Origin: Octopus sinensis
Lineage: Eukaryota
Assembly: GCF_006345805.1 (NCBI RefSeq)
Contig: NC_043005.1
Location: 89,280,001 to 89,344,000, forward strand
DNA length: 64,000 bases
Direction: 5' to 3'
The translations under genes and the position numbers were made by a program. Positions 1 through 64,000 of this stretch are shown in pieces. The notes beneath the pieces were generated by a model that had not been told where the DNA came from, did not search any database, and saw only the letters and a program-made list of their open reading frames with translations. Each line of letters opens with the position of its first letter. Within the stretch, counting starts at the first letter, position 1.

Positions 1-13272: not shown

Positions 13273-14153
13273 ACCAATTGATGCAGCACCCATTGTTAGG
13301 GCCCTGTCTTCACCGTCTAGGGCTTTTGTCTTCTGTCCAGTCACAACCTTCTAAATTGCCAAGAAGAAGTAGTCTTACATCACCACAAAGCATATTGATT
13401 CCAGACAACCAGAAGGCCCTTGCTGCTCAGGGTTACTATGAATACCCTTCAGTCATGGGTGGCTTAACAGAGAACTCAAAACAATCAATCCTTCCAGCCT
13501 CTGAACGACGCAAGAATTTCAGGAGTACACGTACCCAACAGACCTGGTCTTTGATAGAACCAGAACAAGAGGCAGAATCTGAATTGGTGAAATTAAAACA
13601 AAATAAGCATAATTTTGGAGCTAGTGTTGATTCTGCTCTAAGCAGTGATCTAGAGAACTCTTTAGAGAGAAGAAATTGGCAAACCTATTCCAGATGGGGT
13701 TTCCGGAACCAGCCAAGTAAAGACAGTGAATCCAATACTTCCAGCCTTCGAGACCTTCGCTTAGGACATGTAAATAAATTAATGAGCTTTGAAGAAACTG
13801 ATGATGACTGTGAGGTGTTTTCTCCTTCAGAGGATCACAGAAGAATTTTCAATAACAAAAGTAATGGTTTCCAAGAACCAGAACCTAAAATATGTGATAA
13901 TTTTCAAAAGACTTCTTTAGAATTGGATCTTAATTCTGACAAACAAACTGAAAGTAGATTTGATTTCAGGCACGCTGCCATCATTGATTCTTTAAACAAT
14001 ATCAATGACTTAATGAAATATTCAAAGTCTACAGAACCTTCTGAACTTGAAGTGTCTCCATCTTCTGCTGCTTCCATGGACATATTACACAATGGTGGAT
14101 TAACAACACTGTCTGCAGAAGAGGCTGATTTCAGTGATTATCCTGCAAACACG
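13273..14153 (+). CDS. ITPRID2: ITPRID-like large Ser-rich exon
   Basis: Long pyrimidine tract then ctag/ (phase 1); open frame within ORF 13113..14189 (QLMQHPLL...DYPANT); donor acg/gtgagt (phase 0). Confidence 0.85.
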
Positions 14154-14568
14154 GTGAGTCATTCCATTCCTGTTCTTTGTAGTTTGTGATGACTTTTATT
14201 ATTTTTGTGTACTTAATACCATGATGTGTAATATAACAGACTGGGTGAGCTCACTCAGCAACTCAGCAATAGTTTCCCATTTAGAGTTGCTTCAAGTTAT
14301 AAACCAATTAATCCTGAGATAATGGTAAACTTATATCTCAATTTAAAACTTTCCTTGTGGCTCAGGTAAATTTTGCAAAGGTAGGGTGCACAATCTATTG
14401 AAGCTGCTCTAGAATATTCATGATATTTATTATATTAATGTAACAAAGATATTAAAAAACTTCATCTTAATAGGGTTCAGTTCAGAAACACAAGGCATAA
14501 AAACTACTAAAAAAAACATATATCTTTGCTCTCTCTGTAATATATATATATATGTGTGAGTGTGTGTG

Positions 14569-14840
14569 GAGGCGTGGCTGTGTAGTAAGTAGCTTGTTTA
14601 CCAACTACATGGTTCCAGGTTCAGTCCCACTGTGTAGCACCTTGGGCAAGTGTCTTCTACTATAGCCTCAGGCCGACCAAAGCCTTATGAGTGGATTTGG
14701 CAGACGGAAACTGAAAGAAGCCCATCGTATATATATGTGTGTGTATGTTTGTTTGTGTCTGTGTTTGTTCCCCCACCATCACTTGACAACCGATGTTGGT
14801 GTATTTACGTCCCTGTAACATAGTGGTTTGGCAAAAGGGG
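14569..14840 (+). mobile_element. tRNA-derived SINE, family A; 3' end cut off by the opposed family B copy
   Basis: ggcgtggctgtgtagtaag...ggttcagtccc...ccttgggcaagtgtctt...ggaaactgaaagaagccc. Confidence 0.85.
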
Positions 14841-15160
14841 GCACTCTGTCGGTTATGACAATGAGGGTCCCAGCTGATATGATCAACGGAACAGCTTGCT
14901 TGTGAAATTAATGTGCAAGTTGCCGAGCACTACACAGACACGTGTGCCCTTAATATAGTTCTCACGGAGATTCAGCGTGACACAGAGTGTGGCATGGCTG
15001 GCCCTTTGAAATTCAGGTACTACTCATTTTTACCAGCTGAGTGGACTGGAGCAACGTGAAATAAAGTGTCTTGCTCAAGGACACAATGCATCACCAGGAA
15101 TTGAACTCATGACCTTATGATTGTGAGCGAAATGCCCTAACCACTAAGCCATGTGCCTTC
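14841..15160 (-). mobile_element. SINE family B variant (ccttgagcaagacac core)
   Basis: Related copies at 23268-23545(+), 27177-27473(-) and 36488-36813(-). Confidence 0.78.
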
Positions 15161-15370
15161 ATACACACACACACACACATATATATAAGGTGTGTTATGA
15201 AAATTTAAAGAAAACGTATTCTATAGAAACTTAACAAATAATTAAAGATGGAGATGAGGTGTTACAACTTTTACAAAATTTTAATCCATGCATACGATCG
15301 TTTCAAACAGTAATGTTAACATGTTAATAGCATGGTAGTATTTCCACTTTTTTCTCATTATTTTTATCTA

Positions 15371-15470
<100 letters not shown>

Positions 15471-15747
15471 TGCTTCTAATGGGTTTTTTTTTCAACTTTA
15501 TATTAACACCAATTATAATTAATATATCATGCATTATATTCTGTGTTTTACTTATAAAGTTTATAAACATAAAGTTTATACATATACATATGTAATACAT
15601 TATGCACATTATTATACACAGGTGTATGGATGCATATATGTGTGTATATATCTGCATATGTACGTGTGTATGTATGTATATATATATACACACACATATA
15701 TGCACATATCTTTTTATCTTTTTTCATAGATTTAAATGCATCAGTAT

Positions 15748-15792
<45 letters not shown>

Positions 15793-15800
<8 letters not shown>

Positions 15801-16268
15801 AACTATAGTTGCAGAACAAACAAATACAGGGTCATCCATGTAACATTTCATATTTCGAACATTTAATCATAGTATATACATGTATAACATCACGGAAGAT
15901 GAAACATAACTCATCTGTACAAGCATATAAGAAAGTGCAAGGAAAATTTGTGAATACAGTTATATATTTTTATATACCTATATATTTATATATTACTTTA
16001 TACTTTATAATTTTACTTATTTATTATTCTAGGTGTTGTAATGTTTTTTAAAAAAATATATATTTCTTAATCGCTAAAGTATTAACTTTTAACCGTGATG
16101 AACTGTATTCACACATTTTTCTCGCACTTTCTTATATGCTTGTACAGATGAGTTATGTTTCATCTTCCGTGATGTTATACATGTATATTCTATGATTAAA
16201 TGTTCGAGATATGAAATGTTACGTGGATGACCCTGTATTTGTTTGTTTTGCAACTATAGTTTGATATA
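15793..16268. repeat. Long inverted repeat (arms about 170 bp, spacer about 135 bp)
   Basis: atatcaaactatagttgca...tgaatacagtt pairs with aactgtattca...tgcaactatagtttgatat. Confidence 0.9.
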
Positions 16269-16360
16269 TTTGTCTCATTCAATTGAGCACTTCTATAGCA
16301 GTCCTATTAAACATTTTGTTCCTGATAAGAAACAATCACTGTATTATTAATATATATATA

Positions 16361-18010
16361 TCATCTTCATCATCATCGTTTAACGTCCGCTTTCCATGCT
16401 AGCATGGGTTGGACGATTTTGACTGAGGGCTGGCGAACCAGATGGCTGCACCAGGCTCCAATCTTGATCTGGCAGAGTTTCTACAGCTGGATGCCCTTCC
16501 TAACGCCAACCACTCCGAGTGTGTAGTGGGTGCTTTTTACGTGCTGCCGGCATGGGGCCAGTCACACAGTACTGGCAACGACCTCGCTCGAATCTTTTAC
16601 CTGTGCCACCGGCACAAGTGCTAGTGAAACGACATTGGTAACGATCACGCTTGAATGGTGCCCTTTTATGTGCCATGGATACAGAAGCCAGTTGGCTGCT
16701 CTGGCAACGATCAAGCTTGGATAGTGCTCTTGAATGGTGCACAGGCATAAGTGCGAGTAAGGCGACGCTGGTAACGATCATACTCAAATAGCCGCTCTGT
16801 CAACGATCACATTCGTATGGTGCTCTTTGCACCCTGCTAGCACGAATGCCAGTCATCGAATTGATTTTGATTTTGACTTCACTTGCCTCAACAGGTCTTC
16901 GCAAACAGAGTTTAGTGACCAAAGAAGGAAAGGTACACATAAGCGGGCTGGTTACGCTCCTGGCATAGGCCACAGGTTAAGGTCTCATTTCATAGGCCAC
17001 AGGTTATGGTCTCATTTGGCTTGCCGGTCTTCTCGAGCACAGCATATTTCCAAAAGTCTCAGTCGCTAGTCATTTTCTTGGTGAGGCCTAATGTTTAAAG
17101 GTCTTGCTTCACCACTTCATCCCAGGTCTTCCTGGGTCTACCTCTTCCACAGGTTCCCTCAACCGCTAGGGTGTGACACTTTTTCACACAGCTATCCTCA
17201 TCCATTCTTGCTACATGACCATACCAGCACAGTCGTCTCTCTTGCACACCACATCTAATGCTTCTTAGGTCCAACTTTTCTCTCAAGGTACTTACACTCT
17301 GTCGAGTATGCACACTGACATTACACATCCATCGGAGCATACTGGCTTCATTCCTTGCGAGCTTACGCATGTCCTCAGCAGTCACGGCCCATGATTCAAT
17401 GCCATGTAGCATAACTGTTCGTACACATGCATCATACAGTCTATCTTTTACTCTGAGCGAGAGGCCCTTTGTCACCAGCAGAGGTAAGAGCTCTCTGAAC
17501 TTTGCCCAAGCTATTCTTGTTCTAGCAGCTACACTTTCAGCGCACCCTCCTCCGCTACTGACTTGGTCACCTAGGTAACGGAAGCTATCAACTACTTCTA
17601 GTTTTCCTCCCTGGAATGTGGCGGAAGTTGTTCTCTGCACATTTTCAGTGTTTATTGCCCCCGAGCATCTGCCACATATAAAAACTATCTTCCCAGTTAG
17701 CCTCCCTTTGATATTACTGCACCTCTTATGTGTCCATAGCTTACACTGGGTACATCTTATAGAGTTTCTACCAATGCCTCCACTACAGATCTAGCAGGGC
17801 CATCTACCTGAAGGGATTTGTGGTTTGCCTTCCTTCCTACTTATTGGGACTTTGGTTTTAGCTAGGTTGATTTTAAGGCCCTTCGATTCTAATCCTTGTT
17901 TCCACACTTGAAACTTCTCCTCTAGTTCTGATAGTGACTCAGCAATTAGAGCAAGGTCGTCAGCATAGAGGAGCTCCCAGGGGCATCCTGTCTTGAATTC
18001 CTCTGTTATA
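16361..18010 (-). mobile_element. RTE LINE 3' fragment, same family as 59125-62285 but a different 3' UTR
   Basis: ORFs 17791..18123 and 17095..17640 are nearly identical to the RT C-terminus (ITEEFKTGCPWELLYADD...RGRPRKTW); in-frame stop at 17791; (CAT)n at 16361. Confidence 0.93.
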
Positions 18011-18279
18011 CCTCCGTTATAGCTCAATATATATATATATATATTGATATAATTTCTCTGATATAGGAAATTTTGTATATATGAATTACTTCTCGCATCT
18101 TTAATATACTTATTGTTTCGCACCTATCACTCCTTAGTAATAAAAATACTTTTTCTTACATTCACTTTCACCACCACTAAGTCAGAAAATTATTTATAAA
18201 AATATCACTATGGATGTTTACCTCTTTTATGCATAGCTAGATTCTCAATTTATATTGTAATTTTTAGCTGCAATTTCCA

Positions 18280-18823
18280 TTGATTGAGAATCAGAATCGA
18301 AATCGATCAATGGAAATTGCAGCTGAGTTACCAGTGCCAGTGGCACGTAAGAGAACCATCCAAATGTGGCCGTTGCCAGCGCCACCCAGATTGGCCTCGT
18401 GCCGATGGCACGTAAAAGGCACCATCCATTCGTTGCCGTTTGCCAGACTCGTCTGGCACCACCATCTGTTTGTGGCCGTTGCCAGCGCCACCCCGACTGG
18501 CCTCGTGCCAGTGGCACGTAAAAAGCACCATCCGTTCTTGGCCGTTGCCAGCCTCGCCTGGCCCCGTGCCGGTAGCACGTAAAAAGCACCATCCGTCCGT
18601 GGCTGTTTGCCAGCTCCGTCTGGCACCTGTGTGGGTGGCACGTAAAAAGCACCCACTACACTCATGGAGTGGTTGGCATTAGGAAGGGCATCCAGCCGTA
18701 GAAACACTGCAAGATCAAACTGAGCCTGATGCAGCCTTCTGGCTTCACAGACCCCAGTTGAACCGTCCAACCCATGCTAGCATGGAAAGCGGACGCTAAA
18801 TGATGATGATGATGATGATGATG
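18280..18823 (+). mobile_element. RTE 3' UTR copy with about 60-bp internal tandem units
   Basis: Matches 61850-62285; repeated gtggcacgtaaaaagcaccatc; (GAT)n tail. Confidence 0.88.
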
Positions 18824-19349
18824 ACATAGCTAACATTAGAATATAGAAACGTAAAATTTTTCAAAAAATTTTTCTTAAGAATTTATCTTAGCCTTATTTC
18901 CCCCACATTATTACCTTATTCAACCTCTCAGAAACCCTTTTTTATCACCAAATGTTCTTTTTCAATAATCTTAAACACAGCAAGTATTTTCTTTCTCAAT
19001 TCTGTAATATTAACAACTATTCTCCTTTTTTAGTCCTTCCGCTTAGACTTATTTCACACAAATGAATATAATGCTTTATAACTAATAATAAATATTTTTT
19101 CCCATTATATTAACCTAATAATTACTCCCTCACAACCCTTAATCTTTTTTCCATTTGAAATTCAAGTAACTAATTTTAAAAAATTATATTAACTATTTGT
19201 ATTTCTTATTCAAGGAATTTTTTAAAACAATTTCTTTTAATATACAGCATACTTTATTTTCATTATATACCATTCATAACTCTCAAAATCAAATATAAAT
19301 TTAAATATATCTATGCTGTCCCATTTGAAGCTATTGATATATATACACA

Positions 19350-19397
<48 letters not shown>

Positions 19398-19420
19398 TGT
19401 ATATATATTTATATATATAT

Positions 19421-19690
19421 ATCATCATCATCATTTCACGTCCACTTTCCATGCTAACATGGGTTGGACAGTTCAACTGCACCAGACCCAGTCTGATCTG
19501 GCAATGCTTCTACGACTGGATGCGTTTCCTAACGCCAACCACTCCGTGAGTGTAGTGGGTGCTTACTACATGCCACCGGCACAGGTGCCAGACGAGGCTG
19601 GCAAACAGCCACGATCGGATGGTGCTTTTTATGTGCCACCAGCACGGGGGCCAGGCAAGGCTGGCAACGGCCAAGATCAGATGGTGTTTT
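19421..19690 (-). mobile_element. RTE 3' end copy
   Basis: (CAT)n then catgctaacatgggttggac...gtagtgggtgct; flanked by (TA)n on both sides. Confidence 0.85.
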
Positions 19691-20303
19691 GTGTATGTAT
19701 ATATATATATATCACTTAATTACTTATCTTCATATAGAGAGAATGTTTCTTAAGCATTCTCCACTTATATTTCCAAACAACTGTTAGCCACATCAGTTAT
19801 AGTTCATACATAACTAGACTCAAGCATGTTTTTATCTTTCATAAGCATATTATGCATATCTGAATGTCTTATCTGACACTCACTCCATCTTGGCTTCTGT
19901 AACAATATAATATTCTTCTGATGTATTCTTTTTTATGTATCCTTTTTTCACACTGAGGAGAATAGTAATAAGTAAATAATTTAATTATAATTAAATTAAT
20001 TTCTAATTTTTTACCATGTTATTTACATGTTTAACATTACTGTTTGAAACGATCGTATGCATGGATTAAAATTTTGTAAAACTTTTAACACCTCTTCTCC
20101 ATCTTTAATTGTTTGTTGAGTTTCTATAGAATACCTGTTCTATAAATTCTCATAACACACCTTATACTTGTAGCATTTTCATATTCAAAAAATTCTTACT
20201 ACAGTAAGCTACCAATGAAATATGAAGAATCTTTATTAGAAATCTACCTTTGGCACCTCCAAAGTAAAAGGTGAAATAGAACTCAACATTTTCTCTTATA
20301 TAT

Positions 20304-20770
20304 ATCATCATCATCATCGTTTAACGTCTGTTTCCCATGCTAGCATGGGTTGGACGGTTTGACCAGGGTCTGGAAAGCCAGGAGGCTGCACCAGGCTCCA
20401 GTCTGATCTGGCAGTGTTTCTGCAGCTGGATACCCTTCCTAACGCCAACCACTCCATGAGTGTAGTGGGTGCTTTTTACGTGCCACCAGCACAGGGCCAG
20501 AGGAGGCTAGCAACGTCCATGATGGTTTGATGCTTTTTACGTGCTGATGATTTGACTCAGTAGGTCTCCTCAAGCACAGTAGGTCGCCCTGCAATCCAAG
20601 GTAAGCACAGCGGGCCATCTTGCAAGCCATGAACTCACTTCATTTGTCGGGTCTTCACAGTCACGGCATATCTCCAGAGGTCTCGGTCTTTCGTCATTGC
20701 CTTTGTGAGGCCCAACATTCGAAGGTCATGCTTGACCACCTCATCCCATGTCTTCCTGGGTCTACCTCTG
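20304..20770 (-). mobile_element. RTE 3' end copy with ORF tail and short 3' UTR variant
   Basis: Reverse strand reads GRPRKTWDEVVKHDLRMLGLTKAMTKDRDLWRYAV, followed by the shared terminal sequence. Confidence 0.85.
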
Positions 20771-20862
20771 CCTGCTACTATATATATATATCACCATCAT
20801 CATCATCATATATGCATATAACAAATTGAACTCTCTTTCTCACTCTTCTCTATCTATACAAT

Positions 20863-20915
<53 letters not shown>

Positions 20916-21329
20916 ATTTCCTTTGTACACTTGATTTATGCGTTCTTTTAGAATGTGTAAACATATTTAGTTTTAGTGGAGATTTTTGCCCCACTAAAAA
21001 AAGAAAGAAAGAAGAAGAGGAAGAAAAAAGAAAGAAATCCTTTGATAATTAGTTACAAATTTATTTGTTACTGCTGCCTAAAACTTTTGCTATTTTATTT
21101 TATTATGCCCTTTTTTGTTTTTCCTTATTCTTCCTCCTCCTCTTCCTCCTCATCATCATCATCATCCATTAATTTACTCCATGTTTGTATGGATTGTATG
21201 TGTCTTCTCCTTTGCAGTACCATGCCACATGTTGCTGTCCTTTGTCACCTGTGATGATGTAAGATCAGCCGTTATCACTTTACCCTATTTCTTCCCTGGT
21301 TTTCTCCATTCTACAATTTTCTGCCACTC

Positions 21330-22760
21330 AGATTGCTTAGCCCTTCTTTACTCAACTCTTTCCCTCCATATGTATCAGGTGTCTGTACCTGCAGAGTCTC
21401 TTCTCATCTGATTCCGCTTATATCTAGTTTTTCTCCCAATTCATTTGTGCTCCAGCATTCCATCCCACTTTGCACTATACATCCAGTGGAACATGCTGAC
21501 CTCATTTCTTACCAGCCTCTTGACACACTTTTTAAAGAAATTCTTTGACATGTTAATCTACTGAGAATTGGGTCAGCAAAGACACAAGTTACCATGAACT
21601 TAATTTTGGTGTTCATGGCCTGAAGAACTTAGAATAAACAAGACAGACTGAGAACTGGGTCACCAGCATTCTGAAGTTCCCATGTATGGCTGATCTTAAA
21701 TTCTCATGCTTATTTCTTATCACTTGGACCATCTCACATTTCTGATTCTATTGTTGCAGAGTATAGGTAACCCTCTTAAGTAATGTGTCATTTCTCTTCC
21801 ATCAACCTGATATTGTTCTTTGCTTCCCCTCTGTTTACCAGTATTTCCAGGCCTGCATTTTCTTTTAGCTTTTATGACTGAGCTACATACAACCTTCTGA
21901 AACCAAACCTTCATGCTCTATCAACAGATCTGGTCTGTGATTTACAGATGATTGTTTCAATGAAATATTCTCAGTTTTCAATTAATCCCTATCACTTCTT
22001 TCTTCTCATCACATCTATCTCCTGGTATTTCTATAAACCCACGTATGACTAAGGGGCCTATCACCTTCGTACTTTCCTTCTCTACATCATCTGTCTCTAT
22101 CTAACCCCTGATGTTACTAATTGACTTGTTCTAATCCTGTATTCCTCACTGGATAAAAACTGTATTTACAGCCAATTGACTTTCTTCCTTGCTGAAAAGT
22201 ATGAAACCTGTCTGGATTGCATGTTTACCTGATATCCAGGTGATCAGGTGATTGACCAGTTTCTTGAAATTAGTGTTGCAAATGATTAGGTCATTTCCAT
22301 TACAGAATCCTGTCTTCATTCCTTGTATCATATCCATTCAGTTAGGCATTCTGATGTTGCCCAACATCTCCATTAACATCATTGGTTGTGATAATGAATC
22401 TCGTAAAAACCTCAGAAGAAAGTCAGGGAAATGATTCTTTTGCATGTCTTTTAGACTTGTTTGCAGTGCATATGCAAATGTGACCAATGCTATCGTGTTG
22501 CCTATGGCTAGTCTTGACTTAATCTGTCACACATTCTGACTACCTCAATTATTCTATCAATTTCTTGTCAACAGTATACCTACTTCACCCACACAGAAGA
22601 ATTTGTACTTGTATTTCTTGCCTGTGAGATGTCTGATTGAGGCTCTCCTCCATCTTGCCACTTGCACACCACACACATCTACTCATTTCCACTCTAGTAA
22701 CTCTACACTCTTTCTAAACCATCATGACTGTATTGATGGTGATGTCTATTAAATTTAGCA
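21330..22760 (-). mobile_element. Old degenerate RTE endonuclease region
   Basis: ORF 22146..22337 FCNGNDLIICNTNFKKLVNHLIT is homologous to FCNANDLMVCNTNFRKPTSHLVT at 59.2 kb; many stops and frameshifts. Confidence 0.7.
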
Positions 22761-24754
22761 CCTTGTAGGAAAAGAAGAGTTGTACAATGTTCATCTTCTG
22801 GGTGCAGTCATTTGATGACAATTGAGAAATTTTCATACCTGGCCCTCCCACTAATATGGTGTTAGTTTTGTACATGCAATGACAGCTTCTTTTTTATTTT
22901 ACGATTTTGTGATTGCCATAGTTTTTGGTATGTTTTTTGTTTTGTTTTAGTCTTTTTTACAGCTGGATGCTCGGTTACCAAATTCTCTACAAAATAAACT
23001 AGACATACCATATTGTGCCACAAGCACTAACTAAAGATGAAAGTATTCTAAACAGTTTATTTTTAGAGTTACACTGCAGCTTGGGGAGCCTATGTCTCCT
23101 CTGTGTGTTAAGGCAGAACCCTTATTGTTAACTGTTGGGTTTGCTTGGATTTCCCAAAGTGCTTTTTGGATTATCTTTGTTCCTGCAAAACCACGTCTCT
23201 CCATTGTGTTGGGGGAGGAAGAGGTTTGCGCAAGATGCCAGACACCTTTTAGTCTGCAGCTGTAGCGAAGGCATGTGGCCAAGTGGTTAGGGTATTTAGC
23301 TCACAGTCATAAAGTTGTAAGTTCAATACCTAGTAGCAGTGCATTGTGTCCTTGAGCAAGACACTTTATTTCACATTGCTCCAGTCCACTCAGCTGGCAA
23401 AGATGAGTTATACCTGTAATTCAAGGGGGCCAGCCTTGTCCCATTCTCTGTCATGCTGAACCTTCCTGCACGTATTTGTTTCCTGTGAGCCTTTCCATTG
23501 ATTGGATCAACTGGAACCTTCGTCATTGTAACTGATGGAGAGCCAGGTTTTTTTCAGTCTGCAGCAGGTGGGCTTAAGATTATCCCCTATATGGAAGGTC
23601 GAAAAGGATGAAAGGCAAAGTTGACCTCAGAGAAATTTAAAACGTAGTGGCAGATGAAATACCGCTAAGCATTTCACCCGGCATGCTAACGATTCTGTCA
23701 GCTCACCATCTTCAATAATAATAATGATAATAATCATAATCATAATAATTTAGTTCATGTTTAATCTCATGTTATCCTTAATCTAGCAGACATATGATCA
23801 AAGGCATTCCAGGCAAGAATAGCTTGTCTTTTATTGAGCCATAGTGTATCTAGGACTACATTATCAAATATGCTTTCTCTTATTTAAGATGACTGGTAGG
23901 GAGGTGAGAGAGATTTGATTGCTATTTCTAGCAGATTAAGTGACCTTGTAGAGGCTCTCTCATTATTAATCTGGTTTTGTCTATGTTGTAGGTACAAATG
24001 TGAAACAACTTCAGAGTTGTTTTGAGTTGATTAAAATAATAATTTACAAGTGTTTTTTGTTTTATTTGATTAATTATATTTTATTAATGATAAGCTTTGA
24101 TTCAGATTTAACAACAATTGATGTATCAAAGAAATTCCATTATTTACATTCGACGGACATTTGTCCTCATCTTGTTTGTTGTTAACACAACGTTTCGGCT
24201 TCATCAGATATCTTGGAGAAATTGGGGAAATACCTAAGGTATTTTTTGATGTTTTTATTATCATTCAGATCACTGCCTGGAATTGAACTCGGAATCTTGG
24301 GGTTACTAGCCCGTGCTCTTAACCACTACACCATGGGGTAGATTTTAGGGCTTATAAATCTAATATTTTCCTATCCTTCCTTAATACTGGTTCCCATATG
24401 CTATTCATATCTGCACTCGGTCTGCTTAGGAGGTTGTTGTGTCCTAGCATATGTTCTGCTTCTTTTTGTTTTCATATTTTTCAGTGGTGTTCTCTGTTTA
24501 TCATCCTACAGGGGGCAGTGGTCTGCATTTTTCCATACATGATCAGCTATACCCCTGTGGGATAAAGTTAAAATAATAGATAGAGAACACCACTGGAAAA
24601 TACGAAAACTAAAAGAAGCAGCGCATATACTAGGACACAACAACCTCCTAAGCAGACCGAGTGCAGATATGAATAGCATATGGGTGCTGATATTAAGAAA
24701 GGATAGGAAAATATTAGATTTATAAACCCTAAAATTCACTCCATAATTGCCCAT

Positions 24755-24827
24755 AGGCATATGGCGTAGTGGTTAAGGGCGCTGGCTACTAACCTCAGGA
24801 TTCCAAGTTTGATTCCAGGCAGTGACC
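24755..24827 (+). promoter_or_regulatory. tRNA-derived Pol III A-box/B-box cassette inside the Penelope 3' region
   Basis: TGGCGTAGTGGTTAAG (A box), anticodon-like arm ggctactaacc, gtttgattcc (B box; GTTCAATTCC in the opposite arm). The acceptor stem does not pair, so this is not a tRNA gene. Confidence 0.6.
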
Positions 24828-24895
24828 AGAATAATAATAATAATAAAACAACAACATACCTTAGGAAAGAGAACTCAGGTTCGAAATTTCCCCAA

Positions 24896-24941
24896 GACAC
24901 CTGATAAAGGCTGGAGGGTATATCAGCAGAAACGTTGTGTT
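24896..24941 (+). ncRNA. Degenerate hammerhead ribozyme motif
   Basis: gacac-CTGATAA-aggctggagggtatatcagca-GAAACGTT-gtgtt; core G8 changed to A. The opposite-arm copy at about 24184-24213(-) has most of stem II deleted. Confidence 0.55.
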
Positions 24942-25032
24942 AACAACAAACAAGATGAGTACAAATATCCATCAAATGTAAATAATGTAAATAATTCTAC
25001 TTTCCATATTTTTCCTTTTTAACAACTTCTAG

Positions 25033-25072
25033 AAAGAAGTACGCAGACTGAAGATTGGCGCTCAAAAGGACC
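25033..25072 (+). CDS. ITPRID2: ITPRID-like 40-nt micro-exon (KEVRRLKIGAQKD-P)
   Basis: Pyrimidine tract then ttctag/ acceptor and /gtgagt donor; phase 0 to 1, exactly what is needed to join 14153 to 29760. Confidence 0.75.
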
Positions 25073-25267
25073 GTGAGTATTTAATTTACTGATAGAAGTT
25101 TATATGTATGTATATATGTGTGTGTGGAGGGATGTATATATAAAGTGTGTATGTTAAGCCTTTTCACACTAACCTGCCTGACATCACCCTTGGTTCTTCA
25201 ATGTCAACTTCCTGTTTTAAAGGGAACTAAATTTAAACTTTCCATCATATTTTCCTTTTTAATTTAC

Positions 25268-25650
25268 ATGCAGGCATGACTGTGTGATAAGAAGCTTGCT
25301 TCCCAGCCACAGGGATCTGGGTTCAATCCCACTGCATGGCACCTTTGTCAAGTGTCTGCTACAACAGCTTCAGACCAACCAAAACATTGTGAATGAATCT
25401 AGTAGATAGAAACTGAAAGAAACCCATCGTATTTATATATTTGTGTGTGTGGTTGTCCCCCACCACAGCTTGACAACTGGTGTTAGTGTGTTTACATCCT
25501 CATAACTTAGCAGTTCAGCAGAAGGGGCTGATAGAATAAGAACACCAGGCTTAAAATAAAAATAAGTAATGGGGTCTAACCATTTGACTAAATATTGTTC
25601 AAGGCAGTGCTCCAGCATGGCCACAGTCTAATGACTGAAATAAAAGATGG
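25268..25650 (+). mobile_element. SINE family A
   Basis: Full-length diverged copy ending ctccagcatggccacagtc..atgactgaaa. Confidence 0.8.
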
Positions 25651-25799
25651 ACGATAGAAGCTCCAAACACCAGTTTAAGAAAGAGAAAATTATTTTTTAC
25701 TGAATTCTTCATTATTTCCAAAATTAATTGAAAAACACTGTATTTGAAGAGAAACGGGTTCACAAACGAGTTGATTAGAAAAAAGAGTCAATTAGTGGT

Positions 25800-26165
25800 C
25801 ATCATCATCATCGTTTAACGTCTGCTTTCCATGCTAGCATAGGTTGGACGATTTGACTGAGGACTGGCAAACCAAATGGCTGCACCAGGCTTCATTCTTG
25901 ATCTGGCAGAGTTTCTACTGCTGGATGCCCTTCCTAACGCCAACCGCTCACAGAGTGTAGTGGGTGCTTTTATGCGCCACCGGCACAGGGGCCAGTCAGG
26001 CGGTACTGGCAACAACCTCGCTCAAATGTTTTTACACATGCCACCAGGACAAGTGCCAGTAAGGTGACTCTGGTAATGATCACACTCGAATGGTGCCTTT
26101 TACGTGCCACCAGCACGGAAGCCAGTTAGCTGCTCTGGCAACGATCATGCTCAGATGGTGCTCAT
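25800..26165 (-). mobile_element. RTE 3' end copy (variant like 16361)
   Basis: (CAT)n cgtttaacgtctgctttccatgctagc...; shares the ctctggcaacgatca units with 16361-16830. Confidence 0.85.
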
Positions 26166-26384
26166 TTGAATGCGACAGCATATCTTCTTCACAGAAAGTG
26201 AATTGGTTGAACATTATAAAATGGTAAACCTTGAGATTGGTTTAACAAAGATAGACTTGTCTCATATAAAATAAATATCAATTTTCCCTGACACTGTTTT
26301 ATACTCCAGAGAATGTTGGATTAATGAAAAGAAAAGAGAGATTAGCAGATAAAGAGAAAGAAGGATGGGATTAACAAGTGAATT

Positions 26385-27105
26385 TTGTTGGTGAGTTTCT
26401 TAGGTGTTAGAGAGAGAGAGAGAGGTCAAATCTCAATGTGGAGAGACAATTGGATCCTTGAGGGGCTGTGATTGTGAAAGGCAGACAGACAGTTTGGTGC
26501 TGCCAGGCCTAAGTAGTGGTGTTTGGTCTGTGGCTGAAGTTTAGAACACTTTTGTCATCATATTCCTATTGAAAGACACTGACTTTGTTTTAATTAATTT
26601 TGAAAATAACGAAGAATTTCATTGTCCTTATTAAGCTGGTGTTTAGAGCCTAAATGAGGATGTCGTTTTGGGGGAAGGTTTTAATTGAAGTCACATTTCA
26701 CAAGTGGGAAGTTTATGTCATAGAACAAGGGACAGTTTCAGGTTGGTGGGGAGGGTATTAATAGAGTTAAGTTTGAAAACCTCTGTCAAAATGTCTCACA
26801 ACTTCTTTATGAGCTCAAACATTAAAATCTCAAGGATAGACCTATAATTCTATGTAGTCTCTGCTTCTACTTTACTGGTTTCTCATCTCACCAGGTGGAT
26901 TTTACCTTCCATTTCTCAACAATGGGTCTTTTTTGCTAATGAGGAGTCAGTGTCATTTTGTATTGATTTTTATAATGCTGTGGTGTTCAGTTGCAGACCA
27001 AACACTTCTTAGGCCTGGCAGCACCAATCTGTCTGTCTGATCTAATTGCCTCTCCCCATTGAGATTTGACCCCTCTCTCTCTAACACCTAAGAAACTCCC
27101 CAACA
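26385..27105. repeat. Inverted repeat with arms of about 120-150 bp
   Basis: gagtttcttaggtgttagagag...ggtgctgccaggcctaag...gtgtttggtctg pairs with cagaccaaacac...cttaggcctggcagcacc...ctctaacacctaagaaactc. Confidence 0.85.
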
Positions 27106-28014
27106 AATGCTAATGTATCAGTTCGTACAGAGATAGATTAACCGTTTAGCATTCAGATTACCCTGTCAAATGTGGCGGGCACCCCAATGGTTACGATCAC
27201 ACAGGTTCCAGTTGATCTGGTCAACAGAACAGCCTGCTTGGGAAATTAACATGGCTGAGTACTCCACAGACACGCATACACTTGACTCAGGGAGATTCAG
27301 ATTGAGACACAGCATGTAACAATTACTGGTACTACTCTGTTTTGCCAGCTGAATGGAGCGGAGCAATGTAAAATAAAGTGTCTTGCCCAAGAACACATCG
27401 CACTGCTGGGAATCGAACTCGCAACCTTACAATCCTGAGTTGAATATCCTCACCACCGAGCCATGACCCCTTCACATTGTTTTGAAGGAATCATGAATTA
27501 CCTCAGTTTTGAGATTTCAAGGACAATGTAGAGTAGGGGTGAGAGGCCAGATCTGGCCAGTTTGAAGAAAACCAGATGGAATATTTTAGCTAGAAATGGC
27601 TGGTTTAAATGCTAAAGAATTAAGAGACTTACCATGAAAAATTGAGGACAGTGGGGATGTCTGAAAGCAAGAAAGAATGTGTTTACCTGGGTGTCATAAA
27701 AACCATTTTCTAAGATATAAGTTAATGTCGTAAAGCATTTGGGAGAGTGTGCCAGTTTGTCAAAGATACGATTCCATGAAGATCTGGTGCTTCTTCATCA
27801 GTAACATGAGTTTGGGCAACTTGTGTGGTTTAGATGAAACAAAGCACATGCATTAGATTTGAACTCAGATCTCTTAAGCTAGCAACTCAACACTTTATCT
27901 GTTTGACCAGTTTCCTTTCACGGCAGAAAACCTGAAATCAATTTCTTTGCCTAGATGCTGCTACATGGGCAAAGTGTTTCTTCAAGTTACACACAAACAC
28001 ATGCTTGCATGCAC

Positions 28015-28017
<3 letters not shown>

Positions 28018-28080
<63 letters not shown>

Positions 28081-28127
28081 ACTCTCTCACTCTCTCCCTC
28101 CCTCCCTCTCTCTCCCTCCCTCCCTCT
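28018..28127. repeat. (CT)n/(CCCT)n microsatellite
   Basis: Directly visible. Confidence 0.95.
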
Positions 28128-28881
28128 GGTATGACTTGACTTTTATATAACATCCAAAATCAAATGTCACTTCTGTGAATTTTAATCAGTTAAAGTTGCA
28201 ATCTCAATATATTATCTGTACTTAGGTTTGCTAATTTTATGATAAAGGTCACAAGTTAAAAATCTTCTCATCATTATATCAGTGTGTCCTCAAACAAAAG
28301 ACACATTACTTGTTAAAATCTAGAGCAAAACTTTGAAAAATAATTTTTGTTAAAATGTTAAAACCCCCAACACTAAACTGAGAGTGACCTTGAAGGTAGG
28401 ACTACCTTCTTGCCGAGCACTGCTGCTGTTACTGCTGGTGGTGATGGTGATGGTGATGAAGCAGAGAAAGAGGAGAGAAAAAAGATGCATTTGTCCAAAT
28501 GTGAATTTATTTCTGGGATTTAGCTAATAGATGTTACCCACATTGGTAAATAATATTTTTTTTTTTGAAAGTCCATAAAGCACAGACACTAGAACTTAAA
28601 AGTAGATGCCAAGAATGGGAAATGTTGAAAGAAATGCAAGACTCCACAGGTAATCTGTGTTGGCCTGTAGATGCGAGTTCTGGTGCTAATTGCAGGAAAT
28701 GTCAAGAAGATGTTTGGAGCTTTTCCCCAAAATACACATACTGTGTACAACCTACAAATGGATGGAGGGAGTTTGACTGAGATCCATGCTACTACTGTAG
28801 CAACTGATGAGCTGCTAGAGGAACATATAAGGGGTTGCTTGACACAGTAACACACATGTTTAAATATATGTGTGTGTGTAT

Positions 28882-29068
28882 GTGTGCCACTGGCACGTAA
28901 AAAGCAACCACTACACTCTCAGACTGGTTGGTGTTAGGAAGGGCATCCAGCTGTAGAAGTCTTGCCAGATCAGATTGGAGCCTGGTGCAGCATCCTGGGT
29001 TCCCAGACCCTAGTTGAACCGTCCAACCCATGCCAGCATGGAAAACAGACATTAAACGATGATGATGG
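28882..29068 (+). mobile_element. RTE 3' end copy
   Basis: Shared terminal sequence and (GAT)n. Similar copies lie at about 34988-35175(-), 40380-40530(-), 41135-41310(-), 41990-42165(+), 57915-58030(+) and 62975-63195(+). Confidence 0.8.
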
Positions 29069-29759
29069 TCATGATATATATATATGCACATACATATATC
29101 TGTCCACTGATTTATATATTTTTATAGATATATACACACACATTCATTTGCCCACTAACCTACACACATATATCTACCTAGTGACCCATACACACATACA
29201 CACACATACATATATGGGTCAAGGGCAGACAACAACTAGTGGGTCACTTGGCATCAGTGATGGAAACAGCAACTTATGTTATACAGTGGAATCTGGTAAG
29301 GTATCAACAAAGAAGATTATGGCCAACAGATAATGTGGTGGAATGGGATGGGAGTGAAGAGATGATACTATTGTTCTGTCATCCACTCTTGCATATAATC
29401 AGTAATAATAATAACAAATAATAACAATCATAATTTGCATAACGGACCCATTCAATAAGCTTGGGTATCTTTTTAACTGCTTTGTTACCATAAAACTTTA
29501 TGCTTTCAACTTTATCTCCATGTTGTCACTGTACATGTTTATTTATTTTCATTGGAAATGTTAAATCGCACTAATTATACAACAATAAATGGTTTTTCTG
29601 TGTTGTGGGCCATTTTCGTTGTCTGTTTAGGAGAGAAGGTCTTTTTTATTATTTTTTTTTCTGTTTTTATTTGTTGTTCATTTGTTTATTCATTGATTTG
29701 ACATTTCTAAGAAGTGTCATCTCTTTATTTGACTCACTGCATTTTTGTCTTTTACACAG

Positions 29760-29869
29760 CTTCTATCTACCGTATTGGAAGTGCTCAGTCGGACAGCAGT
29801 GGTTATGTAGAATCTGACAGTCTGGTGGAGCCACCAATGTCCTATCTTGATGCATTGTCAGCCAATGAT
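29760..29869 (+). CDS. ITPRID2: ITPRID-like exon with the QSDSSG motif
   Basis: tttacacag/ acceptor; SIYRIGSAQSDSSGYVESDSLVEPPMSYLDALSAND; /gtaatt donor. Confidence 0.85.
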
Positions 29870-30683
29870 GTAATTATGGGATTTTTTTTTACTTTCTTCT
29901 TTCATTTAAAACAAAAAAATTTATTTTACAGACTAAATTAATATTAATCGATGTTTTAATTTTATTTCAGATTCTGTCTTTAATCATTTTTGTTTTGTTG
30001 CTAACTGTCGCCCCACATCATCATCGTTGTCATCATTAAACTTAATTTTGTGTCTGTTGTTCCCTGAGTAGCCCTAATCGTCCCCCTGCATCATCTCCAC
30101 CTCTTTTCCACCTGACCCTTGCTTTACCCCTTATGTACATGCTACTCCCTTCACAATGGTAACGGTTAATCCTGTAAGCTCCCAAACTGCTGCTTATGTC
30201 ATTAAAAACAAGAAATATATCCAGGTTTATATTGAATACACACCAGGTATACACATGCATCTGCACCTAGCCATGCACATACACACACACTCACACTTGC
30301 ACAAATTTGTCTGTCTCACTCTCTTCTATAATATAAATTGGACATGGGCGATCATTGTATTCTTTCTTGTCTTGAGGTTCACAGGCAAACGGTTGGGTGG
30401 ATTCGCATGAAAAATGGCACACATGTGGAGACGGGTGCATAGATTGGAATGCGGCTTGTATTTTTTTCCTAGACCCCATAGTTACTGAGAAAATTGATTA
30501 AAACTTTTCTAATGGAATTCCCCACTTTCTTCCACCATTAAAACACCCAGTTGCTTAGAAGCTGTTTTCTGACGTGGTGGGGTTAGGAAATTTTCATACA
30601 GCTGGAGGCTCCAATCGAAACAGGGGACCCGAAATGATAAGGTTGAGAAACGCTGTTATAGATTATGCCTAACCGAAAATGAT

Positions 30684-30733
30684 CACAGCCTCATCATCCA
30701 AACAGACCGGGTGAAACCGGACTTAGCTGCTAG
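30684..30733 (+). mobile_element. Helitron-like 3' terminus
   Basis: acagcctcatcatccaaacagaccgggtgaaaccggacttagctgCTAG|t. Confidence 0.6.
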
Positions 30734-30844
30734 TCACATATATAACAAACATTGTATCTCTCTACTCTCTCTCGTCTCTCTGCCTGTCTGTTTGTTTCTT
30801 TCCCAGCAAAGATGTCCACTCTCATCTTATCTTGTATCTTCCAG

Positions 30845-31582
30845 GTTGGCGATCGAGGAGCTTATGACAGCAGTGAAGCCATCCATGGAGGAATCTGCAA
30901 ACGACTCAGCATCAATTCAGATACAACAGTCAAAGACCTTGCTGCTTCTTCATCTTCATCTTCTTCACAGTGTCCTTGTGATAAATCTGTTGGCACTGAA
31001 CAAATCTTTAAGTCTGACCGGGCTGTTTCTACTGACCCCTTCCCAAAACAAACCATGGCCAGTCAGACGGACACCTGTTGTTTCTGTTCTTGGTGTGCTA
31101 GCCCCAACCAAGTTTGTGCACATCTACACTCTTCCGTACCTTACCAGACTACAGTTCCTACTGCATACGGTATGTCTCTCCACATCGATGCCTCAAATAA
31201 TTTCTCCCCCATAACAGACCCGACTTCAGGAACGAGCCCTCGCTCGGCGAGCAAAAAGGAAACTTCTGTTCTCAATTTGTTCATCTCTGACGGAAATATT
31301 TTGTTCTGTGATAATGATTCTAACAATAATCAAAAATGGAAAGATGATGATGTTGATGGTTCTACAAGATCAGGTTGCAGTTACAGGGAGCTGGAATCCA
31401 CTGGAACTAATCAGCCGGAGAGTCAACTCTGTAAGGGACATCAGAACTACCATTATAAAGATACTGATTCGCCATTTGGTCTGCTGAGTAGTCGTTCCGT
31501 AAGCTGGAGAGAAGAGACAAGCAAAAATGTGATAGAATACAGAAAACTTTTAAAACTCACGAATCGGAAGACATTTATACAA
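30845..31582 (+). CDS. ITPRID2: ITPRID-like exon, Ser/Thr-rich
   Basis: cttccag/ acceptor; open frame of ORF 30752..31594 (VGDRGAY...RKTFIQ); caa/gtaagt donor; phase 0-0. Confidence 0.85.
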
Positions 31583-31654
31583 GTAAGTTGGTAATATCTT
31601 TGATTTGTGTACATGTGGCACATCCATATGCAAGTGTGTGTGTGTGTGTGTGTG

Positions 31655-32030
31655 CATCGTTCTTTTTCTTGGGGCACCACCTTGAAGAATTCTGAGTCAA
31701 TCGAATCAAGCCCAGAGCTTATTTTTTTAAACCCCAATACTTATTCTATTGGTTTCTTTTGTTGAACTGCTAAGTTACAGGAACATAAAACACACCAACA
31801 TCTGTTGACAAGCAGTGATGGGGCACAAACACAGACTCAAAGACACACACACACACACGATGGACTTCTTTCAGTTGCCATCCACTGAATTCACTCACAT
31901 GGCTTTGATCAGCTTGAGGCTATAATAAAAGACACTTGTCCAAAGTGCCATACATTCCACACAATGGGACTGAACCCAGAACCGTGTGGTTGGGAAGCAA
32001 ACTTCTTACCATACAGCCAAGCCTGTGCCT
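31655..32030 (-). mobile_element. SINE family A
   Basis: Reverse-complement copy containing gggactgaacc and acacttg.ccaa. Confidence 0.8.
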
Positions 32031-32583
32031 ATAATGTTGACTTCTAACCTAGACACAAAGCCACAAATCTTAGAAAAGAGAGAAGTCAATGAAATCAACC
32101 CCAGTATTTGTCTGGTATTTATTTTACCAGCTCTTGAAAGATCAAGAGCAAAATCCGTTTCAGTAGGAAAATAGGAAGGACATAACCTGTGGCCTTTTTG
32201 TAGAAATTCAACAAAATAATTTTTATGTGTCAGTGCAGCACTGGGGTTGATGTGACTGGTCCTTGCTACAATGTGTAGCCTTCAGCTTATGTTATAAATC
32301 AATTATATTATTAATGTACCAAGTTGGCAGAATCGTTAGCATGCCAGGCAAATTATTTAACAGCATTACATTCATCTTTATGTTCTGAGTTCAAATTCCG
32401 TTGAGGTCAACTTTGCCTTTCATCCTTTCAGGGCCAATAAAATAAGTACCAGTTGAATACTGGGGTTGATGTAATTGACTTGACCCCCTCCTTGAAACTA
32501 CTGGCCTTGTGCCAAAATTTGAAATCAGTATTATAAGATAATGACTAAGTAAAGTTTTTTTTTTCTTTTATTTCTGTTTCTAG

Positions 32584-32661
32584 TCTTTTGTAAATAATCC
32601 GTTCCTGCCATACACTCCTCGTGTCAAAATTGAAATTTGGGCAGAAAAACCAATCAACACG
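32584..32661 (+). CDS. ITPRID2: ITPRID-like 78-nt symmetric exon (SFVNNPFLPYTPRVKIEIWAEKPINT)
   Basis: Strong pyrimidine tract and tttctag/ acceptor; acg/gtaaat donor; phase 0-0, no stops. Confidence 0.7.
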
Positions 32662-32814
32662 GTAAATATAGTTGGTTTCTTCCTTTTTTGTTGTATACAG
32701 TTTTAAAAAAATGTAATTTTTGAGTGTCTCTCTGCCTGTGTTTATGTATTTGCGTGTGTCTACATGCAGCCCCTATGCATAAATGATGTATGCCTTGTGT
32801 TACCTTTTTCTATC

Positions 32815-33200
32815 CTCTTTGCTGAGGGTCAGGGACCATGAATACATTCCTCTCCATCAATTTCTACCTGTGGCCATGGATTACATTCAGCCAGTGATCA
32901 AATGGTCCATTCCTTGATATCATCCAGCTAGCATCTTCTCAATTTCCCCCCTTTTTTTGTTTCCCATTGACTCTTCCTCTTAGGATGTGGGCCCTGATGA
33001 TATGCCCAGAATCCTGCTGCTTTCTCTTCCTAACAGTTGCTAAAAATTCTCTTTTTGTTCCCATTTCTTCAAGTACTAACTTGTTTGTTCAATGGTCAGT
33101 CCAGCTGATCCTTGGAACTCTTTGGTTCCAAATACTTTGAGTTTGGCAATGTCGTTTGTTCTTAGGGTCCAGCTTTCACATCCTTACAGTGCAACAGATT
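32815..33200 (-). mobile_element. Degenerate RTE/BovB-type LINE 3' fragment
   Basis: Reverse strand reads AL*GCESWTL near 33190-33163, then a RISWTD-like motif and GHIIR. Confidence 0.6.
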
Positions 33201-33887
33201 GTATGGATGGACAGATGGACCTACCATAATTCAATCAGGTGTGAGAAAAAAAGCATGAACATCACAACATCCACAGTTCAACTTAATTATAATTATGAAG
33301 CTTGTGATAAAACAATTTAGGGATCGAGTTTGTTGTTGTCATACATATTATCCAGGAAAATCCAGAATCTTTATGAAATGATCATCCTCTTTTAATGTCC
33401 ATGTACGCTGCTGGTATGGGTTGACAGTTTGAGAGAATCCCCTGGGTCTGAAAACTGCATCATGCCCCAGTCTCTGCTTGAGCATTGTCTCTAGAGCTGG
33501 ATGTCCTTCATAACACCAACCCCTTCACAGGGTGGACTGGAGACATTTTTCATGGCACCAGCACTAATGAGGTTGCCACAAGTCTTGCAATGCTATGAGC
33601 CCTGAGGGAACCGGTTTTATATGAGAAGATGAAGGACAAAAATGGGTAAAAGTATGCGAGACAGGGCCAGAGCAGAGGAGCTACATGGCTTCTCACATTT
33701 TAGAAGAGAGGGTGGGAAAAACCAGGATGTAGCCAGAGGGTTAAAATTGTGGTAATGATGTGTCAAGGAGGACTTAAGTACAAAGTCTTTTTATTTAATC
33801 ACGTTTTAGGTTTGAAAACTTGTGTGTGTGTGTTGTTTGTTTTGTTTTGTTTTGAAACACCTAAACATCCTGGCAATTTAATTGCAG

Positions 33888-34015
33888 CACCTGCAGGAAG
33901 AGAACCAGCTAATGCAACATGCTGTTCAACGTTATAAGTTTGATTTACAAATAATAGAAAGTACTTTTTTATCCTGTTATAACCACATGGCTGAGTTGTT
34001 ATCTGACGAGGAGAC
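33888..34015 (+). CDS. ITPRID2: ITPRID-like exon, start of SSFA2_C-like coiled coil
   Basis: ttgcag/ acceptor; HLQEENQLMQHAVQRYKFDLQIIESTFLSCYNHMAELLSDEE; ac/gtaagt donor (phase 2) matches the next exon. An in-frame alternative acceptor lies 9 nt downstream. Confidence 0.82.
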
Positions 34016-34356
34016 GTAAGTGGCTTTCTGTCTTCCTTCTTTCCGTCTTTCATTTTTATCTTTTATCTCTTGAAATTTCTCTGCCTTGCGCTGGAGCTTA
34101 TCTATGTTTCCAGTATGTTGTGTGAATGTGCTTTATCTCTAAAGCCCTAGGATGGTGGAGTGGTGGAGCATTTAGTGATGTTATCAAGAAAATCTATTAC
34201 TGAATAGAAAATTGTCTTCCAGGTAAAAGCTATTCCTGGTAACTCAGTGAAGTGAAGCAGTGCAGAACAAATTGTTGCCCAACTCAGGAATCATTAGCTT
34301 AATTAACTCTTAATCCATGTGACTGTTTTGCCATTGTATTATTATTATTATTATTC

Positions 34357-34527
34357 AGTAGCTTTATTTTTATAATGTGCTTTCACTTCACTACCGAGCA
34401 CAGCTCTGTGCACCTTGGGTATGTGCTGTGGTTTGCTGTGATGCTGTAAACCACAGCACATACCCAAGGCACTCAGAGCTGTGCTCGGTAGTGAAGTGAA
34501 AGCTCGTTATGAAATATAAAACTACTA
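34357..34527. repeat. Near-perfect hairpin (arms about 78 bp, 13-nt loop)
   Basis: gctttcacttcactaccgagcacagctctg...gtgctgtggttt pairs with aaaccacagcac...cagagctgtgctcggtagtgaagtgaaagc. Confidence 0.92.
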
Positions 34528-35615
34528 CTACTACTACTATTATTATCATTATTATTATTATTCTTTTAATATAAAATATAAAAGCTGTTGCAAATTGCAA
34601 GGAATCAGCTACATATTTCATGGTACCTTATCTAGTTTCTTAAAGAAGTCTGGCTCGTTAGAGGCTGGGGTGTTAATTTAGTCTCATTAGCAATAATATC
34701 AATTAATACAGATTCATATATCAGTCACCTTTTTCCAAGAAGTGTTCTTCTTAGTAATCAAGGTGTGTTGGAATATTTTTTAGTTGAATTAAAAGAAGAC
34801 ACCTTGCTGAGATTCTTCATACCTGAGACAACTATCCACCACACAATCTTAAGACAAAAAGACACACACATGTATCTGTGTGTGTGTGTGTGTCTGTAGG
34901 TATCAACAAGTCACTCATCAATGATGTTGCACTTTACCCCTGCCTCATCAAAACCTCAAGACAAGCTGTAACTACTTTTGTTGCTTATCATCATCATCAT
35001 CATCATAATAGAATTTCGTTTTCCTTGCTGGCATGGATTGGATGGTTTGACAGGAGCTGGCAAGGCTGGAGGGCTGCACCAGGCTCCACTTGTCTGTTCT
35101 AGCACGGTTTCTATAGCTGGATGCCCTTCCTAATGCCAACCACTTTACAGAGTGGGCTGGGTGCTTTTTACGTAGTAACATAACTGACAGCATCACCAAG
35201 TACCTTACAAGACAAAACCCCTTCAACTAGGAGGTGGTGGGGTAGTATTCAGTGGGTGTGGTTTTGTGCCTGTTGAGAGATTAAAGGTGTGGCGGGGACA
35301 GATAATGGTGTCTTGCTGTAGAATAAATACATGGATATCCCAACTGGAGCACAAAGGAGAATGAGTTGGAGGTTAAGTAAAACATTAAGAACCAAATACG
35401 CTTTACTAAGACTAAACCACAATGCAATTGATGGGATTTGAGCTCTTCACCTTTCCTTCTGCAGACTGCTTTTTGTAGGAACTCTACTAGCTGTGTACAA
35501 AAATGTTGATTGTAGTTAAACTTGATTGCAATTTATAAGCAGGGCTTTTCAGCCGATCTGTCACTTCTTTCAACGTTGATTGTTAAACAAATGTTTATGT
35601 CTGTCACGTTTCTAG

Positions 35616-35763
35616 GTTAATGATGGACGAACTGTATGAGTTGTGGACAGCTGTTAACATTGAGGTTGGTCATCTCGAGAAACTGTTAGCTGAACGACAA
35701 TATTTTGTGAGGAATGGAAGCAGTCAACTGACCACTTTGACATCACTCCAGGTTATTCCGTTG
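35616..35763 (+). CDS. ITPRID2: ITPRID-like exon, SSFA2_C-like domain
   Basis: tttctag/ (phase 2); LMMDELYELWTAVNIEVGHLEKLLAERQYFVRNGSSQLTTLTSLQVIPL; /gtaagt donor. Confidence 0.85.
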
Positions 35764-36009
35764 GTAAGTCAGTAGCAATTTGTATTTAAATGACTGCTGG
35801 TTTGTTATTGGTTGTCCTTTAATTGTATTTAGCTTCAAGGTTTGTAAAACAGGCTTAGGGGATCAAATCTTACCAAAGTAGTTATAGACATGTAAAATAC
35901 AGTACATTAGAAAAATGTAAATTTTAGTTCTTAGGATATATAAAATGAAGGAAAAAAATGTAGTATTATTTACATTTGATGGATATTTGTCCTCATTTTG
36001 ATTATTGTT

Positions 36010-36055
36010 AATACAACGTTTCGGCTAATATACCCTCCAGCCTTCATCAGCTGTC
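36010..36055 (-). ncRNA. Minimal hammerhead ribozyme motif; core intact, stem I weakened
   Basis: Reverse complement reads gacag-CTGATGA-aggctggagggtatattagcc-GAAACGTT-gtatt. Confidence 0.65.
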
Positions 36056-36111
36056 TTGGGAGAATTTCAAACCTGGGTTCCCATTCCTAAGGTAAATTTT
36101 CGATGTTGTTG

Positions 36112-36155
<44 letters not shown>

Positions 36156-36343
36156 GTTATTATTCAGGTCACTGCTTGGAATCAAACTCAGAATCTTGGG
36201 GTTAAGAGTGTGGGCTACTAATCCCAAGATTCTGACTTTGATTCCAAGCAGTGGCCTGAATAATAATAATATTAATAATAACAACAACAACAACATCGAA
36301 AAATACCTTAGGAATGAGAACCCAGGTTTGAAATTTCCCCCAA

Positions 36344-36389
36344 GACACCTGAAGAAGGCTGGAGGGTATATCAGCCGAAACATTGTGTT
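36344..36389 (+). ncRNA. Minimal type I hammerhead ribozyme motif (Penelope-type); stem III altered
   Basis: gacac-CTGAAGA-a-ggctgg(agggtata)tcagcc-GAAA-catt-gtgtt. Stems I and II pair. The other three copies have the ACGT stem III. Confidence 0.7.
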
Positions 36390-37724
36390 AACAACAAACA
36401 AGATGAGGACAAATATCCGTCAAATGTAAATAATGTACATAATGTGGTCCTAATGTATCCTAAATATAGTGTCTGACTCTGATGACTAGGCACTCCATTG
36501 GTTCTGGATGACGAGTGTTCCAGTTGATCTGATCAACAAAGTAGACTACTTGTGAAATTGACATGCAAATGGCTGAGTATACCACAGACATGCATACCCT
36601 TTGCGTTGTTATCAGGGAAATTGAACCTGATACAAAATGTGACAACTCAGCTTTGAACCTGATACAAAATGGTACAACTCATTTTTGCCAGCTGAGTGGA
36701 CTGGAGCAAGTTGAAATAAAGTGTCTTGCCCAAGGACACAATGTACCACCAGGAATTGAACTAGTGACTTTATAATTGTGAGCCAAACCCCGTAACCACC
36801 AAGCCATACACCTTTACTAATATGTCCTGAATATAGTGTCTGGAGCAGCTGACATAACATCGATTTCTTCAGTCCAAGAACAGTTTTGGGAGGCAGACAT
36901 TAAAGCTTGATTGAGTCTTAATAGATTTCTGGTGGTTAATTTATTTACCCTGGATTCATTAAATACCAAATTGATGCTGGTAGGATTTGAACTCTGAATG
37001 TTTGGGGAAAAAACTAAACACTATCAAAAGAATTAATTCTTTTATGTGTGTGTAGCATTGCTAACTATGGTAAACCTTCTTTACACCATGGCAGAGTACA
37101 AAGACGGTTCCTGTTGCTTTCCTTCAGGCTTTTCCCCCACAAGACACCTTCCTATTAGTTAAATATTGCTTTCAAATTTTGGCACAAGGCCAGCAATGCT
37201 TGCAGAGGAGGTAAGTCGATTACATGGACCCCAGTGCTCAACTGACCCTTATTTTATTGACTGTCCCCTATACTCCCTACCCACTCAGATACATTAATTC
37301 TATCAAATCAACAGAAATCAATAATTTTCTATCCAAGCTTCGTGCATAAACGAAGGGGTTCAGTTTTGATATTTCGAAGGAAGATTAAATACAAGACAGT
37401 TGACCCAGTAAGCAGGGCCTTAAATTCATGAGTGAACTGTAAAACTATAGTGAGGACGGACCCAAAATGGTGCATGGTTTCTCCTGATGACCCCGGAAAC
37501 CTACTGCTATTCATTATGCAAAGCTTTTGATTGACACTACTTAATCAAGCAAGCAGTTTGCAATTTTTTTTAATCTCTCAAAAACCATCAGTTGGAGTTG
37601 TCTTCCCCTGATCTCTCTGGCATTAGTTCTGCAGTGATGGGTTTGTCTCTGACTCAAACTAATTTTTTAAATGGAAGCAGATTAAATAATCCTTGGGCTT
37701 TAGATTTGTAAAAACCAATTCTTT

Positions 37725-37910
37725 CTTTTTATTCTTTTACTTGTTTCAGTCATTTGACTGCAGCCATGCTGGAGCACTGCCTTTAGTCGAACAAATCGAC
37801 CCTAGGACTTATTCTTTGTTAGCCTAGTACTTATTCTATCAGTCTTTTTTGCCAAACCGCTAAGTTACGGGGACGTAAACACACCTGCATCAGTTGTCTA
37901 GCGATATTGG

Positions 37911-37982
<72 letters not shown>

Positions 37983-38574
37983 GATGGGCTTCTTTCAGTT
38001 TCCATTTACCAAATCCACTCACAAGGCTTTGGTTGGCCCAAGGCTATAGTACAAGACACTTGCCCAAGTTGTCATGCAGTGGGACTGAACCCGGAGCCAT
38101 GTGGTTGGTAACCAAACTACTTACCAAACAGTCACTCTTGCGCCTATTTTATATATATATATACTCTTTTACTCTTTTTTACTCTTTTACTTGTTTCAGT
38201 CATTTGACTGTGGCCATGCTGGAGCACCGCCTTTAGTCGAGCAAATCGACCCCGGGACTTATTCTTTGTAAGCCCAGTACTTATTTTATCGGTCTCTTTT
38301 GCTGAACCGCTAAGTGACGGGGACGTAAACACACCACCATCGGTTGTCAAGCAATGTTAGGGGGACAAACACAGACACACAAACACACATACATATATAT
38401 ATACATATATACGACAGGCTTCTTTCAGTTTCCATCTACCAAATCCACTCACAAGGCATTGGTCAGCCCGGGGCTATAGCAGAAGACATTTGCCCAAGAT
38501 GCCACGCAGTGGGACTGAACCTGGAACCATGTGGTTGGTTAGCAAGCTACTTACCACACAGCCACTCCTGCGCC
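37725..38574 (-). mobile_element. Two head-to-tail SINE family A copies (about 37725-38144 and 38180-38574)
   Basis: Direct repeat starting cttttacttgtttcagtcatttgactg; internal (TA)n/(CA)n; heads end in cgcct next to (TA)n. Confidence 0.9.
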
Positions 38575-38993
38575 TATATATATTTATATATATATATTTT
38601 TTTAACAAGATATTACATTTCATACACTGACTTTATGTCCACTCAGAATTATGAATCTTAATGAAATAATTAACTCAAAATATATTCTATCATTATTGTA
38701 CTTCATTGTGTCTGTCCCCTTCTCTTTGTTACTTTTTCTTCTTTATTTCCTATTTCCATCCCCTATACCAGGATTTCTGCCTGTCATAAAACAGTATAAT
38801 TTTTATATTTCTCATAAGTATGGGAAACAACCCTGGACATATTTCATTTTGTTCTAACCTCATCAGCAAAGCATGATTTTTTTTTTTCTTCTCCTGATAT
38901 TTATTAAAATAAATATGTTACCAGTAAATGACTTGCTTACTTGTCATTGAAAGTCTCTCAGTTTTAATTCTAACATTTCTTTCTCTTTTGCAG

Positions 38994-39203
38994 ATGACTG
39001 ACCTTCTCAAGGAACAGTTGTGTGCTTTCCAACTAAACAATGACATTTTTGAGTTGACTATGGAACCTCACCGTTCCAATCCAGTGCCGTTCTATCAGCA
39101 ACCAGGATGGCAAACGCTCTCAACACAAATGCAAAATTTGCAAAGTCAAATTGCTGGCCATAATAATATGCAATCTGTTCGTTTCAATAAATCAATGGAA
39201 GAG
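38994..39203 (+). CDS. ITPRID2: ITPRID-like exon (MTDLLKEQ...NKSMEE)
   Basis: ttctcttttgcag/ acceptor; 70 open codons; gag/gtagag donor; phase 0-0. Confidence 0.82.
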
Positions 39204-40650
39204 GTAGAGTCTAAGATTTTTAACTAGTAATCCCACACACACACACACCTACAGGTTATCAAACAGATGGCTATGGTTGGCTTGTCCTACCACACTATCT
39301 TGCTGTAGGACACAAGTAATCTAGGTGTCCTTTGTATAACCTGTATGTTGGGAAACACACCTGGCTTCATTCACCTCAGTTGCTGGGGGATAGGTGGGGG
39401 AGGAACACATTATTTATTTATTTTATGTCACAGTTTATGAACAATCTTGAAAGTAGAAACTCTCAATGGTTCACTGCATTTCTGATGGTGAGGAATGACA
39501 AAGGAATATGTAACCCAGTGTGACGAACTTCATTTCTAAACAAACTTTTGGTTAATTAGAATATGTTTTTGATATAGTTTAACTTCTAAATACAAATTCA
39601 CTGCAGCAACCATGGAGAAAAAATTTCTCTCTTATGGTAAAGGGGTAAAAACTCCATATCTTCCCCGTGACTCTCTCTAGTGGATTTTCCAGACCCACTT
39701 TAGGATCTTTAGCCTTCCTCAATGGGAAATACCTAGGCAGATTCAAAGCTGTAAGCTTTAACTAAAAGGCAGTCAACATTCGTGACTGAGCTGTGCTGGT
39801 GGACCACCTGGTCAAAATAATAATAGCAGCAGTTTGGTTTATTCCTAATCACTGTTTGGTGCTGCTATTGTCATTCGTAAAGCATGTTGGGGTTTTGGGT
39901 TTTTTTTTTCTCTTACTAAAGTTTGTAGTCTCTGCTGATATAAAACAACAAAGGGGATACACACAGACTGTTTCACATAGTTGCTGTTTACTAAATTCCA
40001 TTGCCAATATACTAATCAGCCCAGAGCCATGGTTGAAGACTCTGGCCCAAAGTTCCAGACAATGGGTTTAAATAGAAACCAAATGATTCTATCGTCAAGG
40101 GACACCTTTGGTTTTACTGTCCTCACTCTACCTTGTTGCCGTATGCGGTTGAGTGTCCTCTATTGAAATATTCTACTGGAAAGAAATATTGATTCAATAG
40201 TTTCACTCGTCCAACTCTTAGTTACATTGAGGGTCAAGACCTCATGGGTCTGCTTTCTTATTAACAAACAATGGATAGGTAGACATGTTAGTCCTACCAT
40301 GCCCCTCACTCAATCAAAAGCAAATCCAATTAGTTGCTATAAAGAGGAGCAGAAAGACTTGTCTGTCCTTCAAAGCTTCATCATCATCATCCATTTCCCA
40401 TGCTGGCATGGGTTGGACAGTTTCACAGGAGCTGGCAAGCTGGAGAGCCGAACCAGGTTCCAATTGTCTGTTTTGGCTGGATGCCCTTCTTAGTGCCAAC
40501 CTCTTTATAGAGTGTAGTGGGTACTTTTTACATAGCAACATCACATTATGTTGAAAGGAGAAAGACTGCTTTTCCCAACTTGCCCAGTCCTTCATCCCCT
40601 GCAATGGATTCTGCTGCTTGGAGTAATGTTTCTTTTATTTCTGTTTTCAG

Positions 40651-40716
40651 CTGAAAGACTCAATGATGGTGGAAATTCAAAGAAACATAACCCAAAATTT
40701 TAACCAACTCTTCATG
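40651..40716 (+). CDS. ITPRID2: ITPRID-like penultimate coding exon (LKDSMMVEIQRNITQNFNQLFM)
   Basis: ctgttttcag/ acceptor; atg/gtaagt donor; resembles the C-terminal helix of ITPRID proteins as I recall it. Confidence 0.82.
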
Positions 40717-43285
40717 GTAAGTCATACTAACTTGTAGGGGTGGGGGTCTCCCTAGAGCTGTGGTTTATGGTAGGTTACCAAGTAGTAAGGGATTTCCAAT
40801 GAGATAATATGCTAAAATAGAATCTTAATTTTGACTAGTCTTAGGTCTTAAACTTTAAAGCCAGGTAAAATGTGGAAGATGTGACATTTATTCCTTTCTC
40901 AAAAGCATAAATGTCACAATAAGAGAAGTGACAATAGCTTGAACTGAAAATCAAAACTAAATTGTAATCTCAGATTGTGGGGTTTAAATCATAGTATGAG
41001 AGATAAAACAGAAAATTCTTGGAAGATAGATAGGCTTTGACAGGTGTCAAAATATCCAAAATCCAAAGAATTTAGTCATTGGTCTTTCAAGATAAATTTA
41101 GAAAACAAAATATGATAAAAACTACAACAGTGAACATCATCATTGTTTAGCATCTTTTTCCAGGCTGCCATGGGTGGGTTGGTTTGAAAGGAGCTGGTAC
41201 GGCTAGGCCCTGCACCAGGCTGTTTTGGCATTGGTTTCTATGACTGGATGCCCTTCCTAATGCCAACCACTTTACAGAGTGGACTGGGTGCTTTTTATGT
41301 TGTACCATCACCAATAGGGTCATGTGATGAAGGAGAACAAATATATTAATGCCTGGTGTAAAGTCATTTATCATTATAAATGAAGCAAAAAGAAAGTTAT
41401 AGCCATTTTGTGAAAATTCTGGCTAGTAATGGATATTGAAGGTGGGAATGTGGTTTCTAGTTAAGGAGAGTGAGCTCTAAAGATGAATAGTGACAGCTTT
41501 TGATTGGGTGTGGGAGAAAGGGGGGAGAGGTGGATAGTAGTTGGGAGTATTAATGTGTGAGTATGGTTGTGTGTAGGAATGAGCAGGAGAGGGGGAGGAG
41601 TAGACGTTATGAGGTAATGGTGTTAAATGGGAGTGGATCAGAGCAGGTGACTGGCAGGTTCTGAGAGTCACACATGTGCAGATATGACATTATGTTTGAA
41701 AAAAGGGGCAAGGAGATGATTTGTCTGTATGTGAGCGAGAGAGGGAGAAGAAAGGGGTTGGAGAAAACCCTTTTCAATTATTGATTCCTGTGTTGGTAGA
41801 TGTTTCCAATTTGTAAACCCTTAATTGTGGATGTGTTAGATTTGCCAGTGAGCCATTGTCTTTGGGAATTATTATGGGAGTGCCTAGTGGAATTAAAAAG
41901 TCAGATTAAGAGTTACGTGATTGTACCATCAGCCAACCTTGTGATTCCTCTCACCAACATATAAAACACAAGGAATTTGGTATTATATGTAATGGTGTCT
42001 CATAAAAAGCACCCAGCACACTCTGTAGAGTGGTTGCCCTTAGGAAGAGCATCCAGTCATAGAAACCAATGCCAAAGCAGACAACTGGAACCAGGTTCAG
42101 CCCTCCAGCCTTGCCAGCTCCTGTCAGACTGTCCAACCCATGCCAGTATGGAAAATAGGTGTTAATTGATCATGATTGTGGGAGATGCCAGTGAAATGTT
42201 GGGAAGTGGAATTGGGGCCATGCAAAGTATCGAGGCAGTAAGAGCTGAGTCAGGTGTGGAAAGGATTGTGGGGCAGAATGTCATGGTTTTTGTAATGTCT
42301 GATGATGTGAAGAAGGATTCTGGAATGGTGGAAGAGATAGCGGAATCAACGGGGCCAACAAGATCAGACTGGAAGAAACAAAAATTATAGAATGTGGCAT
42401 GCTGAAGAGGTTGTGTGGTGGGTTGGAAGGGGCAGATCAAAGGAGTGCAGTTAAATGGGTTGGAAGGCAGAAATGCAATGAGAGTGGCAAGGGTTTGAAA
42501 GCTGATTAGAAATTGTTCCTGTTTAGAAGGAAGTGGAGTATTTGGTGGGACTTGAAGATAGAACCTCCTCAACTGAGGTAGAGAAATTACAAGAAGACGA
42601 TAAATGATTTTGTGTGATTTGGGTGGAAGGTGGAGAAGTTGAGGTGTGAATGAGAGTCAGTGATTTTGTAAGAGACACTGAGGAAGAAGATGAATGGAAG
42701 TGTTGGAGATGATGGATGGGAAAATGTCAAGACAAGATTAAGAAAGAAAATGAAGGAGGTGAGTTGTTTTGTGAGTAATAAAAGTGGTTCAAAGATGTTG
42801 ATGATTTAGTGACCTTTTGGCACCCATAGATACTCTAATGTTTTACTAATAAAATCTCTTTGAAGAGAAAAAAATCATTCAGATGGAGCAGAAAGAGAGG
42901 GTATTTGATTCAGGTGTCACCATGGTCCAGCAAAAATTTAAGAGTTAGGGGTCTGTTATGATGGTGTCTTGAGGGAATTGACATCTGAGGTATGAAGTAG
43001 CTGGGAAAAGCCAGGAAGTGGTTGAGTTGAAGAGGCAGAGGAGCTATTTGTGAAAGAAGGATGAGTTAATGAGAAAGGATGGGGGCTGGAGGGAAGAATT
43101 AAGGGTTGGAAGAAGAGTTATTGTTAAGAAATAGAAAACTGTAAGAAAGATTAACACATGTTTTATGTGCTTTACAGTTTCTTACTTTTTCCATTTTATA
43201 TCCTGGGACTGATTACTTTCCAGACTAATCAACTATAAAAAATTATACACTGATCACTTCTTTCTTTCTTTTTTTATCGTTTCAG

Positions 43286-43291
43286 GGATGA
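43286..43291 (+). CDS. ITPRID2: Last exon: Gly + stop, then 3' UTR
   Basis: Long pyrimidine tract, tttcag/GGA TGA, followed by non-repetitive AT-rich sequence with AATAAA near 43918 and 44143. Confidence 0.6.
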   Translation, partial: G

Positions 43292-43917
43292 AAAGACTCG
43301 TTAGATGTGCTTTCTGCAGTCGTTTATTGTTCACAGTTGACTTGATATTCGGAGCTTGAATTCACATCCATACATGTGTGTGTTGTGAAGAAAACATTTT
43401 TCAACTCATTTCCCTGTGTGCTTTTAATTAACTCCAATGAAATTTGAAACAACAATAGGACCAAAAGTATATATATAACCTTGTGTATGTATGTATATAT
43501 ATATATATATATGCAAATACAACCGTCATCACCACAGCCACATCATGGATTGAAATTAAACCTCATATTTATATTATCCTCTCTTTGATGTTGACAATAT
43601 TCCAGACTCGAGCATCTTCCACACCCCTTTTGAAGTTTAACTGATTTTTAAATCAGAGATCTCTTTTTAGTTGAATTTATTTAGTCTATTAAAGTCTTTT
43701 TTATTTTTCTAAAAAAACGGACATTATTACCAAAGTAACCAATTCTATATTTTCCTATCAACTCATTCAACTCCTTCATCTTTCATCCAATTTTGCTTAA
43801 TCTTTAAATTTAAGGAATGATTAATGTTATTTAACTTTATTTAGATTTTACATCACCAAACGATATTGTTTTATTTTGCTTTTGTTCTCTCTTTTTTTTT
43901 TTTTTTACTGTTTTAGC

Positions 43918-43923
43918 AATAAA
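43918..43923 (+). terminator. Candidate poly(A) signal of the long isoform
   Basis: AATAAA about 630 nt after the predicted stop; a second one lies near 44143. Confidence 0.35.
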
Positions 43924-46574
43924 GATCACAAAATATTTATTATAATCTTTAATTCTATTTATTGCTGACCCAAAACTTATTTTTATATCAACATTTCCAC
44001 AACATTTCCTGCAAGAATCTACCCTAAAATATTCTAAACACCCTTAACAAATGACCCTTCCTAATTCTCAAATTCTTCTTGCCCTGTCTCTTCTTTCATC
44101 TTTGTTTTTATAAAATGAATTGACATCTTGTATCTCTTAAAGAATAAATCACATACTCTTGCTAAAAATTAGTTGTGTTGCTTAAATCCATTTTTAAAAA
44201 TTTCTTTCCATGTTTGTATCTGTAGGAAATACGACCGTACGTAAGAAGTTGGTGACAAATGTCTCCTTTAGAACGCCGCACAGTCTTTCCTAACAAAATA
44301 AGAAGCTAAATACATAGTATAAAATACAGTGCCGAAAGGAATAAATGATGACAACAAACCGTTCTACTGTTTGAGAGAGAAGAAGACTTTATTTACAATG
44401 TGTACAAAGATAGCGTGTTGTGAGTGCTAGCAAAGTGTTGTGTATGTGAGCATGCGACAAGTGTTTGTGTCTGTGTGTGCGACAGAAGGTACAGATAAAG
44501 GTGTATGCACATAGAACAGAAATACAGAGCATAAGATGAATGTCTCAGCATATTGAGCTAAGATGGGATTAGTTTACCAGTTCATGAGGTACACAATAGT
44601 AAGTTCTATAACAAGATATTGGGGGTCTCGAGGCAGAGGCCAGTTGAGCGTATATGCAGCGGTTGGAACCTCAATGCTGAGCCGAGTCTCTTGATACAGA
44701 TAGTTCTTCAGGTAGACTGTTTAGACTTGTAACCTATTGATTTGGTCATTCATGTCCTGACCCAATAATATTTAGTTAGTTCTCCATGTTCTGCATTGCA
44801 AAGGTCAGTTATTCTCCACTCTTTACACCCATTGGCTGTAGCAGCCAGTTGCACTGAGCTGTTACAAGTGATGCAGTGTTTCAGTAATGTCTCAACATCA
44901 ACCATGAGCATGAAGGCCACCACTGCTTCTTTATCACCTCAGTATGGACACTTATTAAAACAAGACAACACTTAAGAGATACCTTAGATAAAAATGATGC
45001 AGTATAGCCAACTGGTCAGCACGATAGCAATGACCTGCATTGGATAATAATCGGTGTGGGTAGAATATGTCCACAAATCTCTTTTTTGGTCTTAGCTCAT
45101 GTTATAAGTTATTTTGAACCTTTATAAGAAACTTGGTTTGCATATCAACAAAGTAACCTTAAAGCTCCTTCTTTTAAAGTCCAATTTCCAGCTCCATAGA
45201 AAAGGATGCTCACTACAAATACCCTGAAGAAGGATAGCCTTATTGACTTTGAAATGCTTGATTACTTGATATAGTAAAGCTCGCCACTGGCACTCTTGGA
45301 TTTTCCATTACATTTCAGGAAGTGTTTCTTTTCACTGTTAGTGACATCGGACACAAAGTGAGTTGTGCATTGCTGGAACAATTTGGCACTGGAGCAATAT
45401 AATAGACAAAACTCTTCAAAAATATTTCCAAAGGACATAATCACTGATTTCTATCTTTTATGATGACTTGCATCAATTTATTGTTTCAATATTTTCAAAA
45501 ATTCTGTGTGGTTCTACCACTGTAGCTGCTACTGCTTTATTTTATGGTAAAAATTTCTTTTATTTTTAATTAAAATAAAGTTTCTGTTTCTTTGCCTTCT
45601 GTCAGTCAATGCTTAATATTTGACTGAGTTACTAAGCTATTAGAATGACTCATTTAATCATTATGACAAGCAGTGATGTTAAACTGCTACCATGACAACC
45701 AATGTCATTTCTTCTTTAAGCAGAAGTTTGAAAGCCAAATCAGCAGCGAGAAGTTACAATTAGATAAAATCTCCAAGCAGTTTAAATACACAAATCTTCA
45801 ATATCCAAGGGGCTAAAACCTATCAGCAGACAGGTACCCAGGAGTATGAAGCCTAGTGCCCTTAGAGTGTAGGAAGTTAAGGGCCAAAAGATTTTCATGA
45901 GTTGGGTGGAATTGTTTTCTGAAGACCTGCTGTTCAACTCCCTTGAAAGTTTCTGACCATGTTTGGGTGGTGCTTGGTTGTCATCCGCAAACTCGTGTCT
46001 TTGTGTGTTTGAGTCTGACATCTATCAGTGTTGACGTCTATCAAATGACTTAGCTGTGTATTTGTTGGTTTCATTAGTTATGGCTCTTCCCAAGTTATCA
46101 GAGCCATTCAAGTAAGCTCTGGACATAACGTATTCCCCTCTTGATCAATGGACAACATCTTAGTTAGAAAGAACATGGTTAAGAAGAGTAAAAACTTGTG
46201 TGACTATATTGATTTTGAATGTGGTAATTCTGAGCACAGAATATTTCATGCCAATCTTATAATAATTCTGCTCAAGATGAACAGTGCATCACCTGCAAGG
46301 CCATGCACTTGTTTACCTTGATATGAGATCACTGTGTTGCACACATATGGTTGTGATGCATGAGCCTGGTCTACCCTTATCAGACGAGTAGTCATGATGG
46401 GTATATTGGGCTTCATATATTTGTACCCCAGTGTCACTTTGATGGCATGTGTTCTCTCTCAACAGGTGACATGGTACCATAGGTTGTAGGCAACAAGCCC
46501 ACTACACATGCAAGACTCCAGGAGTTCCAACAAAACCTGAGATAAAGAAATAAAAATAATAATGGAGAATCAGG

Positions 46575-46735
46575 TACTTGGAAGTGGTACCGATTATGGT
46601 TGGTGCACTGAGAGCAGTTATTAAGAGGTTGGGTGCATGGCTTGAGAAGCTAGGAATAACCATTGGGATGGTGCTGTTGCAGAAAACAGCCATTTTAGGA
46701 ACAGCAAGGATTCTAAGAAGGTTAAGGGAGACAGA
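46575..46735 (+). mobile_element. R4/Dong-like RLE C-terminal fragment
   Basis: VVPIMVGALRAV...LLQKTAILGTARILRR. Confidence 0.7.
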
Positions 46736-47649
46736 ATGGCGCAAAGAACCTTTGGCCATTGTATATAGCTCACTCTTTTGGTATAATGTCAGGATGACAT
46801 CTGCTTGAGCAAAAGTGCTCTGGACAGTAACGTTAATAATCATTTCTATCATAGACACTATGGTCAACTGGTAATTATTTTATTGACCTCAAACGGATGA
46901 AAAGCAAAATCAACTGTGGCAGAATTTGGACTTTGAACACAAAGATGGAAGAAATGCTCTTGAAAGAAATTATTTCTTGGATTCTTAGCCAGGAATTGAA
47001 ACCCTTGCCTAGATTTTTCTATAAGATCCTTTCCATTGTTTTCGGCATTAGCACTAGGAAACTTATGAGGTCACCTGTCACACATTTTGGTTCCATTGTT
47101 TGAGTGAATATTGAAGATTCAAAAGCAGGTTAACATAGACAAGATGATTTACTTTCCATCGTACTCTGTCAACCCTTCAGCTTTCCAATATGAACCCTCA
47201 CAGAACATTAGGAGGAGGTCAGTCATTTTGGCTTCCATCAGTAGTATTTTGTTCACTTTCCAGTAAGTAGCTCTTTGTAACAGACACATATTAAGGCTGC
47301 ATGAGCTTTACCATTGCCATTCTCCCCTAAACCTTGTGGAGTTCACAAGAAAATAAAAACTGTTAGCAATATCATTCTTTTACGTGTTGATTATTATGGT
47401 TCATATTACACAGCCTTACGAAGTTTGAACAATCTAACAATACCTTTTACAGGTTAAACATTTTGCCCAGCATGCTAACAGTGCTGCCAGCTCACTTTCA
47501 TAATAATGATGATGACAATTTCTTTTATTGGCCACAAGGGCCCAAGACATGAAGGACAAGTTACAACACACAAAACAGGTGGGGATTGAACAAGGGGAGA
47601 CACTACAACATTAAAAGATATTTAAAAAAAGAATATATAAACAGAAATA

Positions 47650-48160
47650 AGAAAAATAAAAAATAGAATCTGCAACAGCAGGTAAAGCCACCCCTACAAA
47701 AAGTCCCAAATTACTCTGCCATCATAAAGGCATGGGAAGTGCCTTCTTCCAGTTTCTTTCCTTCTACTCAGAGTTGGCCCATTCAGCCTCTCCAGTCTTG
47801 CCACTCTCATCCACCTCTAAACACACTAGAAGTCAGTAACTCCTTCTCTGCCATTGCTTTCTTCTTCAAATGATATTTGAAGAAATTGACAAGAGCTTGG
47901 CCATTTTGGAAAGTGTCTGTCTTCAAACCTTTCAGAGGAGTCTGCCACACAGCCTCTTTTTCCACAGCCACTTAGCAGAGAAAGATCTGCCTCCCTTCTC
48001 TGGTAAAGGAAGGTGGTACATCCACCTCCACTATACACTGGGCAGACAGCTGGGTTTCTAAAATGAAATTGTAACAGCATACACAAGGCTTGAGCTTTTA
48101 GTGAAGGTGTTGAGTCCAGCAAGTGTCCTATGGAACAACAGCACAAGCTTGGCTGTAATC
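47650..48160 (-). mobile_element. Possible L1/Tx1-like LINE 3' remnant
   Basis: Reverse strand reads VWQTPLKGLKTDTFQNGQALVNFFKYHLKKKAMAEK, resembling L1/Tx1 ORF2 C-termini. Confidence 0.4.
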
Positions 48161-48199
48161 AATCTTCTTCTGACCCACAACAGTGAAGGAAATTAATAT

Positions 48200-50070
48200 G
48201 GACAAAAGAGAACAACAAATTGTTATCTGAATGCTATATTATTAGGAGTGAGCCAGAGAAAAGAGGCTGCAGAAAACTGCTACCAGAGCTCTGGAAAAAA
48301 AACATTACCAACATGTTTCACTGAAGGATGTGAGTGGACAACAACTGGCTGACCAAATTGGATGAATTAAGATCAAGAAGTGTATAGAAAAGATTGAAGA
48401 AGAGGAAGTTAATAATGGCAGTACAAAAAGAATTTCAGAGGACAACAGTTTCAGAAGAAATATTGGTTGAACAAAAGAACTAACAGAGCTTGGACATGGA
48501 AAGAAGAAATGTATTGGCTCTAGGAAACCTTCACATGCCTCAAACTGGAGGACCACCAGAGGAACTAGCTAATCTCTGTGGCAGAATTCTAGAAGTGATA
48601 GCCACTGAAGAGAGGGAAAAATTTGTCACCATTGAAATCATATGACAGGGTCACATGATGAGAAGTGAGGAAAGCAAATGAGGTTGTTATGAGAATCTTG
48701 ATTAAGGACATCGTGGAGTTAAGTTCTTTTGCTGTATTCCACTGTCTGTGTCATTGCAGGAAAGATGGGGATGTTTAGAGAGAAGAAAGAACAGAGATGT
48801 AAAGAACCATTCTGGAAAATGAGTGAAAGTATAAGAAAGATTGAGGAAGTAAGGAGAGGAAACAGGAGGCTCAGTCAAAGTGAAAAGAAGCACATGAATA
48901 AGAAATACTACCGGGTGGACAATGACACTTTGTCTTGGATTTGTTAAAACAAAAGATCAAAGCACATGGTGTTAAGATCAAAAGATAGAAGGAAAGGTGC
49001 TTACAGTTTAAGCAAAGCAAACTGTTCAGAACAAATGAGAAACTGTTCTAGAAAACTCTGAACAAAGGAAACAAGGAAGAAGCAGAGTTATCCGATCCCA
49101 AAAGAAGCAACTTCCTTTTGAAGCTGGATCTGTTGAGAGGAAGTCAAACACAACAGGGCACTCTGGTTTCAAGAAGTGGGAGAAGAACTGAGTGGCAGAG
49201 AGGTGCAAGATGACATTACCATCATACTGGAAGATATACAAGGAGGATGTAATAAGATGGGAAAATGGCAGGCAGCCACATCTGACCTAGTTCAAGGGAT
49301 TGATGGATTTGCATCGTAAGCAACAAGAGCTCTTCAAGGCTGTGAACACCAAAGAATTGTACCTGTGTGGACGGTGAGAAGAACTGTGTTGAGGGTGCTA
49401 CAGCCAGTAACTATCATCTGATTGCTTGTTTATCTATTTTGTGGATGCTTCTAACACGGATAATGGGGGGGGGGGCAAGCTGTATGATCCCCTTGAAAGA
49501 AATGAACAGCTTGTATTTGAACAGAAAGGCTACAGGAAGGGATCATGAGAAACAAAGGATCAGATGCGGAGATATAAGGCAATTTTGAAGAACTGCTGTA
49601 GAGGGTTGACAAGCTGATCAATGGCTTGGAAAGATTATAAGAAGACAACTATATGGTTCCTCGTCCGTGGATTCTAGAATGCCTGGAGATGGTAAGGATG
49701 CTAAAAATATGATTTATTTATTCAAAAACAGTTCTAGGAAATGGACGACAGTCTTGACACCAGGTAGGAGGGAAATTAGTCAAGTCAACATCAGGAGGAG
49801 AATTTTTCAAGGAGACTCCATGTCATCCATGCTGTTTATTGTTAGTATGTTACTGCTTTCCTTGGTTTTGAATAAGATTAGAACTGGTACAAGCTGCAGA
49901 AGAGCACAAGACCAATTAACCTCCTGCTGCTTAAGGATGGTTTGAAGCTTTACAGTGCTAGAAGAGGTCAACTGGACTCCCTTATTCAGACCGTACAAAT
50001 TTTCTTACATGACATCCAGATGACATTTAGTCTAGAGAAATGCATTGTTATTGAATGCCAAAGAGTGCTA
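48200..50070 (+). mobile_element. Degenerate R4/Dong-like (RLE-type) non-LTR RT region
   Basis: Fragments ASNYHLIACL, SMAW.DYKK...MVPRPWILECL and VNIRRRIFQGDSMSSMLF. Confidence 0.7.
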
Positions 50071-50249
50071 TTATATAATAGCAATCAATATATATAATGC
50101 TCTAAGTGTATTTGTCTATATACTTATTTTTTGTGAGTGACACTTAACTATTTGAAGTAGGTAGCAAGGAGACAAAAGTGAACAACAGTGAGAGCAGAGG
50201 AAATATCACATACATTTGGATACTAACACACACACAAACTAATGTAAGC

Positions 50250-50282
<33 letters not shown>

Positions 50283-50359
50283 TGTATGTATGTATGTATC
50301 TATGCATGCATGCATGTATGTATGTATGTATGTATTTCTCGACATTTCTGTCAGCATAC

Positions 50360-51200
50360 ATCACTCCACTCTCACTATCGCCATCTACAACAAGCACACT
50401 GACTCACATTCCTACCTTAACCTCTCCTCCTCCCACCCTACCCATACCAAGCTCTCCATTCCTTACTCCCAATTCCTTCATCTATGCAGAATCTGCAGTG
50501 ATGACCATCACTTTGAGATTCAGTTTCAACTCATGGCTTGCTACTTCATCCTACATGGATATCCTCTTGCTATTATCCACACTGCCCTTGGCTGGACACA
50601 ATCTGTGAACCATGCCTCTGCACTTTCTCTTTACACCCGCCCCACCCTTACCCATCTTCCATTTCCCCCCACCTACCACCCCTCCAACGCACCATTCTTC
50701 AATCCTTCCAATGAGTCCAGTCTGACCCCTCTACCTCACACATCTTCTCTAACCTATCCCTTTCCTCCTTCAAATCAGCCCATAACCTGCGTGACCTCCT
50801 GATCCACATTTCTTTCCTACCCCCCGCCTCCCAGCCTTGCTCCTTCCCCTACTCCTGGCCATGCTGTCACACCTGCTCCTACCTCTCCAACACCACCATC
50901 CTCACAGGCACCCATCACCATCCCTATCATGTAACTAATTCCTTTACCTGCACCTCTAGTAATGTTATTTACTGCATCTTCTGCTCTCTCTGTACTTCCA
51001 ATTACATTGGTCAAACAGGACGCTGCTTGGCTGACCTATTTGCGGAATACTTTCAAGACATCAGACTTGGCAATGACATCCCAGTCTCATGCCACTTCCA
51101 TTCTACCAGTCAATCACTATAACATCTGTCTATATTCAGACTGCCACCCAGACTCTCGCCTTTGCTGTGAACAGGAATTAAAATTTTTTTCTTCATTCCT
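50360..51200 (+). mobile_element. Penelope-like retroelement remnant (RT thumb and GIY-YIG endonuclease)
   Basis: IYNKHTDSHSYLNLSSSHPTHTKLSIPYSQFLHLCRICSD...HGYP, then FTCTSSNVIYCIFCSLCTSNYIGQTGRCLADLFAEY...PVSCHF. Confidence 0.88.
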
Positions 51201-52080
51201 TTGCACCATATGGGCTCAAATCACCTTCTATTGTACCCCCTTCACCTACACACCTTCATACTGCCCACCTCAGTACCCTCAACACATACACACTGTTCAA
51301 CTCATCACTCACTTTACACACCCACAACACCATTCCACTGCACACACATTAGCACCAACCACTTCTCAGCACCCACACCACATATAATCTTCAATAACAT
51401 TACCACACATACCACTATATGAGCAGCTACACACACTGTTTAATTCAGTGCACACACCACATACCACACATTGTCATTCACACTCCCACACCCACACAAA
51501 CACATAATACCTGAACACAGACAATATATATACACACACACACACACACAACATGCATAGACAAAGATAACTTTTGTTCACAAGCATACACTATACACAT
51601 GCACACTATTTGGCCAGACACACACATACACATGTGCACACACCATTTGATAAACCACACATCTATTTCTTTACTATGTATCTATTTCTTTACGATAAAC
51701 CACACATCAACTGCTACACACACCATACACACACACATACATGCAAACACACACATACCATTCTCACTCATTGCAGCTTAGTTTGTTGGGATTATTATTA
51801 TTATCTCCCTTTCATTCAACCTCTTTTGATGTATAGATTTTATATATTAAGAGAAAGGAGATAGTCAGAAATTGAGTTATTTATTTAGTGCTTTCCTCCT
51901 GCTTCAGGGATTCATCTGTAATAATATTTTTCCAGAAAATTTATGCCTTTTATATGTATGTGAGTTAATTGAAAGAATTTGGAGTTAAATTTGGAAGAGA
52001 ATACATGTGTGTGTGTGCATGGGTATATATGTATATATATGTATGTACGTATGTATGTATGTATGTATGTACATATGTAT

Positions 52081-52367
52081 GTATGTGGTGAATTTTTAGA
52101 GGCTTGGTTAGAGGGAGAAAAAGGAAAAAGAGAAAGAAAGAAAGAGTGAAGGAGATCTTTTTCTGAGATGGTTGAAATTGTATTGTATTCTTTGATTAAC
52201 TTCAACTGTCTCAGAAAAGGATTCCTGTTTATAGCTGAGTAACATGATAACTGATGAAAGAAGACAATTTCAACCATCCCAGAAAAGACTCCTTTCTCAC
52301 TACCTTTCTTGCCCTTTCTTTTAACTTTTTCCCCTTCTAACAAAGCCTCCAAAAATTCACCATACAT
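52081..52367. repeat. Diverged inverted repeat with arms of about 100 bp
   Basis: ggtgaattttt.gaggctt...tctgagatggttgaaattgt pairs with acaatttcaaccatcccaga...aagcctccaaaaattcacc. Confidence 0.75.
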
Positions 52368-53038
52368 CCATACACATGTATATATATGCACATATATAAA
52401 TATATATATTATGGGCTTCTTTCAGTTTCCATCTATTTTAAGTAAGAATTTCCTTGTTCTGTACTTTACCAGATGTAATTAGTTGTCCTGAACTTTTCCA
52501 AGTGTAATAATTTGTCCCGTAATTTTCTAGGTTTATAATCTTAAGAATATTATTTCTCTTGCTCACATTTTCCCATGTATGTATTTGTGTCAATACTTAT
52601 TCAACTTTTATTTATTTTAATTCATATATTCCACTACATTCCTCTATTACATTTTATATTCAGCTTACAGAGGCCTTCGTTTCATGTATTCAACTTTAGC
52701 CGTTTTGCTTATTAAATTGTGTGATTGTATTTCTTAAAACAGGATGAAAAACAAATCATTTGAAATTTTGGATTGAAAATTCAGAACTCCAGTGTGTGTT
52801 GGCACCTCCTCATATCTACATGAAAAATCTTGGTCTTTGGGAACTTTTGCTGTGAATGTAAATAACAATGCTTATTATGTACATTTGTATCCTTTGTATG
52901 GAATGAGTCAAACATGTAAATGTGCAGTTTTTTTCATAAACTAAACCTGCTGCCTCTTGAAAACCTTTGGAAAATGTACGCAACTTGCTTGTAAGATCAT
53001 GTATTCATGCATAAAAATGCATATATTTAAATAAATAT

Positions 53039-53387
53039 CAAACTTGGGCACCAAACCATTACACCATTAATTGTTAGTTAACAAAGCTAACATTTTTTTA
53101 ATGATTTAACTTTTAAGTTAACTTTGGAAATCATTATCAGACTAATTAACTTGAGTTAATGGAAGTTAATTAGTCTGTTAATTTCAATTGAATTGAAGTT
53201 AATGAATTCTATAATTTTGGCACTTTTTAAAGGAGTTTTTAGGTGGTTTTAGAGCAAAAACTGATTTTTTTTTCTATAATAAAAATGAACGTGAGCAATT
53301 TATCGATAACTTTTGTTACATTAGGAAATAATTAACTAATTAACAGATATTGAAGTTAACTTTTCGATTAATGATTGCCCACCTTTG
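53039..53387. mobile_element. hAT-type non-autonomous DNA transposon
   Basis: Imperfect TIRs caaacttgggca / tgcccacctttg; exact 8-bp TSD ATAAATAT (53031-53038 and 53388-53395); internal repeated agttaa(c) motifs. Confidence 0.8.
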
Positions 53388-53954
53388 ATAAATATGCATA
53401 TATTTTGGTAGATTTGAATACATCAACTTGTACAAGATTTGTGGAAATAGGTAAAACACTTATTGTAGAAAATACCAATGTAGAATAATGAATAACTGAC
53501 ATCTTGCTGTGTAATATTTGAGGAATGAGAAACATAATTGCCTTATTCTCTTGTTATTTTCACATCTTTAATTACCTCCTCATACTTTTATTAACAACTT
53601 TCAGCATGAACATGATTCTACTATATCCCCAACTGTTCATACATACAAACCAAAATGTTGTAATTACCACAGACTCTAGTAAAACATCCACCATCATTAC
53701 TGACGGCTTGGGTCCTCTAATAACAATAATAGTAGTGGTTTCAAATTTTGGCACAAGGCCACTAATTTTGAGGAACAGGGTTGGTCAATTATATTGACCC
53801 CAGTGATCAAGTGGTAATTATTTCATTGACACCCACCCCACCAGAGCATCAAAAGCTGAGTTAGTCTTGGTAGAATTTGGACTCAGGAGGTAAAGCCAGA
53901 TGAAACGCTGCAAAACATTTTGTCAAGCTTGCCACCTTAATAGATGCAGTATGA

Positions 53955-54522
53955 GGCATGCCCTGATGCAGTACCAGGCAGTGGCTCTCATGGCTTCTGA
54001 TCTTAACTGATTGGAAGTGTTATCATGTACATTGTTTTGTCTTGGTATAAAAGATGGGCTACAGCAAATATTCTGCTCAATACCACAGATTTGCTTGTCA
54101 GTTGTTTGGCCTTAACCAGTTGAGCATGTCCCTTAGTGGCTGACAATATGTGCATCTCTGATCACAAGCAGAAGTAGTGGGGGAGCAAAATAGCTATGTG
54201 TTGAGAGGGATTCTTTGGGGTTTGAATAATTCACCTCTGGAAACATGAGTGTTTCGTTCAACATCCTTAAACAACCCTTATTCAGGGACCTTTTGAGTGG
54301 GATGGGTTACTTGACCAGAAAAAAATTCTAACTGAGCCCCACCCGCAAGGTCATGTGCTGTTTATCTTGATATGAGATCTCCATGTCGTGCACATATGGT
54401 TGTGATGCATGTGCCTGGTGTACCCTTATCAGATAGGTAGTCATGATGGGCATACTGGGCTTCGTATGTTTCACCCCGGTGTCACTTTGATGGCATGCAC
54501 TGCTCTCTCACTCAATAATAAT
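53955..54522 (+). repeat. Unclassified interspersed repeat with (AAT)n tail
   Basis: Its 3' ~180 nt recurs at 46290-46462 (gcaagg.catg...gtcactttgatggcatg). Confidence 0.55.
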
Positions 54523-54820
54523 ATGAAATAGCCCAGCTATGGAAAATGAAGACGGTGAAGACAGTACCGGTAATTGTTGGGCCTTTAGGAACAGTATTAG
54601 AAGGCATCAAGGGGAATATAAAGGAAATTGGAAAAGAGTGCCCAGTAGAATTGTTACAAAAGGTTTGCCTCCTTGGACTGGCCAGAATAATCAGGAAAGT
54701 ATTAGATAGCTGAAAAGAATGGATAGCATGGTACCCTAGGCTGCAGGCAGCAAACCTGCTATGCATGCAAGACTCCAAGAGTTCCAACAAAACCTCTGAT
54801 AAAACAGAAATAATACTAAT
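54523..54820 (+). mobile_element. R4/Dong-like RLE C-terminus and 3' UTR
   Basis: EIAQLWKMKTVKTVPVIVGPLGTV...LLQKVCLLGLARIIRKVLDS*; its UTR matches 46506-46563. Confidence 0.72.
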
Positions 54821-56139
54821 ATCAAATTTTGACACAAGGCCAGCAATTTGGAGGGGGGAGTGTGTAAGTCTCTTACACTGACCCCAGTACGCAACTGGTA
54901 CTTACTTTATTGACCCCTAAAGGATGAAACACAAAGTCGACCTTGATGGAAACTGAACTCAGAATGTAATGACAGATGAAATACCGCTAAGCATTTTGCC
55001 TGGCATGCTAACAGCTCTGCCAGTCTGCTACTGCCTTAGTAGTAGTAGTAGTGTGGTGGACCAGGGAAATCATTTTTAAAGTGGGAGGTAAATTCATAAG
55101 GAAGAGAGAGAGAGAGATGGAGAAAGGGGGGGAGTGGAAGGAGGGAGGGGAAGAGAAAGAGAGAGATGTAAAGAACTTCCATTAGAATAGGAAACACAAA
55201 AGTGAAACCCAAAAACCTAAAGAAGTACTCAATACCTGTTTAAATAGGTATTATTTACTGCTTTAAAAAGGAAATGAAAACATGCAATGAAAAAAAGAAT
55301 ACAGAAAAATAATATTAATTCTTTGTATTTATTCTTTATTATTTGTTGGTTTTCATATTTCTTTTAGATCATCATCATCATTATTAAGGCAGTGAGCTGG
55401 CAGAATTTTTGGGTCAATAAAGTAAGTACCGGTTACATACAGGGGTTGATATAATCAACTAGCAGCCTCCTCAGATTTTCAGGCCTGTTGTTGTAAGGCA
55501 GCAAGCTGGCAGAATTGTTAGCATTCTGGACGAAATGCTTAGCAGTATTTCATCTGCCTTAATGATCTGAGTTCAAATTCCACCGAGGTTAACTTTACCT
55601 TTCATCCTTTTTGGGTCTAGAAATTAAGTACCAGTGAAACACTGGGGTTGATGAAATCGACTAGTCCCCTTCCCCAACATTTCAGGCCTTGTGCCTATAG
55701 TAGAAAGTATTATTATTGTTGCTGTTGTTATTGTTGTCACCTTTATTTTGTTGTTGTGAAGCATTCTAATCAGGGAAATAGTGTTCCCAGATACATTACA
55801 ACCATATTGATCAGACAATCCTTCCCCCAGTTCTTCAGACTGGTCGGTGCTGTGTCATTGGCAAACAGTATATATTGGTAATTCATTATTGGTTCCAGGT
55901 GGTTTTCATTCTCAAATTGAACCATTTTAAACACTCGTGCTTCATCCGATCTGGAGTGCAGTTCCATGACGGCAGGATAATATATCTGCTCATACAGCAA
56001 AAATTGTATTCGATAGACCCCTGAGGTCTGCTTAGGGACTTTGTAGCCTGGAGGTGGGGTGGGGAGAGAGAAAAAGACAAAAGCGTAACACAGAATGAGT
56101 GATGCAGAATGAACTATTTGTGAATATAATAAAATTGGA

Positions 56140-56352
56140 AGGAGGGGAAGGGAAAGAAGGAGAAGGGGGGAGGAGGGGGAGAAGAGAAGGAGGAGGAGGA
56201 GGAGAAGAAGAAGGGGGAACAGCAGCAACAGCAGTGGTAGCAGAAGAGAAGATAGAGGCAGAGCAGAAAAGAGGAGAAGAAGAAGAAGAAGAAGAAGAAG
56301 AAGAAGAAGAAGAAGAAGAAGAAGAAGAAGAAGAAGAAGAAGAATAAGAAGA
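56140..56352. repeat. Polypurine tract with (GAA)n
   Basis: Directly visible; source of the poly-E/S/F/L ORFs. Confidence 0.9.
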
Positions 56353-57209
56353 GGACAATGACAAACAACCAAGTAATTATGTTAATTGAAATGAGAGGCA
56401 AAATTGAAACGAGTGTTTACCTACATCATCTGATTTTTCTGTTGTTATACCTTGAAACTTCTTGGACTGAAAAGATTAGAATCAACAAATTGTTAGATTT
56501 GAGAAGATTCATAAGAAATCCTACAAACACAATATTTCACCATTCTTACACACCTAAAAGCAATGGAAGACACCTTTTCAGCAAAAAGAAAACTTTAAAA
56601 TTTTATGAATTTTTCCACCCCCCACCCCATTCTTCTCCTACTCAGTACCAACTTTGGCCAATTTTTTTTTTTTTCACTTTGCACTACACACTTAAAAACG
56701 ATGGGAGAAGCCTTGATGATTAAAAAAAATAAGAAAATTTTGGAAATTGGCAATCACCATTATAATCCGCATTTCTTTTACTTTCAAACACAAAATTAAA
56801 TGTAATTTTAAAATAGTGAAATTTTTACCATAACAAAAGTAAAAAATGAAAAGCAGACAAATAGGGTGAGATCTTTTCTGTTACTATCACAAATTTTGAA
56901 GTTTTAAAATTAAATGAAAATCTTCAAATTTGGTTTATTGATGTACTTTATCATGCTGAATCTAAGTTTGTCATTCATTTACTCCAGAAAATATTTAGAA
57001 AAATTTTACAGGGGTTTCAAGTTAATTTTTACCCAATCAGAAAACAAGATTGAGAAGCTAAGCATTTTGTGAGGGATAAGCTGTATATCATGAAATGTAA
57101 GTAGACGTTAGTTGACAAGGTTTTCAGAAAAGAATGGAAGTTCTGCATGAGAGTTAATACATATATAGAGAAGGAGTGAGTGTCAAAGGGTATGGTAAAT
57201 ATATATAAA

Positions 57210-57799
57210 CTAGCAGCTAAACCCGGTTTCACCCGGTCAGTTTGGATGATGTGGCTGTAAAACCTGCTCTGTGTAAGCATTCGACTTGTTTGGGCGCACT
57301 TACATTAAAAAACAATTTTAGAATGACTTTTTTCTGTCAAAACTCTAAAAATAACTGACCAACAAAAAAAAAACAACCAAGATTCAACCAAATCAAAAAT
57401 AAACCCAGATACTAAGCGAACAAAGATGAAGCATTCTACTTCCATTGTGTGTGCGCGCGCACACACACACACACACACATTCACATACCCTCCCCCCATT
57501 TTACATAAACCCACATATATTCACACAGAGTTGAAACACTGTTTGATTTATTTTTTCAGCATACAGTTTCCATCATCCCACTACCAAGCATGACATCACT
57601 CCTTCCTTCCTTATTCATCTATCACCCTTTCCTTTCTCATTCATAAACACAAAAGTATTATTATAGTAGATTATCTCGTTAACCATGGGAGCTATGAAAA
57701 AATGCAAAGCCCAGCCTCGCCACCAGATCATTCTACACGTCAGTGTAATTTTTTGCACAATTCCACCCAGCCGTTTGATCATGAATCCCAAGACAAATC

Positions 57800-57839
<40 letters not shown>
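57210..57839 (-). mobile_element. Non-autonomous Helitron-like element
   Basis: Minus-strand 3' end has a ccgggtgaaaccgg hairpin about 10 nt before CTAG|T; the same terminus occurs at 30684-30733(+). The 5' boundary is uncertain. Confidence 0.6.
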
Positions 57840-57841
<2 letters not shown>

Positions 57842-58431
57842 GTGATAGATAGAGAGGAGAGTTGTTGATCTAAAAGATGAGTTATTTCTTATTGCAAGTT
57901 ATATCTTTTTATTAGAGCCTGGTGCAGCCTCCTGGCTTGCTAGCCCTCAGTCAAACCGTCCAACCCATGCCAGCATAGAAAGCAGACGTTAAACGATGAC
58001 GACGATGATGATGACGATGATAATGATGATGGACAACGTTGTCTTTGGGACACAGATTTTTAAAAAATCAAATTCGTTTTTCTCAAGGATGCACAGCATG
58101 GACTAAACATAAGAAGAGGATGCACACGGATGGAAGACTCACTGAAGAGGTCACAGATGTGTAACAAAAGATTTCCAGACAACGGACATAAGAGAACAGT
58201 AATAAATGAGTGGAGAATGAATATATAGTGTGTGTGTGTTTATTTGGTAAAAAAAGTATATATATGTATGCATATATGTACGTATGTATATGTATATATA
58301 TATACACGCACATTGGTTTGTGTGTGCACATGTCATTGTTCAGTTTTATTTCAAGATTTCTTGCCAATAGAGAAAGAGCCAGTTTCTAACCTAGATCTAA
58401 GGCTCCTTCATTGGAATTTCAACATCAACAT

Positions 58432-58493
<62 letters not shown>

Positions 58494-59124
58494 TTGTATG
58501 TATGTATGTATGTAGGATACATGAACCATATGAAGTCACATGAAAATTGTAATGCCCAGATAGGTAATGATCTTCGACACCAACTGCCTCTTACGACTTG
58601 TCATATGTCAAAAAACTTGTAAGACAATATCTGGACTTAAAAGACACATGCTAGTTCACAAAAACACTCCTTCAGAATCAGATTCCAAAGGGCAAAGATG
58701 TATAAAAGATTTGAAGAATATCCGTCACTTGTCTTTTTAAACTCTGTCAGTCTGCAGCTGGCCTTAAAAGTCATCTAAGGGCTTGTCAATGGAGTGATTG
58801 TGCTGTGTGATGGGGTGTTGCGTGTGTGTTGATGGGAGGGCTATCATCTCCCAAGATGAAGCAATCATCATGTATGATTGCTTGTATGTATTGTGCGTGT
58901 GTGCATGAATCAGTGCATATTTCTGTTAACTCAAGCATGAGTTACTGTGCATGAAACATGCTTTATACTTACTGAGATTCCTGTCTTCATCCAATGTAAC
59001 CAGACCCACTTAGAATCTGGAATTCTATCTGGACTGATCATAATCAAGATATATTTTTTTTCTTCATGTTTTGGAACTCTCTGAAGGAAAACAATCAAAA
59101 GAAAAGCATGAATTATATATATAT

Positions 59125-62100
59125 GACTTCAATGGACATGTTGGACGGCACGTCGGGGGCTTCCATGGTGTACATGGAGGCTACGGTTTTGGTTCTCGCA
59201 ATGAGGAAGGAACCAGGCTGCTGGAGTTCTGCAATGCAAATGACCTTATGGTTTGCAATACCAACTTCAGGAAACCCACCTCTCACCTAGTCACCTACCA
59301 TTCTGGCAGACACACTAGCCAGATTGACTACATCCTCGCCAGAAAGAGGGAAAGAGGGCTGCTTATAAATGCCAAAACCTCCCCAGGCGAAGAATGCACT
59401 CCTCAACATAGATTAGTAGTTAGCAACTTCAGGATCAGGGCTAAATGGTTGCCCAGAAGACCTGCTTGGAGGAGAAGGGTCTGGAAGCTTAAAGATCCTG
59501 CAAATGGACAGAGATTTAGAGACGTACTACTCAAAGTCTTCGATGAAATAGAAGGGGATATAGCTTCACATAACATGGAAGAAAACTGGAAGTTTCTACG
59601 GGACAATCTACTGACAGCTACTGACCAGATCTGTGGATGGAGCAAAGTCCCATCTCGACCCAGGGTAACGTGGTGGTGGAGCAATGTTGTTGACAGGGCT
59701 ATTAGACAAAAGAAACAGGCTTGGAAGGACTGGAAGAACGGTGGTAGCAGGGAAGTGTATCAGACTGCCAGAAGGGAAGCTAGGAGACAGGTTTATTTAG
59801 CCAGAGGGGAAGCAGATAAGAAAAAATTTGCCAATGTTCTGCGCCGTGAGGACCAAACACTTGAGGTATTTTGTGTTGCAAGACAGTGTGTGAGAGAGAA
59901 TCGTGATGTGGTAGGAGAAAAATGTGTTCGCATGGATGATGGTTCACCTGCGCTAAATGAGGATGCAAAGAGAGAGGTTTAGCGATGCCACTATGAAAGG
60001 TTGCTGAATGAGGAAAATGAATGGGATAAAGAGAGTCCGCCGAATGTCGACCCAACAGAGGGACCAGCTATCCGAGTTGACAGTTCTTTGGCAGTTAAGG
60101 CAATTAGAAGCATGAAGACAGGGAAAGCCCCAGGCCCATCAGGAATTACTGCAGAGATGCTCAAAATATCTGGCAGTGTCGGCTATAGCCAAGTCACCCA
60201 TATAGTTAACCAGGTGATACACGAAGGAGTCATACCCAATGACTGGTGTAGCAGCATAATAGTCAACTGCTACAAAGGTAAAGGTGACGCTTTAGATACA
60301 CATAATTACAGAGGTATCAAGCTGTTGGATCAGGTAATGAAGGTTATGGAGAGGGTCATAGCCCAACTGATTAGGGAGAGAGTCAGCTTGGATGAGATGC
60401 AGTTTGGCTTCGTGCCAGGGAAAAGCACCACTGATGCTATATTTCTGGTAAGACAGCTGTAGGAGAAATACCCAGCCAAAGATAAGCCTCTGTACCTGGC
60501 TTTTATTGACATGGAGAAAGCCTTTGACAGGGTCCCCCGATCCCTTATCTGGTGGTCAATGAGGAAACTAGGGATGGATGAATGGTTAGTGAGAGCTGTA
60601 CGAGCCATGTACAGGGACGCTATTAGTAAGGTGGGGGTTGGCAATGAGTACAGTGAAGAATTCCAAGTAGAGGTTGGGGTCCACCAAGGTTCAGTCCTCA
60701 GCCCCCTCCTATTTATCATAGTCCTCCAAGCAATAACGGAGGAATTCAAGACAGGTTGCCCCTGGGAGCTCCTCTATGCTGATGACCTAGCCCTAATTGC
60801 TGAGTCACTATCAGAACTGGAGGAGAGGTTTCAGGTGTGGAAGCAAGGATTAGAATCGAAGGGCCTTAGAGTCAACCTAGCTAAAACCAAAGTCGTAATA
60901 AGTAGGAAGGTAGACAAATCACAAACACCTTCAGGTAGATGGCCCTGCTCGATCTGTAGAAAAGGCGTAGGTAGAAACTCTATAAGATGCACCAAGTGTA
61001 AGCTATGGACACATAAGATGTGCAGCAATGTCAAAGGAAGGCTAACTAGGAAGATAGTTTTTGTGTGTGGCAGATGGTCAGGAGCAATAAACACTGAAAA
61101 TACGCAGAGACCATCTTCCGCCACATTCCAGGGAGAAAAACTAGAAATAGTTGATAGCTTCCGTTACCTAGGTGACCAAGTCAGTAGCGGGGGTGGGTGT
61201 GCTGAAAGCGTAACTGCTAGAGTAAGAATAGCCTGGGCAAAGTTCAGAGAGCTCTTACCTCTGCTGGTGACAAAAGGCCTCTCGCTCAGAGTAAAAGGCA
61301 GATTGTATGACGCATGTGTACGAACAGCCATGCTACATGGTAGTGAAACATGGGCCGTGACTGCTGAGGATATGCGTAAGCTCGCAAGAAATGAAACCAG
61401 TATCCTCCGATGCATGTGTAATGTCAGTGTTCATACTCGACAGAGTGTAAGTACTTTGAGAGAAAAGTTGGACCTAAGAAGCATCAGTTGTGGTGTGCAA
61501 GAGAGACGTTTGTGCTGGTATGGTCATGTGGTGAGAATGGATGAAGATAGTTGTGTGAAAAAGTGCCACACCCTAGCGGTTGAGAGAACCTGTGAAAGAG
61601 GTAGACCCAGGAAAACCTGGAACGAGGTGGTGAAGCACGACCTTCAAACTTTAGGTTTCACCGAGGAAATTACTAGAGACAAAGACCATTGGAAGTATGC
61701 TGTGCGTGAGAAGACCCGGCAGGACAGGTGAGGCTATAATCCCATGGCCTCTACCTGGGATGTAGCCAGCCCACTTATGCATTCCTTTCCTTCTTGGGAC
61801 ACAAAACTCCACTTATGAAGACCTGTTGAGGCAAGTGAAAATCAAAATCAAAATCAAAATCGTAATCTATCAACATCAGTGGAATTTGTAGCTGTGATAC
61901 CAGTGCCAGTGGCACGTAAGAGAACCATCTGAACATGGCCGTAGCCAGCACCACCCTGACTGGCTTCCGTGCCGGTGGCACGTAAAAAGCACCATCTGAC
62001 CGTGGCCGTTGCCAGCTCCGTCTGGTCTCTGTGCCGGTGGCACGTAAAAAGCACCATCCGATCGTGGCTGTTTGCCAGCCTCATCTGGCACCTGTGTCGG

Positions 62101-62285
62101 TGGCATGTAAAAAGCACCCACTACACTCACGGAGTGGTTGGCGTTAGGAAGGGCATTCGGCTGTAGAAACACTGCCAGATCAGACTTGGCCTGGTGCAGC
62201 CTTCTGGCTTCCCAGACCCCAGTTGAACCGTCCAACCCATGCTAGCATGGAAAGCGGACGTTAAACGATGATGATGATGATGATA
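59125..62285 (+). mobile_element. RTE-clade LINE, 5'-truncated and inactive (APE endonuclease, RT, PHD-like finger, 3' UTR, (GAT)n tail)
   Basis: One frame across ORFs 59071, 60001 and 60511 with in-frame TAG at 59980 and 60460. Motifs DFNGHVG, SQIDYIL, KAPGPSG, NYRGIKLL, DMEKAFD, GVHQGSVLSPLLF, LLYADD, FRYLG, HGSETW, RGRPRKTW. Confidence 0.95.
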
Positions 62286-62857
62286 TATATATACACACAC
62301 ACACACAAATAATGAAACCTTCCTAGATTCTTAACCAAGAGTTGAAACCTAACCTTCATTTTTCTACCAGTTGGTTTTCTATTCTCCATAATTGCACTCA
62401 GAAATTTAAGAGAGCCAACTACCACACTTTGTTACAGTTCCATTGTTTGAGTTAACATTCTGCAATTAAATATGGTTGAGGCAGGCAATAGACAGAAAAT
62501 TCTTTATCTAGTCTGACTTAACAGGAAATATAAATATGGAACACAAATTTGGTTCTTCCTTCTTTTATTTGGTACCAATGGAGGAAGCACCTCATACAAG
62601 GGCCTACATAACGTTCACACTCTCTGCTTGCGTAAATTCTTTTTCCCTGTCTCTCTCTCTCACTTCAGCTTGTTCTTCTGGCAATCAATAACAGTTGACA
62701 AGATGGAGAATAGAACCAAATTCTTGTACAATTCAAAGAAGCTCTATCTTACATTGTAACAATGAAAATAAGATCCATTTCAACAGTGTTTTTCTGTTTG
62801 TAATTTCTTTGCTAGATATTATTGTTATATATACATATATATGCATATGTATATGCC

Positions 62858-62907
<50 letters not shown>

Positions 62908-62926
62908 CGTTTTTATGGATTTATTA

Positions 62927-62971
<45 letters not shown>

Positions 62972-63236
62972 TTCGATCCCAGTACCACCTGACTGGCCCT
63001 CGTGCTGGTAGCACGTAAAAAGTACCCACTACACTTTTGGAGTGGTTGGCATTAGGAAGGGTATCCAGCTGTAGAAACTTTGCCAGATCAGATTGGAGCC
63101 TGGGGCAGCCTTCTGGCTTGCCAACCCTCAGACAAAGTGTCCAACCCATTCCAGCATGGAAAGCAAACGTTAAACAATGACGACGATGATGATGATATAT
63201 ATTAGATAAACATGTATGTATGTATGTATGTATGTA

Positions 63237-63271
<35 letters not shown>

Positions 63272-64000
63272 ATGCATGCATGTATCTATGCATGTATGTA
63301 TGTATGCATGTATGCATGCATGCATATAGATGTGTATGCACATACACATATTCCGAACTCCTCCCCCGCCATATATATAGGTGTGTATACATATATATAT
63401 TGCATATCGTATATGTATGTATATGTGCGTGTGAAGACTTGCTTCTATAATGATCGCCAGTCACATATCTCTCACTGCCCTGCCAGAGTATAATTGTCTC
63501 TCCCTTGTCTTCTCGTTTGTCGTTGTTTACCGATCACAACTTGTGTTAATTTTTGCCTCAAAATATTCGAATTGAACCTTGGTGCTTCTCTCTTCTACCG
63601 AGCAACTACAAAAAGTGGAAAATTTTGTCTGTTCCTCGGCGTACCATATGACGTTTAACTGAATCTATCTCACGTTCTTTCAGACTTTTGTACTCCAATC
63701 TTACCATCACCCTTTTGTACGGGAACACAGCCACACACACATGAAAAAGAAAACCTTTTTACAATGAGTCAAACAGATTTTAAACATGTTTTCTTTGAAC
63801 GAACAATTTCTTCTGCTATGACAATTCTTATTTATCTTTTATGACAGTTTTGTTTTTTATTTATCTTTGAAATTCTATCCATTTTGCGGATGAAAGAATG
63901 AAAGTCAAAATCGACCTTGACTTTGCCTTTCATCCTTTCAGGGTCGACCACTGGGTTCTTCCACCTTATTGACTTCTCCCTCCCTTCAAAATTGCTGGCC

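Follow-up and report, generated by a model that had tools for sequence, protein, structure and literature searches.

The window, the whole 64,000-nt stretch of octopus DNA analysed here, carries at 24139-24995 two inverted, 5′-truncated copies of a Penelope-like element (PLE), probably of the Poseidon type; a second inverted pair, of short copies, lies further along (Table 1). Each arm of 24139-24995 comprises the end of the PLE open reading frame (ORF), a stop codon, a tRNA-like head, an AAT/AAC run, a hammerhead-like motif and a tail. Thus, every module that the original prediction assigned to the two arms is present in both of them, but an intact hammerhead is present in neither. The right-arm motif reads CTGATAA, with loss of the core G8 and of the stem II closing pair, and in the B box of that arm two positions have undergone CpG-type changes. 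The recurrence claimed for 35965-36443, truncated in the tRNA-like part, was confirmed as an inverted pair in which both arms are broken inside the head. Each hammerhead motif there has a break in stem I or stem III, and the hammerheads of the window are damaged in all four copies (4/4). The 57-aa ORF piece at 24549-24725 gave no match in Pfam. A tiny upstream ORF (Met-Ala-stop) lies in the head at 24761-24769, ahead of the main ATG.

Table 1 Positions of the PLE-derived features in the window
Feature	Position	Strand	Description
PLE-end copy, left arm	24139-24552	−	Inverted, 5′-truncated: ORF end, head, damaged hammerhead, tail
PLE-end copy, right arm	24549-24995	+	Forms inverted pair with left arm 24139-24552 (−)
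Left-arm hammerhead remnant	24184-24212	−	Stem II gone, 17-nt deletion
Left-arm tRNA-like head	24268-24339	−	A box 24333-24323, B box 24290-24279; initial bases deleted
PLE ORF C-terminal end	24549-24725	+	Past GIY-YIG motifs; stop TAA 24723-24725; aligns to P0006 end
TATA-like hexamer	24721-24726	+	Overlaps stop, 35 nt 5′ of head
Short palindrome, 12 nt	24748-24759	+	Where family copies most often begin (position −8); fold-back junction site
tRNA/SINE-derived head, 73 nt	24755-24827	+	A box 24762-24772, B box 24805-24816
(AAT/AAC)n run	24830-24856	+	Length variable
Family ORF start-codon site	24867-24869	+	AAG in right-arm copy
Minimal type I hammerhead motif	24896-24941	+	Damaged; predicted cut after 24936; overlaps ORF codons 10-24
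AC-rich tail	24942-24995	+	Ends at first of two family 3′-end clusters (putative RT start sites)
Second locus, left arm	35965-36215	−	Short copy, break within head
Second locus, right arm	36200-36443	+	Short copy from head position +15; no ORF upstream

To count copies genome-wide, exact matches were collected over the 2.7-Gb genome, with backwards-pattern controls that gave zero. A DNA search for the module returned 5,944 first-look candidates, of which 40 were scored. Exact 20-mer counts were 926 just before the head, 4,938 in the head, 7,780 after the AAT run and 12,110 in the tail, and by these counts short copies exceed ORF-linked ones at the head by about 5 to 1. Conservation was even among the first three 20-mers (16, 17 and 14 of 29 copies). 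These genome-wide matches demonstrate that the module is a family feature and not a chance SINE insertion, as had been predicted. Copies diverge from the column majority by ~5.5% at non-CpG sites, and thus the family is probably inactive now.

RT and GIY-YIG motifs were found 5′ of the best copies, and one locus, L251, is full length. With head positions counted from 0 at window 24756, L251 starts at −3 and runs through the head, AAT run, ATG, hammerhead, tail, RT, GIY-YIG and stop into a second head. Its ATG frame passes through the hammerhead, which occupies ORF codons 10-24 with the predicted cut 70 nt past the ATG, and shows 42% identity to P0006 over 177 aa, the hammerhead-coded stretch included. 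At L251:2600-2710 the tail-to-ORF junction is present three times and the hammerhead stem II is shortened.

Structurally, the family is a genuine PLE. It has a single ORF with a PLE-type RT followed by a C-terminal GIY-YIG, the RT being called from an RVT_1 match with an E value of 8e-6, below cut-off, and the GIY-YIG piece from motifs and the P0006 alignment, without a Pfam match. It also has a partial tandem or pLTR arrangement (the head at both ends of L251), inverted truncated arms and, in its two clusters of 3′ ends, the counterpart of the optional 30-40 nt tail of such elements. The order of its domains, its motifs and its resemblance to PAc make assignment to the Poseidon type likely. 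A search for other PLE families in the same genome returned this family alone at 30/30 loci, that is, one Poseidon-type family. The closest protein relatives are 56-69% identical; proteins of the barnacle Amphibalanus amphitrite (56% identity; P0010 cluster) are among the closest named relatives of the RT, and horizontal transfer is possible. Of the words sampled from the module, half or more were present in 20 public sequencing runs, under five organism codes, with no RNA run among the matches listed.

The intact 46-nt hammerhead has 761 exact copies in the genome. In its family form it is a minimal type I hammerhead, with a CUGANGA/GAAA core, an extra base after A9, stems I and II and a palindromic 15.2-16.2, and these features match those described for minimal PLE hammerheads (PMC4209133). 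The identification of the motif as a PLE minimal type I hammerhead therefore holds for the family, of which the four window copies are damaged members. In the hammerhead alignment, 97% of cells are paired and this young, star-like family shows no covariation. The core is intact in 19 of 63 copies, and both stems are intact too in eight. For the window module, Rfam gave no hammerhead or tRNA match and ARAGORN no tRNA; such models can miss hammerheads of the minimal type and heads that have decayed.

The tRNA likeness of the head rests on its A and B boxes and on its alignment to host tRNAs (27 distinct tRNAs, six amino acids only), which scored above shuffles with a best z of 6.6 for tRNA-Arg-TCT. 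No cloverleaf was predicted for the head (folding z +0.9 and +0.3). The head resembles other SINE heads of the same genome, and its B-box form also occurs in another host SINE family (4/6). In bearing a tRNA-related head with A and B boxes at their 5′ ends, the short copies resemble tRNA-derived SINEs. No free SINE family with exactly this head on another body was found in 1.27 Mb of own-genome loci, which yielded related heads only. Short copies at first seemed to have a better-kept B box (p 0.0002), and this difference was gone (p 1.0) without the loci chosen by window-copy likeness, so the apparent excess came from selection bias. The tRNAs near control loci L331 and L392 were considered as heads and rejected.

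The window contains other repeats as well. Copies of two or more other abundant SINE families with tRNA heads lie at 23267-23400, 25270-25450, 27328-27471 and 36671-36814, and one of these families has the B-box form of the PLE head. Two LINE fragments at 17026-18009 and 60733-61716, which we take to be RTE-like, cover the RT C-terminal part and are 90% identical in opposite orientation. Elsewhere, several tRNA-Cys genes and variants are clustered within 3 kb at locus L421.

The copies begin preferentially at the head. An unbiased set of 73 copies was drawn from tail matches on contig C1, the first ~70 of them being taken. In this set, 26 of the 36 copies that reach +20 stop within −23 to +20 and the other 10 read through. 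The stopping hazard per nt is 0.026 at the head (P ~1e-14), reaches 0.008 in the AAT run and otherwise stays at 0.002-0.004; the 5′ stopping rate at the head is about 8 times background. In sets anchored on the hammerhead and on the post-AAT sequence (125 copies, partly overlapping), 53 of 58 stop at the head. The expected preference for starts at the tRNA 5′ end was thus seen in each set. Copies that continue into the ORF behave alike: 75 of 104 tail-to-ORF junction copies continue into the ORF for 100 nt or more; the head is reached by 11 of the 75, and 9 of the 11 stop there. With two copies added, 10 of 13 ORF-continuing copies start at the head; the three others read through, and thus some RNAs spanned more than one unit.

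The 5′-end mode is −8, at the 12-nt palindrome. Many junctions continue as the fold-back of this palindrome, and some at −3 use microhomology with the inverted tail, so the exact start base is blurred. Of the copies that extend as far as the AAT run, about a quarter begin within it, in many cases joined to host AAT tracts of greater length (L521-L590, L031-L120); these ends may come from microsatellite targeting, recombination or alignment loss. Given the concentration of copy 5′ ends at the head, the RNA of the element most likely starts there, and we hold a start at the tRNA head to be highly probable. The cassette, described at first as a 3′ module, makes better sense as the beginning of the element: it also stands 5′ of ORF-bearing copies, and the hammerhead lies in the ORF start.

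The 3′ ends of 95 perfect-hammerhead copies fall mostly at two sites ~30 nt apart, with 45 at 122-129 nt and 42 at 149-165 nt past the ATG. None of the 95 ends at the predicted cut and none runs into the ORF. An inverted arm lies upstream in 55 of the 95 and downstream in none. A 5′-end cluster at the hammerhead cut was considered and rejected (3/73 in the unbiased set; hazard 0.005 against 0.004). The absence of copies with an end at the cut shows that self-cleaved RNA did not serve as template; what the PLE machinery reverse-transcribed was uncleaved RNA, which is also the case for PAc. With 3′ ends at the cut in 0/95 and 5′ ends there in 3/73, the copies argue against both a mobilised RNA that ends after GUU and a retrozyme-like unit, each of which had been proposed. 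Dimerisation of the head-to-head motifs within one transcript would be precluded, since they lie on opposite strands; the full-length RNA would instead carry two same-sense hammerheads.

Which polymerase made this RNA is a separate question. Judging from the sequence, we lean slightly towards Pol III, which would have transcribed the whole unit from the captured promoter and left the short head-hammerhead-tail copies as by-products. In an alignment of 23 long copies with 2,990 majority columns (2,584 covered by at least three copies), the sense-strand shared runs are T4 0, A4 34, C4 9 and G4 0; that G4 is also zero argues against a T4 signal. Zero- to second-order Markov models expect 5.9, 2.5 and 1.5 T4 runs, and zero occurred in 0/400, 8% and 21% of trials, respectively. 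In a synonymous shuffle of 20 decayed copies, T4 occurred 18 times against 57 expected (0.32), with ratios of 0.92 for A4, 1.10 for C4 and 0.82 for G4. By comparison, T4 occurred 391 times against 320 expected (1.22) in 53 related PLE loci without such a head, which are distant (~30-50% identity) metagenome contigs retained from 80 at a threshold of at least 400 codons, a duplicate being dropped. Two of these 53 controls are T4-free, and four are at or below 0.33. Since the octopus copies share one source sequence, the depletion reaches only p ~0.03-0.08 (~0.03-0.05 by the codon shuffle), which is support and not proof. T4 is at expectation in the two LINE fragments of the window (2 against 0.9 and 1 against 0.8 expected). 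The first T run after host tRNAs is most often T4 (10/27), and five of the 27 have no T run within 40 nt.

RNA made by Pol III is uncapped. The weak TATA-like hexamer, the length of the unit, the translation of uncapped RNA and the RNA-read depth all argue against Pol III, and the copies that read through the head (10 of 36 and 3 of 13) count against this reading as well. In three unstranded RNA runs of one organism code, no pile-up of molecule ends was found; read depth tracks genomic copy number, and the palindrome fold-back is the commonest loose end at its place (451, 348 and 353 reads). According to the available part of PMC10886601, Pol III lacks the processivity that autonomous elements would need.

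One alternative is initiation by Pol II at this very site, either from the weak TATA-like hexamer (−35) or from an internal initiator-type promoter, in which case the head would be a passenger and the lack of T4 would be chance. A capped RNA would solve the problem of translation, and the promoter of D. virilis Penelope is internal and TATA-less, like those of Drosophila LINEs, according to the accessible portion of PMC2377424. The hexamer is present in its weak TATAAG form, at a plausible distance, in 23 of 25 ORF-linked copies, but a strong TATA is found in only 1/25 and a CCAAT box in 3/25. Among 17 hammerhead cores of relatives, three have a strong TATA 43-48 nt upstream, eight have CCAAT and none has a B box within 160 nt upstream. 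In PLEs of other animals (L329, L330, L331 and L392), CCAAT and TATA stand just 5′ of the hammerhead, and such pairs before relatives' hammerheads are a candidate Pol II pLTR promoter. Against Pol II in the octopus family, the start falls on a head whose A and B boxes are retained though its stems have decayed, and the depletion is T-specific. A G before the boundary, a possible cap trace, occurs in only 2 of 15 copies ending at −8, which is a weak point because fold-back masks it. Together, we consider a Pol II start unlikely.

Somewhat less probable again is that Pol III makes only the short head-hammerhead-tail RNA, as a PLE-dependent SINE with its own sources, and that the coding RNA comes from Pol II. 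The numerical excess of short copies at the head would fit this, as would the retention of both boxes in 9 of 23 heads. Perfect-hammerhead copies seldom extend upstream (2/42 against 10/36, p ~0.01), and one linked variant is commoner in head-start copies (15/24 against 6/21, p 0.036). Yet the head also starts ORF-continuing copies (10/13), both linked variants occur in short and ORF-linked copies alike, and no terminator was found 3′ of the tail. Short copies have no private alleles in a comparison of 70 short with 73 ORF-linked copies. With a head shared with full-length copies, no private alleles and a weak skew, the short copies do not show source genes of their own, distinct from those of the partner. 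The proposed Penelope-mobilised SINE thus stands in one part, as the short copies bear the hallmarks of PLE insertion, and falls short in the other, as they have no private alleles and only a weak subfamily skew. We favour the short copies being a by-product; secondary amplification of some of them is possible. Finally, that the pile-up is an artefact of RT, through stalling or fold-back at the palindrome or at a tRNA-like fold of a longer RNA, or else an RNase P cut, is improbable: fold-back junctions lie frequently and exactly at the palindrome, with microhomology to the inverted tail at some of the −3 junctions, but the palindrome has just 12 nt and is passed by RT in every ORF-end copy, the head has no cloverleaf fold (z +0.9, +0.3), and the stretch from stop to ATG has no other boundary except the AAT run, with an RNA start that must precede the ATG.

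Following the Pol III reading, the family could have arisen and spread as follows. A tRNA/SINE head would have been captured 5′ of the ORF, where it took the position of the pseudo-LTR promoter. Transcription would begin ~8-10 nt before the tRNA-like +1 and, since it meets no TTTT terminator, would run through the ORF and sometimes into the next unit. Initiation of RT at the tail sites nearest the RNA 5′ end would produce the abundant ~250-nt head-hammerhead-tail copies, and initiation at distal tail sites the ORF-end copies like 24139-24995. The cDNA that reaches the RNA 5′ end may often fold back at the palindrome and thereby give head-to-head pairs. The hammerhead is an ordinary PLE minimal hammerhead and the template was the uncleaved RNA; the protein possibly came from Pol II read-through of some copies.

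It is tempting to speculate further that an autonomous protein-coding element swapped in a tRNA-gene promoter, was transcribed by Pol III end to end (~2.7 kb) with a coding strand purged of TTTT, and spun off SINE-like hammerhead copies by the thousand from its 5′ end, which would illustrate how SM-alpha-like units could be born from Penelope; for this picture as a whole we see the chances as evenly balanced. If it is true, an autonomous retrotransposon has used a polymerase thought to be limited to short non-coding RNA and non-autonomous elements, and Pol III transcription raises the question of how the RNA was translated. Either way, a tRNA-headed hammerhead unit is tied directly to the PLE that mobilises it, a link that, in the available portions of the sources cited below, has been proposed for retrozymes and is unnamed for SM-alpha. 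The accumulation of short copies at one point also makes it possible to map where PLE RNAs start using only the genome sequence.

Among known PLEs, as described in the accessible part of PMC11167929, the family is closest to Penelope/Poseidon elements such as PAc of Anolis, which has one ORF with RT and then GIY-YIG, an ORF start at or just before the hammerhead (here the ATG is 5′ of the hammerhead), two internal RT start sites 30-40 nt apart that give rise to the tail, and insertion without need of hammerhead cleavage. Inverted truncated arms are likewise known from PLEs (PMC8557442, in part). Unlike PAc, whose promoter is merely presumed in the pLTR, the octopus family has a tRNA-derived head in the promoter position that marks copy 5′ ends; it also differs from D. 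virilis Penelope, with its Inr/DPE-type internal promoter (available text of PMC2377424). Such a head is unmentioned in the available portions of PMC8557442, PMC13282606 and PMC6962438. A tRNA-headed PLE or Pol III-driven autonomous retrotransposon was not found in the full-text literature covered, a scope that leaves most subscription papers, Repbase and Dfam outside.

Comparable small-RNA-derived Pol III promoters lie in the terminal repeats of Cassandra, Helenus and Ajax ('TRIMp3'), for which an origin by SINE capture has been proposed; these are non-autonomous LTR elements of <1.3 kb, whereas the head here is on a 2.7-kb coding PLE, and the autonomous partners of 'TRIMp3' are argued to need Pol II (PMC10886601, in part). 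Non-LTR retrozymes are similar in being short hammerhead units related to PLE pLTRs, and have been proposed as non-autonomous PLE derivatives (bioRxiv 10.64898/2026.07.22.740005, PMC7229834, both in part). They are tandem repeats with circular RNA intermediates, unlike the copies examined here, which are monomers or inverted pairs, and a Pol III head goes unmentioned in the available text of bioRxiv 10.64898/2026.07.22.740005.

A close parallel to the cassette itself is in Schistosoma, where SM-alpha and Sj-alpha have a tRNA-related Pol III promoter followed by a hammerhead and reach high copy number (PMC6765202, PMC2770079, each in its available part). The combination of hammerhead and Pol III promoter, of which the original prediction knew no description, was thus already known from SM-alpha, and what is new here, as far as the literature covered goes, is a tRNA head on an autonomous PLE. 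In the same sources, SM-alpha and Sj-alpha are non-coding, often tandem and freed by cleavage, with no partner element named. The octopus unit, by contrast, is the start of an autonomous PLE, dispersed or head-to-head and copied uncleaved.
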